A stretch of 64,000 nucleotides of DNA from an uncultured cyanobacterium. GTDB lineage: Bacteria > Cyanobacteriota > Cyanobacteriia > CAKZMO01. Positions within the stretch are counted from its first letter, which is position 1; each line of letters starts with the position of its first letter. Of the stretch, positions 1 to 64,000 are shown piece after piece. The DNA is taken from NCBI GenBank assembly GCA_963719515.1, contig CAVRCJ010000015.1, positions 1 to 64,000 of the forward strand, written 5' to 3'. The position numbers were made by a program, and so were the translations under genes. The notes below the pieces were generated by a model that made no database searches, had not been told where the DNA came from, and saw nothing but the letters and a program-made list of their open reading frames with translations.

Positions 1-34
1 TTTACCAAAAATCATGGGTCTAAAGCCCCGTCCT

Positions 35-175
35 TCAGGACGGCTTCTCTAAATGTAGGCGATCTATCCAATCCTCTACCAGTTGAGTCATGGTCTTGTC
101 CCTCTCTTTTGCAATCGCCCTAAGCTTTTGCAATCTTTTAATAGAGACTCTTAAATTAAGCTGTCCTTTTGCCAT
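35..175 (-). CDS. 46-aa ribbon-helix-helix (CopG/Arc-like) protein, not in the ORF track
   Basis: Hand translation MAKGQLNLRVSIKRLQKLRAIAKERDKTMTQLVEDWIDRLHLEKPS*; beta-alpha-alpha RHH pattern; lies inside the IS ends. Confidence 0.75.
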   Translation of the reverse strand: MAKGQLNLRVSIKRLQKLRAIAKERDKTMTQLVEDWIDRLHLEKPS

Positions 176-218
176 ACTGCCTACACAATGCCTACGCATC
201 TATGCTAACATAAACAGT

Positions 219-1343
219 ATGAGAACATTGAAGTTTAAGATATACGAGCACAAGCGGAACCGGCACCTAAAGCGCACTATTAATGCTGCTGGGGTGATTT
301 GGAACCACTGCATTGCTCTCCACAAACGGTACTACCGTATGTGGGGCAAACACCTCAATTGCTCTAAACTTCAGTCTCATATTGCCAAGCTACGGAGGCG
401 CAATCCGTTTTGGCAGTTGGTGGGGTCTCAGGCTGTGCAGGACATCTGCCAGCGAATTGAAAAGGCATACCAGCTGTTCTTTAAGCATCACGGCAAAGGC
501 TATAGGCCGCCTAGCTTTCAGAAGGTAAGGCGATACAAGTCGTTCACCCTAAAACAGGCGGGATACAAGCTGCTCAATGGTGGTCGTATCAAGATAGGTA
601 GCAGGGTCTACCAGTATTGGAATTCAAGGGAGATAGAGGGCAAGGTTAAGACCGTCACGGTGAAGCGATCGCCTTTGGGTGAGCTGTTTTTAGCCGTTGT
701 GGTGGACCAGGAAGCTGAACCAGTTCAAGGCATCGAGACGGGTAAAACCGCTGGTGCTGATTTTGGACTGAAGACGTTTCTCACTTTGTCAGATGGTACT
801 CAAATCGAGTCTCCTGAATTCCTGAAAGCATCGCTCAAAGACCTTTGCCGAGCTAGCCGCAACCTATCGCGCAAGCGAAAAAAGTCGGCAAACTGGCACA
901 GGGCAAGACTAAATCTAGCTCGCTGCCATGAGGCCATAGCCAATAGGCGACGAGATTGGTTTTGGAAGCTTGCCCACCGGCTAACCGATACCTACGATGC
1001 GCTCTACTTTGAGACGCTGAACCTGAAAGGGATGCAGCGGCTATGGGGCCGGAAGATATCGGACCTAGCCCTAGCTGAATTTCTCGAAATCCTTCAGTGG
1101 GTGGCAAAGAAAAAAGGCAAGACCGTAGCATTCATCGACCAGTGGTATCCCAGCTCTAAAACTTGTAGCTGTTGTGGGCACGTACTGAAGGAGTTAGATC
1201 TAAAACAACGGCAGTGGGATTGCCCTATTTGCAACGAACATCACGATCGAGACTTGAATGCTGCAATAAACATTCAACGGGTTGGGGCGTCAACCCGTGG
1301 GCTAGGCGATGTCAGACAGGCTCAGCCTGCGATCGCTGCTTGA
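219..1343 (+). CDS. tnpB: RNA-guided endonuclease TnpB
   Basis: N-terminal MRTLKFKIY; RuvC motifs GADFG, FETLN, DRDLNAAINI; zinc finger CSCC/CPIC; ATG 219 preferred over 90. Confidence 0.95.
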   Translation: MRTLKFKIYEHKRNRHLKRTINAAGVIWNHCIALHKRYYRMWGKHLNCSKLQSHIAKLRRRNPFWQLVGSQAVQDICQRIEKAYQLFFKHHGKGYRPPSFQKVRRYKSFTLKQAGYKLLNGGRIKIGSRVYQYWNSREIEGKVKTVTVKRSPLGELFLAVVVDQEAEPVQGIETGKTAGADFGLKTFLTLSDGTQIESPEFLKASLKDLCRASRNLSRKRKKSANWHRARLNLARCHEAIANRRRDWFWKLAHRLTDTYDALYFETLNLKGMQRLWGRKISDLALAEFLEILQWVAKKKGKTVAFIDQWYPSSKTCSCCGHVLKELDLKQRQWDCPICNEHHDRDLNAAINIQRVGASTRGLGDVRQAQPAIAA

Positions 1344-1382
1344 TTCCAGAATCCCCGCTCTTCAGGGCGGGGAGTACGTCAA

Positions 1383-1746
1383 CTACTCGCAATATTGAGA
1401 ATGTGGTAGTCGGCAAGCTGTTTCAGAAGATGATAGGCGAGATCTCCCCAGAGCGGGAGCAGCTTGCCATCCAGATGAACTTGCCCAACAAAAATTTCAA
1501 CGTCGAAGCGCTGCTTGCTGCAGGCGGTGCTATGGCCAGCACCGTGCTAAGCAGTTTTACCAGTGCTCTAGGCATTACGTTGCCCTTCGCCGCCTACATC
1601 GGTATGAGTCAGGCGATCGCCCTGGTCCATTGGTCCTGTGGGATGGGTCGCGCTAGCTGGGGGATTGCTCCACTCACTGAATCAGACGGACTGGCAGCGG
1701 CTTACAGCGGCAGTGGTTTATGTAGCTGCGAGTCGTAACGAATAGA
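1383..1746 (+). pseudogene. 3' fragment of a membrane-associated protein (YaaW/DUF3944-like), frameshifted
   Basis: LGITLPFAAYIGMSQAIALV continues in another frame as IGPVGWVALAG; no start codon; abuts the IS right end. Confidence 0.45.
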
Positions 1747-1783
1747 ATGATAAAAACACGACTTCAGCAGCGCCAGGTGAATC

Positions 1784-2395
1784 ATGACAGCGCAAGCGCC
1801 TCGTCAACTCAAACCGCTCTCGCTCCAGATCCCCAGCGAAATTGAGCTAAGCGTCACCTCAGAACAATTTGCGGCCCTAGCTGCGGCAAACCCAGACCTC
1901 AGACTTGAACGGAGCAAGAGAGGAGAACTGACTGTGAGCCCACCCACGGGAGGCGAATCCGGTAAGCGGAATCTGAGTATCAGCACTCAGCTTGGTCTCT
2001 GGTTTGAAGCGAACGATGCGCTCGGGGAAGCCTTTGACTCATCGACTGGGTTTAAGCTACCCGATGGCGCTAACCGTTCTCCTGATGCCGCTTGGGTCTG
2101 CAAAAAACGCTGGGAGGCTCTAACGCCTGAGCAGCGGGAAGGTTTTGTTCCGCTATGCCCTGACTTTGTGGTTGAGCTGCGCTCTAAGACAGATAGCCTC
2201 AAGACGCTGCGTGACAAGATGGAAGAGTATAGGGCAAACGGCGCGCGGTTGGGCTGGCTGATTGATCCTCAAAATAAGCGGGTGGAGATTTACCGGCAGA
2301 GACAGGCGGTTGAGATTTTAGAAAATCCGAGTAGCTTGTCAGGAGAAGCGGTTTTGCCAGAGTTCACGCTCAGCTTAAAACGGATATTGAATTGA
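1784..2395 (+). CDS. Uma2 family endonuclease (DUF820)
   Basis: PPTGGESG, FDSSTGF, RSPDAAW, PLCPDFVVELRS, LGWLIDP motifs. Confidence 0.93.
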   Translation: MTAQAPRQLKPLSLQIPSEIELSVTSEQFAALAAANPDLRLERSKRGELTVSPPTGGESGKRNLSISTQLGLWFEANDALGEAFDSSTGFKLPDGANRSPDAAWVCKKRWEALTPEQREGFVPLCPDFVVELRSKTDSLKTLRDKMEEYRANGARLGWLIDPQNKRVEIYRQRQAVEILENPSSLSGEAVLPEFTLSLKRILN

Positions 2396-2415
2396 GCGAT
2401 CAAAATCCATTGAAT

Positions 2416-3840
2416 ATGTCAGACCCACTACAGATCGGCGACCTGAGCCAAAGAGTCGTTCGGGCAAATGATAAGCCTTTGGCTGAGGGGGACTATGTTT
2501 TGGTGGTGCTGCACCGGGCGCTGCGGTGGTCAGATAATCCGGTCCTTGAAGGGGCGATCGCCCAGTCCCATGCCCTGGGTCTCGGCGTTCTGGTTTATAG
2601 CGAACTGGATGAAGCCAACCCCCACGCGTCTGACCGTTTGTTTTACTTTGCGCTAGGAGCCCTACGGACGCTTGCTGCTGATCTAGCCCGCGCTGGCATT
2701 CTCTGCATTCAGGCGATTCGCCACGCTGAGGAGAGTGCCCCCTTGAACGCCCTGATTGCCGCAGCCGCAGCAGTCTACACCGACGAAGATCCGACCCACT
2801 GGGATAAAGCAAGGCTCCAGCGAATCCTTGACGTTGCGAGGCAAGCTGTCTTTTTCGTCGACGCCTCCCGCCTGGTTCCGGTGCGCCAGTTGCCTGAGGG
2901 CCTAAAAACTACGCCGACCTTTCGCAAAGCCCATAGCCCGCTTCGGGAGCAGTACGCCGCCCTGAGAAAAGATACCGCGAAGGAGATTGCCGAGCTGACG
3001 CCTAAGGTGGCGCAGGTAGCGATCGCCGTAGAAAGCCCGCTGCAAAACTTCGCCAACTGCACAGATGATGAGCTGGCCGCGATCGCCGCCAAATGTCAGA
3101 TCGACCATACCATCGCGATTTCTCAAGAGCATCCCCCCACCCAAGCCGCGATCGATAGCCGCTTGGCGACGCTAAAGACAGACATCCTGGCCCGCTACAA
3201 GTGGATTCGCAATAACCCGGCCCTGGAGTACTCCACCTCCGAGCTCTCCCCCTATCTGCACTTTGGCATGCTGAGCCCTGGCCAGCTTTTTGAGGCGATC
3301 GCCGCTGCCGACGTGCCTAAAAGCTACACCTGGAAATTTAGAGACGAATGCCTCACCTGGCGGGAATGGTCTCACTACAGGGCGTTTCATGTCCCTAACC
3401 TGCATGAGTTCGCGTCTTTGCCCCAAAAGGTTCAGCAGACGTTGCTAGACCACACCGACGATCCGCGCCCTGAGCAGGCGTCGCCTGAGGCTATTTTGCA
3501 GGGCCGCACCGCTGACCCTACCTGGAATGCCGCGCAAAGGGAATGGCTGCGCACCGGCTGGCTGCACAACAATTTGCGGATGTACTGGGCCAAACAAATT
3601 CTTCGCTTTACGGCGTCTCCCCAAGCCGCTTGGGAAACGGCCTGCTACTTAAACGACCACCTTTCCTTGGATGGCCGGGACCCGGCGACCTATGCCTCGA
3701 TGCAGTGGGCCTTTGGGGATGCGAAGCGAGGCTATAGTGAGCGTCCGATCTATGGCTGGGTGGCACCGAAGTCTGACCGGGCTATCCTAAAGCGCCAGGG
3801 CATGCCTGAGTGGATCGAGGCAAGAGGCGATCGCGGGTGA
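2416..3840 (+). CDS. Deoxyribodipyrimidine photolyase, class II-like
   Basis: ALRWSDNP, TSELSPYLHFG, TADPTWNAAQ, HNNLRMYWAKQIL, LSLDGRDP; alternative TTG start at 2392. Confidence 0.85.
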   Translation: MSDPLQIGDLSQRVVRANDKPLAEGDYVLVVLHRALRWSDNPVLEGAIAQSHALGLGVLVYSELDEANPHASDRLFYFALGALRTLAADLARAGILCIQAIRHAEESAPLNALIAAAAAVYTDEDPTHWDKARLQRILDVARQAVFFVDASRLVPVRQLPEGLKTTPTFRKAHSPLREQYAALRKDTAKEIAELTPKVAQVAIAVESPLQNFANCTDDELAAIAAKCQIDHTIAISQEHPPTQAAIDSRLATLKTDILARYKWIRNNPALEYSTSELSPYLHFGMLSPGQLFEAIAAADVPKSYTWKFRDECLTWREWSHYRAFHVPNLHEFASLPQKVQQTLLDHTDDPRPEQASPEAILQGRTADPTWNAAQREWLRTGWLHNNLRMYWAKQILRFTASPQAAWETACYLNDHLSLDGRDPATYASMQWAFGDAKRGYSERPIYGWVAPKSDRAILKRQGMPEWIEARGDRG

Positions 3841-3964
3841 CGGTGATGCGCTGGGCACTTGCGCTTATTGCTCCTGATTATGCACGGAGGATTCTAGAGT
3901 AGGAGAGTCGGCGACTGCAGCGATCTACGTGATTAGTGCAGCCTCTTTGAAGGACTCTTCACTC

Positions 3965-4339
3965 ATGACCAACAAGTTTCGCACACCTGGGTATGATCCA
4001 ATCCGAAAGCTGAAGGTAATCTTATCGGGTCTTTATGTTGCAGTGGCAACTGACTTTAGCGTTGCTTATAAAGTGGTTTTGTCAGTGCCTATTTTAGGCG
4101 GCGCTTTCTTCTTGCGGCAATGGATAGATGTCAGCCTGATATTGTTGGCGATGGGGTTGATGCTGATTTCTGAATTGTTTAACAGCGCGATCGAAGTCCT
4201 GTGTGATTTTGTGGAACCTCAACGAAATGAGCGTATCCGCATTACTAAGGATATTGCTGCGGCAGCGGTTGGTCTCAGTATTTTGGTATGGGCAACAATA
4301 TTAGTCGTTGAAAGCATCCGTCTTTTTCAGCTTCGATAA
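3965..4339 (+). CDS. dgkA: Diacylglycerol kinase family protein
   Basis: SELFNSAIEVLCD and KDIAAAAV motifs; three hydrophobic helices. Confidence 0.85.
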   Translation: MTNKFRTPGYDPIRKLKVILSGLYVAVATDFSVAYKVVLSVPILGGAFFLRQWIDVSLILLAMGLMLISELFNSAIEVLCDFVEPQRNERIRITKDIAAAAVGLSILVWATILVVESIRLFQLR

Positions 4340-4492
4340 GCAGAATGGCTTAGAGATTTAATCGGCTATAGAGCGCGATCGCAGGTTGTGGGTTTAGCTT
4401 GAGCGTTTTTTAGTTTAGCTCAAGCATTTCTTCGTTTCGCTCAATGGTCCTGAGGCTGCTGGGGCGATCGCTGTTGAGGGTGGTCGCTATGG

Positions 4493-4756
4493 TCAGGGGC
4501 TTGATGGGATGTGGCTTTTGCTGGAGGGGGGCTTTGCTGCGCTTGTGGCGGAGTGGGGCAGGGCGCAGTCTGCGGTGCTGGTGCGGGCTGGGTCGAAGAG
4601 GATGATGAAGTGGGCTTGGGGGATAAGCCGTTTGAGGGTGCGCATGTGGGCTTCGGCGTCGTTGCGTTTGCGGAGGCGGGCAACGGTGATGCGTTGGGCT
4701 TTGGGGAGTAGGCGGATGATGCACCAGGGATGGAGTTGAGTTCGGTAGTGCGACAT
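4493..4756 (-). CDS. Small conserved cyanobacterial hypothetical protein
   Basis: LHPWCIIRLLP...VARLRKRNDAEAH pattern recalled from cyanobacterial accessory regions. Confidence 0.6.
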   Translation of the reverse strand: MSHYRTQLHPWCIIRLLPKAQRITVARLRKRNDAEAHMRTLKRLIPQAHFIILFDPARTSTADCALPHSATSAAKPPSSKSHIPSSP

Positions 4757-4925
4757 GAGGAATCAGGGCGATCGCTCTGCTGCGATCGCGATAGAGAACT
4801 TGTAGACCGGTCCATCTGAAAAGAGATTAGCACAGTATTTGCATACAATAATATGCTGATTTTATGCGAATAGGGATTTGTAGCCAGCGCAAAGCTAAGA
4901 TGCGAGGAGATGTATGCATCAACAA

Positions 4926-5108
4926 ATGAGCAAGCGAACGACTATCACTCTGCCTGATTCGGTGTTTGAGGAGCTGGAGGACTGGGCTGACCAGCAAGGA
5001 CGGCCAACGGCTAATCTGGCGTCTTTTTTGGTGGAGCTGGGGATTCGGCAGGCAAAGGAGAGTCAGGAGTATGTGCCAAGCTCCGGGCGAAAGCGCGGCG
5101 ATCGGTGA
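4926..5108 (+). CDS. CopG/RHH DNA-binding protein
   Basis: MSKRTTITLPDSVFEELEDWADQQGRPTANLASFLVE; alternative start 4914. Confidence 0.8.
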   Translation: MSKRTTITLPDSVFEELEDWADQQGRPTANLASFLVELGIRQAKESQEYVPSSGRKRGDR

Positions 5109-5132
5109 CGGACAAGGCTAGGCTCTTGGACT

Positions 5133-5330
5133 ATGGCAGGCAAGAAGGAGTTTCGTGGGTATATCCCTGATGAGCTGAGTCGCTTGGTGAGAGCTTTATC
5201 GGCGCTTAAGAATGGAGGGCGCGATTGGAGCTTGAGCGATGTGCTGACGGAGGCGCTGTAGGATTGGGTGAGTAAGCCGGAGAATCAGGCGCTTATTGAG
5301 AAGCATAATCTTCAGGATTTGCGGCCTTGA
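5133..5330 (+). pseudogene. RHH-like small protein with an internal TAG
   Basis: MAGKKEFRGYIPDELSRLVRALSALKNGGRDWSLSDVLTEAL*DWVSKPENQALIEKHNL; in-frame TAG at 5259-5261. Confidence 0.65.
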
Positions 5331-5354
5331 TACTGTGTGCGGCCTGATTGAGGT

Positions 5355-5489
5355 ATGGGAAAAGCTGGGAAAGCATTGCGGCAGGTGTTGGAGGATTGCA
5401 GCATTAGCCAGAACCGGGTTGCTGTGGAGATGGGGATTGGGCGATCGAATGTGTACCGCTGGGTGAATGAGGTGCGGGAGGTATCGTAG
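5355..5489 (+). pseudogene. Truncated XRE-family HTH regulator
   Basis: GAGG RBS; MGKAGKALRQVLEDCSISQNRVAVEMGIGRSNVYRWVNEVRE, stopping where the AT-rich DNA begins. Confidence 0.65.
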
Positions 5490-5550
5490 ATAGAGTGATG
5501 AAGAATTGAGATAAGAACTTCACGTATAAAGCACATGCCAATGTAATCTC

Positions 5551-7293
5551 GTGATAACTACATTAACTCTGAGAAATTTTAAGAGTATTGAGGAACAAAC
5601 TTATGAGTTCGCTCAATTTGATCTTCTGGTAGGTCGTAATAACAGTGGTAAAAGCACTATCCTACAAGCTTTGGCTATTTGGCAGTTCTGTGTTGACGAA
5701 TTTCGCCGAGTTAATCGTCAAGGCAAAACTGGTACGCAGGTTATTCTTCCTAATTTTACAGCTCTTCCCGTGCCGGAATTTAACCTTCTTTGGAAAGAGA
5801 AAACCGACCGCCGATATCCAACAGTCAATGGGTCTAGAAAGCAGGAATTTATTTTAGTAGAAATTGACGTGGCTTGGATATCGGAGACTCCTGAACCTAA
5901 GCGGTGCTCATTTGGAGTAAGGCTACGTTATAGTTCTCCTCAAACAATATATGCTATTCCTTCAGAGGGATGGAAGCATTTTCGAGGACTGGCAGGAAAA
6001 GCAGATCAGTCAGACTCCCTTTTACCCGTGATTGCTTATGTTCCACCATTCTCCGGGCTAGAACCTAGCGAAGAATGGCGAGATGATGGACCTCTACGGA
6101 AGCAGGTTGGTAAAGCACAACCAGGAAGCGTGCTGAGAAATCTTCTACTTCGAGTTTGGGAGGAAAATCGAGAAGACTGGTCTGAACTTCAACGAATTAT
6201 TAAGCAGTGGTTTAGCGTTGATTTAAGAGAACCTCAATATGAGAGAGGAGTCGATACACAGATAGTTTGCGAATACAGACAAGGAGAAAAGCATTATGAC
6301 ATCATCTCTGGAGGAAGCGGGTTTCATCAAACGTTAACTCTTTTAGCATTCTTCTATGGATACAAACCTACCACTATCTTACTTGACGAGCCTGATGCAC
6401 ATCTCCATGTCAATTTGCAGCGAGAAATTTTAGACTACTTTAAAAATCAGAAAGCGCTTCAGAGAAATACTCAGTTCTTAATAGCAACGCATTCTGAAGA
6501 GTTTATTCAGGGTGTTGACGTTCGTCAAATTATTTCGTTGCTTGATAAAGAGCCTAAACGTGTAGAAGCAACCCCAGCTATTTTAACTGCAATGGCTGAT
6601 GTTTCCAATTTGGAGATTACTCAGCTTTCAGAGCTTTCTGTCCCTATACTCGTATATGTCGAAGGAGAGACTGATGAGCGCCTCTTACGAGGCTGGTCTA
6701 GTTCTTTAGACATGCAGAATATATTAAATCAAGTTTGCTTTCGAGTTATGAGCGGTGGTTCTAAAGATAAGATGAAGGCAGATAGCGATCGCCATTTTGA
6801 GGGGCTAAAGCAAATTATTCCTTTCGTGAAGCGGATTGTATTATTCGATTTTGACGAGGAGTCAACGTACCATCCGGAGACAGATAATCCGGTATTGTAT
6901 GAGTGGAAGCGTAAAAATATTGAAAATTATTTGCTTGTTTCAGACGCTTGGATAAAAGCGGCTTTTGCGAAAGTTGGCATCAATAAAAATGCTTATTCGT
7001 CTTCAATTAAAGAGCTGGTTGAGAGTTTCTTCGCTAGCGAGAATCTTACGCTTCCGCCAGGCCAGTCTTGGAGAAATGTTAAGGCAAATATTTTTCAAGT
7101 CGTAAACGGCAAAAAGCTATTGTTCGAAAATCCAGACTCCCTTTTTCAGCGCCTCAAATCTCATGAGCTTTCGATTCAGTCAGCCTCTGCGCTGGAGCTC
7201 ACACGCGAAATAGTTGCAGCAAGCATGACCGAAGATGAAATTCATGAAGATGTTCATCAGTTTTTCAGCAAATTAAGGAAACTTTTAGCTTGA
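5551..7293 (+). CDS. ABC-type ATPase with C-terminal TOPRIM-like domain (OLD-like nuclease)
   Basis: Walker A GRNNSGKS, signature SGGSG, Walker B LLDEPDAHLH, H-loop ATHS, TOPRIM YVEGETD and DxD (FDFDE), RKNIENYLL; AT-rich. Confidence 0.8.
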   Translation: MITTLTLRNFKSIEEQTYEFAQFDLLVGRNNSGKSTILQALAIWQFCVDEFRRVNRQGKTGTQVILPNFTALPVPEFNLLWKEKTDRRYPTVNGSRKQEFILVEIDVAWISETPEPKRCSFGVRLRYSSPQTIYAIPSEGWKHFRGLAGKADQSDSLLPVIAYVPPFSGLEPSEEWRDDGPLRKQVGKAQPGSVLRNLLLRVWEENREDWSELQRIIKQWFSVDLREPQYERGVDTQIVCEYRQGEKHYDIISGGSGFHQTLTLLAFFYGYKPTTILLDEPDAHLHVNLQREILDYFKNQKALQRNTQFLIATHSEEFIQGVDVRQIISLLDKEPKRVEATPAILTAMADVSNLEITQLSELSVPILVYVEGETDERLLRGWSSSLDMQNILNQVCFRVMSGGSKDKMKADSDRHFEGLKQIIPFVKRIVLFDFDEESTYHPETDNPVLYEWKRKNIENYLLVSDAWIKAAFAKVGINKNAYSSSIKELVESFFASENLTLPPGQSWRNVKANIFQVVNGKKLLFENPDSLFQRLKSHELSIQSASALELTREIVAASMTEDEIHEDVHQFFSKLRKLLA

Positions 7294-7879
7294 GCTGAAA
7301 TCAGCTGTCCTGCCCAAAATATTTAGACTTGAGCGATCGCCTCTCACCACAAGCTACCAGCTCATTGCTGTAATCATCACAGCGGTATCGTGAGCGATCG
7401 TAGAGATAGAAGCTATCATCTGGGCATTGCAGCGTTTTTACGAGCGTGAGGAAGACAAATTCTTTGCGCCACTTGCCCAAAAGTACCGGCTGATTATGGA
7501 TTTGGACGATACGCGCAATAAACCGTACGGAGAGTGGTATAGCGATCGTAATCCACTGACTCTAGAAAAGCTAAGAGGGGCTAGGTCTAAGTAGGGCTAC
7601 TACCCAGACACACGGCATGAAGCCGACGTTCGCCCCTCTACATCTTAGTATACACTGAATCAGCGTTATCACAAGAAAGCCTATCATCGTAGCATATTTA
7701 TATTTCGATTTGAGAAATCACTTCAAAATCCAATTTGCAAAGCTGAGACGAGCAATGGCTTTAAGACAAAACGTAGCTTCAATAAACAATGGCGTGCTCT
7801 CTCTCAGCGCCACACATCGGCAATAAAGAGGAGAATATATCGCGAGCACGGTATCCCCCTCACCATGGAGCGAGACAGC

Positions 7880-8507
7880 TCAACCACTCTCCGCCATCCA
7901 AATCAAAAATCCCAAAATCTGCTCCACAGGCGGCAGCGGATAATCCGTCAGATCAACACTAACACAGCTCCCCTCCAGCTTCAAAAACCGCCACACCGTC
8001 CCACTCGTCACTGTGCCGTAAATCGTCGTAATCGGCTGCTGCTGCTGTAGATTAAACCGCTGCGCTGCCACCATCTCCGCAATCCACTGCCCCAGCGCCG
8101 GTTTCAAATCCTCCTTCTTCGCCTCCACCAAAGTCACTACTGGCGCTTTAATAAACAACTGCTCTGGCGAGCGGCTGATTAAAAAATCAACACACCCCAC
8201 CAGGTCAGCCTCCGGCTCCACATTAAATTCCTCCCCAGAAAAGACGCTGATGCGCCCGCCCATCTGGCGCTTGACCTCCAGCAAAACCGGATTAATAATT
8301 CCCTCAGACCGGGCTTTTTCGCTACTTACGGCTATGGCCCAGGGCACCGTTTCCTTCAGCGTTTCCCTTAGTAAGGCCGATGGCTCTACAGGCGGGATCT
8401 CTGGCAAAAAGCGTTCGCGAAGCGGGGGCGAAGCCTCTATCGCCCTCGACAATGGAGAGCTGGAAAGCATCCACCGCTTAGCTTAGCTCAAAGCTACTGT
8501 ACGTCAT
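7880..8507 (-). pseudogene. Cyanobacterial restriction-endonuclease-fold protein, disrupted
   Basis: SEKARSEGII, VDFLIS, LVEAKKE, QWIAEMVAA motifs; ATG 8507, premature TAA 8480-8478, 25-bp frameshifting insertion 8414-8438. Confidence 0.75.
8414..8438. repeat. 25-bp small dispersed repeat (SDR5-like) inserted in a HIP1 site
   Basis: GCG[TTCGCGAAGCGGGGGCGAAGCCTCT]ATCGC; removing it restores GCGATCGC and the reading frame. Confidence 0.8.
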
Positions 8508-8662
8508 AGCAACCTGGCGATGGGAATCTGTGAGCGCTCCTAACTATTGCATTTCCGCAAAGGCATTGCGCGCGATCGCCTATGCGAGAGCGAAGCACTT
8601 ATCGCACTCACCTACCACGACTGCTAGACTCTATGTACGATCTCCAGTAGAGATAAACCACT

Positions 8663-8860
8663 GTGGCTTCTGTAACCATCACCCTCTCAGACCACCAGCT
8701 CCAGAAACTGCAAAGCCTAGCGAGTTTGTATGGTATTGGAGTCGAGACACTGCTTCAATCCAGTCTGGATACCTGGCTAGATTCTCAAAACGAGGATTTT
8801 ACTAGTGCCGCTGACCACGTACTAACAAAGAATGCTGAGCTATACAAGCGTCTGGCCTGA
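8663..8860 (+). CDS. Putative antitoxin (small DNA-binding protein)
   Basis: 65 aa ending VLTKNAELYKRLA; TGATG overlap with the Doc toxin gene. Confidence 0.8.
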   Translation: MASVTITLSDHQLQKLQSLASLYGIGVETLLQSSLDTWLDSQNEDFTSAADHVLTKNAELYKRLA

Positions 8861-9246
8861 TGCGTTACTTAACGCTAGTTGAGGTCCTAGAGCTGCATCG
8901 GAGAATTATTGAGAAATCAGGTGGGGCAACAGGAATTCGGAATTTTGGTCTCTTAGAATCGGCCATCGCTCAGCCGCGAATGACGTTTGGAGGAAAAGAA
9001 CTCTATTCCAGCCTGATCGGAAAATCAGCAGCGTTGGGATTCTCCATCATCATGAATCACCCCTTTATAGATGGAAATAAGCGTACTGGACACGCCGCCG
9101 CAGAAACGCTCTTGGTCTTGAATGGAATGAAAATAGCGGCTTCTGTCGATGAACAAGAGCGTATTGTCCTATCCGTAGCATCTGGGCAAATGGGACGAGA
9201 AGCCTTTGCAGACTGGCTAAATTTGCATGCGATCGCCATTGAATAG
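8860..9246 (+). CDS. doc: Doc/Fic family toxin
   Basis: HPFIDGNKRTG Fic motif; GIRNFGLLESAIAQP. Confidence 0.9.
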   Translation: MRYLTLVEVLELHRRIIEKSGGATGIRNFGLLESAIAQPRMTFGGKELYSSLIGKSAALGFSIIMNHPFIDGNKRTGHAAAETLLVLNGMKIAASVDEQERIVLSVASGQMGREAFADWLNLHAIAIE

Positions 9247-9351
9247 AAGCATCAGACTGTACTGCCGCAGAGGCCCTGCGAGCAAAGGGCAATAGTTTCC
9301 AGTGTCGCTCCCGTCTTCGCTAAACTGTCTACATCAGCCATAGGCAACGCT

Positions 9352-9810
9352 ATGACGATCACCCCCACATCCATCCCTCAAGCTGACCCTGCCCAAAACG
9401 ACTTAGACGGTGTTATCTTTCCTCCGGGGGACCTCTACAGCGACGAACCACCCTTGGAAAGTGACCTGCACCGCGACCAGATTAATCTACTGATTCGGCT
9501 CCTGCGATGGGCTTGGCAAGAGCGGCAGGATTTCTATGTGTCAGGAAACACCACGGTTTACTACAGCCCCGACCAGGTCAAGTCTCGCGACTTTAGAGGC
9601 CCAGACTTCTTTGTGGTGCTGGGAGCCGAGAAGAGTCCCCGCAAAAGCTGGGTCGTGTGGCAGGAGGGCGGCGTCTACCCTCACGTCATCATCGAACTGC
9701 TATCAAGCTCCACAGCCCAAGTAGACCGAGGGCTAAAGAAAGAGCTCTACCAGAATATCTTCCGCACTCCAGACTACTTCTGGTTTGACCCAGACTTATT
9801 GGAGTTTGAA
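9352..9810 (+). pseudogene. Uma2 family endonuclease truncated by IS insertion
   Basis: SDEPPLESDLH, FRGPDFFVV, RKSWVVWQE, IIELLSSST; ends at LEFE where element 2 starts. Confidence 0.8.
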
Positions 9811-9869
9811 CAGTGACGCGGCAGTCCCTAATCTCAGCGTAGCGGATTAGGGAAGGATAGCGGCGACCG

Positions 9870-10010
9870 CTAGGGAGCAATCTTAGGCAGTCGCCTCACG
9901 TACTCGCGAATTACTAAAGCGATACTCCAGCCCTTGTTATCTGCGTAAGCTTTCAACTTTTCAAATTCTTCATTGGTCATTCGTACTCTCAACATCTTGT
10001 CTAGCGGCAT
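9870..10010 (-). CDS. 46-aa ribbon-helix-helix protein, not in the ORF track
   Basis: Hand translation MPLDKMLRVRMTNEEFEKLKAYADNKGWSIALVIREYVRRLPKIAP*. Confidence 0.8.
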   Translation of the reverse strand: MPLDKMLRVRMTNEEFEKLKAYADNKGWSIALVIREYVRRLPKIAP

Positions 10011-10038
10011 ACTGCTACAACCGTGCTACAATAATTGC

Positions 10039-11283
10039 ATGCTAACACGACGTATCACCTACCGGCTATATCCGACCAAACGGCAGGGTAGTAGTCTGTT
10101 TGAGTGGAAACGTTTGCATTGCTATCTATACAATGCAGCGTTAGCTGACAGGCGCGACATGTATAAACGCTGGGGCATCAGTGTTGACTATTATGCTCAG
10201 CAGAATTGTTTGCCAGCGTTCAAGGCAGAATGGCCTGAATTTGCTGAGCTTGGCAGTCATGCGCTGCAAGCGACATTAAAGCGGGTTGACTTCGCATTTG
10301 AGCGGTTTTTCAAGGGACTTGGAGGATATCCAAAGTTTAAGGGAAACCGCTTTTATGCTGGCTGGACATATCCGTGTAAGGCGGGCTGGAAAGCGCTCAC
10401 CGAGGGCAAGCATGGTAGCTTGAAACTGTCTAACCTAGGCGTTATCAAGATGCGCGGCAACGCCCGCACATGGGGCACCCCTACCACTTGCACTATCTTC
10501 TGTCGGAATGGCAGGTGGTATACCAGCATCACGGTCAAATGCAACCCGGTGCGGGAGACAGGGACAGGCGCTATCGGTGTGGACCTGGGCTGCAAAGATG
10601 CCATATCGTTCTCGGACCGCACCAAAGAGCGCAAGCCTCAATTTATCGCCGAGGGCGACCGGGCCGTTAAGCGACTGAGCAAGTCCCTGCAAAGGAAGCG
10701 CCGCCCTGACCGGCGTGGTGGGGTGCGTGGCTCTCGCAGATGGAAAGCAGCGCAACAAAAGATTTCTAGTCGCAAGCGAACAGTGAAGCGCCAGCGCGAG
10801 GATTGGCTTCACCAGGTAACCAGCAGCATAGTACGCGATAACAGCCTAGTTGCTGGCGAACAACTCAACGTCAAGGGCATGACTCGCAAGGCCCAGAAGG
10901 GTAAGCGGAAAAAGCAAAAGGCCGGTCTCAACCGCTCTATCTTGTCGGTAGGGTTTGCCGAGATTGGCAAGCTGCTATCCTACAAAGAGGCTGAGGCGGG
11001 TGGATTCTATGTCGAGTCACCTACCCGGCAGCTTAAGCCTACTCAGCGGTGTGCTGTGTGCTGGCAGACGACGCCCAAGACTATGGCTGAGCGCACTCAC
11101 GTATGCCAGCACTGCGGTCATGTTGAGGACCGCGATACCAATGCTGCCCAGGTCAATCTGATTTGGGCCAAGGGGCAGGAACTGTCCTCAAGCCGTCGAG
11201 TATCAACCTCTACTGATTGCGGAAGCATGAAGCAAGTCGGTGCGTTGAAACGTGCGAAACGTCTAGCTCACCCTTGCGGCTAG
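10039..11283 (+). CDS. tnpB: RNA-guided endonuclease TnpB
   Basis: RRITYRLYPT; GVDLG, AGEQLNVKGM, DRDTNAA; CAVC/CQHC zinc finger. Confidence 0.95.
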   Translation: MLTRRITYRLYPTKRQGSSLFEWKRLHCYLYNAALADRRDMYKRWGISVDYYAQQNCLPAFKAEWPEFAELGSHALQATLKRVDFAFERFFKGLGGYPKFKGNRFYAGWTYPCKAGWKALTEGKHGSLKLSNLGVIKMRGNARTWGTPTTCTIFCRNGRWYTSITVKCNPVRETGTGAIGVDLGCKDAISFSDRTKERKPQFIAEGDRAVKRLSKSLQRKRRPDRRGGVRGSRRWKAAQQKISSRKRTVKRQREDWLHQVTSSIVRDNSLVAGEQLNVKGMTRKAQKGKRKKQKAGLNRSILSVGFAEIGKLLSYKEAEAGGFYVESPTRQLKPTQRCAVCWQTTPKTMAERTHVCQHCGHVEDRDTNAAQVNLIWAKGQELSSSRRVSTSTDCGSMKQVGALKRAKRLAHPCG

Positions 11284-11320
11284 ACGTAGTTCATGCCTTT
11301 CGTTTTGCCAGGAATAGACA

Positions 11321-13228
11321 ATGATCCCACTAGTCGTGATTTGGACATTTTTGGTGCTGTTGTGTCATGGGCACGGTCTGTGGCTACTGCAGGTTCTCAA
11401 TCTTAGTACTGCTGAGCGCAGCTACTGTGAATACAACACCCCTGCCAAATTTATTGTCTCAACCTGGATGGGTGCAGTTTCGCTCTCTGCTATCTTGCTG
11501 GCCCTTTCCCTGTTTTTTCCGCTTTCCCCCCCTGTTTTTTACTGGGTCTCAGTAATTCTGGGCGGAATATCGGCTTTTTCGCCCTCTACAAGGAGAGCCC
11601 TCAACCATTATCGCCGCACCTTTTCCTTATCTTGGCTCGCCGGATGGGTAACGCTACTCATTTTTGTGGCCTTTATTTCAACGGCTCAGGTTACCTTTTA
11701 CGATGCGGGCCTCTATCACTTTCAGCTAATTCGATGGTTGTCAGAATTTGGGACGACTTCTGGTCTCGCGCTGCTCCACAGCCGCTTCGGATTTACCTCC
11801 GCTTGGTTTGCCCTAGCAGCCCCATTTGACGCAGGATGGCTAGACGCTAGGGCCGCGACGATTACCGGCGGCTTTGTCCTTCTCCTCTCTATCAGTCACG
11901 TCGCAATCAGCGTTCAAAACGTTGTTGAGCGCAGCGATCGCGTTTCAGATTGGTTCTTAATTATTGCCACTTTTATCTATTTGCCTTACCTGGTCAACTG
12001 GCGGTTAGCGATCTCATCATCTCCAGACGTCCCTGTCACGGCCTTAATTGTAGAAACCGCTTGGCTAATGCTGGTGATTGCTAACGTAGATCGGGAAAAG
12101 ACTACGGCATCAAGCTCGGGGCAAGCTACAGAGCAAATTGTAGAGCAGACTCCGGAGCAGTCCACAGGACAGATCCCAGAACTAAGCGTTCACCGGCCAA
12201 ATATAGCAATTCTCCCCGTTATTCTGTCGGCAGGCGCAATGACCATCAAGCTGAGCGCCCTGCCGCTGGCTCTAGGCTCTATCGTTTTCTACGGCTTCCA
12301 ATCCTTTCCAATCAAAGCCCTTCGCATAGCCAAAGGTCTGGCGATCGCGGCGCTAATCGTAATGCCTTTACTGCTAGCGAACCTAAAATCGTCTGGGTGT
12401 CCGCTCTATCCATCGCCGCTATTCTGTACTACCTTGCCGTGGTCTGTCGGCGCTGAGCAGGCCGACACAATGTCTGCTTTAATTCAAGACTGGGCGCGGT
12501 GGATAGGCCCGATTCCAGAAAATGCCGAGCAGGTTAACTGGCTGGTTCGATGGCTGACGATTCAACGAGAGGCCACGTTGCTGATCGGTGCTTCGCTTTT
12601 TTCGGCAGCGGTTCTGTGGTTTGTTCCGGGGCAGAAAAAGACTTATGGGAAGCTCGCTCTCGTTGCGCTGGCGCTGATGGGCATCGCTTTTATGCTGTAT
12701 AAAGCCCCAGGCACGCGATTCGGGCTAGGATTTTTGGCCATCCTGCCGTCCTTATTAATTGCGCTGGTGGTTCAAGTAAGATTCGCGCTGGGGATTTTTC
12801 TATTTTTAGCCCTTTGTTTGATCTTTTACGCGCTTCAGATGAACAAGCTAGACGGAGCGCTGATGCTGCTCACCTCTACGATGGTTCTATACCTGGGATT
12901 CCTGACCGTTCGCCTCAACCAAAAGGAAAACAAACCCGCTCAATTTATTCTACTGCCGCTGCTTTTAGCGATCGTCGCCCTATTTCCCACAAGCCCCTAT
13001 TTACGCCGAACTGGTGAGAATCTGCAGCGCGTTGTTCTTCCCCCCTCTGTGCAGGTGCCGACGTTCACCAGAGTTGAAGCGGACAATTTCGTTTACTACA
13101 AGCCTTTAGAGTCTGATCAGTGCTGGGCTGCCCCTATCCCCTGCACGCCCTATCTTGCGGGGGATGATGTACGATTGCGCAAAATAGGCTTGGGGCTGAA
13201 GGGCGGCTTTAGACGCCAGCTTCAGTGA
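11321..13228 (+). CDS. Large polytopic membrane protein (LIC_10190-like, possible GT-C fold)
   Basis: Many TM helices; YDAGLYH, GLALLHSRFGFTSAWF, SSSPDVP, SGCPLYP, DQCWAAPIPCTP. Confidence 0.65.
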   Translation: MIPLVVIWTFLVLLCHGHGLWLLQVLNLSTAERSYCEYNTPAKFIVSTWMGAVSLSAILLALSLFFPLSPPVFYWVSVILGGISAFSPSTRRALNHYRRTFSLSWLAGWVTLLIFVAFISTAQVTFYDAGLYHFQLIRWLSEFGTTSGLALLHSRFGFTSAWFALAAPFDAGWLDARAATITGGFVLLLSISHVAISVQNVVERSDRVSDWFLIIATFIYLPYLVNWRLAISSSPDVPVTALIVETAWLMLVIANVDREKTTASSSGQATEQIVEQTPEQSTGQIPELSVHRPNIAILPVILSAGAMTIKLSALPLALGSIVFYGFQSFPIKALRIAKGLAIAALIVMPLLLANLKSSGCPLYPSPLFCTTLPWSVGAEQADTMSALIQDWARWIGPIPENAEQVNWLVRWLTIQREATLLIGASLFSAAVLWFVPGQKKTYGKLALVALALMGIAFMLYKAPGTRFGLGFLAILPSLLIALVVQVRFALGIFLFLALCLIFYALQMNKLDGALMLLTSTMVLYLGFLTVRLNQKENKPAQFILLPLLLAIVALFPTSPYLRRTGENLQRVVLPPSVQVPTFTRVEADNFVYYKPLESDQCWAAPIPCTPYLAGDDVRLRKIGLGLKGGFRRQLQ

Positions 13229-13321
13229 TTTTGAGCCGAAAAAGCGGAGGTTGAGGTAGACTCTATCCCAATGGTTATTAACTTTGTCTCCAAATTGAGA
13301 ACGATACCTACCGAGTGAGGA

Positions 13322-14155
13322 ATGAGCATGAGCTTAAAACTGTCTGTTGTCATCCCCGTCTACAACGAAATCCACACTATCGACACCGTTCTGAGCAAAG
13401 TGGTTCAGGCCATCCCTCACGTGCCCAAAGAACTTGTGCTTGTAGACGACGGGTCAAAAGACGGCACGCGGGAGTGGTTGATGAGCACCTTTGGGGATCC
13501 GCGAGAAGCCCCTTTTCAGGTCACCTTACCGCCTGATCACGCCATTTTGAGGCCCGATGATACTGATACTGATGTAGCAGCAGCTCGCGGGGCAACGGCG
13601 ATCGCCACACTCGACTACGCCCCCGTCACCGTCAAGGTTGTCTTTCACAAGCAAAATCAGGGCAAAGGGGCGGCATTACGCACTGGGTTTGAAGAGGCTT
13701 CCGGCGACGTCATCATTATTCAAGACGCCGACTTAGAGTACGACCCTCAAGACTGGACGCAGATGTGGCGGCTGATTGCCGAAGGAAAAGCCGATATCGT
13801 GTACGGCTCCCGCTTCTACGGTAATCCCCACCGCGTACTCTACTTTCATCATCTGATGGGCAATAAAGTTATCTCCGCCCTGGTCGATCTCACCTGTAAC
13901 ACGACTTTAAGCGACATCGAAGTCTGCTATAAGATGTTCCGCCGCGAAGTGCTCGACGGCATCGTTCTCACCTGTAACGACTTCGGCTTCGAGGTGGAAT
14001 TTACCATGAAGGTCGCCCGCTCTCGACGCCGCTGGCGCATGTACGAGATGGGCATCTCTTACTACGGGCGCTCCTACGACGAAGGGAAGAAGATCAACTG
14101 GAAAGACGGGGTCAAGGCGCTTTGGTATATTCTAAAGTTCTGGCTGACCAAGTAG
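13322..14155 (+). CDS. GT2 polyprenol-phosphate glycosyltransferase (DPM synthase-like)
   Basis: SVVIPVYNE, VDDGSKDGT, NQGKGAA, IQDADLEYDP, EGKKINWKDG. Confidence 0.92.
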   Translation: MSMSLKLSVVIPVYNEIHTIDTVLSKVVQAIPHVPKELVLVDDGSKDGTREWLMSTFGDPREAPFQVTLPPDHAILRPDDTDTDVAAARGATAIATLDYAPVTVKVVFHKQNQGKGAALRTGFEEASGDVIIIQDADLEYDPQDWTQMWRLIAEGKADIVYGSRFYGNPHRVLYFHHLMGNKVISALVDLTCNTTLSDIEVCYKMFRREVLDGIVLTCNDFGFEVEFTMKVARSRRRWRMYEMGISYYGRSYDEGKKINWKDGVKALWYILKFWLTK

Positions 14156-14213
14156 TGACCCACAGCGCTGTCAGTGCTGTCAGAGCATCCGTTTAAACCA
14201 CAGACAACGCGAT

Positions 14214-15245
14214 ATGCCGCAACACCCCCACACAGCGCGACAGGCAGCGAAGGCAGCGCAACAGGCCGAGCGACCTAGAACCTCTTCAGACAAGGCAAGG
14301 TCGCCCCTGCGAACAGGACTTCAGGGCCTGCTCGGCGTCGCTGTCGGCGTCCTTTTCCTATGGCTCGCGTTTCGAAATACGACTTGGCAGCAGGTCCAGT
14401 CTATTCTCAGCAGCATCAACTCTGGGTGGCTGGCGATCGCCATCGTCACCTACGGCATCGACCTCTGTATTCGCATCAGCCGCTGGCGGCACTTGCTCAA
14501 AGACGTCAAGCAGCTCTCCTTCAACGCCGTTGGCAAGGCGCTTCTAGTCGGTTACGCCATGAACAACGTCCTGCCCGCCCGGTTGGGAGAGCTAGTCCGC
14601 GCCAATTTTACGGGACATCGCTACGGCATATCGCGCACAGCCGTCATTGCCTCTATCGCCATCGAGCGGGCCCTAGACGGGCTGATCGTCATTGGCTGCC
14701 TCGTGGTGGGGCGGCTCTTTGTGGCCGATAGCGCCGTGCTGAACCGCCTGCTGATGGGGGGGAGCGTTCTATTTTTAGGCGTCTTTTGCCTACTGTGGGT
14801 GACGAGCCGCAGCTCATCAGGGCTGCTCCGCCGCCTCCCCAAACCCCTACAGCAGAAGTTCCTGAGCTTTCAGCAGGGACTATCGGCGATGCAGGGCGGG
14901 AAGCTGGGCTGGGCGATCGCTCTCTCAAGCGTGATCTGGATCTTCGAGGGTTTGGCGCTTTGGGCCATGCTGAATGCAGTCGGGGTTTTTCTGGGCTGGC
15001 AGCAGATGCTGTCGGTCATCGGCGTGGTCAGCCTCAGCACGCTTCTACCCTCGCCTCCCGGCTTTGTCGGAACCTATCAATATGCCTTCTCGCTTATCGT
15101 GGGCTTAATGGGATATTCCGCCGCCCAGGGAATCGCTGCAGCGACCGCAACGCAGATTGTTCTACTTGGGAGCGTCACCCTAATCGGATTAGGACTCTAC
15201 ATTTACACCCATCTTTCAACCCTGGAGGCACCTCATGACCGCTAA
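14214..15245 (+). CDS. Lysylphosphatidylglycerol synthase TM-domain / flippase-like protein (UPF0104)
   Basis: NNVLPARLGELVR, IERALD, LPSPPGFVGTYQ. Confidence 0.88.
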   Translation: MPQHPHTARQAAKAAQQAERPRTSSDKARSPLRTGLQGLLGVAVGVLFLWLAFRNTTWQQVQSILSSINSGWLAIAIVTYGIDLCIRISRWRHLLKDVKQLSFNAVGKALLVGYAMNNVLPARLGELVRANFTGHRYGISRTAVIASIAIERALDGLIVIGCLVVGRLFVADSAVLNRLLMGGSVLFLGVFCLLWVTSRSSSGLLRRLPKPLQQKFLSFQQGLSAMQGGKLGWAIALSSVIWIFEGLALWAMLNAVGVFLGWQQMLSVIGVVSLSTLLPSPPGFVGTYQYAFSLIVGLMGYSAAQGIAAATATQIVLLGSVTLIGLGLYIYTHLSTLEAPHDR

Positions 15246-15930
15246 CGCCCAAACCTTCTGGCTCGAAAACCTCAAGTCTGCCAGCAACTACAACCACTGG
15301 ATCTTCTCTCAAATTCGGCCCTTCCTCGGGGCCAAAGTTATGGAGGTGGGGTGCGGCAACGGTAACTTCTCGGTCTTGCTGGCGAAGCACTGCGAGCACC
15401 TCGTGGCGCTGGACCTAGATAAAACCTACGTCGAAATGACCCAGGCGCGACTCAACAATTGCTCCCACGTTGAGGTATCAGTGGCGGACGCCACGGCTTT
15501 GGGCCAATCCCGCACTTTCGACAGCATCGTCATGCTGGACGTGCTGGAGCATATTGAGGATGACGTCACCACCCTGGCCAAGCTGGGGCAGTGCCTGCGG
15601 CCCGGCGGCAATCTCATTATCAAAGTTCCCGCGCTGCAGAGTCTCTACAGCCCGATGGATGCGGCCATCGGGCACTACCGTCGCTATCACCGGGATACCC
15701 TCACCCAGGTCTTTCACAAGGCCGGGGTGCCGGCCAAAAAGGTCTGGTACTTCAACGTGGCAGGAATTCCCGGCTGGTGGCTCAACGGCAGCCTACTCAA
15801 GCGGACGACGCCGCCTTCTAGTCAGGTGGGACTGTTTGACAAGGTGGTGCCGGTGCTAGAGGCGCTTGAGGACGTCGTGCCGGTGCCGGTAGGGCTATCG
15901 CTGTTTGCGGTTGGGCAGACAGCAGGCTAG
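15235..15930 (+). CDS. Class I SAM-dependent methyltransferase
   Basis: MEVGCGNG, DVLEHIEDD, VPA...D...GHYRRY. Confidence 0.9.
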   Translation: MTANAQTFWLENLKSASNYNHWIFSQIRPFLGAKVMEVGCGNGNFSVLLAKHCEHLVALDLDKTYVEMTQARLNNCSHVEVSVADATALGQSRTFDSIVMLDVLEHIEDDVTTLAKLGQCLRPGGNLIIKVPALQSLYSPMDAAIGHYRRYHRDTLTQVFHKAGVPAKKVWYFNVAGIPGWWLNGSLLKRTTPPSSQVGLFDKVVPVLEALEDVVPVPVGLSLFAVGQTAG

Positions 15931-15937
15931 CAAAAAA

Positions 15938-16318
15938 TTAGCCGGAAAAGTGCTGCGTGACCACGTCCCAGCGGGAGCAGCGCCAGTAGTCTATGTGGGA
16001 GGCGATTAGCCCCGCGTCGTTTAGCGTCAGCTCGCTCCAGCCGGGAATGGCGATGCGGGGCTGCCAGGGCAGGGGCGTCGTCCAGCTTAAGGTCCAGTCG
16101 GTGCGGATAGCCTGCCCCTGCTGGTCAATATTGTGCAGATCCATCCGGGGCTGCTGAAACCACTGGTCAATGAAGCCAATCATCTCGCGGTAGCGATCGC
16201 AGCCGCGAAATTCGTTCATCGGGTCTTTGAAGTGGACGTCCTCGGCGTAGAGGTCGTAGGACTGGTCTTTGGGAAAGCGGGCGTAGTCGGCTTTGAGGCG
16301 CTCTACAACGTCTGTCAT
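15938..16318 (-). CDS. DUF2358 (SnoaL/NTF2-like) protein
   Basis: YAEDVHFKDPMNEFRG, WTTPLPWQPRI, SHIDYW. Confidence 0.85.
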   Translation of the reverse strand: MTDVVERLKADYARFPKDQSYDLYAEDVHFKDPMNEFRGCDRYREMIGFIDQWFQQPRMDLHNIDQQGQAIRTDWTLSWTTPLPWQPRIAIPGWSELTLNDAGLIASHIDYWRCSRWDVVTQHFSG

Positions 16319-16326
16319 TTCTTATC

Positions 16327-16896
16327 TCACTGCTCCTGTTCTTCGTCCCACAGCCGCTTCAGCTGATATTTCCAAGCCTCCATCACCGACTCTCGCTCTT
16401 CAGCAGACTGCTCCATCTCCCCCATCACCCCCTCTTGATAAAACCGATCTAGGGTTTGAAGCGTTGCCTCTAGAGACTGGCCCTGCTGCTTCGCGGCCTG
16501 GACAATTTGGCGGATTTGAATTTCGGCAAAGCGACTAAAGCTATCGCCGATGCCCCGCTCCTTGAGGATGATTAAGCGAGCCAAGGCCGCCTTAAAGTCA
16601 TCCACATCAAGGGTAGGCAGCGCATGCTGAAAAATGCCCCACAGCACGTTTTGATACAGGGCGTAGCGAGTCTCTTGCGTATCGTCGAAGTTTGCCTCTA
16701 GCAGCTGGGCCATAAACGGCCGGGCCTCGGGTTCGGGGGCGATAGAGACCAGGGTTCTTAGCCAGGATTGATCTTCCGAGACAAGCACGAGCAATCGGGA
16801 GCGATCGCTTTCCACCTGCCAGGTCTCCGGCGGCTGGGCCTTCACGTCGTCACCAAATAGATCGGTCAGGGCGGTGGTGATATCGTCGGGGGTCAT
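16327..16896 (-). CDS. YbjN/CesT-like chaperone-fold protein
   Basis: LLEANFDDTQETRYAL pattern of a cyanobacterial family. Confidence 0.6.
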   Translation of the reverse strand: MTPDDITTALTDLFGDDVKAQPPETWQVESDRSRLLVLVSEDQSWLRTLVSIAPEPEARPFMAQLLEANFDDTQETRYALYQNVLWGIFQHALPTLDVDDFKAALARLIILKERGIGDSFSRFAEIQIRQIVQAAKQQGQSLEATLQTLDRFYQEGVMGEMEQSAEERESVMEAWKYQLKRLWDEEQEQ

Positions 16897-17027
16897 AACT
16901 CAAAACTTTGATGTACGACAAACCTTAGCAAAGATTATGGCGACGCCGCACCTATCCCAAAGGGCAAACCAGACTCAGCAGAATTGATATATTGAAAATC
17001 ACGACGCGCCCTTTATAGAAATTTGCC

Positions 17028-18512
17028 ATGCTCGAACGGGCTCCCATCGCGGTTACGTTCTTTACCGCCATCGCTTTATTTATTGCCGTCGGACTGTACT
17101 CAGGAACCCGCAAGCAAGACACCACAGAAGACTATTTACTCGCAGGGCGAGACGTAAACCCCTGGTTTACCGCTCTGTCCGCAGTGGCCACCGGCAACAG
17201 CGGCTTTATGTTCATCGGGCTGATTGGCTTCACCTACCAGATGGGGCTCTCGGCCCTCTGGATTACAGCGGGCCATATCGTGGGAGATACGCTGGCCTGG
17301 CTGACGGTGCACCAGCGCCTGCGGCGGGTCTCGGGGGAAACTAAGTCAGAAACCGTGTCGTCGTTTTTGGGGCAGGGGGTGTCTGGGGAGCGCTGGGTGA
17401 CGCCGGTGTCAGCGCTAATTACCCTTGGTTTTTTGGGCATCTACGCGGCGGCGCAGCTGCAGGCGGGAAGTAAGGCGCTCACCGCACTGTTCGACTGGCC
17501 CACCGGCGGGGGCATTGCCTTTGGGGCAGTGGTGGTCGCCCTCTACTGCGTCGCGGGGGGCATTCGCGCTTCCATTTGGGTGGGGTCGGTGCAGTCGGTG
17601 CTGATGATGGTGTCGATGATCGCGCTGGCAGCCGTCGCGATCGCCAGCTGTGGGGGGCTAAGCGGTCTGTGGGCGCAGCTCCAGGACATCGACCCCGGTT
17701 TAGTGAGCCTAGCGCCCTCGGGACTGGCCTTTGGCGCGGTGCCCTTCGTGCTCGCCTGGACGGTGTCGGGCTTTGGGGTGGTGGGGCAGCCTCACATCAT
17801 GGTGCGGGCCATGACCATCGAGTCGGTGGAAGGGGTAAGCGCCGCGCGCAACGTTTATTTGCTGTTCAACGCCGTCTTTTCGGTAGCGGCGGTGGTGGTG
17901 GGACTGACGGCCCGGGTGCTGCTGCCGGAGCTAGCGCTGGGGGACGCAGAGCTAGCGCTGCCAGAGCTGGCCATGACGCTGCTGCCCGCTGTGCTGGTGG
18001 GGCTGGTGCTGGTGGGGCTATTTTCCGCCACCATTTCCACCGCTGACGCCCAGCTGCTGTCCTGCTCGGCGGCCTTGACCCAAGACCTGCTGCCCCGCTC
18101 GTGGGTCAAGGCGACCCCTTACCGGGCGGCTAGGCTAGGCACCCTGCTGATGGTGGTGGTGGTGGTAGGGATTGCGCTGGTGAGCACCGACAGCGTCTTT
18201 GTGCTGGTAACTTTTGCCTGGGCGGCGCTGGCCGCTAGCCTGGGGACGGTGATGGTGGTGCGGGTGATGCAGTGGCGGCTCACTGGATGGGTTGCTATTG
18301 CGATGATGATCAGCGGCATTGGAACGGCGCTAGTCTGGCGGGTGGGGCTGCACCTGTCGGCAGATCTGTACGAGGTGCTGCCCGGCATGGCGGTCAGCGG
18401 CCTGGTCTATGTCTTGGCGAGACCGTTTTTAAGGCCGCAACCGAACCAGAACGCTACCGCTTTCTCCAAAGGGGTATTGCCCAGCCGCGACGGGCACAGT
18501 CAGATAGGGTAA
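17028..18512 (+). CDS. Sodium:solute (proline-type) symporter
   Basis: DYLLAGR, ALSAVATGNSGFMFIG, GQPHIMVR, SATISTADAQLL; about 13 TM helices. Confidence 0.88.
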   Translation: MLERAPIAVTFFTAIALFIAVGLYSGTRKQDTTEDYLLAGRDVNPWFTALSAVATGNSGFMFIGLIGFTYQMGLSALWITAGHIVGDTLAWLTVHQRLRRVSGETKSETVSSFLGQGVSGERWVTPVSALITLGFLGIYAAAQLQAGSKALTALFDWPTGGGIAFGAVVVALYCVAGGIRASIWVGSVQSVLMMVSMIALAAVAIASCGGLSGLWAQLQDIDPGLVSLAPSGLAFGAVPFVLAWTVSGFGVVGQPHIMVRAMTIESVEGVSAARNVYLLFNAVFSVAAVVVGLTARVLLPELALGDAELALPELAMTLLPAVLVGLVLVGLFSATISTADAQLLSCSAALTQDLLPRSWVKATPYRAARLGTLLMVVVVVGIALVSTDSVFVLVTFAWAALAASLGTVMVVRVMQWRLTGWVAIAMMISGIGTALVWRVGLHLSADLYEVLPGMAVSGLVYVLARPFLRPQPNQNATAFSKGVLPSRDGHSQIG

Positions 18513-18556
18513 CGTTACTGATGTAGCGTTTTGGACTTCGCCTAGGGGTCTTGTGG

Positions 18557-19171
18557 ATGAACCAGATCGATCTAATTATCTTGGTGGTTTACACCATCAC
18601 CGTTATTTTGGTGCTCAAGCGGGCAATTGAGTCGGTGGACCAGGTGACGGCGATCGCCTTTAATAAGGCTGCGCTGCAGGAGGCCCTCAAAGAGCGGAAG
18701 CTGGCGGGTAAGCTGGGGGTGTCTTTTGCGCTGCCGGGTCGCTATCCTCTGGGGTCGCAGCCTAAAGAGCTGGCGGTGATCATCGCCAATAAGCTAGAGC
18801 GCGCTATCTACATCGACTGGGACCGCAGCACCTTCACCGACCTCAAGGGGCGATCGCGCCGCGTCATTCGCCTCAGCTCCAACAAAGGCGCGCAAATCAA
18901 CGCGCCCCAAGTGCTAAGTCCGATTCCACCGGGACGCACTCTGGAGGAGAAAATCACGGCAGAAGATACCCTAGTGCGTGACGGGGATGGGGTGAAGGTC
19001 AAAAAGCCGCTGATCAACATTAAAAGGCTGGCGGAGGAAGAGTCTGTGAACTTTTCCCTTTGGCTGGTCGTCCACCTGCAGGAGACCGATGAGTTCGACG
19101 ATCGCACCTGCGTATTGCCCTGCGAGTTTACGGTGCGCCGCTGCCCCTGGACCGATAGCCTGCCGTTTTAG
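18557..19171 (+). CDS. Hypothetical protein with N-terminal TM helix
   Basis: Long ORF; IYIDWDRST motif. Confidence 0.65.
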   Translation: MNQIDLIILVVYTITVILVLKRAIESVDQVTAIAFNKAALQEALKERKLAGKLGVSFALPGRYPLGSQPKELAVIIANKLERAIYIDWDRSTFTDLKGRSRRVIRLSSNKGAQINAPQVLSPIPPGRTLEEKITAEDTLVRDGDGVKVKKPLINIKRLAEEESVNFSLWLVVHLQETDEFDDRTCVLPCEFTVRRCPWTDSLPF

Positions 19172-19260
19172 GTCAGGCGCTGTTAGGGGGGCAGGATTTG
19201 GCTTATCCTAATAACGAAAATCCAAGACTATCCGCTGCCTTCAGACAATAGAGGAGCCCT

Positions 19261-20544
19261 GTGTTAGACATCCGTCAAATTCGCGAAAACCCAGAAGCGG
19301 TGCAGCAGCGCCTCAGCCAGCGCGGTAAAGGTTACGACCTAGCTCCCATCCTGACGCTCGACCAGCAGCAGCGGGAGCTAGAGACCCAGCGCTCGGACCT
19401 GCAGGCCCAGGGAAACGCCGTGGGCAAAGCGGTGGGACAAAAGATTAAGGGCGGCGTAGATCCCAAAGGGGAGGAAATTCAGGCGCTGCGGCAGCAGGGC
19501 AACGAGCTAAAGGGCAAAATCGCCGAGCTAGAGCCCCAGGAGCGCGAGATCAAGGCTCAGCTTGATGAGCTGCTGCTGGCTATTCCTAATCTCCCTGACC
19601 CCTCGGCTCCCGAAGGCGCTAGCGAAGAAGAAAACGTGGAGCGGCGGCGCTGGGGGGATGAGCATATTCCTGAGAACAGCGACGCCCTCACCCCCCATTG
19701 GGAAATCGGGGAGGCCATGGGCATCCTCAATTTCGAGCGCTCGGCAAAAATTGCCCAAAGCCGATTTGTCACCTTAATAGGGGCCGGGGCGGCGCTAGAG
19801 CGGGCCTTAATTCAGTTCATGCTGGCTGAGCACATCGCGGCGGGTTTCGTGGAGGTAATGCCGCCGTTTTTGATCAATACCCAGTCGCTGACCACCTCGG
19901 GGCAGCTGCCTAAGTTTGCTGACGAAAGCTTCCGCTGCGATCGCGATGACCTGTGGCTGACCCCCACCGCTGAGGTGCCGGTCACTAGCCTTTACCGCGA
20001 TGAGGTGATGGCGGCAGACGCCCTGCCTGTCTATCACTGCGCCTATACTCCCTGCTTCCGCCGAGAGGCAGGCAGCTACGGGCGCGATACGCGGGGTCTG
20101 ATTCGTCTGCACCAGTTCAACAAGGTGGAGCTCTTTAAGTTTGTGGCCCCACAGACCTCGGGGGAGGAGCTAGAGTCGCTCACCCGCCAGGCTGAGAGCA
20201 TCTTGCAAAAGCTAAAGCTGCCCTACCGGGTTTTAGAACTCTGTACGGGAGATTTGGGCTTCTCGGCGATGAAGACCTACGACCTAGAAGTGTGGCTGCC
20301 CTCTTCTGGGCGCTACCGCGAAATCTCTAGCTGCTCCAACTGCGGCGATTTCCAGGCGCGGCGCGGACAGATTCGCTTTAAGCAGGTGAAAAAGAAAGGC
20401 ACCCAGCTCCTGCACACCCTCAATGGCTCGGGGCTGGCTATTGGAAGAACAATGGCTGCGATTTTAGAGAACTATCAGCAGCAGGACGGCAGCGTTAGAG
20501 TTCCGGAGGTGCTGCAGCCCTACCTAGGTAGAGACACCCTATAG
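19261..20544 (+). CDS. serS: Serine--tRNA ligase
   Basis: [49 protein letters not shown]. Confidence 0.98.
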
Positions 20545-20558
20545 CAAGCTTGGCAGCT

Positions 20559-20864
20559 TTACTCGCCGGCTTCGTCGTCGGGGATAGAGACGTCAATATC
20601 GGGGGTTTCGATGGTTGTCTCTTCTGTGGTGACCTCGACCTCCGGGGTTTCGATAGTCTGCTCTTCAGTGGAGACGTCCACCTCTGGGGTATCCACGTCG
20701 TATTCCGGCAGCTCGCCCGCTTCGGTTTCGACGTCGACTTCAGGTAGTTCGCCGGCGTCTTCCTGCTCAACACGGCAGCTGGCGACAGTGAGCATCAGCC
20801 CTGCCGAGACTAGAAGGAGGGAACGCTTGATCCAGGGACTGAAAAAAGAATTGGGCAAAGACAT
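20559..20864 (-). CDS. Small acidic lipoprotein
   Basis: Signal peptide with VASC lipobox; repeated GELPE/TPEV acidic motifs. Confidence 0.7.
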   Translation of the reverse strand: MSLPNSFFSPWIKRSLLLVSAGLMLTVASCRVEQEDAGELPEVDVETEAGELPEYDVDTPEVDVSTEEQTIETPEVEVTTEETTIETPDIDVSIPDDEAGE

Positions 20865-21049
20865 AGTGTTTTTTTAGATTAGCTTGAGAATTCTCACTAC
20901 CAAGCTAGGAGGCTATAGATTACGCTGGCCTCTGCCCAAAGAGCTAGGTTAAACCCGTGACTGCTCATCACTAATGCAGTTGTATTTGGTCACAACATTC
21001 TCCTCAAAGGCGATCGCCTCCCCGCAAGCGCCATTAATTTAGCTACTAG

Positions 21050-21434
21050 ACAGGAAGCCCCGCGCTCTACCCGTCAGGGTGAGCGTCGGGATGAGAGTCG
21101 CGCTAGCCGAAGTGCGCCCGCAAAATGATGCACAGCGGATAGTGCGCTCAGCGCTGAGGCTAGCAGTTGGTATGATAGAGATAGCAAGGTGATACACCCC
21201 GCAAAGAGTGTGACGGGCCCGTAGGCGAAAGCTGCAAGTCACCCGTTCCTCAGTTTGCAAATGTATCTGCGACACATAGTGCGTATCCTCCCTCGCGGAG
21301 ATGAAAATTCAAAACTCTGCCGTGGGGCATCAGGCGGAGTATAAACCTATCTCAGGATATGTCTCGGCAATAGCTGGGAGTCACTGAGGAAGCCCGCGCT
21401 GTACAGCTTGCTGTCAGCGTCGGGAGGATGTCAC
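21050..21434 (+). mobile_element. Non-autonomous IS200/IS605-derived element without a protein gene
   Basis: Related hairpins GAAGCCC(C)GCGCT...AGCGTCGGGA at both ends; right end GGAGGATGTCAC resembles element 3 (GGAGGATGTCAA); left boundary approximate. Confidence 0.75.
21168..21176 (+). promoter_or_regulatory. Extended -10 promoter candidate
   Basis: TGGTATGAT (TGn-TATGAT). Confidence 0.5.
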
Positions 21435-21454
21435 CTAAAAACGATAATTTTCGT
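21183..21454 (+). ncRNA. Putative omega/reRNA-like structured RNA including a ~20-nt 3' guide
   Basis: Long-range pairings 21246-21254/21383-21391 and 21279-21292/21422-21434, plus local stems. Confidence 0.55.
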
Positions 21455-22007
21455 CCCCGACCCACAGGCTCACTGGGACAGACTGCCCCAATGAGTCAAC
21501 TTTGACCTCAACCCGATAGCGCTCGGGCTCGGTGCGCTGCAGCTGGTCGATGCGGGCATTGATTTCTGTGCGCTGATCCTCGGGGATGTAGTAACGCTCT
21601 AGGCCGTAGGTGAGGCGGCCCCAGCGATACTCCCCTTTGAGCGCCACCTGATTGGCTTCTACCTGGGGGCGATCGCGACTCACCCTCACCGCTGTCCAAG
21701 GGTCGCCGGTTCCTTCACTGGGGGCTTCTAGCACCACATACACCCGCAGCGGCGCATTCTGTGCTGCGGTCACTATGGCATCCCAGCCGGAAAGGCCCTC
21801 CAGTGCCTCTCCCTGCGAGATTTGATAATTGAGCGTTACGTAGTATCCCCGCAGCAGGTCGTAGGGGTCGACGGGGACGGTCTGCAGTAAAACAGACTGG
21901 CCGGTGGTGGTCGTGTACATCGAGCGGGCGGGACCCACAAAAATCAGCGCCAGCTGTAGCGTCAAAGGCAGCCAAAACTGCCAAGGGATGCGGGGAAAAC
22001 GGGTCAT
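21435..22007 (-). CDS. GDYXXLXY domain protein
   Basis: PVDPYDLLRGYYVTLNY, YGLERYYIPE. Confidence 0.9.
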   Translation of the reverse strand: MTRFPRIPWQFWLPLTLQLALIFVGPARSMYTTTTGQSVLLQTVPVDPYDLLRGYYVTLNYQISQGEALEGLSGWDAIVTAAQNAPLRVYVVLEAPSEGTGDPWTAVRVSRDRPQVEANQVALKGEYRWGRLTYGLERYYIPEDQRTEINARIDQLQRTEPERYRVEVKVDSLGQSVPVSLWVGDENYRF

Positions 22008-22010
22008 AGC

Positions 22011-23411
22011 TTATAGCGGGGAATGACTAGAAGGACGAATGTAGCGCTCAAACCAAAGCCCTAGGGCGATGACGGCGACGCCGCACAGCAAAAACGTAAA
22101 CGACTTAACCAGCAGCCCGGTGTTGTATTCCAGGACGCGGCTGAGGATTTGCAGCACCAGCAGCGCCAGCCCCCACCAAAACTGAGCGCGATCGCTCTCG
22201 TCTAGTCCCTCGCGCATGGTGCCAATGCCCAGCACCGCTAGCACTACGTTGGCGATAAAGGTAGCCGCCGCCGGTAGGGGTGCCACGTGCCAATGCACGA
22301 TGCAAACGCCGGTCATCAGGCCCAACAAACCCAGCACTACCCCATCGGTAGAGCCCAAACGCCAGCGGCGATCGCGGCGAGGCCAGGCGGCGTAGAGCCA
22401 GACCAATACGGCAGCTCCCGACAGTGCTATAACGCTCACGCTCGACCTAGCGGTTGCTTCCATCTCAATTCGGCGGCCAGCGTCAATGCTGCTCCAAACG
22501 CCGTAAAAGGAGGCCAGGTAAAGCGCCCCGCCCAGATAGGCCACGGCGATCGCCCGTGAGAGGGGCCGAAAGCTGAGCCCTATGGCAGCTTCGGCACCAG
22601 CATTCCGATTCAGCCAAGAGCGATCGTCGTAGCCCCACAGGAGGCTGACGGGAAGCACCAGCATGAGGGCAATCCAGCTCCCTAAGGAGCCCGTACCCGA
22701 GAGCCATCCTAAGCTGATCACCAGAGAAAATGCTGTGCCCACCGCTGTGAGCAAAAAGATGCTGCGGCTATGGCTGCGGTAGGCCAAGGGTAAAAAGAGA
22801 ATTAGCGCCACTAGCGGCATTTGCTGCAGCAAGACATCTAGCGCCGAGGCTGTATCCACCGCGAACCAGGACCCATCCCGCAGCCAAAGAACGTAGGACG
22901 TTCCCGCCAGCAGCTGTGCCATTACCCCCAGCGACGCCAGCCTGAGCCCATAGGCCATCCCCAGGACGCCCAGGCTCCAAGCGGCGCAGAGGCCATAGCC
23001 AGAGCCGCTTTGGTGAAATATCTGCCCCATCAGGGCCAGATTGCCTCCAAAAGCCAGGGCTCCCAGCAGCAGCAGCCCGTGACCGAGGCGCTGCCGTCCG
23101 CCCGCAGAGCGCCGGTGCAGGACAAATCCAGTAATGCTGACGGCCAAAAATACGCTCACCAGCAGCACCACTTTGAGCAGGCGGGGAATGAGCTGCCAGT
23201 TGGCTGCAACAAACGTGATGCAGCCAATACCCACCAGCAGGCAGCCAATGCTAATCAGGAGGATGATAAATTGTCCGTAGGATGCTCTCTCCAGCCGCTC
23301 AAGGCTATAGTGCTCCGTGAGGCGGGCGTGCTGCTCGGGGCTAATCCAGGCGTCTTGCTGCCAGCGAGCGGCCTCCTGCTTGAGCTGCCGTCGAAACTGT
23401 TCGGATGCCAT
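22011..23411 (-). CDS. DUF2157 membrane protein
   Basis: GCITFVAANWQ, ALMGQIFH; typical pairing with a GDYXXLXY gene. Confidence 0.88.
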   Translation of the reverse strand: MASEQFRRQLKQEAARWQQDAWISPEQHARLTEHYSLERLERASYGQFIILLISIGCLLVGIGCITFVAANWQLIPRLLKVVLLVSVFLAVSITGFVLHRRSAGGRQRLGHGLLLLGALAFGGNLALMGQIFHQSGSGYGLCAAWSLGVLGMAYGLRLASLGVMAQLLAGTSYVLWLRDGSWFAVDTASALDVLLQQMPLVALILFLPLAYRSHSRSIFLLTAVGTAFSLVISLGWLSGTGSLGSWIALMLVLPVSLLWGYDDRSWLNRNAGAEAAIGLSFRPLSRAIAVAYLGGALYLASFYGVWSSIDAGRRIEMEATARSSVSVIALSGAAVLVWLYAAWPRRDRRWRLGSTDGVVLGLLGLMTGVCIVHWHVAPLPAAATFIANVVLAVLGIGTMREGLDESDRAQFWWGLALLVLQILSRVLEYNTGLLVKSFTFLLCGVAVIALGLWFERYIRPSSHSPL

Positions 23412-23833
23412 ATCTCACCTTGTCGTGATGATGCCTTTGAGTATGGGGTAACGTGGACCCTTCGTCAGAGGTAACCTGTGACAATTTATGATCTATCGCT
23501 TAGATTGAGGAAGTAATTCTGCATCTATCTGCATCCCTATCAATCCGCATGGGACGGTTTAGGGATTGTCTGGCGCGCCGCGCCATGACAAGCTGCGGCA
23601 CAGTATCGGCCCAAACCAGCGCTTCAGTCTGTATCTTCCTCCCTGTAGCTAAAGACTTCACATTAATATTCAAGATCTATCCAGGTCGAGGCTAGAATCA
23701 CCTGTATTCAGGAAAAACGAGCTATCCGCGTAGGGCATCATCCGTAGTGCTTGTCTCTTCTGATGACGCCCTGGCTCGACTTGAGGGTTTGAGTGTAACG
23801 CCCCGTCCTGCTCCCATGAGGTGACAGTAGTCT

Positions 23834-24940
23834 ATGCGCTTTGAGATCAAGCTTGGTAAGGCGTATACCAGTACGAAACGCCCCGCCGTTGGGGAAATCT
23901 TAGCGGACATCAACTACCGGGTTCACCAGTCTAGCTATGGAAAGCAGGCGGTTGGCGTCGCCGCTGGCGTTTCTGTGCTGCTGTGGTGGATGACGTCTTG
24001 GTGGGTGTCGCTGTTGGTCATCTTATCTGGAATAGGCCTGGGGGGCTGGCTCGAATATCAGAAGCGTCAGCAGCGATTAACGACGCTGCACTACCAGTGT
24101 GACAATGAGTTCCAGCTACGATTTGCGGCGGTCCAGCACGCCTGTGAGGTCCTGGCGCGTACGGAGAAAATTTGGCTTGAGGCAAAGCGGAAGTCGCTGC
24201 AGCGCCAGCAGGCCTATGCTGGCGCTAGCCAGGTCATTGAGCTAAGCAACACACCGGTCAAGGTCTGCTGCGCCCAGCCCCCCTTTATTAAAACCAATCT
24301 GTCGGTGTGGAGCATCGACGTGGGATATCTAAAGCTGTTCTTTTTGCCGGACTACATTTTGGTGTGGCGGCGGAGAGTTTACAGCGCCGTGTCCTATAGC
24401 GCCCTAAGCCTAGACTGCGATCGCCAGCAAATTAACCTGACCAGCGATGTCCCCAAAGACGCCAGACTGCTGGGAGAGACCTGGCAGTACGTCACCCCGG
24501 ACGGAAAGCCCGACCCAGCGGCCAAGAGTAACCAAAAGATTTTTCAGGTGCAGTACGGTTTGCTGAGGCTGATGGCCAGCGTCGGCTTCAATATCCACCT
24601 CCATGTATCTAGCGTCGTGGTGGCCGAGCAATTCATCAAGTCCTTTGCCAGCGTACAGCAGTGGCTGTCGCCGCGCCGACCGACCGAATGGGAGGCCCCG
24701 CCACCGCCGCCTAAAGATGAGTACAGCCTAGACGACCGGCGATCGCCCCACGATATTCTGGGCGTCAAGCCAGGGGCCTCGCTGTCGGAGGTGCGGGCGG
24801 CGTATCATCACATCGCCCGCCTCAACCACCCAGACAAGGTGATTGGGCTGGCCCCAGAGTTCCAGCAGCTGGCGGAGCGCCGCATGAAGGTGATTACGGA
24901 AGCCTACCGGAAGCTGACGGAGCATGTGACGGTGCGATAA
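23834..24940 (+). CDS. Membrane protein with C-terminal J domain
   Basis: N-terminal TM helices; ILGV...AYH...HPDK J domain. Confidence 0.8.
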   Translation: MRFEIKLGKAYTSTKRPAVGEILADINYRVHQSSYGKQAVGVAAGVSVLLWWMTSWWVSLLVILSGIGLGGWLEYQKRQQRLTTLHYQCDNEFQLRFAAVQHACEVLARTEKIWLEAKRKSLQRQQAYAGASQVIELSNTPVKVCCAQPPFIKTNLSVWSIDVGYLKLFFLPDYILVWRRRVYSAVSYSALSLDCDRQQINLTSDVPKDARLLGETWQYVTPDGKPDPAAKSNQKIFQVQYGLLRLMASVGFNIHLHVSSVVVAEQFIKSFASVQQWLSPRRPTEWEAPPPPPKDEYSLDDRRSPHDILGVKPGASLSEVRAAYHHIARLNHPDKVIGLAPEFQQLAERRMKVITEAYRKLTEHVTVR

Positions 24941-24946
24941 GGGGCT

Positions 24947-25330
24947 TCACCGTCTATGGGTACGCCACTCTTTTTTGTACGGTCCTATAGCCTCAAAGCA
25001 CAGCAGGATGACGCATCCGGCGCTGTAGGCCAATAGGTCTTCCCAAACGAAGGTTGTGCCGATGACCGTTTTTGCGATGGTGGAAGACTCTAATCCCAAA
25101 ACTTCTACGATTTTGAGGTACTGAAGCCCCTCCACCCCAAATGAAAATGCGAGCACGCCCAATGCGGCGCTCAAGATTGGCGCTTTGAAAAAGGCTCTGA
25201 CCAGCGCATAGATAAGAATGACGACGAGGACATCGCCGACGTAGGGGCGGATGAAGCGATCGTGGATGTACAGCGCGATGTATAGCTCTGTGAGAAACAG
25301 GACAATGAACCAAAAAAGGTAAGATCTACG
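24947..25330 (-). pseudogene. DUF2809 family membrane protein lacking a start codon
   Basis: Frame is open from 25330: RRSYLFWFIVLFLTELYIALYIHDRFIRPYVGDVLVVILIY...GTTFVWEDLLAY; in-frame TGA just upstream. Confidence 0.6.
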
Positions 25331-26561
25331 TCAACCGTTCGATCATAGGATTACCGGCCTCATCGACCCAAGCCAGCTGATCGACGCGGCGTTCGCGGGC
25401 GTAGCCGCGGGCCTCCTCTAAACTACTGCGATCGCTCAAGTCCACCTCCACGCGAATCAGGTTAGTCGACTCGCGAATCGTGCGGGCATAGGCAAACGCC
25501 GCCCCGTGGGCCGCCGGAGTCTTAGGAACGATGAGCCAGTTACTGGCGGGAATCTCATTGGGAAGCTGCCCGCTGGGCAATAGACTTTGGTGCAGCTCTT
25601 CAACGTTGAGCACAAATCCGATGCCGGGATACGACGTCCCGTTGGGGTGGTAAACCCCTAGCAGCTGGTCATAGCGTCCGCCCTGACCTAGACGCTGATG
25701 GCCAGATCCGCTGGTGGTTACTACGTCGAATACGATGCCGCTATAGTAATCGAAGCTTTGAGTGAGACTGAGATCCAAGACCAAAGAGGGGTGGGCACGC
25801 CCCTGTCGCCCCCAGGCTTCGCTGAGCAGATCAAATAGCGACTTGAGACGATTGACCAGGGTTTGCTGAGCGTCAGTTAACTCAAGCTGCACCAGCTGCT
25901 GAATCACGTCTGCGGGTTGGCTGCCTCTGAGGTCAAAGAGCGCTAGAGCTTGGTCCCTGAGCAACGGAGAAAGCGGCATTGTCTCAAGCGCTACGCGGTC
26001 TACAGCGGCAAACGCTTGGAGAATATCGTCTTGGTGATCGGCGGGAAACTCTCGCAGCAGCGATCGCGTCAGCGCCGCTTCCCCAATGATAATATGCCAA
26101 TCGGTAAGCCCTAGCGTATCTAAACAGTCCGTGAGCAGCAGCAGCACCTCAGTGTCGGCCACTACGCCGCCGCTGCCGACAAGCTCCACCCCGGCCTGGT
26201 AAAACTCGTGCTGATGGTAGGAGCTGTCTTGCCCCAACCGGCGAAAGACGTTGGCGCTGTAGTAGAGCCGCTGGGGTAGGCTGACGCCATCTATGCGGGT
26301 GACAGCAGCCCGCGCCACAGAAGCCGTCAACTCCGGCCTTAGGCCTAGCACTTCGTTATCGGTGTCGTGAAGCTGAATTACGGTTGAGGGTTGAACGGCC
26401 CCGCCTGCCGTTAGCGTCTCTAATTTCTCTAGCGTTGGCGTGATGATACGGTGGTAGCCCCAGCGCTCAAACCGCTTTTGTAGCCGCCGCTTGATCCACT
26501 GCTTTTGGGCGACGTCCAAAGGAAGCAGATCTCGGGCACCGGTTGGGAGTTGATAGACCAT
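25326..26561 (-). CDS. hisZ: ATP phosphoribosyltransferase regulatory subunit
   Basis: PTGARDLLP, LGLRPELTAS, EFYQAGVEL, DYYSGIVF, GGRYDQLL. Confidence 0.93.
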   Translation of the reverse strand: MVYQLPTGARDLLPLDVAQKQWIKRRLQKRFERWGYHRIITPTLEKLETLTAGGAVQPSTVIQLHDTDNEVLGLRPELTASVARAAVTRIDGVSLPQRLYYSANVFRRLGQDSSYHQHEFYQAGVELVGSGGVVADTEVLLLLTDCLDTLGLTDWHIIIGEAALTRSLLREFPADHQDDILQAFAAVDRVALETMPLSPLLRDQALALFDLRGSQPADVIQQLVQLELTDAQQTLVNRLKSLFDLLSEAWGRQGRAHPSLVLDLSLTQSFDYYSGIVFDVVTTSGSGHQRLGQGGRYDQLLGVYHPNGTSYPGIGFVLNVEELHQSLLPSGQLPNEIPASNWLIVPKTPAAHGAAFAYARTIRESTNLIRVEVDLSDRSSLEEARGYARERRVDQLAWVDEAGNPMIERLT

Positions 26562-26645
26562 GGCATGAGCTAAACTAGCGCTTCAGCATGTAAGCGTTCA
26601 GTTTAATTATGCCTGCCTAGCGCACGCTAGGGTTTGATCGACCCA

Positions 26646-27569
26646 TCAATTCCGGCCAAATAGACCGCGAAAGCCCTTTCTGCTTTTATCGGTTTTCCTG
26701 CCCTTAGCCGTGCTGGTCGAACGGCTCTCTGGAGCCACGCGGCGCATTCCTTCTTTGGCGATTGTCTCGTTCGGATTGAGCTCTAGGGACTTACGAAAGT
26801 GGACCTTTGCCATGGTGGGCTGGTCATTCTTTAGATAGATCATGCCGAGGCGCGCGTGGCAGTGACTGTTTTTAGGCGCTAGCTTCAGCGCTTCTCGCAT
26901 CTCCAGCACGGCCTGGTTGTAGCGGTGCTTCGCGGCGTATTCTTCAGCCCGGCGCATGTAGGCGTTGACCAGCTCTGCCATGGAGGTAGGACGAGCCGTA
27001 CCTGACGATGGCTTTGGTGCCGCCGAGGCCGTCGAGGAGGTCGCCGCCGAGACCGCTGTTTTCTCCTGTGCTTCTGGTCGGCGCAGCACGCTGTTCTGCT
27101 GCCGCATTAAGTACACCAAGTTAAGCTCGCTGATTTCGCCAATGAGGTTGAGGCTCTCGTTGATGCTCCCATACTGACCATCCCCCATTTTACGAATGAG
27201 AGTACTGTAGGTGCCCTCTAGGTCAGGGGTAGAGGCCAGCTGACGGGCATTCTCTCCCATCAAAATAATGGTCTCTTCGCGCTGCTTTGCCTCCTTGCCC
27301 TTTAGCTCCAGCAGCAGACAGTATTCCTCATACTCACTTTCTTGTGAGAGCTTCTCATAGGCCGGGTTGACCAGCTTTGACAGCAGCTCGTTGGCGAGCT
27401 GACGCTCGGCCGTTGTCGTGATTGTGGCGCTGTCAGGATGCAGCCGACGGACAATACGCAGATAGCGCTTGCGAATGCTTTTAGGGTCGGCGTTAATGGG
27501 AATCCCTAGAACAGCATGGTGATCCACAAACTCCCCACCAAACAGCCCTCGTTCGATCTTCAAAGCCAT
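26646..27569 (-). CDS. DnaJ domain plus TPR protein
   Basis: N-terminal J domain (LHPD, VNPAYEKL); C-terminal TPR. Confidence 0.85.
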   Translation of the reverse strand: MALKIERGLFGGEFVDHHAVLGIPINADPKSIRKRYLRIVRRLHPDSATITTTAERQLANELLSKLVNPAYEKLSQESEYEEYCLLLELKGKEAKQREETIILMGENARQLASTPDLEGTYSTLIRKMGDGQYGSINESLNLIGEISELNLVYLMRQQNSVLRRPEAQEKTAVSAATSSTASAAPKPSSGTARPTSMAELVNAYMRRAEEYAAKHRYNQAVLEMREALKLAPKNSHCHARLGMIYLKNDQPTMAKVHFRKSLELNPNETIAKEGMRRVAPESRSTSTAKGRKTDKSRKGFRGLFGRN

Positions 27570-27646
27570 GCGCGTCTAGATTCCAGTAAGCGGCCCAAGC
27601 TGTTTCTAGTGTACTCAGGTCTCAAGCAGAAATCCAAGCCCATATG

Positions 27647-28480
27647 TTAAGCCGGAGAGAATTCTTGCAAAGGCTTTACCGAGACCAGCTCGCGGCTGAG
27701 GCTGTCGTGAAGGCTGCCGTTGGTCGCTAGGAGTCTGCCGCTGTGCAAATCGAAGGGGCTTTGGTCATAGGCCGTGACGCGTCCACCCGCTTCTCGCAAT
27801 AAAACAACCCCTGCCGCAATATCCCAGGGCGACAGCCCTCTTTCCCAGTAGCCATCGAGTCGCCCGCAAGCGACGTAGGCTAAGTCAACAGACGCCGACC
27901 CACCCCGACGGACGCCCTGGGTCAAGTGAGTTAGGTGGCAAAACTCGGCGTAGTTAGTGTCAATGGTCTCGCGGCGATCGTAGGCAAAGCCGGTGACGAG
28001 CAGGCTGTTTTTAAGCTGGTCTGTTTTTGAGACGGAAATTGGAGCGTGATTGCAGGTCGCGCCTTGTCCGATGACCGCCTGAAACAGCTCGTCCAACGCC
28101 GGATTAAAGATAACGCCAACGCTGGGTACCCCATCGATCAGTAGACCAATGGAGACCGCATAAAAGGGATAGCTGTGGGTGTAGTTTGTGGTTCCGTCTA
28201 GGGGATCGATAGCCCATAGATAGGGCGTTTGGCTGGGCTGCCCGATATCTCCAGACTCTTCTGCCAAAATGGCGTGATCGGGCAGTCGACGTCTCAGCAC
28301 CTCTAGGATGACGGCCTCTGCTCCTCGGTCTGCTTCAGTGACCAAGTCGCCAGATCGCCCTTTTTCCTGAATGTCGGAAAGCGAGCCCGCAAATTTTTTC
28401 AATACATCACCAGCAGCTTGAGCCGCTTCGGTGGCCACCTCTAAAAAAAGATCTAGCGGATGCTCTGAAAGATTGCTCAT
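27647..28480 (-). CDS. suhB: Inositol monophosphatase family protein
   Basis: DLVTEAD, AIDPLDGTTNY, WDIAAG. Confidence 0.9.
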   Translation of the reverse strand: MSNLSEHPLDLFLEVATEAAQAAGDVLKKFAGSLSDIQEKGRSGDLVTEADRGAEAVILEVLRRRLPDHAILAEESGDIGQPSQTPYLWAIDPLDGTTNYTHSYPFYAVSIGLLIDGVPSVGVIFNPALDELFQAVIGQGATCNHAPISVSKTDQLKNSLLVTGFAYDRRETIDTNYAEFCHLTHLTQGVRRGGSASVDLAYVACGRLDGYWERGLSPWDIAAGVVLLREAGGRVTAYDQSPFDLHSGRLLATNGSLHDSLSRELVSVKPLQEFSPA

Positions 28481-28499
28481 TCGGGACTGTCCAGATGGG

Positions 28500-29033
28500 T
28501 CACAGCGCCGATGGCGACTGCTGACGAAATTCTACCGGAGTTTGTCGCATCGGATTTGCCGGATTCCAGATGCCAAGTCCGAGGAGACGGGCCTGATGCT
28601 GGGCATGGGCGAGGCAATGGGCGTACTTAGACTGGGGGTGGCCCGCCATAGCGTACCCTTCGGCCACAAGCGCCTCGTTGACCATCTGCTCTTCAAACCA
28701 GGCGTAGGCCAGTTGACGACCGTAGGGGTCCGCGTCAGCGATCGCCTCCAGCGTGATCGACTGCTGCAGAAGCCAATCCTCTAGATGCTGCTTGGCCTCA
28801 GCGCCCCAAGGCAGCTGATCCAAGTCGGGAGCATTGAGGCCCGCCAAGCGCACGGCTGTCGTCTCCGCCCTACCTCCTAAAAGAACCTCAAAAGTCTGTC
28901 CGCTGACGACTCTTGCCACGGTTGCCGGGGTGCCAGCTGGCGGTGGGGCACAGTAGCCGGTCCACAGCAGTCCTGCCAAACCTAAGGCGATCGCCCCTAC
29001 GGCAGTCAGCGTTATCCAACCCAGTCTCGACAT
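28500..29033 (-). CDS. Thermonuclease (SNase-like)
   Basis: VRLAGLNAPD, DPYGRQLAY, NEALVAEGYA, LGIW. Confidence 0.85.
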   Translation of the reverse strand: MSRLGWITLTAVGAIALGLAGLLWTGYCAPPPAGTPATVARVVSGQTFEVLLGGRAETTAVRLAGLNAPDLDQLPWGAEAKQHLEDWLLQQSITLEAIADADPYGRQLAYAWFEEQMVNEALVAEGYAMAGHPQSKYAHCLAHAQHQARLLGLGIWNPANPMRQTPVEFRQQSPSAL

Positions 29034-29048
29034 AACCCCACCACGCCT

Positions 29049-29414
29049 CTAATCCTCTTCTAAGGGCAGTCCTGCACGTACGCGGCCCTTACCAAAATAT
29101 TGCCCAAACTGCAGGTCGTACACCTCATCCTCTTCTTGGGTTTCGACGACTAAGTCTGAGCGGGGGTAGCTGACGCACAGCAGCGCGTACCCTTGCTTCT
29201 GAAGCTCGGGTGAAAGACCCATGGCTTCAGGCTGATGAAGATCTCCCGACACAACTCTCGCAGCGCAGGTGGTACAGGCTCCATTACGGCACAAATAGGG
29301 GAGGGAGACCCCCTGGCCCTCAAAGGTGTGGAGAATGTACCGGTCCTCAGGGACGGCCACCTGGTAAGTCTGTCCGGTTTGCCGGTGACGAACCGTCACC
29401 TGATGCGTTCGCAT
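29049..29414 (-). CDS. 2Fe-2S ferredoxin
   Basis: CRNGACTTC and LLCVSYPRSD. Confidence 0.92.
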   Translation of the reverse strand: MRTHQVTVRHRQTGQTYQVAVPEDRYILHTFEGQGVSLPYLCRNGACTTCAARVVSGDLHQPEAMGLSPELQKQGYALLCVSYPRSDLVVETQEEDEVYDLQFGQYFGKGRVRAGLPLEED

Positions 29415-29493
29415 AGTCAATGGCGTTTCAAAGGTAAGATTATTCTGTTATGATAGATGCCCTGTGGCTTGTTAAACAAAGTCGCGGCTTTTT

Positions 29494-29580
29494 GGAGAGA
29501 TGGCCGAGTGGTTGAAGGCGCAGCACTGGAAATGCTGTTTACCCTCACGGGTAACGAGGGTTCGAATCCCTCTCTCTCCG
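29494..29580 (+). tRNA. tRNA-Ser(GGA)
   Basis: Acceptor GGAGAGA/TCTCTCC, anticodon arm CAGCA-CTGGAAA-TGCTG, long variable arm, GGTTCGAATCC; CCA not encoded. Confidence 0.97.
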
Positions 29581-29588
29581 TTCCAGCT

Positions 29589-29951
29589 TCAGGACTCGGT
29601 TTCGCGGTCGGTCTGGTCATCAGAGCTGCCAAACGACACAGGTGCGAGTGACTTCTCCATAGTCATGCGCTGCTGTGCCGCCCGCAGGAAGTAGCCATTC
29701 ATCATGGCCGACGCCAAGAGCTGGCCTAGACTTTCGCGGCTCGTGCTCACGGTGACGTCAAAGTGCTGTGGAGGAAGCCCGCCAAGCATCATCTGCAGCG
29801 TCTGCTCCATCATCTGATGCACGTCATCGTTGGGGTTAGAGAGACGAGCAATTGAGTCGGGGCCTAAAGCCTTTACGTACTGCATCAGCTCGTTTGTGGG
29901 TCCCGTCTGTTTGGCAAAAAAGCTTCCTGTAGAATTTGAAATGTCTTTCAT
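29589..29951 (-). CDS. DUF760 protein
   Basis: LGGLPPQHFDVTVSTSRESLGQLLASAMMNGYFLR. Confidence 0.9.
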   Translation of the reverse strand: MKDISNSTGSFFAKQTGPTNELMQYVKALGPDSIARLSNPNDDVHQMMEQTLQMMLGGLPPQHFDVTVSTSRESLGQLLASAMMNGYFLRAAQQRMTMEKSLAPVSFGSSDDQTDRETES

Positions 29952-30211
29952 GCTCGTTAAACCTTAATCACTGCGGTTACGTATTTCCTACTGTATCGAA
30001 GCGGGAAGTCAGCAGAGGTGTATGAGACCGAACCTATGATGGGTGGGTTTCACGAGAGTTTTGCGGGCAGTCGACCGCCAGCGAATGTGTTTGAAACATG
30101 ACATTACCGAGATTTAGGGGGTGCGGGTTCGGCTTGCCCCCTTGGGATACTCGATGAAATGCGTCATCATCAGAACTAATTCATTTTGCCGTCATTTCAA
30201 ACCTAGTTGTC

Positions 30212-31450
30212 ATGGTTCTCTCTTCCCCCGTTGCCCCAAAAACTCAAGCCGAGCAGTTTGACCAGGTGGTAATGACCACCTACGCGCGCTTTCCCATCGC
30301 CTTAGAGAAGGGAGAAGGCTGTCGCGTTTGGGACAGCGAGGGCCGAGAGTACCTTGATTTTGTGGCAGGCATTGCCACCTGCACTTTGGGCCATGCCCAC
30401 CCCGCGATGATTGAGGCCGTGACCCAGCAGATTAAGACGCTGCACCACGTCTCTAACCTTTATTACATTCCGCAGCAGGGTGAGCTAGCCCAGTGGCTTG
30501 TAGATCACTCCTGCGCCGAGCGGGTTTTCTTTTGCAACTCGGGAGCAGAGGCCAACGAAGGGGCGATTAAGCTGGCCCGTAAGTATGGCCATACCCGGCT
30601 GAATATTGAAGAGCCGATTATCATCACGGCGAACGCCAGCTTCCACGGTCGCACCCTAGCGACGATTACCGCCACCGGGCAGCCTAAGTACCAAAAGAAT
30701 TTCAATCCCCTGGTGCCCGGCTTCCACTATGTGCCCTACAACGACATCGACGCCCTAGAGACCGCGATCGCTGAGCTAGACCAGCCCCAGCGCCGGGTGG
30801 CCGCCATCATGCTAGAGCCCCTGCAGGGCGAGGGGGGCGTACGTCCAGGCGATCGCGACTACTTTGCGCGCGTCCGCGAGATTTGCGATGAGAAGGGCAT
30901 TCTGCTGATTTTGGACGAGGTGCAGGTGGGCATGGGGCGCAGCGGCCAGTACTGGGGCCATGAAGTGTTGGGCATTGAGCCCGACGTCTTTACCTCAGCT
31001 AAGGGACTGGGGGGCGGCGTCCCCATTGGGGCCATGCTCTGCAAGTCCTCCTGCGACGTACTGCAGCCGGGAGACCACGCCAGCACCTTTGGCGGCAACC
31101 CTTTTGTGTGCGGCGTTGCCCTATCGGTGTGCCGCACCCTAGATCGGGAGAACATTTTAGAGAACGTGCGTCAGCGGGGAGAGCAGCTGCGGGTGGGGCT
31201 AGAGGCGATCGTAACGGACTACCCCGAGCTGTTTGCTGAGGCGCGGGGCTGGGGGTTGATCAACGGCCTGGCGCTGCGAGAGGACGTGGAGATGAAGTCG
31301 ATTGATATCGTCAAAGCGGCGATGGCGGAAGGCCTGCTGGTGGTGCCTGCTGGCCCGAAAGTAGTGCGGTTTGTGCCGCCCCTGGTGGTGAGTGCCGAGG
31401 AAGTAGACCAGGCGATTCAGGCAATACGGCGATCGCTAGCGGCGCTGTAG
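30212..31450 (+). CDS. argD: Acetylornithine aminotransferase
   Basis: FCNSGAEANE, FHGRT, EPLQGEGG, DEVQVGMGR, AKGLGGG, STFGGNP. Confidence 0.93.
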   Translation: MVLSSPVAPKTQAEQFDQVVMTTYARFPIALEKGEGCRVWDSEGREYLDFVAGIATCTLGHAHPAMIEAVTQQIKTLHHVSNLYYIPQQGELAQWLVDHSCAERVFFCNSGAEANEGAIKLARKYGHTRLNIEEPIIITANASFHGRTLATITATGQPKYQKNFNPLVPGFHYVPYNDIDALETAIAELDQPQRRVAAIMLEPLQGEGGVRPGDRDYFARVREICDEKGILLILDEVQVGMGRSGQYWGHEVLGIEPDVFTSAKGLGGGVPIGAMLCKSSCDVLQPGDHASTFGGNPFVCGVALSVCRTLDRENILENVRQRGEQLRVGLEAIVTDYPELFAEARGWGLINGLALREDVEMKSIDIVKAAMAEGLLVVPAGPKVVRFVPPLVVSAEEVDQAIQAIRRSLAAL

Positions 31451-31535
31451 AAGAGTCTTGGCTTTGGGAGGAGTGCCGCGCCCAGCCGAGTAGCGCTAGA
31501 CTACGGGCATACTTTGATCACTTTGAAGGGCGCAC

Positions 31536-32489
31536 ATGGGGCTGGGAAGACTCGTCAACGGAGAGTGGAAAACCACGCGGGACCAGGAAGACGACAAGGG
31601 ACGCTTTGTTCGCCCCGAAACCGACTTCCATCAGTGGCTGAAGGCCGACGGCTCCGGCGCTCCCGCTGAGGCGGGACGCTACCACCTCTATGTCTCCCTG
31701 GCCTGCCCCTGGGCGCACCGCACCCTGATTATGCGGGAGCTGAAGGGCCTAACAGAGTCTATCTCCCTCTCTGTGGTCGATCCCCATATGGGAGAAGAGG
31801 GCTGGGCCTTCTCCGACTACCCCGGCGCGATCGCCGACAGCGTCAACGGGGCCAAATACCTGCGGGAGCTCTACACCAAAACAGACGCCACCATCTCAGG
31901 TCGGGTCACGGTGCCGGTGCTGTGGGACAAGCAGAAAGGCGCGATCGTCAACAACGAGTCCCGCGAAATCATCCGCATGTTTGACCACGGCTGCGGGGCG
32001 ATCGCTCAAAACAGCGTCGACCATTGCCCCGAGGATCTAAAGCAGCAGGTTGACGACACCATAGACGCCGTTTATGGGCCCGTCAACAACGGCGTGTATC
32101 GGGCCGGATTTGCCACTCAGCAGGGCGCTTACGAAGAAGCGGTCACGGAGCTATTCGACGCCTTAGACCACTGGGAGCAGGTGCTCAGCAAGCAGCGCTA
32201 TCTGTGCGGCGATCGCCTCACGGAGGCTGATATTTGCCTGTACACCACGCTGATTCGCTTCGACGTGGTGTACTACGGTCACTTCAAGTGCAACCTGCGG
32301 CACATTACCGACTACCCCAACCTGTGGGGCTACCTGCGGGACCTCTATCAGACCCCCGCCTTCAAGCGCACCACTAACTTCGACCACATCAAAACTCACT
32401 ACTACACCAGTCACCCCGGCGTGAATCCCCACGGTTTGGTGCCCAAGGGACCGGTGATCGACTTTGACAGCCCCCACGGGCGAGGCTAG
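31536..32489 (+). CDS. Glutathionyl-hydroquinone reductase (omega/Xi GST, YqjG-like)
   Basis: RYHLYVSLACPWAHRT, TVPVLWD, NNESREI, NNGVYRAGFA. Confidence 0.93.
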   Translation: MGLGRLVNGEWKTTRDQEDDKGRFVRPETDFHQWLKADGSGAPAEAGRYHLYVSLACPWAHRTLIMRELKGLTESISLSVVDPHMGEEGWAFSDYPGAIADSVNGAKYLRELYTKTDATISGRVTVPVLWDKQKGAIVNNESREIIRMFDHGCGAIAQNSVDHCPEDLKQQVDDTIDAVYGPVNNGVYRAGFATQQGAYEEAVTELFDALDHWEQVLSKQRYLCGDRLTEADICLYTTLIRFDVVYYGHFKCNLRHITDYPNLWGYLRDLYQTPAFKRTTNFDHIKTHYYTSHPGVNPHGLVPKGPVIDFDSPHGRG

Positions 32490-32621
32490 GTGTCGTACCA
32501 GATATTCGCAGCAGCGCGAGGGCGGCAGACTTCATGCCAGACTCAGCCCGGTCTTAGAATTGTAACTTAGACTGCAGGCAGCCCCAAAGAAGAGGCTGCC
32601 GTCGTTCTCAGGAAACACCTC

Positions 32622-33145
32622 ATGAAATACTCTGCCGCTCTATTAGCGCTAGCGGTCGCCACAGCCTGTAGCGCCCCTGCCCCCGACACAGCTGCCGATT
32701 CCACCGCAGACCCGCAGCCCGCTGCTGAATCTACCGAGACCGCCGGTGCCGCCAGCACTAGCAGCCCCACAGACGAGCCCGGTCGATCAGCGGTCCCGTC
32801 AAATCCGGCACCTTTGAGGCGGCGGAGCACCCAACCACGGGCACGGCGCAAATCCTGCAGGACGGTGACGAGCGCTACGTCGAATTGGGGGATGATTTTA
32901 GTACTGATGCTGGCCCCGATCTGTTTGTCGTGCTGCATCGGTCGGACGACTTCCTCAGCGTCGCTAGCCCGCCGACCTACGGCATTGAGGAGGGAGACTA
33001 CGTTTCGATCGCGCCGCTAGAGCAAATCAGCGGGACTCAGCGCTACGCCATTCCAGCATCGGTGGACGTGGATGAGTACGGTTCAGTAGCCATCTGGTGC
33101 CGCCAGTTCAACGCAACGTTTGGGGCGGCAAATTTGGGCAGTTAG
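32622..33145 (+). pseudogene. DM13-domain lipoprotein, frameshifted
   Basis: Lipoprotein signal (ATAC) in one frame; SGTFEAAEHPTTG...GPDLFV...IWCRQFNATFG in another; shift near 32775-32790. Confidence 0.7.
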
Positions 33146-33264
33146 GGCGATTTACCGCCAATAATGCGGGCCTTGACGCGTCCTTGGTGCGTCACAGTGC
33201 CTCTGGCGATCGCTCAGTAAATTTGCTAAAACCGTCGGTATAATCCAGCCATGGAGTTCCGACT

Positions 33265-34158
33265 GTGAACAACAAATCGTCAAAGCCCGCGGCGCGCACC
33301 AATTCGCACACCAATAAAGCGCCCTCTACAGTCCCGGACCCATCAACTGACGCTGTAGCGGAAGCGCCCGCCGCCCCGCCGCCCGAACTAGCCGATGGCA
33401 CAGGCTCGGCTCCTCTACCGCCTAAATTTAGCTACTCCCGCGACGAAATGCGATCGCTGCGGCGGGTGCTGGAGGAGAAAAACCTGCTGCACCTGTCGTT
33501 TTACTTTCTCGACTACTTGCTCAGAGCCCAGACGGCGCTGTTTGAGCAGATTCACTCTCAAAAAGAGCTGCCGCGCATTGTCTTTTCCATGTCCGTGCTC
33601 AGCGCCATCCTAGCCGGAATCTATGGCGTGGTGATGGGGATGTACAACGGCCCGCTTCAGGCTATAGCGTCGGGGGTGAAGCTCCCTATCCTATTCCTGC
33701 TAACCGCCCTCATTTGCATTCCATCGCTCTATACGTTTAACGTACTGCTAGGGCAAAGCTTCAAGTTTTTGCAGACGGTGACCCTAATGGTGATGACCAT
33801 CGGCACCACCACTATTTTGCTTGCTAGCCTGGCCCCCATTGCCTTTTTCTTTACGCTGACAACCCAAAACTACCAGTTCATCATGCTGCTGCATGTGCTA
33901 ATCTTTGGGCTGTGCGGTATCTATGGCGTCCGCTATCTCTACCGCGGCTGCGCCTACCTCGCGTTCCGGCTCGAGCAGCCCCTCAACACGCTGCTGCTGC
34001 GCATTTGGATTGGCATCTACGCCGTTGTGGGCATGCAGCTTGGCTGGCGGCTGCGCCCCTTCATCGGCGATGATAATTCGCCCTTCCAGCTGCTGCGCGA
34101 GCAGGGGGACGGTAACTTCTACACGGCAGTATGGCGATCTATTCAGAATTTGTTCTGA
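33265..34158 (+). CDS. Conserved membrane protein (YIP1-like)
   Basis: KLPILFLLTALICIPSLYTF, VGMQLGWRLRPF; about 5 TM helices. Confidence 0.7.
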   Translation: MNNKSSKPAARTNSHTNKAPSTVPDPSTDAVAEAPAAPPPELADGTGSAPLPPKFSYSRDEMRSLRRVLEEKNLLHLSFYFLDYLLRAQTALFEQIHSQKELPRIVFSMSVLSAILAGIYGVVMGMYNGPLQAIASGVKLPILFLLTALICIPSLYTFNVLLGQSFKFLQTVTLMVMTIGTTTILLASLAPIAFFFTLTTQNYQFIMLLHVLIFGLCGIYGVRYLYRGCAYLAFRLEQPLNTLLLRIWIGIYAVVGMQLGWRLRPFIGDDNSPFQLLREQGDGNFYTAVWRSIQNLF

Positions 34159-34669
34159 CCATTTAGCACTACTGCGACAGGTTCAACGATTAGCCTACGA
34201 TGCTTGCTACAGTCATTGATACGTGCTTTCAGCTGATAATTGAGTCAGGAGACGGCAGTCTCTGCGCAGCGGCGGTGTGGGCGATCGCCAAACTATTTTG
34301 ATACTTCCCTCAATTCAAATCCCCATTGAATTCTTGGGCAAAACGGCTGCAAATAAGGTAGCCTTCCCTACCAAATGGTCATAACGGGCGCACTTTTCAG
34401 CTATTTTACAAAATTTAACGCCGTCTAACGAAATCCTTCAAATGCCATATCCGGCCGTATTTGCAGCTTATCTGACTACGCAAAATATCGCGCTGCCTAA
34501 GCTTTCAAAATAAGCGTCAGCAGCACCTGGCTACCAGCTTACACTAATATCGACGGCGATTACGAGATCTTGCTAAGTTTCTTTCAATTTTTTACACTCG
34601 TGCTAAGTTACTCATGGCGAAGGTGCTAATACCTCAGCCATCGTCGTAGATTTTTCCCGGAACCCAATA

Positions 34670-36436
34670 ATGACAAAGACTACCTCGGCGGTTAAGGCTT
34701 TTATCGACACCTACGATAACGAGCCTTTAGCCCACCAGGATTTAGATCACGCCGTTGAAGCCATTTGTTGCAGTACCCCTTTTAGAACAGTGCTGCTTTC
34801 GCTGATCGATAACGACGCGTTTTCTAGCAATCTTGGGACGGAATTTGCTTCAGCAGAAGCGGTGGATGGTTTGTCGGCCTGTCGCCGGCTGCGGAGCTGT
34901 CTCAATTTCCCGTTGAGTACTTTTTTTGGTCTGTTCACTCAGCTCATTGCTGCTTTTGATAAGGCTGCAGGTGATGAGTGGTCTACATTCTCCGATAGGA
35001 TTTATTGTTCAAATTTGCGAGAAGATAAGCTGCTGGAGCGCCTTCTGCGCACCCCAGACGGCGAATTTTATCGGGCGTTTGCGGCTCGCCTCGTTGAGGA
35101 AAATCCCCACGCGGTTTACCCCACGTCGAGCTATCGCGAAAGCCAGGGCTACGTGGTCAGTACGGCAGGCGATCAGACCATTGAAGCGGTGGTTAGCGCC
35201 CAAACTTTCGCCTCCATCAAGCTCGTCGATCACTCCCTCGACCCAGAACAGCTGCTGCTGCGCAACATGTATATTCCGCTGGGGCGCTGCGTCTGCCTCG
35301 TTGACCAAAATGTCGAGCGCTACTACGGTGAGCAGCTTGAGCATTACTTCGACCACCACGGCATTGAGCTCGAAAAGATTGTCTACCGGGCCATGGAAGT
35401 CGACAAAGGCATCCATACCGTTGAGCGAATGCTGGGGGACTTTAAGCGGCTGGGCGTTTCTCGCAATGAGCCCGTACTCATCGTCGGCGGGGGCGTCCTG
35501 GCTGATACTGCCGGGCTGGCCTGCGCCCTGTATCACCGCAACACGCCCTACGTCATGCTCTCCACCTCCATCGTGGCGGGCATTGATGCTGGACCATCGC
35601 CGAGAACCTGCTGTGATGGCTTCGGCTACAAGAACCTGTTCGGGGCCTACCATCCGCCCGTTTTGTCCATCACCGATCGCTTTTTCTTCAAAACCCTGCG
35701 GGAAGGCTGGCTGCGCCACGGCATCATTGAGATCGTCAAGATGGCGGTGGTCAAAGACGCCGAGCTGTTTCGCAATTTAGAAGAAGCGGGGCCAGCGCTG
35801 ATTACCACCCGCTTTGGCACTACGGATTGCGAGGCCGACAGCGCCATCAGCGATCTGTCCCAGCGAATTTTGGGCGGCGCGCTGCGCAGCTACGTGGCGG
35901 CAGAGTACGGCAACCTCTACGAAACCCACCAATGCCGTCCCCACGCCTACGGCCACACCTGGTCCCCCGGGTTCGAAATTGAGGCCGGGCTGCTACATGG
36001 CCACGCGGTCTCCATCGGCATGGGCTTTGGCGCTTACCTCAGCTACCGCATGGGCTGGATTAGCAACGGCGAGTTCCGGCGGATTATGGATCTGATCAGC
36101 TCGTTTGGGCTGAGCCTCTGGCACGACATCATGCTGCGCAAAGAAACGCTGTGGTCTTCTCAGGAGAAGATCTTCCAAAAGCGAGGTCGTAACCTAGCAG
36201 TGCCGCTGCCCAAAGGCGAGATTGGTGAATGCGGCTACCTCAATGCGCTGTCACAAGAGGAGCTATACACCGCGATTGATGAATACCAGCGGGTTTGCGA
36301 AGACTACCCTCGGGGCGGGTTGGGCATCGACGCCCACTGCAGCGATGTGGGTCTAGAAGATCCGTCAACGGTGGCCCATATTCCACTGGAATCGTCTCTT
36401 TACCACGACGAGCCCGCGGCGCTGACAGGGGTGTAG
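34670..36436 (+). CDS. Sedoheptulose-7-phosphate cyclase, DDG-synthase (MysA)-like, with N-terminal extension
   Basis: DHQS fold: VGGGVLAD, STSIVAGIDAG, KNLFGAYHPP, EIVKMA, NLYETHQCRPHAYGHTWSP, LLHGHAVS. Confidence 0.85.
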   Translation: MTKTTSAVKAFIDTYDNEPLAHQDLDHAVEAICCSTPFRTVLLSLIDNDAFSSNLGTEFASAEAVDGLSACRRLRSCLNFPLSTFFGLFTQLIAAFDKAAGDEWSTFSDRIYCSNLREDKLLERLLRTPDGEFYRAFAARLVEENPHAVYPTSSYRESQGYVVSTAGDQTIEAVVSAQTFASIKLVDHSLDPEQLLLRNMYIPLGRCVCLVDQNVERYYGEQLEHYFDHHGIELEKIVYRAMEVDKGIHTVERMLGDFKRLGVSRNEPVLIVGGGVLADTAGLACALYHRNTPYVMLSTSIVAGIDAGPSPRTCCDGFGYKNLFGAYHPPVLSITDRFFFKTLREGWLRHGIIEIVKMAVVKDAELFRNLEEAGPALITTRFGTTDCEADSAISDLSQRILGGALRSYVAAEYGNLYETHQCRPHAYGHTWSPGFEIEAGLLHGHAVSIGMGFGAYLSYRMGWISNGEFRRIMDLISSFGLSLWHDIMLRKETLWSSQEKIFQKRGRNLAVPLPKGEIGECGYLNALSQEELYTAIDEYQRVCEDYPRGGLGIDAHCSDVGLEDPSTVAHIPLESSLYHDEPAALTGV

Positions 36437-37474
36437 ATGACAGGCAACATGGCAGAACCCTTTGACGTTGTCATCCCGCTTTATCGCCTGCGCTGGAATA
36501 CGCGGGCGGTGATGGAGGGACTCACGGCCCACTATGCCCCACGAGCGATTCACGTTGTGACCCCAGAGTCTCAGGTGCGATCGCTCCGAGAGCAGGCCAA
36601 AACCTGGCAAGTGTCGCCGCTCTTTGTCCATCCGGAGGAGCCGTTCTTCAAAAAAGAATGCGGCCTGTCTAAAGATGCCATTTGCGCCGAGCTAGAGCTG
36701 GGGGAATCACTGTATACCCCCGGCTGGTTTTACCAGCAGCTTTTAAAGCTCGGTGCGCCTGAGGGTATCGACACCCTCAGCGAATGGTACGTGGTTTGGG
36801 ACAGCGACCTGCTTCCCGTAGACACCTGGCCGCTGATTCGCCAGAGGCCAGATTCTCAGGGCCAAGATGATACGGAGCATGCGTTTGCGCTCCTGCAGAA
36901 TAATCAGTATGGGAACGCGCAGATCGTCGGCACCTGGGCGCGGTGGATTCGCTCGGTGCTGGGGGTAGAGCCGCTCACGGACGGAGAAGGCACCTTTATT
37001 CCCCACCATATGTGGTTTAAGCGATCGCACCTTGACTCCTTCAAGCGCCAGGTCGGCCAGTACTTTCACTCTGAAGAGAGCTGGCTGCGACTGATGATGC
37101 GATCGGCCAACGAGTTTGGCACCTTTAGCGAGTATTGGGCCTATGTGTCCTGGGTGGCGGCCAAAGCCCCAGGCGATCTGGCCTTTTATCCCTACAGCGA
37201 GTACGGCGAAACCACTGAGCGCTTTTTTGATGACGGCACAGGGCTATTTTCTGCTGCCTTGCGCAAAGATCTCCTGCCAGCGTCGCCGGCTGACAGCCCC
37301 GCCTACGAGGCGGTCGATGCCTTTATTCGCGCTCAGTATGGGGAGAATAGACCTTCGTCATTGTCTTTTGAGAGCAGCCCTCGGCACCTTAAAAAAGATA
37401 CGACGAATATGCATATTGAGGAAAGCCGATCTCGCTGGAATCCCCGCATGGCAGATACGACTTTGAGCGAGTAA
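36437..37474 (+). CDS. GT-A fold nucleotide-diphospho-sugar transferase-like protein (DUF6492-like)
   Basis: FDVVIP, GWFYQQLLKL, VVWDSD (DxD), FIPHHM, FSEYW; directly abuts the cyclase stop. Confidence 0.6.
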   Translation: MTGNMAEPFDVVIPLYRLRWNTRAVMEGLTAHYAPRAIHVVTPESQVRSLREQAKTWQVSPLFVHPEEPFFKKECGLSKDAICAELELGESLYTPGWFYQQLLKLGAPEGIDTLSEWYVVWDSDLLPVDTWPLIRQRPDSQGQDDTEHAFALLQNNQYGNAQIVGTWARWIRSVLGVEPLTDGEGTFIPHHMWFKRSHLDSFKRQVGQYFHSEESWLRLMMRSANEFGTFSEYWAYVSWVAAKAPGDLAFYPYSEYGETTERFFDDGTGLFSAALRKDLLPASPADSPAYEAVDAFIRAQYGENRPSSLSFESSPRHLKKDTTNMHIEESRSRWNPRMADTTLSE

Positions 37475-37575
37475 GGCCCTCAAAGCAGCGGCTGGAGTTG
37501 AGGGTAGGTTTGGTTTAAGCTGAACCCAGTCGAGCAGGTAAATCTCGACGCTGGACATCGATTGAGAGCAAGCCT

Positions 37576-38490
37576 ATGCCCTTCCGTCAAATTAGACAGT
37601 CCATTACCTCTGCCGCACAGGAGAGAGCTTATGAGGAAGTCATCAAAAGCCGCATTGCTCAAATTCCTATTATTCAAGAGATTGACCGTCTCAGAGCCAG
37701 CGATCGCTACCGAGACCCAAAAAGTTTAGTCCCCTTCGGAGATAAGGTCTATTCTCAAAGTGACGAAGACGGCATCATCCGAGAGATTTTCAACCGGATT
37801 GGCACAACCAACAAAATGTTTGTGGAGTTCGGTATTGGAGACGGCCTAGAGAACAATACCTTGGCCCTCCTGTTTGAAGAGTGGCAAGGGCTGTGGATCG
37901 ACGCTTCTAGCCGCTCGATCAACGCGATACAGGAGCATTTTGCTGAAGTTATCGCTGACGAACAGCTCAAAATCGTTCAGTCATTTATTACTAAAGAAAA
38001 CATCAATACGCTGATTTCGAGCCGCATCCAGGCTGATGAAATAGACCTGCTGTCGGTGGATATTGACGGCAATGACTACCACGTGCTAGACGCCATTGAC
38101 TGCGTCAGCCCCAGGGTAATTGTGGTGGAATATAATGCTAAGTTCACTCCCCCCATCTTGTACTGCATGGACTACGACGAAAGCCACTCCTGGCAAAAAG
38201 ACGATTGCTTTGGGGCATCTTTAAAGTTTTTCGAGGTGCATCTTGAGCGAAAAGGGTATTGCCTTGTGGGCTGTAACCTTTCTGGGGCAAACGCATTTTT
38301 TGTCAGACGTGACCTCGCGGGCGACCGGTTTCTAGCACCTTTCACCGCTGAGCACCATTACGAACCCCCCAGGTACTACCTCTCGGGCTATTTTGCAGGT
38401 CACCCTGCTGCCTACCAAACCTTGGCAAAGTCTCTGACGATGAGGCGCAGCCACGTCTCCCCGCAGGGCAGCAGCATGCTTATCTCTTAG
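37576..38490 (+). CDS. FkbM-like methyltransferase-fold protein
   Basis: YSQSDEDGII, FVEFGIGDG, DLLSVDIDGNDY, PRVIVVEYN, GASL, NAFFVR. Confidence 0.7.
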   Translation: MPFRQIRQSITSAAQERAYEEVIKSRIAQIPIIQEIDRLRASDRYRDPKSLVPFGDKVYSQSDEDGIIREIFNRIGTTNKMFVEFGIGDGLENNTLALLFEEWQGLWIDASSRSINAIQEHFAEVIADEQLKIVQSFITKENINTLISSRIQADEIDLLSVDIDGNDYHVLDAIDCVSPRVIVVEYNAKFTPPILYCMDYDESHSWQKDDCFGASLKFFEVHLERKGYCLVGCNLSGANAFFVRRDLAGDRFLAPFTAEHHYEPPRYYLSGYFAGHPAAYQTLAKSLTMRRSHVSPQGSSMLIS

Positions 38491-38509
38491 CCTTGATCTT
38501 TTGGCGGCC

Positions 38510-39133
38510 TTACCCCAGCTCTAGCAACCCCACAGGCGGCGTAATTTCGATGCGGCGCTGAGCCAGGTCCACAACCGGTACGATGGGCTCAACAAAGGGA
38601 ATGAACACGGTGCGAGGCTTACCCGAAGCGTCCGGGGGCGGACAGGCCACCTCTAGCAGGTCGTTTCCCGCCTCTCGAATATCCACTACGGTGCCCACTA
38701 GCTGCCCTGTTGCCTGGTGATACACCGCCAACCCCAATAGATCGCAAACGTGATACTCCCCCGCTTCTAGGGGAGGGCGATCGCCTTTGGGCACAAGCAG
38801 CCGAGCATTACGCAAAGCTTCGGCCTCGTCACGGCTCGCGACGTCTGCTAGGCAAATCACATAGAGGCCTTTGTTGGGGATGAAACGACCCGACAACAGC
38901 TCAACAGCCGTCGGCGGATTCAGGGGCACTGCTCCGGAACCGGCTTTCGGCCCCTGCTGTAGCCACCGGGTTCCGGGAACAACGAAGCGTTCTGGGAAAT
39001 CACTGCTGGGGTAAACTCGCAGCTCTCCCTGTAGACCCTGGGGGCCAACCACGCGGCCAATTTCTAGCCAGTCGCTGTTTGAATCCTGGGGAGGCTCTGA
39101 AGCAGAATTAAGGGGAGCTGTGGAGGTCATCAC
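38510..39133 (-). CDS. rimM: Ribosome maturation factor RimM
   Basis: [36 protein letters not shown]. Confidence 0.93.
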
Positions 39134-39235
39134 GAATTGAACTGAGGTAAGCGGTCCGCTGCTGGTCTAACACGAGAAAATGGTTGACATCTTCGCTTAA
39201 GCTTAGGCTAGCAGCTCAGCGGTATTGAGCAGGCA

Positions 39236-39727
39236 CTAGAACCGTAGCGGAAACGGGGAAACGGGAGGATAGACGTTGAGGGTTAGCCAGTAGCGCTTGC
39301 TGGCTTCTACCATCCGGGCTAGCGACGCGTAGTCTTTCGGCTTGACCATGTAGGAGTTCGCGCCTAGAGCATAGGCCTGCTTGATGTCGTCGTTGCGGTC
39401 TGATGAGGTCAGTACGATAACCGGAATGCGATTGATCTGGGGCTGCTCTCGAAGCCACTTCAGTACGCTGAGGCCGCTGCGGGTAGGCAGCATCAGATCT
39501 AAAAAAATTAGAATTGGCAGGGGATACTGAGCGCGATCGCTGTATTGCCCCGCGCCTGTCAGATAGTCGATCACCTCGTCTCCAGTTGGTATGACGCACA
39601 GGGGATTGTGGAGATCTGCGTTCCTAAACGCGCGCTCGAGGAGCACAGCATCATACTGATTGTCTTCAACCACCATGATGCTGTGGTGAGCCAAACGCCT
39701 TTCATCTGCCGTAGCATTCCTTACCAT
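39236..39727 (-). CDS. Single-domain response regulator (Rcp1-like)
   Basis: VVEDN, FLDLMLP, VLTSS, GANSYMVKP. Confidence 0.9.
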   Translation of the reverse strand: MVRNATADERRLAHHSIMVVEDNQYDAVLLERAFRNADLHNPLCVIPTGDEVIDYLTGAGQYSDRAQYPLPILIFLDLMLPTRSGLSVLKWLREQPQINRIPVIVLTSSDRNDDIKQAYALGANSYMVKPKDYASLARMVEASKRYWLTLNVYPPVSPFPLRF

Positions 39728-40066
39728 GACAACCTAAAATCGCTCCAGTCATAGCGCAGCAGCTGAACAAGCATACGGCGGCTTTGTCAGAAGATTGAGT
39801 CTACTCTTATCAGTCATCCCTCGTCATACTCCCGCATACCGATAAATGTGCGGTTATGACTACAAGTGTACGGTATGACTAAGCAGGCGACCAAATCAAC
39901 GCTGGCGGAAATTGGCCCTGAATATAGATCTTTAAGGCAACAGGACCCTCAACCCAATATTCCGGGGTATTGCTGCAGATTCTATGGTAGCGTCACAGCT
40001 AAGCGGCTCTCCAGCAAAGCATGCTTGGCTGACGGCTGCCGACTCACTACGCTGTGGCGCTACTAT

Positions 40067-40108
40067 AGAAGGCAATAAACAGAAGGCAATAAACAGAAGG
40101 CAATAAAC
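40067..40108. repeat. Tandem repeat, 14 bp x3
   Basis: AGAAGGCAATAAAC, three perfect copies. Confidence 0.9.
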
Positions 40109-40237
40109 AAAAACCGCCTTCGGAAGCAGATCTGTCTCCTCAGGGAAAGCTCCGCTTCTTTGGCCACAGACAAGGCTTATTTGGGCTAAGCGCAGGTGCA
40201 TCTCGCGATAGACTTCTGAGCACTTTGGGGAACCCAC

Positions 40238-41164
40238 ATGCTGAACAATCAAGCGCTGCTGGATTTTGATAGTACAGCGCATGAAATGCTGGCACTTTTG
40301 CGAAATCGCTTAGCGTTCGACCTGTGGGCCATAACCCGCGTGGAAGAAGCCGATTGGATTATTCTATACGCCAACGACAATGGATATGGCGTCCGCGACG
40401 GTGATGCGTTTCAGTGGATGGACTCGTTCTGCTATCGCATGGTGACTCAAGCCGCCCCTAGAGTTGTCCCTGATTGCCATATAGAGCTGGCCTATGCCGA
40501 CGCCCCTATTGGCCGTCAGCTCACCATTGGAGCCTACATCGGCATCCCGCTGAGATATAGAGACGGTCGCCTGTTTGGCACGTTGTGCGCGATTCACCCC
40601 GAGCCGCTGCCGACGACGATCGTTGACGAGCTGCCCTTGCTTGAGGTTCTAGTGAAGATGCTGGAATTGGTGCTCGGGACCTGCCTTGACATGGCGAACC
40701 AGGCTCGTCACCTAGATCACGCCGGAGCAGCATCCCTAAGGGACGACCTCACCGGCCTTTACAGCCGCCGAGCCTGGGACCTGCTTTTGGCGGGTGAAGA
40801 GAAGCGTTGCCGACTCTATGGGCATTCGGCCTGCGTGATTTCAATTCATCTCAATGACTGGGGCCATGCTGACGGCGATCGCGATTTGGCTCAAAGAGAA
40901 AAATTCCTCGTAAAGCTGTCCGAAATTATTCAGTCGACGGCCCGCAAACAGGACGTTGTTGCCCGAGTCGAGAAGGATAAGTTCGCGATTTTGGCGGTCG
41001 AGAGCACCCTTGCTGAGGGCAACATTTTTCTAGAGCGCCTAGAGCTCTATTTGAGGCTGGCGCAGATCGATGCTTCAATCGCTATTGCCGTTCGCGAGCC
41101 TCGTCAATACCGACTTTCTGAGGTTTGGCACCAGGCTGAAAGGACTGCGGGTGCAGTGCCTTAA
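40238..41164 (+). CDS. GAF domain plus degenerate GGDEF protein
   Basis: AYIGIPL...LFGTLCAI (GAF); DDLTGLYSRR; active site reads RVEKDKF. Confidence 0.8.
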   Translation: MLNNQALLDFDSTAHEMLALLRNRLAFDLWAITRVEEADWIILYANDNGYGVRDGDAFQWMDSFCYRMVTQAAPRVVPDCHIELAYADAPIGRQLTIGAYIGIPLRYRDGRLFGTLCAIHPEPLPTTIVDELPLLEVLVKMLELVLGTCLDMANQARHLDHAGAASLRDDLTGLYSRRAWDLLLAGEEKRCRLYGHSACVISIHLNDWGHADGDRDLAQREKFLVKLSEIIQSTARKQDVVARVEKDKFAILAVESTLAEGNIFLERLELYLRLAQIDASIAIAVREPRQYRLSEVWHQAERTAGAVP

Positions 41165-41304
41165 CCCCGTTTTGACCCATCCCAGTTCACCATTCTGGCG
41201 ACTGGCCTGCCCCAGTGGGCACTTTATAAATGAACTCTGTACAATAGTCATAGCTTGCGATCGCAAAGCGTAATCGTAAGCGTCCACCCTGTGTCTCCAC
41301 GGCA

Positions 41305-42864
41305 ATGCCAAACGGATTTGCGAGCAACTGGGCCTACCTGAAGACCGAACTCAATTGGCTAGAACGCGTGTTGATGGTGGCAGTCTCTCGCCACCGCCAG
41401 GAGCAAAAGGGAATTAATCGCGTCGCTCAATCCCAAGCAGATCGGGTAACCGCCCACTGGTGGAAAGGACTCATCTCGCTGGAGGGCAAAGCCGGCTACG
41501 ACGAGCATCGTCCTCAATCTTCCCCCCCGTCTTCGCCTCAACCGGGGGGGTATCAGCAGCGACTCCAGGCGCGGATTCAGGCCAGCTTTCAAGACGGAGT
41601 CGTGCTGCTGCTGCCGCTGCTGCGCGATCGCCTGCAGCTGACGCTCTTCGAGAAGAACCTTGTCTTAATGGCCCTCGCTCCGGAGGTCAACCGGCGCTAT
41701 GGTCGGCTCTATCAATATTTGCAGGGCACTACAGATTCTGAGCTACCTACCCTAGAGCTGACCCTGCGGCTGCTGTGCCGCAGCGACACCGACTGGCAAA
41801 CGGCGCGATCGCGGCTTGGCGAGGGCTGGGCCAGCCCCGTCGGCGAGGGGCCATCGCCCCTTCTCAAGCATCATCTTATTCAGCTCGTTCGGCCACCGGG
41901 GGGGACGTTTCTCAGCGCCTCAGTACGGGCGCTGCCCCGGCTAACCGATTTGCTGCTCTCCGAGGCGTCGACCCAAGAGCTAGACAGCCTGCTTCGAGAT
42001 ACCGGTATAGCCGCAATGTCGCCTCCCCCGGCGCTGTCAGTGCAGTTTTCTGGGCAGCCCGGTGCGGCCCCGGCTGATGTCAGGCTTGTTCCACCTCACC
42101 CTAACGCTGACGTCACTCCCGAACAGAATGCTGCACTACCCGCCGCTCAGCCCGCCGCCGCTTGGGACGATCTGATTTTACCAGGTGAGCTTATGAGGGA
42201 GCTGCAGCACCTGAGCCATAGCCTAACGGTACAAAAAACGGTCGATAGGGATTGGGGGTTTGAGCGCCAAAACTTTGGGGCCGTCCAGCCTGGCCTGTGG
42301 GCTACGCTGATAGGCGATGCAGGCACCGGGAAGACCTTAGCCGCACGGGCGATCGCGGCAGCGGTTGGCAGCGCGCTGACCATCTACGACCTAGAGACTA
42401 TCGGCCCAGCTCGGTGGAGCGCTATTCAAGAGACCATCATCGCCAGCCCCACCGTGGTGCTCATTAAGTCCGCGCAGCGCTGGTTTGCTCCTCGGTCGCC
42501 GTTTGATGCGGGCGAGCTGATGGCCCGCCGCCAGCAGAGCCCTACCTTGACCCTCCTCAGCATCCGGAGGTCAGAGTCGCTTGGCCCTCGGTGGCGGCGC
42601 GGCACGACGACGCTAATGTTTCCTAGGCCCAGCGAGGGCGATCGCCTGCTGCTGTGGAAGCGGGCCTTTCCCGAGGGAGTTGGGCTAGGCCGCCTGCGTT
42701 GGTCTTGCCTTGCTAAGCTGCCTCTCACGGGAGGTGAGATCTCGGTTCTAGCGCGAGAGGCGGCTATCCTGGCGGTGGCGGAATCGTCCGAGCGGGTAAT
42801 GCAGCGGCATGTCTCAGAAGCGCTCTATAGGCAGGGGCACCGGCTGCCTAAGGAAGGGCGCTGA
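41305..42864 (+). CDS. AAA+ ATPase-like protein with degenerate Walker B
   Basis: LALAPE-like MALAPEVNRRY, WDDLILP, GDAGTGKT, FPRPS...R..LW, LTGGEI. Confidence 0.7.
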   Translation: MPNGFASNWAYLKTELNWLERVLMVAVSRHRQEQKGINRVAQSQADRVTAHWWKGLISLEGKAGYDEHRPQSSPPSSPQPGGYQQRLQARIQASFQDGVVLLLPLLRDRLQLTLFEKNLVLMALAPEVNRRYGRLYQYLQGTTDSELPTLELTLRLLCRSDTDWQTARSRLGEGWASPVGEGPSPLLKHHLIQLVRPPGGTFLSASVRALPRLTDLLLSEASTQELDSLLRDTGIAAMSPPPALSVQFSGQPGAAPADVRLVPPHPNADVTPEQNAALPAAQPAAAWDDLILPGELMRELQHLSHSLTVQKTVDRDWGFERQNFGAVQPGLWATLIGDAGTGKTLAARAIAAAVGSALTIYDLETIGPARWSAIQETIIASPTVVLIKSAQRWFAPRSPFDAGELMARRQQSPTLTLLSIRRSESLGPRWRRGTTTLMFPRPSEGDRLLLWKRAFPEGVGLGRLRWSCLAKLPLTGGEISVLAREAAILAVAESSERVMQRHVSEALYRQGHRLPKEGR

Positions 42865-42879
42865 TGACGTGAGCGGAAT

Positions 42880-44170
42880 TTGACATCCTCCCCGCCCTGA
42901 AGAGCGGGGATTCCCGGTCTGCCCACTAGGTGGACTCCCGACGGGTGGACGCCTCAGCGCGAATTGCCCCTGACGAGGTCTTATGCCCGCTCCGCGTCCG
43001 TTTAGAGTCTCGGGCTAGCTCCAGCCCAGACGTTTCAATATTGCGGCTAGCATTGCCGTCCCGGTCTTGGGTTTTGCCGCAACCAAGGCAGACCAGCTCG
43101 CGCACCGACAGGTCCAGCTTGCCCCAGCGGTAGCCGCAGTCGGCACACTTCTGGCTAGTCGGCTCCCACCGGCTGATGACCGATACCTCGCGTTCCAGTA
43201 TCATCGCGGCCTTGGCCTCGCACATGGTTCGCAGATCACGCCAGCCCTGCTGCGCAATAGCGCGGGCCAACTTGCGGTTGCGGACCATGCCGGACACGTT
43301 TAGGTCTTCAATAGCCACAACGCTATGGTTGCGAATCAGCCAGGTCGAGAGCTTATGCAGAAAATCCTTGCGGATGTCCCGCTGCTTGGCCTTCAGCTTA
43401 GCAATGCGCAGCCGAGTACGCTCACGGCGCTTCGACCCCTTGAAGCGCCTATTCAGCTTGCGCTGCTCACGGCGTATCTTGCGGCCAATGCGGTCGTAAC
43501 CAGGAGACTCAACGCGCTGGCCGCTGCTGAGCACCGCGAACGTCTTGATACCCAAGTCCACACCCACGCTTTGGTTCTTGGCGGGGATGTGGACCGGCTG
43601 CACTTCGACAACGAAGCTCAGAAGATAGCGGCCTGCTCTGTCCTTGATGACGGTGACGGATGACGGCTCAGACGGCAGCGGCCTCGACCAGCGCACCTTG
43701 AGGTTGCCAATTTTGGCTAGATACACCTTGTCGCCCTTGAGCGAGAAGCCGCCCTTGCGGAATCGCGCCGACTGGCGGTTGTCTTTGCGCTTGAACCGGG
43801 GCGGCTTCACCTTTGGTCCTTTGCGCTTGCCTTTGAGCGAGTCAAAGAAGTTTTTGAACGCTACGCCCAAATCGGCGATGGACTGCTGCAGCGGGATATT
43901 TGATACCTCGCTCAGCCACTGGCGCTCAACCGTTTTCTTGGCCTGCGTGATGCAAGCCTTCTGAAGGTCGCCATTCTTAGGCAGCGAATCCGACTCCTTG
44001 CACAGTGCTAAGGCGTCGTTCCACACGACACGGCAGCAGCCAAACAGCTTGGCTAAGCTGATCTGCTGTCCGGACGTGGGATAGACGCGGTACTGGTAGC
44101 GGCACTTCATAAATACAATTGTCCTACAAAAGCCGCCCTAAAGGGCGGGGCTTGAGACCCAGTTTTTTTG
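42880..44170 (-). mobile_element. IS200/IS605-family (tnpB only) element 3
   Basis: Minus strand CTGAC|CAAAAAAACTGGG, left hairpin CCGCCC-TTTA-GGGCGG, right end GAATCCCCGCTCTTCAGGGCGGGGAGGATGTCAA. Confidence 0.85.
42926..44110 (-). CDS. tnpB: RNA-guided endonuclease TnpB
   Basis: YQYRVYPT, FGCCRVVWN, GVDLG, IEDLNVSGM, DRDGNAS; CADC/CLGC. Confidence 0.95.
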   Translation of the reverse strand: MKCRYQYRVYPTSGQQISLAKLFGCCRVVWNDALALCKESDSLPKNGDLQKACITQAKKTVERQWLSEVSNIPLQQSIADLGVAFKNFFDSLKGKRKGPKVKPPRFKRKDNRQSARFRKGGFSLKGDKVYLAKIGNLKVRWSRPLPSEPSSVTVIKDRAGRYLLSFVVEVQPVHIPAKNQSVGVDLGIKTFAVLSSGQRVESPGYDRIGRKIRREQRKLNRRFKGSKRRERTRLRIAKLKAKQRDIRKDFLHKLSTWLIRNHSVVAIEDLNVSGMVRNRKLARAIAQQGWRDLRTMCEAKAAMILEREVSVISRWEPTSQKCADCGYRWGKLDLSVRELVCLGCGKTQDRDGNASRNIETSGLELARDSKRTRSGHKTSSGAIRAEASTRREST

Positions 44171-44196
44171 GTCAGGGCCTAGCACGGCCCTCTCGA

Positions 44197-45408
44197 CTAG
44201 CGCACCGACGCCACCTGCGCTGCCGGCGCGTAGCGAATTCCCGCCGCTGCCAGCCGTTTCATGGCCTCCCGCAGGCGATCGCAGGAGGCAATTAGGCTGA
44301 CCCGCACGTAGCCTTCCCCGCCAGAGCCGAAAGCACTTCCCGGCGTGAAAACGACCCCCGTCTTTTGCAGCACCGACAGGGCAAACTCGCTGGAGGAAAT
44401 TCCTGGAGGACAGGGCACCCAAAGGTACATAGTGGCCTCCGTTTTGGGCACGGTCCAGCCCAGATGAGCGAACTCTTCAATCAGGCAGTCTCGCCGCTGG
44501 ATATAGCGGCCCTGCACCTCTTTGAGGTAGGTGTCGGGGAGCTGCAGGGCGGTTTCCGCCGCCCGCTGTAGGGCCGAGAAAATGCCGTAGTCAAGGTTGG
44601 TTTTTAGGGTGCGCAGTCCTTGAATGACGTGACGATTGCCTACTACAAATCCGATGCGCCAGCCCGCCATGTTGTAGGTTTTGGACAGAGTGTGAAACTC
44701 AACGCCGATGTCCTTTGCCCCCGGAATTTCCAGCAGGCTGGTGGGCTGGTAACCATCGAAGGCCAGCTCCGCGTAGCACAGGTCGTGGACCAGCAGGATT
44801 TCGTGCTTGCGGGCAAAGGCGACAACGTCCTCGAAGAATTTGCGGGGAGCGGTGGCGGCGGTAGGGTTGTTGGGGTAGTTGAAGTAGAGCACCTTGGCCC
44901 GCTGTGCCACTGCATCGGGGATGGCCCCCAGATCAATTAGCCAGTCTTGCTCTTCTTTTAGGACCAGGGGATAGACCTCCGCCCCCGCGATTAGCGGACC
45001 GCGAAAGTGAGCCGGGTAAGCAGGTGTGGGAACCAGCACTAGGTCGCCCGGATTAATGTAGGCGATCGCCAGGTGGGTGAGCCCTTCCTTTGAGCCCAGC
45101 AGCGGCAGCGCCTCCCCGTCGGGATCGAGGCTGACGCCGTAGCGGCGGTGATACCAGCTGGTGATGGTCTGGCGAAAGCTAGCGGTGCCCTCGAAGGGCG
45201 GGTAGCCGTGGGTGGCGTCGTCCTGGATGGCGGCGACCGCGGCCTCGACGACGGGCTGCGGCGTGGGGCCGTCGGGATTGCCCATCCCCAAGTCAATCAG
45301 CTCTAGCCCTTCGGCTCTGGCATGGGCCTTGAGTTCATCCAGCCGGGCAAACACATAGGGGGGGAGCGCGTTTAGGCGATCGGCTGGACGAATCCAATCT
45401 AGGCTCAT
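44197..45408 (-). CDS. Class I/II PLP aminotransferase (LL-DAP/aspartate aminotransferase-like)
   Basis: LGSKEG, NYPNNPT, HDLCY, TLSKTYNMAGWRIG. Confidence 0.9.
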   Translation of the reverse strand: MSLDWIRPADRLNALPPYVFARLDELKAHARAEGLELIDLGMGNPDGPTPQPVVEAAVAAIQDDATHGYPPFEGTASFRQTITSWYHRRYGVSLDPDGEALPLLGSKEGLTHLAIAYINPGDLVLVPTPAYPAHFRGPLIAGAEVYPLVLKEEQDWLIDLGAIPDAVAQRAKVLYFNYPNNPTAATAPRKFFEDVVAFARKHEILLVHDLCYAELAFDGYQPTSLLEIPGAKDIGVEFHTLSKTYNMAGWRIGFVVGNRHVIQGLRTLKTNLDYGIFSALQRAAETALQLPDTYLKEVQGRYIQRRDCLIEEFAHLGWTVPKTEATMYLWVPCPPGISSSEFALSVLQKTGVVFTPGSAFGSGGEGYVRVSLIASCDRLREAMKRLAAAGIRYAPAAQVASVR

Positions 45409-46568
45409 GCTAAGACCTCGGTAATAGGGGTATCTAACGTTGAAACAGATTTGGGAGCGCCCAAGGTGGCAGAAGACACCATGGCGGCCATCAGCTCTGT
45501 GGGAACTACGGTGAAGGGAAGCCGGTGAATATCGGACCCCTGGGCGCAGGCTAGCTCAGCGCTGTGCTGCAGACGGGACAGCGCGATATCTCCTAAGCCC
45601 AACTCCGCTAGGGTACGGGGCAGTCCAATCTCCCCATAGAACTGCAAAAGCTGCTGCCGTGCAGACGCGGCAAGCTGGTTGCCCTGCACCATTTCCTCTA
45701 AGCGCAGCTGCACCAAAATGCCGTAGGCGACCTTCTCCCCATGGAGGGTATCGTGGCTTTCCGTGAGGTGGGTCAATCCGTTGTGTACCGCATGGGCGGC
45801 CACAGTGCGGCACTGCGCTCCCCCCAGGCCGCCGATCACCCCCGCCATCAGCACGGCGGCATCCACGACGTCGCGCCACACTTCGCTGCCCGGCGCGTCT
45901 AGAGCCTGACGCGATTTTTGAAACAGGATATCCCGCAGTATCCGCGCCTGCTGCACCGCCCCAATAATCAAGGTGCGCTCAGAGTGACCGCTGCTGACGG
46001 AGGCCTCGTACCACTTGGCTAGGGCATCCCCAATACCGGCCACCAGCATGCGGCGCGGCGCTGTTTCTAAAAGGCTATAGTCTAGCACCAGTAAGTCGGG
46101 GCAGCGCAGCAGCGTCACATCGTAGAGAAACGCCCCCTCGTCGGTGTAGACGTTAGAGAGCGCGGTCCAGGCGGCGCAGGTGGCGGCGGATGTGGGCATC
46201 GTCACGACGGGTAGCCGCGTTTGATGGGCCAGCAGCTTTGCCGCATCCAGCGCCTTACCGCCGCCGACCCCAATCACCATATCCGCCTGATGCGCTTCTG
46301 CCGCTTGTTGCAAAGCTTGCTGAGCGGCCTCGCTGCAGTCCTCTCCGTAAGACACTGTAGCCCTCTCTAACCCCGCCAGCGCCGGTCCTAGGTGAGGGGC
46401 TACGACCTCAAAGGTGCGATCGCCCCCTACTACTAGAGGACGCTGACCCAAAGCCGCGATCGCCGCAACGCTGTGGCGAAGCGCATCGGCTCCCCGCAAA
46501 ACGCGAGCGGGAGCCATGGCGGTAACCAGGATATCCGGTGAGGATGACGTGGGGTTAGAGTAGCTCAT
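45405..46568 (-). CDS. Iron-containing alcohol/glycerol dehydrogenase family protein
   Basis: GVGGGKALDAAK, AGIGDALAKWYE, AHAVHNGLT, HGEKVAYG. Confidence 0.9.
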   Translation of the reverse strand: MSYSNPTSSSPDILVTAMAPARVLRGADALRHSVAAIAALGQRPLVVGGDRTFEVVAPHLGPALAGLERATVSYGEDCSEAAQQALQQAAEAHQADMVIGVGGGKALDAAKLLAHQTRLPVVTMPTSAATCAAWTALSNVYTDEGAFLYDVTLLRCPDLLVLDYSLLETAPRRMLVAGIGDALAKWYEASVSSGHSERTLIIGAVQQARILRDILFQKSRQALDAPGSEVWRDVVDAAVLMAGVIGGLGGAQCRTVAAHAVHNGLTHLTESHDTLHGEKVAYGILVQLRLEEMVQGNQLAASARQQLLQFYGEIGLPRTLAELGLGDIALSRLQHSAELACAQGSDIHRLPFTVVPTELMAAMVSSATLGAPKSVSTLDTPITEVLA

Positions 46569-46620
46569 GGGCGGAATTATAAACGATATCGAAGCGTGAA
46601 TTCCAGTGGAGGGCAGCGCT

Positions 46621-47151
46621 TCAACTGCCAGAAGCCTCTTCGAGAGTAGGGAGCTGAGCGAGGCGATCGCGGTACAGCGTAACCGTCATCTCGGCGTCCT
46701 CGCGTTTGGAGAGCGATCGCTCGATTTGACCTAGCACCAGCGGTTGGGTAAGGCCGGGCTCAGGGTGAAGCACGGTGCGGGCCTGAATCGTCAGATCGCT
46801 CTGGCCCGACCCCAGCCGTCCGGGGGAGAACAGGTTGCTAGCAGCCTGCTTAAGGGTAGCCTCTAGCTCTGTCTCGGTGATGGTGGGCGATACCGCAATT
46901 ACCGCCCGCGTTGCGCCGTTGTCGAACACTCTGGAAAATTTGACGGCTCCCGGCACTACTGTGCGGGTAAAGGGCACTAGACCTAGGGCGAAAATGCCGA
47001 CGGTGAGTACGCCCATGAAGCCGGTTGCACCCACTAAGCGGAAGCGGATGCCCCACCCCAGCAGAAACCCGAGGGCGGTGATAGCTCCAAACACTAAGGT
47101 TAGGATGCCGGACCATTTGGCGAGGGTTAGGAAAAGGGATGGGTTTAGCAT
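46621..47151 (-). CDS. ycf51: Ycf51 family protein
   Basis: WGIRFRLVGATGF, VFDNG, TLKQAASNLFSPGR. Confidence 0.85.
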   Translation of the reverse strand: MLNPSLFLTLAKWSGILTLVFGAITALGFLLGWGIRFRLVGATGFMGVLTVGIFALGLVPFTRTVVPGAVKFSRVFDNGATRAVIAVSPTITETELEATLKQAASNLFSPGRLGSGQSDLTIQARTVLHPEPGLTQPLVLGQIERSLSKREDAEMTVTLYRDRLAQLPTLEEASGS

Positions 47152-47362
47152 GGGGGCCTAGGGCTTTTGGGAAAGGGGTTTTGGCTTGATGTGCCGATCT
47201 TTAATAATGTGCCGGTCTTATAGATTAGGTTAGAGCGTTAGCGTAACCCAACGGAAGCAAATGTTTGGTTGGACTAAGAGATGCATCCTTGTTGTGTGAA
47301 AGGGATGCGGTAATTTGTGCTACTGAGCTTGTATGCGCTGAGTTTGGGGGTGAGCCGGCTGC

Positions 47363-47425
47363 TTGGGGGCGGCCCCCCAAACCCCCTGCTGGGGGAGACA
47401 ACTGTCCCCCAGGCCCCCTGCCAAG
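47363..47425. repeat. G/C-tract palindromic dispersed repeat
   Basis: TTGGGGG-CGGC-CCCCCAA followed by CTGGGGGA...TCCCCCAG hairpins in intergenic DNA. Confidence 0.55.
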
Positions 47426-47521
47426 GGTGGTGTCTGTGGGAGACTGGAATTATGGTGCGGCGACTTTAGGGTCTTGCCTCACGTCAGTTTTGCCGCATCA
47501 TCTAAGTGGCCGTATCGCATC

Positions 47522-47992
47522 TTACTCGTTGCTGACAAACTTGTCGGCGTCTGAGGGAGTGGGCTGCTCGATGGCGGCTTTGAGGGTGTGCCAGCCTAAG
47601 TTGGCGCATTTGATGCGCACCGGAAACTGGGCTACTCCCTGCATAACGTTGAGCTTGCGCATTTCTTTGGGGAATTCGGCGTCGCCGCGCATCATGGCCT
47701 GAAACTGCTGCACCATCGATAGCGCCTCCTCAGGGGATTTTCCCCGCAGGGCCTCGGCCATCAGGTCCACAGAGGCCATAGAAATGGCGCAGCCTTCCCC
47801 CTCAAACTTGACGTCCTCGATGCGATCGCTGGCTTCGTTTAGCTGTAGCGTCACTTCAATGGTGTCTCCGCAAGACGGGTTGTGGCCCTTTTGATAGCGG
47901 TGGACGGGGTCGGCTGTACCCCGGTGACGGGGCTTTTTGTAGCGATCGAGAATGACCTGCTGGTAGAGGTCGCGGAGGTTTTCCAGGGCCAT
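47522..47992 (-). CDS. sufU: SUF system NifU-family Fe-S cluster assembly protein
   Basis: LYQQVILD, NPSCGD, GCAISMAS, FPVRIKCANLGWH. Confidence 0.92.
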   Translation of the reverse strand: MALENLRDLYQQVILDRYKKPRHRGTADPVHRYQKGHNPSCGDTIEVTLQLNEASDRIEDVKFEGEGCAISMASVDLMAEALRGKSPEEALSMVQQFQAMMRGDAEFPKEMRKLNVMQGVAQFPVRIKCANLGWHTLKAAIEQPTPSDADKFVSNE

Positions 47993-48265
47993 GGTAATGG
48001 TGGGCGGTGAATGGGGTGGCGTCGGGACGGAGCACTGCCATAGTTAGGCGTAGTGCATCTCATTTGATCCTACCAAGCCTGCCTCAAAAGCGCGGAGATC
48101 TTCAGCGCAGCTGTTCAGGGCGGTAATATCTCATAATGATTACTGATAGTAATCGCGACTCGCAAGATCTTGGTTCATGGCCTGAGCAGACTCTGCTACG
48201 CTTCTCGGCGTACGATCTTAAAAGCGCGATTGCGTTATCGCTATAGTTGGCACCCAAGTAATATC

Positions 48266-48733
48266 ATGAACAACTGCATCCTCATGGCCGAGGTCGTCCA
48301 GGCTCCCCAGCTGCGCTATACCTCTGACAATCAGACCCCCATCGCCGAGATGTCGGTGCAGTTTGAAGCGCTGCGGGACGGCGATCCGCCGGAGACCCTC
48401 AAGGTCGTGGGTTGGGGAAACCTCGCCCAGGAAATTCAAGAGCGCTATCACGTGGGCGATCGCCTAATTGTGGAGGGCCGATTGGGCATGGTTTCCTTCG
48501 ATCGCCCCGAGGGGTTTAAGGAAAAGCGGGCCGAGCTGACGGCCCAGCGCATTCATCAGCTTGGCGGGGGTGAGAGCATTGTCTCATCAGCAGAAAGTCA
48601 GCCCACTGAAAAGCCCAGCCGCCCCCCGGCTGCCGTCCCCAGCGCCGCACCCGGCATGCCCCCAGCCCAGACCTCTCGGCCAGCAGAGCCGCCCATGCCC
48701 ACCGAAGCCGATCTGGACGATATCCCGTTTTAG
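48266..48733 (+). CDS. ssb: Single-stranded DNA-binding protein family
   Basis: MNNCILMAE, PQLRYT, VEGRL; acidic tail LDDIPF. Confidence 0.85.
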   Translation: MNNCILMAEVVQAPQLRYTSDNQTPIAEMSVQFEALRDGDPPETLKVVGWGNLAQEIQERYHVGDRLIVEGRLGMVSFDRPEGFKEKRAELTAQRIHQLGGGESIVSSAESQPTEKPSRPPAAVPSAAPGMPPAQTSRPAEPPMPTEADLDDIPF

Positions 48734-48839
48734 CGCTCTGGCTCACGCTTTTGGGGCGGATAGCAGTTTACACTCTACAAAGCAGCATGAATGGCGGCGT
48801 TGGGGTAAGGGTTGCGTCAGGCTAGGCGAGCAAGATAGG

Positions 48840-48882
48840 TTGACTATCCTGCCGCCTAAATTAAAATCAGTATAGTTGTACT
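48840..48882 (+). promoter_or_regulatory. Sigma70-type promoter plus LexA-like box upstream of smc
   Basis: TTGACT-16 nt-TAAAAT, then AGTATAGTTGTACT (48869-48882). Confidence 0.4.
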
Positions 48883-48987
48883 GCGTAATTGAACTGCGCT
48901 GCGCGTTGGGCCTGCGCTCAGGTTCAGTCCAGATTCAGTCCACCGCCAATTTTCAGTACCCTTTAGCGCCAGCGAGCCTGCCAGCGA

Positions 48988-51900
48988 GTGTATATTAAGC
49001 GCGTTGAACTGTCCCATTTCAAATCATTCGGTGGCACGACGCAGATTCCGCTGCGCGATGGGTTTACCGTGATTTCTGGGCCCAACGGTTCTGGAAAGTC
49101 CAATATTTTGGATGCGCTGCTGTTTGCGCTGGGGCTATCGACTTCCAAGGGCATGCGGGCTGAAAAGCTGCCGGACTTGGTTAACCAAAGCCACAGCAGC
49201 CGCAGCCGCACCATGGAGGCCAGCGTCTCCGTCACCCTCGACCTAGGGGAAATGGACGAGCTAGACGCCGAACTAGAGATCGCTGATCATCCCGCAAACG
49301 GCGACAGCTCGACTGAGCCATATCCGGCGGCTCAGCCTACGGACGGCCTTCTTGCCGATAGCGCTATGGGGACGGCGTCTAATAGGTCTGATGATAATCG
49401 CGCTGATCACGGCGGCACTGATCACGGCGGCACTGATCACGGTGGCGCTAATGGTAGCGGTACCGCGATTGCCCCCAGCCGGGAGTGGACCGTCACCCGA
49501 AAGCTCAGGGTCACTGCCCAGGGCACCTACACCTCTACCTACTTCATCAATGGAGAGTCCTGCACTCTCAGCCAGCTCCATGAGCAAATGCAGCAGCTGA
49601 GGGTTTACCCGGAAGGCTACAACGTCGTGCTCCAGGGGGACGTCACCAGCATCATCTCCATGAACCCCAGGGAGCGCCGGGAGATTATTGATGAGCTGGC
49701 TGGGGTGGCGGCCTTCGACCGCAAAATTGGGCAGGCCAAAGAAAAGCTGGACGCCGTTCACGAGCGAGAAGAGCGCTTTCGCATCGTCGAGAAAGAGCTG
49801 ACCGCCCAGCGCGATCGCCTCGCCAAAGACCGCATCAAAGCCGAGAAGTATCAGCAGCTCCGCCAGGAGCTGCAAACCCGCAGCCGCTGGGAAGCCGTGC
49901 TGGTGTGGCGCGATCAGCAGCGGCGCATTGCCCAATGCGAAAAGGCGATCGCCACCGCTGAGAAAAAAATTCAGGACTTGAGAGAGCAGCAGCGGACGCT
50001 CAGAGATGACATTCAAACGAAAACCTTGGCGCTAGAGCAGCTCAGCGCCAAGGTAAAAGCCCTGGGGGAAGAAGAGCAGCTGGCCCTGCAGTCCAACCTG
50101 GCGACCCAAGAGGCGGAGCGCCGCCAGCTTCAGCGCCAAGAGCAGACTGAACAGCAGGCCGCTCAAGAGGCGGAGCGGCTGATGGAGCAAACCCGGCAGG
50201 AGATGCAGTCGCTGATTGAAACCCAGGCGGCCCTGCAGCAGGAGCAGCAGGACATCGCCCAGGGTCTAGCCGAGCTGGGGTCGCGGCGGGATCAGGCCCA
50301 GCGATCGCTAGAGCAGTATCGGCAGTCGGCCAACGCGGTGGCGGCGGCCTCGGAGTCTTGGGTGCAGCAGCAGACCGAGCTACGCCATCAGGTGGACGGC
50401 CTGCTGGCGACGGTGGACCCCCTGCGCACCGAGCAGGCCAGGCTGCAGGAGCGCATTAGCCAGCTCACCCAAACGATTGAAACCCAAACCACAGAGCTTC
50501 AAAAAGCTGAGCAGGAGCTGGCTCAGGCTCAGGCCCAGCGAGAGACCATCGGCACCCCTGACAGCGCCGTAGAGCGGGTGCAAACCCTGGCCGCTGCCCT
50601 CGCTACCACCCGTCAGGAGCTGCAGCTGCAGCAGGAGACCCAGGCGCGGCTGCTGCGGGAGCAGCGGGACAGCCAGCGCAAGCTAGACAAGCTAGAAGCC
50701 CAGGCCCAGGCGACCCAAGAGTCCCAGGGCACCTACGCCACTCAAATCTTGATCCAGACGGGGCTCCCCGGCGTCTGCGGCCTGGTGGCTCAGCTGGGGC
50801 AGGTGGACCCCCAGTATCAGCTGGCCCTAGAAATTAGCGCCGGAGGACGACTGGGACACCTGGTGGTAGAAGACGACGGCGTAGCCGCGGCGGGCATCCG
50901 CATCCTGAAAGAGCAGCGGGGCGGGCGGGCGACTTTTCTGCCCCTCAACAAAATTCGTGCGCCTCGCCTCACCGCTATTTCTAAGTGGAAGAGCCCCGCT
51001 GGCTTTATTGACTACGCCGTCAATCTGGTCGCCTGCGACGATCGCTACCGGGACATTTTCGGCTATGTGTTCGGCAATACCCTGGTGTTCGAAACCCTCA
51101 GCGACGCCCGCCAGAACATCGGCGAATATCGCATGGTGACCCTAGAAGGAGAGCTGCTAGAAGCCAGCGGCGCAATGACCGGCGGCTCTCTAGGTCGGCG
51201 GCAGGGGGCGCTGCACTTCGGCACGGCGGAGGCGGGGGAGTCGGCGGAGGCCCGGACGCTGCGGCAGCGGCTCTCAGACATCGAGCGGGTTTTAGACCGC
51301 TGCGAGGGGGCGATCGCCCAGCTGACGGTGCAGAGCCAGACCCAGGCCGATGAGCTGACCCAGGCGCGGGAGGCCCAGCGAGAAATCCAGGTGAACGCCA
51401 CTCAAGTAGAGCAGCGGGTCAGCGCCCTGACCCAACAGCAGCAGTCTCAGCGGCAGCAGCTCGCGCAAAACCGCCAAGAGCTGGAGACGGCCCAGGGGCG
51501 GCTGCAAACGGTGCAGGCGCAGCTCCCCGCCCAAGAAACCCAGCTGCAGCAGCTGCGGCAGACCCTCAGCGAGCTAGAGGCCTCCCAAACCCACAGCGAG
51601 TGGCAGCAGGCCCAGCAGCACATTCAGCAGCAGGAAAAAGTACTCAACGAGCGCCGTCTGGCCCTGCGCACCGCCGAAAACCGCGCCCAGGACCTCAACG
51701 CCCAGCAGCAGCGCCTTCAGGAGCGCTCAGAGAACGGCGATCGCCGCCTGCAGGACCACAAGCAGCAGCAGCGACAAGCGCTGTCGCAGCAGGCGCAACT
51801 GCAGCGGCAGCGGGAAGCGCTAGACCGTCAAATTTCCCAGCTGCAAAAGGCGATCGCCCAGCTTGAGAAGACCCTAGCCGCCGAAAAGCAAACCCGCGAT

Positions 51901-52734
51901 CGCGTAGAGCGCCAGCTCAAAGAGCAGCAAAGCACCCGGCAAACCCTAGACTGGCAGGTGGAAAAGCTGCAGCAAGAGCGGCAGGCCGCCGTCGCCACCT
52001 TGGCAGAACTGCAGCAGCAGCTCGAAGAGCAGGCCGACGAACTGCCCGATCCCGTGCCCGAGCTGCCCGCCGACCTTACCTTGACCCAGCTGCAGCAGGA
52101 GCTGCGATCGCTGCAAAAGCGCATCCAGGCCATGGAGCCGGTGAACATGATGGCGCTAGAGGAGCATAAGCGCACTCAAGAGCGGCTAGAAGACCTGAGC
52201 GAAAAGCTCTCTACCCTGGCGGAAGAGCGATCGGAGCTGCTGCTGCGCATTGAGAACTTCACCACCCTACGGCAGCGGGCCTTTAAAGAGGCCTTCGACG
52301 CCGTCAACGCCAACTTCCAGGTAATCTTCGCCGAGCTGTCCGACGGTGACGGCTATCTGCAGCTCGACAACCCCAGCGATCCCTTTAGCGGCGGGTTGAC
52401 CCTGGTTGCTCACCCCAAAGGCAAGCCCGTGCGCCGTCTGGCCTCCATGTCGGGGGGCGAAAAATCCTTGACGGCCCTCAGCTTTATCTTCGCCCTGCAG
52501 CGCTATCGCCCCTCGCCGTTCTACGCCTTTGACGAGGTGGATATGTTCCTAGACGGGGCAAACGTAGAGCGGCTGGCCAAAATGATCAAACATCAGTCGC
52601 AGTACGCCCAGTTTGTGGTGGTTAGCCTGCGGCGGCCCATGATTGAATCTGCCGAGCGCACTATCGGCGTCACCCAAGCGAGAGGAGCCTATACCCAGGT
52701 GCTGGGCATCAATCTGCAGTCTCAGCGAGCCTAA
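48988..52734 (+). CDS. smc: Chromosome segregation protein SMC
   Basis: GPNGSGKSN, coiled coils, hinge GRATFLPLN, MSGGEKS, FDEVD. Confidence 0.98.
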   Translation: MYIKRVELSHFKSFGGTTQIPLRDGFTVISGPNGSGKSNILDALLFALGLSTSKGMRAEKLPDLVNQSHSSRSRTMEASVSVTLDLGEMDELDAELEIADHPANGDSSTEPYPAAQPTDGLLADSAMGTASNRSDDNRADHGGTDHGGTDHGGANGSGTAIAPSREWTVTRKLRVTAQGTYTSTYFINGESCTLSQLHEQMQQLRVYPEGYNVVLQGDVTSIISMNPRERREIIDELAGVAAFDRKIGQAKEKLDAVHEREERFRIVEKELTAQRDRLAKDRIKAEKYQQLRQELQTRSRWEAVLVWRDQQRRIAQCEKAIATAEKKIQDLREQQRTLRDDIQTKTLALEQLSAKVKALGEEEQLALQSNLATQEAERRQLQRQEQTEQQAAQEAERLMEQTRQEMQSLIETQAALQQEQQDIAQGLAELGSRRDQAQRSLEQYRQSANAVAAASESWVQQQTELRHQVDGLLATVDPLRTEQARLQERISQLTQTIETQTTELQKAEQELAQAQAQRETIGTPDSAVERVQTLAAALATTRQELQLQQETQARLLREQRDSQRKLDKLEAQAQATQESQGTYATQILIQTGLPGVCGLVAQLGQVDPQYQLALEISAGGRLGHLVVEDDGVAAAGIRILKEQRGGRATFLPLNKIRAPRLTAISKWKSPAGFIDYAVNLVACDDRYRDIFGYVFGNTLVFETLSDARQNIGEYRMVTLEGELLEASGAMTGGSLGRRQGALHFGTAEAGESAEARTLRQRLSDIERVLDRCEGAIAQLTVQSQTQADELTQAREAQREIQVNATQVEQRVSALTQQQQSQRQQLAQNRQELETAQGRLQTVQAQLPAQETQLQQLRQTLSELEASQTHSEWQQAQQHIQQQEKVLNERRLALRTAENRAQDLNAQQQRLQERSENGDRRLQDHKQQQRQALSQQAQLQRQREALDRQISQLQKAIAQLEKTLAAEKQTRDRVERQLKEQQSTRQTLDWQVEKLQQERQAAVATLAELQQQLEEQADELPDPVPELPADLTLTQLQQELRSLQKRIQAMEPVNMMALEEHKRTQERLEDLSEKLSTLAEERSELLLRIENFTTLRQRAFKEAFDAVNANFQVIFAELSDGDGYLQLDNPSDPFSGGLTLVAHPKGKPVRRLASMSGGEKSLTALSFIFALQRYRPSPFYAFDEVDMFLDGANVERLAKMIKHQSQYAQFVVVSLRRPMIESAERTIGVTQARGAYTQVLGINLQSQRA
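49403..49447 (+). repeat. 15-bp coding tandem repeat x3 (DHGG[T/A])
   Basis: CTGATCACGGCGGCA x2 plus CTGATCACGGTGGCG. Confidence 0.85.
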
Positions 52735-53014
52735 TGGACAGGCGATCGCTCAGGCCGTAGCCCGATAGCAGCAGCAGGGACAGCCCAAGGTTCGGCACTC
52801 CCCACTGCGCATATCGGGAAAGATTTGTCTTAATATTAGTACCTACGCCGAGATGGCATCGCAACAATGGCACCTTAATACTTGTACATATACTTGTATA
52901 TTGATAACTACCGCTGCTCGGTAGGCAACAAATAGCTGCGGGCAGACCCCGTGATTGCATCTCGCGATGTGTGTCCATCGCCCCGCTCGATCTTCAAAGA
53001 TCAGGATCTAAAAC

Positions 53015-53995
53015 ATGACAGTTGAACAATCAATACAGCGCTCTGAGATACTTGGCACCCAGGTCATTACCCGCGATAACGGTAAGCGACTGGGTATTAT
53101 CAGCCAACTTTGGGTGGATATTGACCGGCGCGAGGTCGTAGCGCTAGGGGTGCGCGAAAGCGTCATAGCTGGGGTGCTGTCTAGCACGCAGCAGACCATG
53201 CTGCTCAGCGATATCCGCCAGGTCGGAGACGTAATTTTGGTTGACGACGACACTGTTTTAGACCAAGACATTGACGTTGAGGCCTACAGCAACCTGATCA
53301 ACTGCGAGGTGATCACCGAGACGGGAGAGATGCTCGGCAAGGTGCGCGGGTTTAAGTTCAACGCCGAAGATGGCCGCGTCACATCACTTTTGATTGCGTC
53401 TTTGGGCATTCCCCAAATTCCTGACCAAGTCATTAGCACCTACGATCTGCCCCTGGAAGAGGTGGTCAGCAGCGGCCCCGATCGCCTGATTGTGTTCGAG
53501 GGGGCTGAGGAAAAAATGGTGCAGGTGACGGTTGGCGTCCTAGAGCGCCTCGGCATCGGCACCCCCCCTTGGGACCGCCGCAACGATGACTACTACGTGA
53601 TGCCCACCTCCCCCGCCAATCAGCTCGGCACCGGAACTACTACCGCAGCAGAAGCAGAAGTTCAGGCTGAAGCTGCAGCGGCCAGTGAGACCTGGGATGA
53701 GGACAACTGGAACGAAGCTCCCCCTGTGGCTGAGCCGCTGCCGGAGCCTGTGGCTCAGCCGCAGGCGTATCAGGAGAGCAACTGGGGAGAGGTGCCTGAG
53801 GCGGACTACGTTGAAGAGGCTCCCTACGAAGAGTACACCCAGCCTGAGCCTGAACCTGAAACCCAGTATGAGGACTACGAAGTCACTGGGGATGCCTGGG
53901 CAGGCGACGAAAATCCTCAGCCTTACCAGCCGCAGAAGCTAAACATTCCTGAGAAGAAGCGGGTGGTGGAGTATGAGGAAGAGCCAGATTATTAA
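53015..53995 (+). CDS. PRC-barrel domain protein
   Basis: GTQVITRDNGKRLG, IRQVGDVILV, EVITETGEMLGKV; acidic tail. Confidence 0.88.
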   Translation: MTVEQSIQRSEILGTQVITRDNGKRLGIISQLWVDIDRREVVALGVRESVIAGVLSSTQQTMLLSDIRQVGDVILVDDDTVLDQDIDVEAYSNLINCEVITETGEMLGKVRGFKFNAEDGRVTSLLIASLGIPQIPDQVISTYDLPLEEVVSSGPDRLIVFEGAEEKMVQVTVGVLERLGIGTPPWDRRNDDYYVMPTSPANQLGTGTTTAAEAEVQAEAAAASETWDEDNWNEAPPVAEPLPEPVAQPQAYQESNWGEVPEADYVEEAPYEEYTQPEPEPETQYEDYEVTGDAWAGDENPQPYQPQKLNIPEKKRVVEYEEEPDY

Positions 53996-53998
53996 ACC

Positions 53999-54457
53999 AT
54001 GACCCTTAAAGACAAAATCAGCGAAGACATCAAAACGGCGATGAAGGCGAAGGATAAACTTCGTCTGGAAACCGTGCGCGGCATCAAGAAAGTGCTGCTT
54101 GAAAAAGAGTCCGATATGCGGGGGGAAGGCCGAGAGTCCCTCTCCGAGTCGGAGGAGTTTGACGTGCTGGTGCAGCAGGCTAAGCAGCGCCGCGACTCCA
54201 TTGAGCAATACCGGCAGGCGGGGCGGGATGACCTAGCGGACAAGGAAGCCTCGGAACTCACCATCATTGAGACCTATCTGCCGCAGCAGCTGACGGAGGA
54301 CGAGCTGAGCACCATCGTGGACAGCGTCATTGCTAAAACGGGAGCGTCGTCGCCGAAGGACATGGGTAAGGTGATGGGGCCGGTGATGCAGCAGACCAAG
54401 GGGCGGGCTGACGGTAAGGCGGTGCAGACCATGGTGAAGGCGAAGCTGAGCGCTTAG
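53999..54457 (+). CDS. GatB/YqeY domain protein
   Basis: KTAMKAKD, KQRRDSIEQY, YLPQQL, DMGKVMG, GRADG. Confidence 0.93.
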   Translation: MTLKDKISEDIKTAMKAKDKLRLETVRGIKKVLLEKESDMRGEGRESLSESEEFDVLVQQAKQRRDSIEQYRQAGRDDLADKEASELTIIETYLPQQLTEDELSTIVDSVIAKTGASSPKDMGKVMGPVMQQTKGRADGKAVQTMVKAKLSA

Positions 54458-54470
54458 GTTTAGCGCTCAG

Positions 54471-54675
54471 GGATCCCCCCTGCCCCCTCGTAAAGACTAC
54501 GGTGTACACACAAGTCGGTCTAACCCCCTCAAACTCCCCCTTGCCAAGGGGGAGGACCGTGACTTCCACCCTTGGCAAGGGGGGATTGAGGGGGGTAAGG
54601 CAGCGTTTACGACTCACAGCCAAGATGTGTGTACACGGCAGCCTTATAAAGGGGGGTGCCGGAGGCGGGGGAATC
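54471..54675. mobile_element. Nested MITE/palindromic repeat complex
   Basis: Imperfect TIRs GACTACGGTGTACACACA / TGTGTGTACACGGCAGCC (54495-54643) inside a C/G-tract palindrome. Confidence 0.7.
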
Positions 54676-54734
54676 TCAAGCTGCACATTAAATTATTCAT
54701 TGGCATAGAGTCTACGGTTAAGGTAACGCTCCCC

Positions 54735-56387
54735 ATGAAACGTTTTACAGCGCTATTTCAAGCCGTAGACGCCACCACCTCCACCAACGCTAAAGTTGCG
54801 GCTCTAGAGCAATACTTTCGCGACGAGACGCCCCGTAACGCCATCTGGGCGCTCTACCTGCTGTTGGGCAAAACCCGCAAGCGCCTGGTGACTTCCCGAG
54901 TGCTGCGGGAAGTGTTTTTGCAGGTGTCTGATCTGCCCGAGTGGCTGTTCAAAGACTGCTATGCCCATGTGGGAGACTCCGCGGAGGCGATCGCCCTCCT
55001 GCTGCCCAGCGCGGAGCTAGAAGCTCAAGATCGCCTCGACCTGCCCCTGTACGAGTGGATGGAGCAGGTGATTCCCGCGGTGAAGGCGGCGGAGACCGAC
55101 GAGGAGGTAAAGCAGCTAATTGTCACCTGGTGGTCGTCCCTAAAAGGCTTTGAGGTGTTTGTGCTCAACAAGGTGCTCACCGGGGCGTTTCGGGTGGGGG
55201 CCTCCAGCAAGCTGGTGGTGCGCGCCCTCTCCAAAGCCTACGACCTGCCCGAGCCGGTGGTCACCCATCGGCTGATGGGCGATATCGAAACCACCGAAGA
55301 CTTCTTTGCGCAGCTGGTGAGCCAGTCCGCTACCGAAACCGCCCCCAGCCAGCCCTACCCTTTCTTTTTGGCCTCCCCCATCGACGAGGAAAAGTTCGCT
55401 ACAGAAGATTTCTCCCGCTGGCGGGCAGAGTGGAAGTGGGATGGCATCCGGGCGCAGATCATTTCCCGTGCGGGCGAGGTGTTTATCTGGTCGCGGGGGG
55501 AGGACTTGGTGACCCACCAGTTCCCGGAGCTGGCGGAGGACTTTGCCCAGCTGCCCAACGGCACCGTCGTGGATGGAGAGATTCTGTGCTGGAAGGACGG
55601 CGGCGCTGGTGACGGCTCTGGCCCGATGAATTTTAACGCCCTGCAAAAGCGACTGGGCCGCAAGCGGGTGTCGAAAAAGGCGATGGCGGAGAACCCGGTG
55701 CGGTTTATGGCCTATGACCTGTTGGAGCACGAGGGAATAGATATTCGGGAGCAGGCGCTGGGCGATCGCCAGCGCCTACTGTCCCAGATGCTTTCAGAGA
55801 CGCCTTTGCAGCGGGCCATGGTGTCTGAGGTGGTGGCCTTTGAGACGGTGGCGGAGCTGGGGCAGCTGCGGCAGCGATCGCACCAGGAGGGGGCCGAAGG
55901 GCTGATGATCAAGGCGCTGGATAGCCCCTATTTGGTGGGGCGCAAGCGGGGCTACTGGTGGAAGTATAAAGTGGAGCCCATGACCCTAGACGCGGTGCTG
56001 ATCTACGCCCAGGCGGGCACCGGCAAGCGGGCTAACCTATTTACGGACTATACGTTCGCGCTGTGGCAAGAGGGGGAGCTGGTCACCTTCACCAAGGCCT
56101 ACTCGGGGCTCGATAACAAAGAGATCGATAAGCTGGACCGCTGGATTCGTCGCCACACCACCGAGCGGTTCGGGCCGGTGCGCAGCGTGACGCCGACCCA
56201 CGTATTTGAAATCGGCTTTGAGGGCATCGCCAAGTCGAGCCGCCACAAGTCGGGGATTTCGGTGCGGTTTCCCCGCATCCTGCGCTGGCGACATGATAAA
56301 CCCGTTGAGGAAGCGGATACGCTGGCGGGGGCGATCGCGCTGCTGGAGGACTATACGACCCGTGGGGGGAAGCCCAGCGACGGGTGA
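54735..56387 (+). CDS. ATP-dependent DNA ligase
   Basis: PYPFFLASP, EWKWDGIRAQ, DGEI, EGLMIK, WWKYK, RFPRILRWR; upstream 54627 start lies in the MITE. Confidence 0.93.
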   Translation: MKRFTALFQAVDATTSTNAKVAALEQYFRDETPRNAIWALYLLLGKTRKRLVTSRVLREVFLQVSDLPEWLFKDCYAHVGDSAEAIALLLPSAELEAQDRLDLPLYEWMEQVIPAVKAAETDEEVKQLIVTWWSSLKGFEVFVLNKVLTGAFRVGASSKLVVRALSKAYDLPEPVVTHRLMGDIETTEDFFAQLVSQSATETAPSQPYPFFLASPIDEEKFATEDFSRWRAEWKWDGIRAQIISRAGEVFIWSRGEDLVTHQFPELAEDFAQLPNGTVVDGEILCWKDGGAGDGSGPMNFNALQKRLGRKRVSKKAMAENPVRFMAYDLLEHEGIDIREQALGDRQRLLSQMLSETPLQRAMVSEVVAFETVAELGQLRQRSHQEGAEGLMIKALDSPYLVGRKRGYWWKYKVEPMTLDAVLIYAQAGTGKRANLFTDYTFALWQEGELVTFTKAYSGLDNKEIDKLDRWIRRHTTERFGPVRSVTPTHVFEIGFEGIAKSSRHKSGISVRFPRILRWRHDKPVEEADTLAGAIALLEDYTTRGGKPSDG

Positions 56388-56406
56388 GGTCGCTGGGCGC
56401 GACGAG

Positions 56407-56670
56407 TTAGTTGGGGGGTGCTTCGCTGCTCCTACGGTTGGGGATTCTCTTGGCTAAGATGCGCATGATTTCGTGGGGGTGACCGGTGGGTACCGCCTTG
56501 GTCCAGTCGTTGGGCTCTGCGTAGCCGAGGCTGTGCATGGAGGCGATGTGGTTTTGCACGGCGTGGGGGTGGCCGATGGCGATGATGCGCAGGGTGTGGT
56601 GGCCTGGATTTTCGGCAGGGGGTTCCCCGTCGGGCCAGGGAAAGTTGGCCCGATAGACGTGGGTTGACAT
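56407..56670 (-). CDS. Small conserved cyanobacterial hypothetical protein
   Basis: AAGGAG RBS; IGHPHAV...MHSLGYAEPNDWT pattern. Confidence 0.7.
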   Translation of the reverse strand: MSTHVYRANFPWPDGEPPAENPGHHTLRIIAIGHPHAVQNHIASMHSLGYAEPNDWTKAVPTGHPHEIMRILAKRIPNRRSSEAPPN

Positions 56671-57044
56671 GGGTTTGATCTCCTTGGTTGGGTTGAGGGG
56701 CGCTCAAACCCAAGCCACCCCGCTCGCTGGTGCCCGTTAAGGCAGGACAAAGAGGGGTGGCTTTCCAAGGAGATGTACAAAGGTCGTACACTTTTGGTTA
56801 GCCTCCGTTCTTGCTCTGACCAAGTTCGCGAGGTTAGCCCGTCTGCCGTGTTGCTAGCGCGGCTTACGGGCGCTTGAAGTTTGAACGCTGTGCAGGAGTG
56901 TACAGGATTGGGGGGCGGTGGTCAAGGATTGGGTTGGGGCGATCGCATGGGTGAGTTGGGAGATTGGGGGGGCGATCGGTTGTAGTGTCCCCTCTGGTGC
57001 AAGGGTTAAATAGGGAACCCAGGAACTTATCAGCTGTAGTATAG

Positions 57045-57317
57045 ATGAAACCGTTTCGCTGGAACGCAGACAAGAATCGTCAGCTCCAGATGGAGCGGGG
57101 AGTAAGTTTTGAGCGGGCGCTACAGGCCATTGCAGGTGACCGACTTCTAGCCATCATCCAGCATCCCAATCAGGAGAAGTACCCAACGCAGCGGATCTTT
57201 ATCATTGAGATCAATCAGTATGTTTACTTGGTGCCATTCATCGAGAATGATGAAGAGATATTTCTCAAGACCGTGATTCCTAGTCGCAAAATGACAAAGC
57301 AGTATTTGGGAGAATAG
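57045..57317 (+). CDS. BrnT-like (DUF497) toxin
   Basis: FRWNADKN, RGVSFE, HPNQEKYPTQ, YLVPF, IFLKTVIPSRK. Confidence 0.85.
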   Translation: MKPFRWNADKNRQLQMERGVSFERALQAIAGDRLLAIIQHPNQEKYPTQRIFIIEINQYVYLVPFIENDEEIFLKTVIPSRKMTKQYLGE

Positions 57318-57321
57318 CCGT

Positions 57322-57585
57322 ATGGTTTCTTTGAATGCCGAAGAACAGTCTATTTTGGAGTCGGTTGAGCTAGGTGAATGGCAATCTGTGCCAAACATTG
57401 CTCAGGAAATTGAGCGGTATCAGCGCTATGCTCGGGCGCAGGCGGCGGTGCAAGCTGTGAGCTTGGAGTTGTCGACGAGAGACCTGCAGGTTCTACAAGA
57501 CGTAGCGCAGCAGTCTGGAATTTCAGTATCGCTGTTGATGGCGACGGTGCTGCATCAGTTTGTGGTGAGCCGGGAAGAGGCATGA
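57322..57585 (+). CDS. Cognate antitoxin with C-terminal RHH-like region
   Basis: EEQSILESVELGEW; 4 nt after the toxin stop. Confidence 0.8.
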   Translation: MVSLNAEEQSILESVELGEWQSVPNIAQEIERYQRYARAQAAVQAVSLELSTRDLQVLQDVAQQSGISVSLLMATVLHQFVVSREEA

Positions 57586-57639
57586 AGCTCTAATGCTTCG
57601 ATTTGTTTTCGCGGTGAAAATCCTTAAGCCGTAAAGGTT

Positions 57640-58290
57640 TTATCGGGTTGCAGAACTTTGATGAACATCTAATTTGTTTAAAGTGCTACCGTGATCGCAG
57701 CTGACATTTGCCGCATGGCCTATGATTAGCTTCCGCCTGCTCGAGAGTATCATAGCAAATGACCGAATCCATTTCCTTTGGTCTAGCCCTTTCAGGATAG
57801 TACTTGCAGTCACGATTAAAGTGATAGACTGAATTCTTCTTCCAAGCCCTGAATTTTCCGCCCTCAATTTTAATACTTTCATCCGGAATAGATTCTATGA
57901 GAATCTGAGTTTTATTTAAAGCTTTCAGCTTTGTATTTTTTTGTACTTCTTTTGCAAGATTCGGCCAAAATCTTCTTTTTTGATGTAAATTCTGAAGTTT
58001 GGTGAGGCAATAATGGAATTATCCACTCTAAAACCTCGCCAACATATAAAAAGCTTAACTTAGGTTTTTTCAGCTTCTCTCAAGAAAGTGTTAAAAAACG
58101 AGTTTGCCGTGACCCAAAGAATAGTATCTATACCAGTGTTCCGCTCTAGTAGATCACCAGTAATTCTATCGATGTTGTCATATCGGCGATCGCTTGCTCT
58201 ATTAAGAAAACTGAACTTCTTCTTAAAAGTCTCTAGCTCTGGATAGGAGTTTCCTTCCTTTTCTTTTTCCACCCTACGTATTGCTGCTTC
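57640..58290 (-). pseudogene. AT-rich fragmented gene of unknown function
   Basis: Short minus-strand ORFs (57640-57882, 58060-58272) within visibly AT-rich DNA. Confidence 0.35.
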
Positions 58291-58564
58291 TTAGCAATTC
58301 ATCGGGCCCCTGCCGCGCCTACGACCCTGCTGAAAGCTATAAAGCTGTGTTCGCCAGCGCCGCCTAAGCCGCCGCTCAGACCTGGCTGCTAGAAGATGAA
58401 TACGAATCTATCGAAGGATAGCTTTCCTCTCTCAGGTAGTGAGCGCCGCAAATGGTTGAGCACATTTGGCTTGAAAGGGCGATCGCAATACACAACAAAC
58501 CGTAAAGGTGGGGAAACTAAGACGACTATCCGCAGCGCTGCGATCGCCAGAGAGTACGCTCAAT

Positions 58565-59143
58565 TCAATCTTGAACCCATAGCCAAGCCAAATCAAGCTC
58601 AAAACCGGGCAACACCAACTCCCCCGAAAGGCTCCCCGGACGCTCCAACACCTCCACCCCTTCCGGCCCATGCACCTCCACCTGCCCATCTGCCGGATTG
58701 AGCAACCATCCTAGCTGAATACCCGCTCGAACATACTCCTGCATCTTCTCCTGCAGCGGTTTAAGCGCATCCGTAGAAGAGCGTAGCTCCAGCACAAAAT
58801 CAGGGCACAGCGGCGGAAACTTTTGGCGCTGCTTGAGCGTAAGGGCCAGCCAGCGCGATCGCTCCACCCAGGACACATCTAGGGAGCGGCTGCTGCCGAT
58901 TGGAAGCCGAAAGCAGGTGGACGAGTCAAACACAAACCCAAGCTGAGCCCTGCGGTTCCAAATCACAAAATCAGCCGCAATTTCGACGTTTTGCTTCCCC
59001 GTCTCTCCCCCCGTAGGTGACATAACAACAATCTCACCTCGCAAATTGCGCTCAAACTTCACCTCAGGGTTAGCCCTGCAAAGTCTGAAGAACTGATCGT
59101 CATCTAAACGAATAACGGGGCTTAGATCAATCGTGACGCTCAC
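58565..59143 (-). CDS. Uma2 family endonuclease
   Basis: MSPTGGETG, FDSSTCF, PLCPDFVLELRS, LGWLLNP. Confidence 0.92.
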   Translation of the reverse strand: MSVTIDLSPVIRLDDDQFFRLCRANPEVKFERNLRGEIVVMSPTGGETGKQNVEIAADFVIWNRRAQLGFVFDSSTCFRLPIGSSRSLDVSWVERSRWLALTLKQRQKFPPLCPDFVLELRSSTDALKPLQEKMQEYVRAGIQLGWLLNPADGQVEVHGPEGVEVLERPGSLSGELVLPGFELDLAWLWVQD

Positions 59144-59231
59144 GGCAGCGGCTCCTAACGTCTCCTTACCCTCATTGTGACTGCGGCGAGTGCGCTACAG
59201 CAACCACAAGTCCGAGAACCGTTGACAGCTG

Positions 59232-60002
59232 CTATCCGTTAGCAACCTCAGAAGGAATTTCTCCCGTAATTCGGCTTAAAAACGTCTGCAGGCGATCGCT
59301 TTTCGGGTTGGTGAGGATCTCTCTAGCGGGACCCGATTCTTCAATCACCCCTTTGTTTAAGAACAGCACCCGATCGGCAACGGCTTTAGCAAAGGCCATC
59401 TCGTGGGTCACCACCACCATGGTCATGCCCTCGTCCGCTAGCTGCTTCATTACCTCCAGCACCTCCCCCACTAGCTCCGGGTCCAGGGCGCTGGTCGGTT
59501 CGTCAAATAAGATTACCTCGGGGTTCATGCATAGGGCGCGGGCGATCGCCACCCGCTGCTTTTGGCCACCGGAGAGCTGCTCTGGGTAAGCATCAGCCTT
59601 TTCTAATAGACCCACTTTATCCAAATACTGGCGCGCCTGGCGCCGGGCCTCTTTTGTCGATTGACTGAGCACCTTCTGCGGGGCTAAGGTGAGATTTTCG
59701 AGCACCGTGCGGTGGGGAAACAGGTTGAACTGCTGGAACACCATGCCCACCTTGGCCCGCAGGTGGCGGAGCTGCTTTGTGGAAATATCGGGGCGCGACA
59801 GATCAATATCGTTGACGACTAGGCGACCGCCGTTGATGGTCTCTAGACGGTTAAAGCAGCGCAGCAGCGTGCTCTTGCCGCAGCCCGACGGACCGATGAT
59901 TGCCACCACCTCCCCGTGGGAGATATAGCCGCTCATGCCCCGCAGAACCGCCAGATCACCGTAGCGCTTTTCGAGCTGTTCAAACACGATTGGGGCAGTC
60001 AT
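59232..60002 (-). CDS. Polar amino-acid ABC transporter ATP-binding protein
   Basis: [35 protein letters not shown]. Confidence 0.95.
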
Positions 60003-60247
60003 AGCAGGCGTCCAATTAGTTATGGGTGGGCTAAGGGCAAGTCATTGAGTCTATCCTGTCCCACCAGCATAGGGTGAATTGTAGCCGTTGCCACATCTAG
60101 AGCAATGGGCCTTATCTAGGCTGAGGGAGCGACAACTAAAGTTCAATGCGATCGCCGTAAACGGGTAGCGCCGTGCAAGACTAATGCAGTGCTGTTAATA
60201 AGCTCTTAACCTGACGACGTCTTAATTTTAGAGGAGATTCCCTGACT

Positions 60248-61087
60248 ATGTTTGACCTTTCGCGTAAGCGCTTCCTTCGCCAGGCGGCTCTGGGACTAGG
60301 AACAGTAATGCTAGTGGCCGCCTGCGGTGGCGAGACTACAGATACTGCAGAGACCGGGGAGTCTGCTGAGCAAGCCGCCGAATCGGGGGGCACCCTGGTG
60401 GTAGCCACGGAACCCGCCTTTCCCCCCTTCGAATTTCAGGCCGATGACGGCAGCTTTACCGGTTTTGACATCGATCTGATGAACGCCATTGGCGAGGCAG
60501 CAGGGGTAGAGATCGAGTACGAGAGCCTCCCCTTTGACGGCATCATTCCCGCCCTGCAGGCGGGCACCGTGGATGCGGCCATCAGCGCCATGACCATCAC
60601 TGAAGAGCGGGCAGAGGTGGTGAACTTCTCTCGGCCCTACTTCAAAGCCGGTTTGGCGATCGCCGTTGCAGAAGACAATGCAGAAATCGCCTCCGTTGAC
60701 GATCTAGAAGGCAAAACCATCGCCGTTCAGATTGGCACCACCGGGGCCGATCTGGCCAACAGCATTGAGGGCACCACGGTCAGCACCTTCGACTCCGCGC
60801 CGCTGGCCCTACAGGAGTTAGCCAACGGTAACGCCGATGCAGTAATTAACGACGCCCCTGTCACCCTAGATGCCATCAACGGCGGCAATATCAGCGGCCT
60901 CAAGGTGGTAGGCGAGCTGGTGACCGAAGAGTACTACGGCATCCCCACCCCGCAAAACGCGGATACGGTAGAAACGATCAACGAAGGACTCGCGACAATT
61001 ATCGAAAACGGCACCTACGCCGAAATTTACCAAACCTGGTTCGGCGCTGAGCCGCCCGAGCTGCCGGAAGAAGTCCCTGCCTCTTAA
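60248..61087 (+). CDS. Basic amino-acid ABC transporter substrate-binding lipoprotein
   Basis: LVAAC lipobox; ATEPAFPPFE, GFDIDL, AMTITEER, QIGTTG. Confidence 0.93.
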   Translation: MFDLSRKRFLRQAALGLGTVMLVAACGGETTDTAETGESAEQAAESGGTLVVATEPAFPPFEFQADDGSFTGFDIDLMNAIGEAAGVEIEYESLPFDGIIPALQAGTVDAAISAMTITEERAEVVNFSRPYFKAGLAIAVAEDNAEIASVDDLEGKTIAVQIGTTGADLANSIEGTTVSTFDSAPLALQELANGNADAVINDAPVTLDAINGGNISGLKVVGELVTEEYYGIPTPQNADTVETINEGLATIIENGTYAEIYQTWFGAEPPELPEEVPAS

Positions 61088-61097
61088 CGTGTTTCTC

Positions 61098-61134
61098 CTC
61101 CCGCAATTTCCCTCCCTTGTTGAAATTGCGGGAG
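61098..61134 (+). promoter_or_regulatory. Intergenic 13-bp stem-loop
   Basis: CTCCCGCAATTTC-11 nt-GAAATTGCGGGAG, perfect inverted repeat. Confidence 0.7.
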
Positions 61135-61869
61135 AACGTCCCTATAGCTGCGAGTACCGAACCAGTGTCTTTCGAAGCGATCGCCCAAGCCATGCCAACG
61201 CTCTTAATTGGGGCGCTGGTGACCATTCAAATTACGGCCCTGTCTATTCTATTCGGCATGATTGGCGGCTCCCTTTTAGGGATTGCCCGCCTGTCGCCCC
61301 TCCGCCCCATCCGGCTGTTTGCCCGCGTCTACATCGACTTTTTTCGCGGGACGCCGCTGCTGGTGCAGATTTTCATGATCTACTTTGGCCTGCCAGCGCT
61401 GCTGCAAAGTTTGGGGAGCGACTTTCGTCTCGGTCGCCTGTTCGCCGCCGTGCTGGCCCTCACCCTCAACAGTTCCGCCTACATCGCCGAAATTGTTCGA
61501 GCGGGCATTCAGTCCATTGAGCTAGGTCAAAAAGAAGCCTCAGAATCTCTGGGGTTAGGGCCGGTGCAAACCATGCAGTACGTCATCTTTCCCCAGGCGT
61601 TCCGCCGCATGATTCCGCCTTTGGGCAACGAATTTATTACCCTGCTGAAGGATACCAGCCTGGTGGCGGTAATTGGCTATGAGGAGCTGTTCCGTCGGGG
61701 GCAGCTGATTGTGGCCCAGACCTACCGCGCGTTTGAGATCTATGTGGCGGTGGCGCTGGTGTATCTGGCCCTGACGCTGCTATTCTCCCAAGGGTTTAGT
61801 TTCCTAGAGTGGTGGATGAATCCGGTGGCGCGGCAAAAAGCGTCGTCGGTGAAGACACAGGAAACTTGA
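61117..61869 (+). CDS. Amino-acid ABC transporter permease (true start probably downstream of the hairpin)
   Basis: FRGTPLLVQ, SAYIAEIVRAGI, PQAFRRMIPPLGNEFITLLKDTS. Confidence 0.93.
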   Translation: MLKLRENVPIAASTEPVSFEAIAQAMPTLLIGALVTIQITALSILFGMIGGSLLGIARLSPLRPIRLFARVYIDFFRGTPLLVQIFMIYFGLPALLQSLGSDFRLGRLFAAVLALTLNSSAYIAEIVRAGIQSIELGQKEASESLGLGPVQTMQYVIFPQAFRRMIPPLGNEFITLLKDTSLVAVIGYEELFRRGQLIVAQTYRAFEIYVAVALVYLALTLLFSQGFSFLEWWMNPVARQKASSVKTQET

Positions 61870-61889
61870 CTACTGCCGCCGCAGGTCGC

Positions 61890-63380
61890 CTACCGGCGAG
61901 CAGGTCGAATGCTCGTCCTCAGTCGCGATCGCAGCTCATACTTAATGCGGTTAAGGATAGAGGCCTCATCCAGCGACTGGATAATTTCATTGGCCACCGC
62001 CTTCGGCCCTTGTGGTCCCCAAGATGCGCCGTTTGCCAGGTAAGTCTTTGCGGCTTGGCCAATGGTGTAGGTCATCACCCCAGCGATGCTCGCCTGGGTC
62101 ACCGCTACCGAGAGATAGGGAGCCACCGCCCAGCCTCCCGTCGCGGGAATCGACAGCCCCAGCACGCTCTTTAGCGAGCCTAAGCCCACGGTGGCGGCCA
62201 CCTCACCCGCCATAATGCCCCCCAAATTCAGAGCGATTTGCCGCAGCAGCCGCGCTGCGCCGCGCTCCGTCATTGAAATGCCGTACAGCCGCGACAGGGC
62301 CAATACCAAGACGCCGTCCACCACCGCACCGCTGACCACATCTACCAGGGTCACGGGGTTGGCCGCCACAGCCACCGCCTTAGTCATCACCGCTCGCCAA
62401 ATCAGCTGGTCCGCCGCGCGATCGCGAATTACCAGCTTGCGCTGCACCAGCTGCTCGTTCACCTCATCGGCGTAGATCATAGTGTTCAGGGCCACTAGCG
62501 CCTTGCCGTCCCGCTGCAGCACGTCCAAGATTTTGAGCTTCAAAGCCTCAACCTGGGGGGCTCCCCGCTGACGGTGGAGGTGGAGGGTACCGTCGGCGTC
62601 ACGGGTCGCCTTAGTCTCCAGAGGAGCCGCTGCCGCCATCACAATCTCATCAGCCGAAACCAGCTCCCGCAGCCGCCGATCCCGCAGGGTCTGGTAGAGG
62701 GTATCTCGGTCCGCCTCGGGGTATTGATCCACCTTATTGAGCACTACAAGTATGGGCTTGCTGGCCTCCCGCAGGGTGCAGAGCGCTTGGTACTCCACTT
62801 GGTTGATGTCCCCAGCTACCACGAACAAGATTAGGTCTACCCGGCGGGCCACGGCAAGGGCGATCGCGTCCCGCTCTTCCCCAGACACTTCGTCTAGGCC
62901 AGGGGTGTCGATCAGCTCCAGCCGCGATCGTCCCTGCCCCCCCACCGCCACCCGCAGTAGGTCGCGCCCACCCTCTACCCAAGTCTCGTCCACTGTCCAG
63001 GCGGCGCGCTCTACGAGCTGGGTAACGCCATGCAGCGGCCCGGTTTGAAATACCGCCTGTCCCAGCAGCGCATTGAGCAGTGAAGACTTCCCCCGCCCCA
63101 CCAGGCCAAACACCGCAATTTGCACCACTCCCTGGTCCAGCCGGTGCAGCATTGTCTGCAGGTGGTCAATATCGGCCTGCAGCCCCTCCGCTTCCTCCGC
63201 GGAGAGATCTAGCTGGTCCAGCAGGTGCTCCAGCGTCGCCTGAGCCGCCTGATAGCTAATCTCCGCCTGCATCTGGTCCAGGCTAGCGATCGCTTCGTCA
63301 AGGTCATTTTCTAGGGTCGAGGGGCGATCGCCTGCAGAGCTGGGGTCACTGGGCTTACTGGGGGCTGTCATAATCGGCAA
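61890..63380 (-). CDS. Era-like small GTPase with DUF697 domain
   Basis: GLVGRGKSS, DTPG, NKVD; hydrophobic C-terminus. Confidence 0.88.
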   Translation of the reverse strand: MPIMTAPSKPSDPSSAGDRPSTLENDLDEAIASLDQMQAEISYQAAQATLEHLLDQLDLSAEEAEGLQADIDHLQTMLHRLDQGVVQIAVFGLVGRGKSSLLNALLGQAVFQTGPLHGVTQLVERAAWTVDETWVEGGRDLLRVAVGGQGRSRLELIDTPGLDEVSGEERDAIALAVARRVDLILFVVAGDINQVEYQALCTLREASKPILVVLNKVDQYPEADRDTLYQTLRDRRLRELVSADEIVMAAAAPLETKATRDADGTLHLHRQRGAPQVEALKLKILDVLQRDGKALVALNTMIYADEVNEQLVQRKLVIRDRAADQLIWRAVMTKAVAVAANPVTLVDVVSGAVVDGVLVLALSRLYGISMTERGAARLLRQIALNLGGIMAGEVAATVGLGSLKSVLGLSIPATGGWAVAPYLSVAVTQASIAGVMTYTIGQAAKTYLANGASWGPQGPKAVANEIIQSLDEASILNRIKYELRSRLRTSIRPARR

Positions 63381-63447
63381 TAGTCACTCACACTGATGAC
63401 TCGCAATAGTCGCTCGCACCGAGCAACAGTAATCGATGGCCAAAACC

Positions 63448-64000
63448 TCAGGAACCCGGCATGGCCCCAAACTGATTGCCAAATGGCGTTCGATCGACAT
63501 GCTCATGTAGGACATGGCTGTATTTGTAAAGCGGCTCCCCTTCCGGAGAACTGAGCCGCTCGGGCAGTCCGCTGCGACCGGCGTCGAAGTCGCAGCTGCG
63601 GGCCTCTTGGTTGCACTGGGTTATGGTGTCCATCGTAGCGGAATCCCAAGCCGCGATGTAGTCCGCGTGGAGCGACTGCCCCTGCGCTACGCCCTGTTCT
63701 ACATCGGAAGAGAGATACCAATCGTCTCCCGCCACGGTGGGGTCATAGGTCACCATCAGGGTCATGGTGGGGAGGCGATAGGGATGGGAGGCGGGGCATC
63801 CGTTGGCGGTGGCGTCAGGGCCGCCGGAATAGGCGACATGGCTGTTAACCTCGGACGCGTCGTCAGAGGCAGGGCGGCGGGACAGCTCCCGGAACGTCAG
63901 GACGGGCTCGCCCGTAGAGTCGCCGCTGCCCGTAGCCACGCAGTTGGGAAACTGCATCGAGAATTTTAGCGTTGGTTTGCCGTCGTGGGTTTTGGTTTCA
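63448..64000 (-). CDS. DUF1996 domain protein (5' part outside the window)
   Basis: QFPNC, SHVAY, CPASHP, YLSSD, SLHADYIAAWD. Confidence 0.8.
   Translation of the reverse strand, partial: ETKTHDGKPTLKFSMQFPNCVATGSGDSTGEPVLTFRELSRRPASDDASEVNSHVAYSGGPDATANGCPASHPYRLPTMTLMVTYDPTVAGDDWYLSSDVEQGVAQGQSLHADYIAAWDSATMDTITQCNQEARSCDFDAGRSGLPERLSSPEGEPLYKYSHVLHEHVDRTPFGNQFGAMPGS

Follow-up and report, generated by a model that had tools for sequence, protein, structure and literature searches.

The gene-less element at 21043-21434 of the window (the whole 64,000-nucleotide stretch of DNA analyzed here, from an uncultured cyanobacterium) is, judging from its copies, its boundaries and the ends it shares with other elements, a non-autonomous, protein-less IS200/IS605 derivative of the PATE/MITE type, which we call PATE1; a preliminary description of the window had already proposed an IS605-type element devoid of protein genes. 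We consider it likely that PATE1 keeps the ends recognized by TnpA, a hairpin, an extended -10 promoter and an omega-RNA scaffold, and that it needs both TnpA and TnpB in trans. Elements of this kind have already been described, and PATE1 is a clean, very abundant example that constitutes no new system and opens no new class of system. What is particular to it is its copy number relative to tnpB, its mixed origin, a hairpin-plus-promoter module shared with other elements, and a lineage-specific complement to its own tail.

Limits, copies and parent elements

A blastn search of the 5.28-Mb genome with 20900-21560 as query returned 97 segments, made up of 53 full-length copies that are 96-100% identical (the window's own copy counted), 23 left-end-only matches and 21 right-end-only matches. 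Because all 53 full-length copies start directly 3' of TTAG and end in ...GATGTCAC, after which the sequence is unrelated, we place the limits of this copy at 21043 and 21434, a length of 392 bp. The four-base motif is itself preceded by T in 47 of the 53 copies, and no two copies share a flank, which bears out the copies with different 3' flanks that the preliminary description had proposed to look for. The element has neither terminal inverted repeats nor a target duplication; its boundaries are exact and common to the copies, and the orthologous locus in the sister species G002 is an empty site in which homology picks up exactly at 21435. Variable columns among the 53 copies are few, with none in 21258-21339, a zone that was picked out post hoc, and a copy of the element in G002 differs at 26 positions, none of which falls within 21266-21363. 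Since the copies owe their near-identity to a recent burst, we treat conservation within the genome as weak evidence.

Table 1. Features in and beside PATE1, by position in the window
Feature	Position	Strand	Sequence or remark
Target/transposon-adjacent motif	21039..21042	+	TTAG; in the flank, outside the element; invariant in 53/53 copies
Left end (LE)	21043..21102	+	subterminal imperfect palindrome 21054-21091; shared with tnpB/tnpA elements
Related hairpin, left	21054-21091		GAAGCCCCGCGCT...AGCGTCGGGA
Hairpin adjoining LE ("module")	21102..21164	+	about 60 nt, just upstream of the -10 box
Extended -10 box	21168..21176	+	TGGTATGAT; predicted transcription start near 21183
Predicted RNA leader	21183..21314	+	seen in a single genus in the searches made
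Short inverted pair	21210-14 / 21238-42		GTGAC/GTCAC
Decayed remnant of the last 53 tnpB codons	21220..21387	+	internal stop; original TGA at 21385-21387
9-bp duplex	21246-54 / 21383-91		TTCCTCAGT/ACTGAGGAA
Lineage-specific complement to the terminal 13 nt ("anti-repeat")	21279..21292	+	-17.5 kcal/mol; GTG-C-GTATCCTCCC, facing GGGAGGATGTCAC at 21422-34
Omega-RNA core	21287..21434	+	stem 1 21315-21339; stem 2 21351-21388; stem 3 (RE palindrome) 21393-21424; tail 21422-21434
Hairpin of the core	21315-21 / 21333-39		CTCTGCC/GGCGGAG
Related hairpin, right	21389-21425		GAAGCCCGCGCT...AGCGTCGGGA
Terminal sequence	21423-21434		GGAGGATGTCAC
3' flank, would-be guide	21435..21454	+	CTAAAAACGATAATTTTCGT; overlaps the stop and last codons of the minus-strand GDYXXLXY gene

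Every motif named in the preliminary description is present where it was reported (Table 1), and the end hairpins together with the CTCTGCC hairpin draw support from the copies and from covariation. The likeness of the right end to that of tnpB element 3 also holds: GGAGGATGTCAA at 42880-42891 matches at 11 of 12 positions, beside an ORF at 42926-44110 on the minus strand with a Pfam OrfB_IS605 domain. As a whole the element folds moderately better than shuffled sequences, with z scores of -2.1 to -2.9 on both strands, and a lone perfect long-range duplex of 8-9 bp in 400 nt is about what chance would give (an estimate from some 80,000 position pairs against 65,536). A search of Rfam gave no match at gathering score in the element (in the whole window only a tRNA), nor did 20950-21550 yield one with E as high as 10, and the kinship with some unrelated known RNA family that might have told against the earlier reading was thus not found.

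Neither tnpA nor tnpB lies inside 21043-21434, as had been reported. Of the ORFs that reach 40 aa, a single one lies essentially inside the element, a minus-strand frame of 78 aa in which the G002 copy has two 1-nt insertions, and the neighboring gene, at 21435-22007 on the minus strand, encodes a GDYXXLXY protein (PF14345). What blastx does find is a stop-containing tnpB remnant, along with 12 residues overlapping the LE. The interval 21220-21384 is collinear with residues 345-397 of the parent TnpB (E 1.7e-6, one 2-residue gap), the remnant reading ..NSAVGHQAEYKPISGYVSAIAGSH where the parent reads ..NRAVGHQALNLSGNVSAVAGSH, each followed by a stop, and a tblastn search of this genome for a tnpB 3' end closer to the 35-residue remnant returned none.

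Full-length relatives with tnpB, whose existence the preliminary description had left conditional, are present in this genome. About 21 tnpB-carrying elements have related ends, among them three with a Y1 tnpA as well. A right end could be paired with 19 of the 23 left ends, over spans of 1.49-1.8 kb (15 spans of 1486-1490 bp, a single one of 1621 bp and another three of 1787-1806 bp); of the other four, two are cut by contig ends and two are weak matches. The 1.49-kb form encodes a 397-aa TnpB, with OrfB_IS605 (E 7e-23), Cas12f1-like TNB (E 1e-16) and HTH (E 6e-8) domains, and a 60-aa minus-strand ORF; the 1.8-kb form encodes a Y1 TnpA (PF01797, E 8.7e-37) and a TnpB. Among 24 tblastn segments at 85% identity or above, 17 copies have an uninterrupted full-length tnpB. 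The parents too are flanked by TTAG, in 18 of the 18 that have a locatable left end and a readable flank (21 examined).

These relatives suggest a composite ancestry. The LE is shared with the tnpB-only form over 65 bp, and identity over 21038/9-21102 is complete (100%) for 12 of the 23 left-end-only matches; the LEs of the three tnpA-carrying copies are 88-92% identical to that of the gene-less element, and the last 85 bp of the tnpB-only form are only 86-90% identical. Over the RNA core, a tnpB element of another genus (G111) is identical to PATE1 in 104 of 128 columns, as against 99 of 128 for the resident parent, and its RE palindrome is identical to that of PATE1. We therefore read PATE1 as an element of mixed origin, since its LE is identical to that of resident tnpB-only elements and its RE and RNA core are slightly closer to the G111 element.

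The predicted leader has a narrow distribution. Elsewhere in the genome 21183-21314 gave no blastn match; its relatives lie in the same genus, in G002 at 93% and in G004 at 86% identity, so that comparison of the leader rests on three diverged sequences. An order-wide search of 17 genomes yielded matches only in G000, G002 and G004, an exact-pattern scan of genome contigs yielded two records, both of the same genus, and a first metagenome scan for the leader found nothing. Two contigs from a second metagenome scan were rejected as leader relatives, the match being a chance one of 30 nt inside an unrelated stretch. As to the origin of 21103-21219, local alignment gave a score of 44 with the parent and of 43 with the autonomous element, no higher than shuffled sequences gave (maxima 49 and 48), and a short-word blastn search with this interval hit nothing beyond the module that another gene-less element carries on contig C7.

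The omega-RNA core

The 3' part of PATE1 is, on comparative grounds, the scaffold of a TnpB omega-RNA: a single RNA that overlaps the 3' end of tnpB, with a leader added. This element of the preliminary description is borne out by the collinearity with tnpB, by the match to a family model and by covariation in the stems. We aligned the last 140-162 nt of 12 tnpB-bearing relatives (55-100% TnpB identity) and built from them, with zero gene-less copies, the covariance model R1. RNAalifold on this alignment gives three stems; compensatory changes occur in 16 of the 31 pairs (candidate pseudoknot included), and 93.6% of cells pair, compared with 37-46% when the partner is slid, values that none of 500 shuffles reached. 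The last 148 nt of PATE1 (21287-21434) then align with R1 along the whole of the model, the match scoring 79.9 bits (E 1.9e-15) and ending at 21434; the G002 copy scores 73.4 bits, and a gene-less element of G008 that is independent of PATE1 scores 95.8 bits. Across the genome R1 recovers 21 ends of the parent type (at 120-127 bits), 53 of the PATE1 type (at 76-83 bits) and a further 29 that match more weakly.

The CTCTGCC hairpin of the earlier description corresponds to stem 1 of this fold and is well supported, stem 1 being altered on both strands relative to the parents (CTCTGCC/GGCGGAG in PATE1, AGGGCT/AGCCCT in the parents). The proposed 9-bp duplex TTCCTCAGT/ACTGAGGAA fared differently, since it takes the 3' strand of stem 2 and so competes with a local stem that covariation supports; its pair probability is 0.03-0.28, as against 0.72-1.0 for the local stem. 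A further pairing, of the stem-1 loop GGCAU (-109 to -105) with AUGUC (-7 to -3), could form a pseudoknot of 5 bp. This candidate is feasible in most relatives, with 4 of 60 cells unpaired and no compensatory changes; three of its five pairs never vary, and one relative breaks one pair.

The resident TnpB omega-RNA end is about 77% identical to PATE1 over the core (99 of 128 aligned columns). Because stem 1 differs and is followed by an insertion of 6-7 nt, the compatibility of the resident TnpB with the PATE1 RNA is an assumption of the model set out below.

The hairpin and the extended -10 box

Between the LE and the predicted leader, PATE1 carries a hairpin followed by an extended -10 box. 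RNAalifold on six sequences places 22 pairs in the hairpin, and among 22 distinct sequences from 8 genomes compensatory changes occur in 18 of these 22 pairs; in an alignment fitted to the model, 94.8% of hairpin cells are paired, compared with 31-48% with a slid partner. The box core TGnTAnnnT, for which we estimate a chance expectation of about 0.4 per 400 nt, is kept in all 53 copies, two variant copies differing from the rest at free positions only. Of 11 distinct gene-less lineage variants, 9 have TGnTAnnnT intact and every one has TAnnnT, with variation at the free positions. The three copies of the box from the genus read TGGTATGAT, TGCTATACT and TGGTATAAT, and the independent gene-less element of G008 has the same RNA core behind a TGATATAAT box. 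Comparison of gene-less lineages thus indicates that the extended -10 noted earlier is conserved as a -10 box. A strict sigma-70 scan for -35 and -10 elements called no plus-strand promoter and returned only a minus-strand candidate; it misses the plus-strand box because no -35 accompanies it.

The hairpin and box recur together as a module, of which there are about 76 in the genome: 53 belong to PATE1, 19 to a second gene-less family and 2 to a third, and 3 are weak. No tnpB-bearing element of this genome contains the hairpin-plus-box module. Searched with R2, a model built on the module, 9 of 151 cyanobacterial genomes proved to contain it, G000 included. Wherever such a locus extends far enough, an R1-type RNA end follows some 370-400 nt further on, and no tnpB intervenes. 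The count of 11 variants leaves aside a full-length IS605 of G025, which has the hairpin between its LE and the 3' end of tnpA and has no box, a copy on contig C4, whose box is split by an insertion, and a weak match in G045 (29.8 bits), which has no box.

Possible roles of the hairpin are an action on the top DNA strand and insulation; for IS200 a terminator-like function is known. A more far-reaching reading, which we hold to be rather improbable, is that hairpin and extended -10 form a portable guide-RNA expression cassette, joined to the RNA ends of at least three IS605 sub-families here and of others in several cyanobacterial genera, so that protein-less elements would be able to produce omega-RNA in the absence of tnpB. 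On this reading the 13-nt complement to the guide-adjacent tail, newly arisen in PATE1, would be a switch that competes with the pseudoknot and keeps the RNA from acting until it is remodeled by TnpB or by processing.

Proposed activity, rival readings and related systems

If PATE1 works as its parts suggest, TnpA from the three family copies that carry both tnpA and tnpB would excise it and insert it as single-stranded DNA 3' of TTAG. Transcription from about 21183 through the right end into the flank would yield a scaffold of about 250 nt with a copy-specific guide, and TnpB from the roughly 17 intact tnpB copies, which have related omega-RNA ends and the same TTAG, would load this RNA in trans. 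TnpB would then cut the resealed empty site (TTAG followed by the guide sequence) after excision, and recombination with the sister chromosome would restore the copy. The earlier proposal that TnpB is used in trans with the 3' flank as guide is in keeping with this scheme, for the PATE1 RNA would have to work in that way. The overlap of the guide with the last codons of the GDYXXLXY gene, to which it is antisense, is likewise real, but it is a simple consequence of where the element inserted. A second genomic site with TTAG and at least 15 matching guide bases was found for none of the 53 guides and, since every flank lacks such a match, we see no sign of targets other than the emptied site.

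The reading of PATE1 as a source of omega-RNA has to be weighed against simpler and against more elaborate ones. Were it an inert deletion derivative, only its ends would matter to TnpA, and the omega-RNA-like interior and the -10 box would be passengers. TnpA does require the ends alone, as is known for IS608, where it needs only the element ends; the 96-100% identity of the copies speaks of recency and not of selection; and the strict promoter scan was negative. Inert passengers would nonetheless hardly be expected to preserve stem 1 when both of its strands have changed from those of the parents, with the whole core still fitting the family model, or to keep TGnTAnnnT across gene-less lineages in at least six genomes while its free positions vary. 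Nor does inertness sit well with the absence of all 26 G002 differences from 21266-21363, or with the G008 element, in which an independent gene-less lineage has kept the same core behind a TGATATAAT box, and we regard it as unlikely. We give still less credence to the idea that an RNA is made for some other end, whether from an outward promoter that affects neighbors (here antisense to the GDYXXLXY gene), as a decoy that soaks up TnpB, or as a guide set adopted by the host. The predicted promoter is indeed directed outward across the right end at all 53 sites, and the 53 guide-bearing copies stand against only about 17 intact tnpB genes, but the insertion sites have no common feature except TTAG, nothing ties the copies to a host function, and the 0 of 53 flanks with a second TTAG-adjacent genomic match argue against such uses.

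The preliminary description had gone further, suggesting that the 5' part of the RNA pairs with the element's end like an anti-repeat:repeat duplex, and that, should full-length relatives carry tnpB between the two halves, the family would use a split RNA, tracr-like upstream of tnpB and cr-like at the right end, of which this copy would be a natural single-guide fusion. The pairing of 21279-92 with 21422-34 is strong, its -17.5 kcal/mol being reached by at most 0.005 of 200 shuffles, and it is part of the centroid fold if 21434 is taken as the last base of the RNA. Its pair probability nonetheless depends on where the RNA is assumed to begin and end, lying between 0.06 and 0.54, and falls to 0.06 with the guide attached, and the duplex is confined to this lineage: a tail-to-upstream pairing at or below 0.02 of shuffles occurs in only 2 of 27 tnpB-bearing relatives, the G002 copy has a C.U mismatch in mid-duplex (shuffle fraction 0.11), and in the G008 gene-less element the duplex is absent (0.365). 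The 13-bp duplex and the candidate ISDra2-like pseudoknot are, moreover, mutually exclusive, and a pseudoknot of this sort is needed by the ISDra2 omega-RNA according to the portion of its published description drawn on here (PMC10097598). The interval 21220-21384 is instead collinear with the 3' end of tnpB, as in an ordinary single omega-RNA that overlaps the end of its gene. Because the tnpB-bearing relatives carry nothing resembling a 5' half upstream of tnpB, where no counterpart of 21183-21273 was found, the split tracr/cr model is unsupported; we consider it largely refuted and extremely improbable.

As an omega-RNA element dependent on the enzymes of others, PATE1 closely resembles the PATEs of Geobacillus stearothermophilus, and in the portions of Meers et al. 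(2023, PMC10055086) on which we draw, PATEs often encode omega-RNAs that need TnpB from other elements in trans, and a homing model has the emptied site cut again and the copy restored. Like PATE1, those elements lack a protein gene and keep the LE and RE of a resident IS605, and both would rely on TnpA in trans, supply an omega-RNA for the TnpB of others and have a family-specific flanking motif (PMC10055086, same portions). They differ in that PATE1 has a cyanobacterial host and a mixed origin, and in that its 53 copies exceed its roughly 21 tnpB-bearing relatives. The same portions of Meers et al. (2023, PMC10055086) hold no mention of a covarying hairpin with an extended -10 like that of PATE1.

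The RNA itself is best compared with the ISDra2 TnpB omega-RNA (Nakagawa et al. 2023, PMC10097598; the comparison covers the portions of that report cited here). Both have a core of about 116-120 nt that ends at the element boundary, and in both a stem 1 lies about 100-120 nt upstream with a loop able to pair just before the guide, -105 to -103 with -5 to -3 in ISDra2 (PMC10097598) and, as a candidate pairing, -109 to -105 with -7 to -3 in PATE1. In those portions the 5' region of the ISDra2 omega-RNA is dispensable, and the RNA is described as a natural single guide (PMC10097598). PATE1 has no sequence similarity to ISDra2, a TTAG motif where ISDra2 has TTGAT, an RNA that is not embedded in an intact tnpB, and a pseudoknot proposed by analogy only. 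With a Cas12f tracrRNA:crRNA pair the PATE1 RNA has in common a long scaffold and a guide at the 3' end; unlike that system, the PATE1 family lacks two separate RNA genes, and the proposed anti-repeat lacks conservation and is missing from the tnpB-bearing relatives.

PATE1 thus offers a natural case in which guide-RNA genes outnumber nuclease genes, with 53 copies against about 17 intact tnpB and 3 tnpA, and from these numbers we infer that it parasitizes both enzymes of its parent transposon. The putative dedicated promoter and the conserved hairpin in front of it, both supported by comparison, point to a route by which omega-RNA could be expressed once tnpB and its mRNA are gone, which should help in picking natural scaffolds of minimal size, and promoters, when TnpB tools are designed for cyanobacteria. 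The same genome holds a second gene-less family, PATE2, with 19 copies of about 460 bp, which shares with PATE1 the TTAG flank, similar end hairpins and the same hairpin and -10 module, and whose R1-type RNA end scores 42-46 bits. A gene-less element of G111 that had been considered as a PATE1 homologue was rejected as such and is a relative of PATE2. The PATE2 leader is different from that of PATE1 and longer, and PATE2 has relatives in other genera (G111, G096), whereas the searches for the PATE1 leader found it in one genus only.

Gene-less elements besides PATE1

An independent gene-less element of 431 bp is present as a single copy in the assembly of another cyanobacterium (G008), where it has identical left-end and right-end palindromes and a perfect TGATATAAT box. 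Of all gene-less copies, it gives the highest score (95.8 bits) with R1, the covariance model of the omega-RNA core built from the 3' ends of 12 tnpB-bearing relatives.

The genome that holds the window (G000) contains a second gene-less family, PATE2, with 19 copies of ~460 bp each, which is flanked by TTAG as PATE1 is, has end hairpins similar to those of PATE1 and has in common with it the module of a covarying hairpin and an extended -10 box. PATE2 also carries an R1-type RNA end, a weaker match than that of PATE1, and has relatives in two further cyanobacterial genomes (G111 and G096). A third gene-less type in G000 combines this module with a different 3' part, in which no R1 match was found; in its C4 copy, the -10 box is split by an insertion with tandem GTACTT-like units.

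The hairpin in a full-length IS605

In the complete genome of G025, a full-length IS605 carries the covarying hairpin between its left end and the 3' end of tnpA, with no -10 box after the hairpin. The hairpin is therefore older than the gene-less elements, and the promoter has the look of an addition.

PATE1 ends and copy pairs

Each PATE1 end palindrome is preceded, at equal distance on its 5' side, by a cleavage-site-like tetranucleotide: CTAG near the left end (compare the target TTAG) and TCAC near the right end (compare the terminal TCAC). TnpA 'guide' positions are known from IS608, and these two tetranucleotides may be such positions. Two pairs of PATE1 copies lie in G000, in the same orientation within each pair and spaced 1.4-2 kb apart.

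Coordinates of gene-less elements, end motifs and related genes
Feature	Location	Strand	Remark
Gene-less element, G008	L058:1484-1914 = G008:C230:4492-4922		431 bp
PATE1 pair	G000:C6:167508-167904 and 168886-169282		
PATE1 pair	G000:C10:299673-300069 and 301662-302058		
PATE2, example copies	G000:C11:34700-35200 (L127); C15:118340-118890		outside window
Third gene-less type	G000:C7:179640-180120 (L128); C4:97900-98420 (L129)		
Full-length IS605, G025	L143:1440-2100		tnpA (minus strand), then tnpB
CTAG near left end	window 21047-21050		sequence reading only
TCAC near right end	window 21381-21384		sequence reading only
60-aa ORF	G000:C15:110462-110644 = L089:163-345	-	outside window
tnpB, other sub-family	window 90-1343	+	
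tnpB, other sub-family	window 9973-11283	+	
tnpB, other sub-family	window 42926-44110	-	

tnpB-bearing relatives

In the tnpB-only relatives, the place of tnpA is occupied by a 60-aa ORF whose product looks like a ribbon-helix-helix protein; its sole Pfam match, to DUF6290, is weak and below the cut-off (E 0.0036). The window also holds three tnpB genes from other sub-families, and a model search returned a weak R1 match at window 1252-1382 (24.2 bits, E 0.002).
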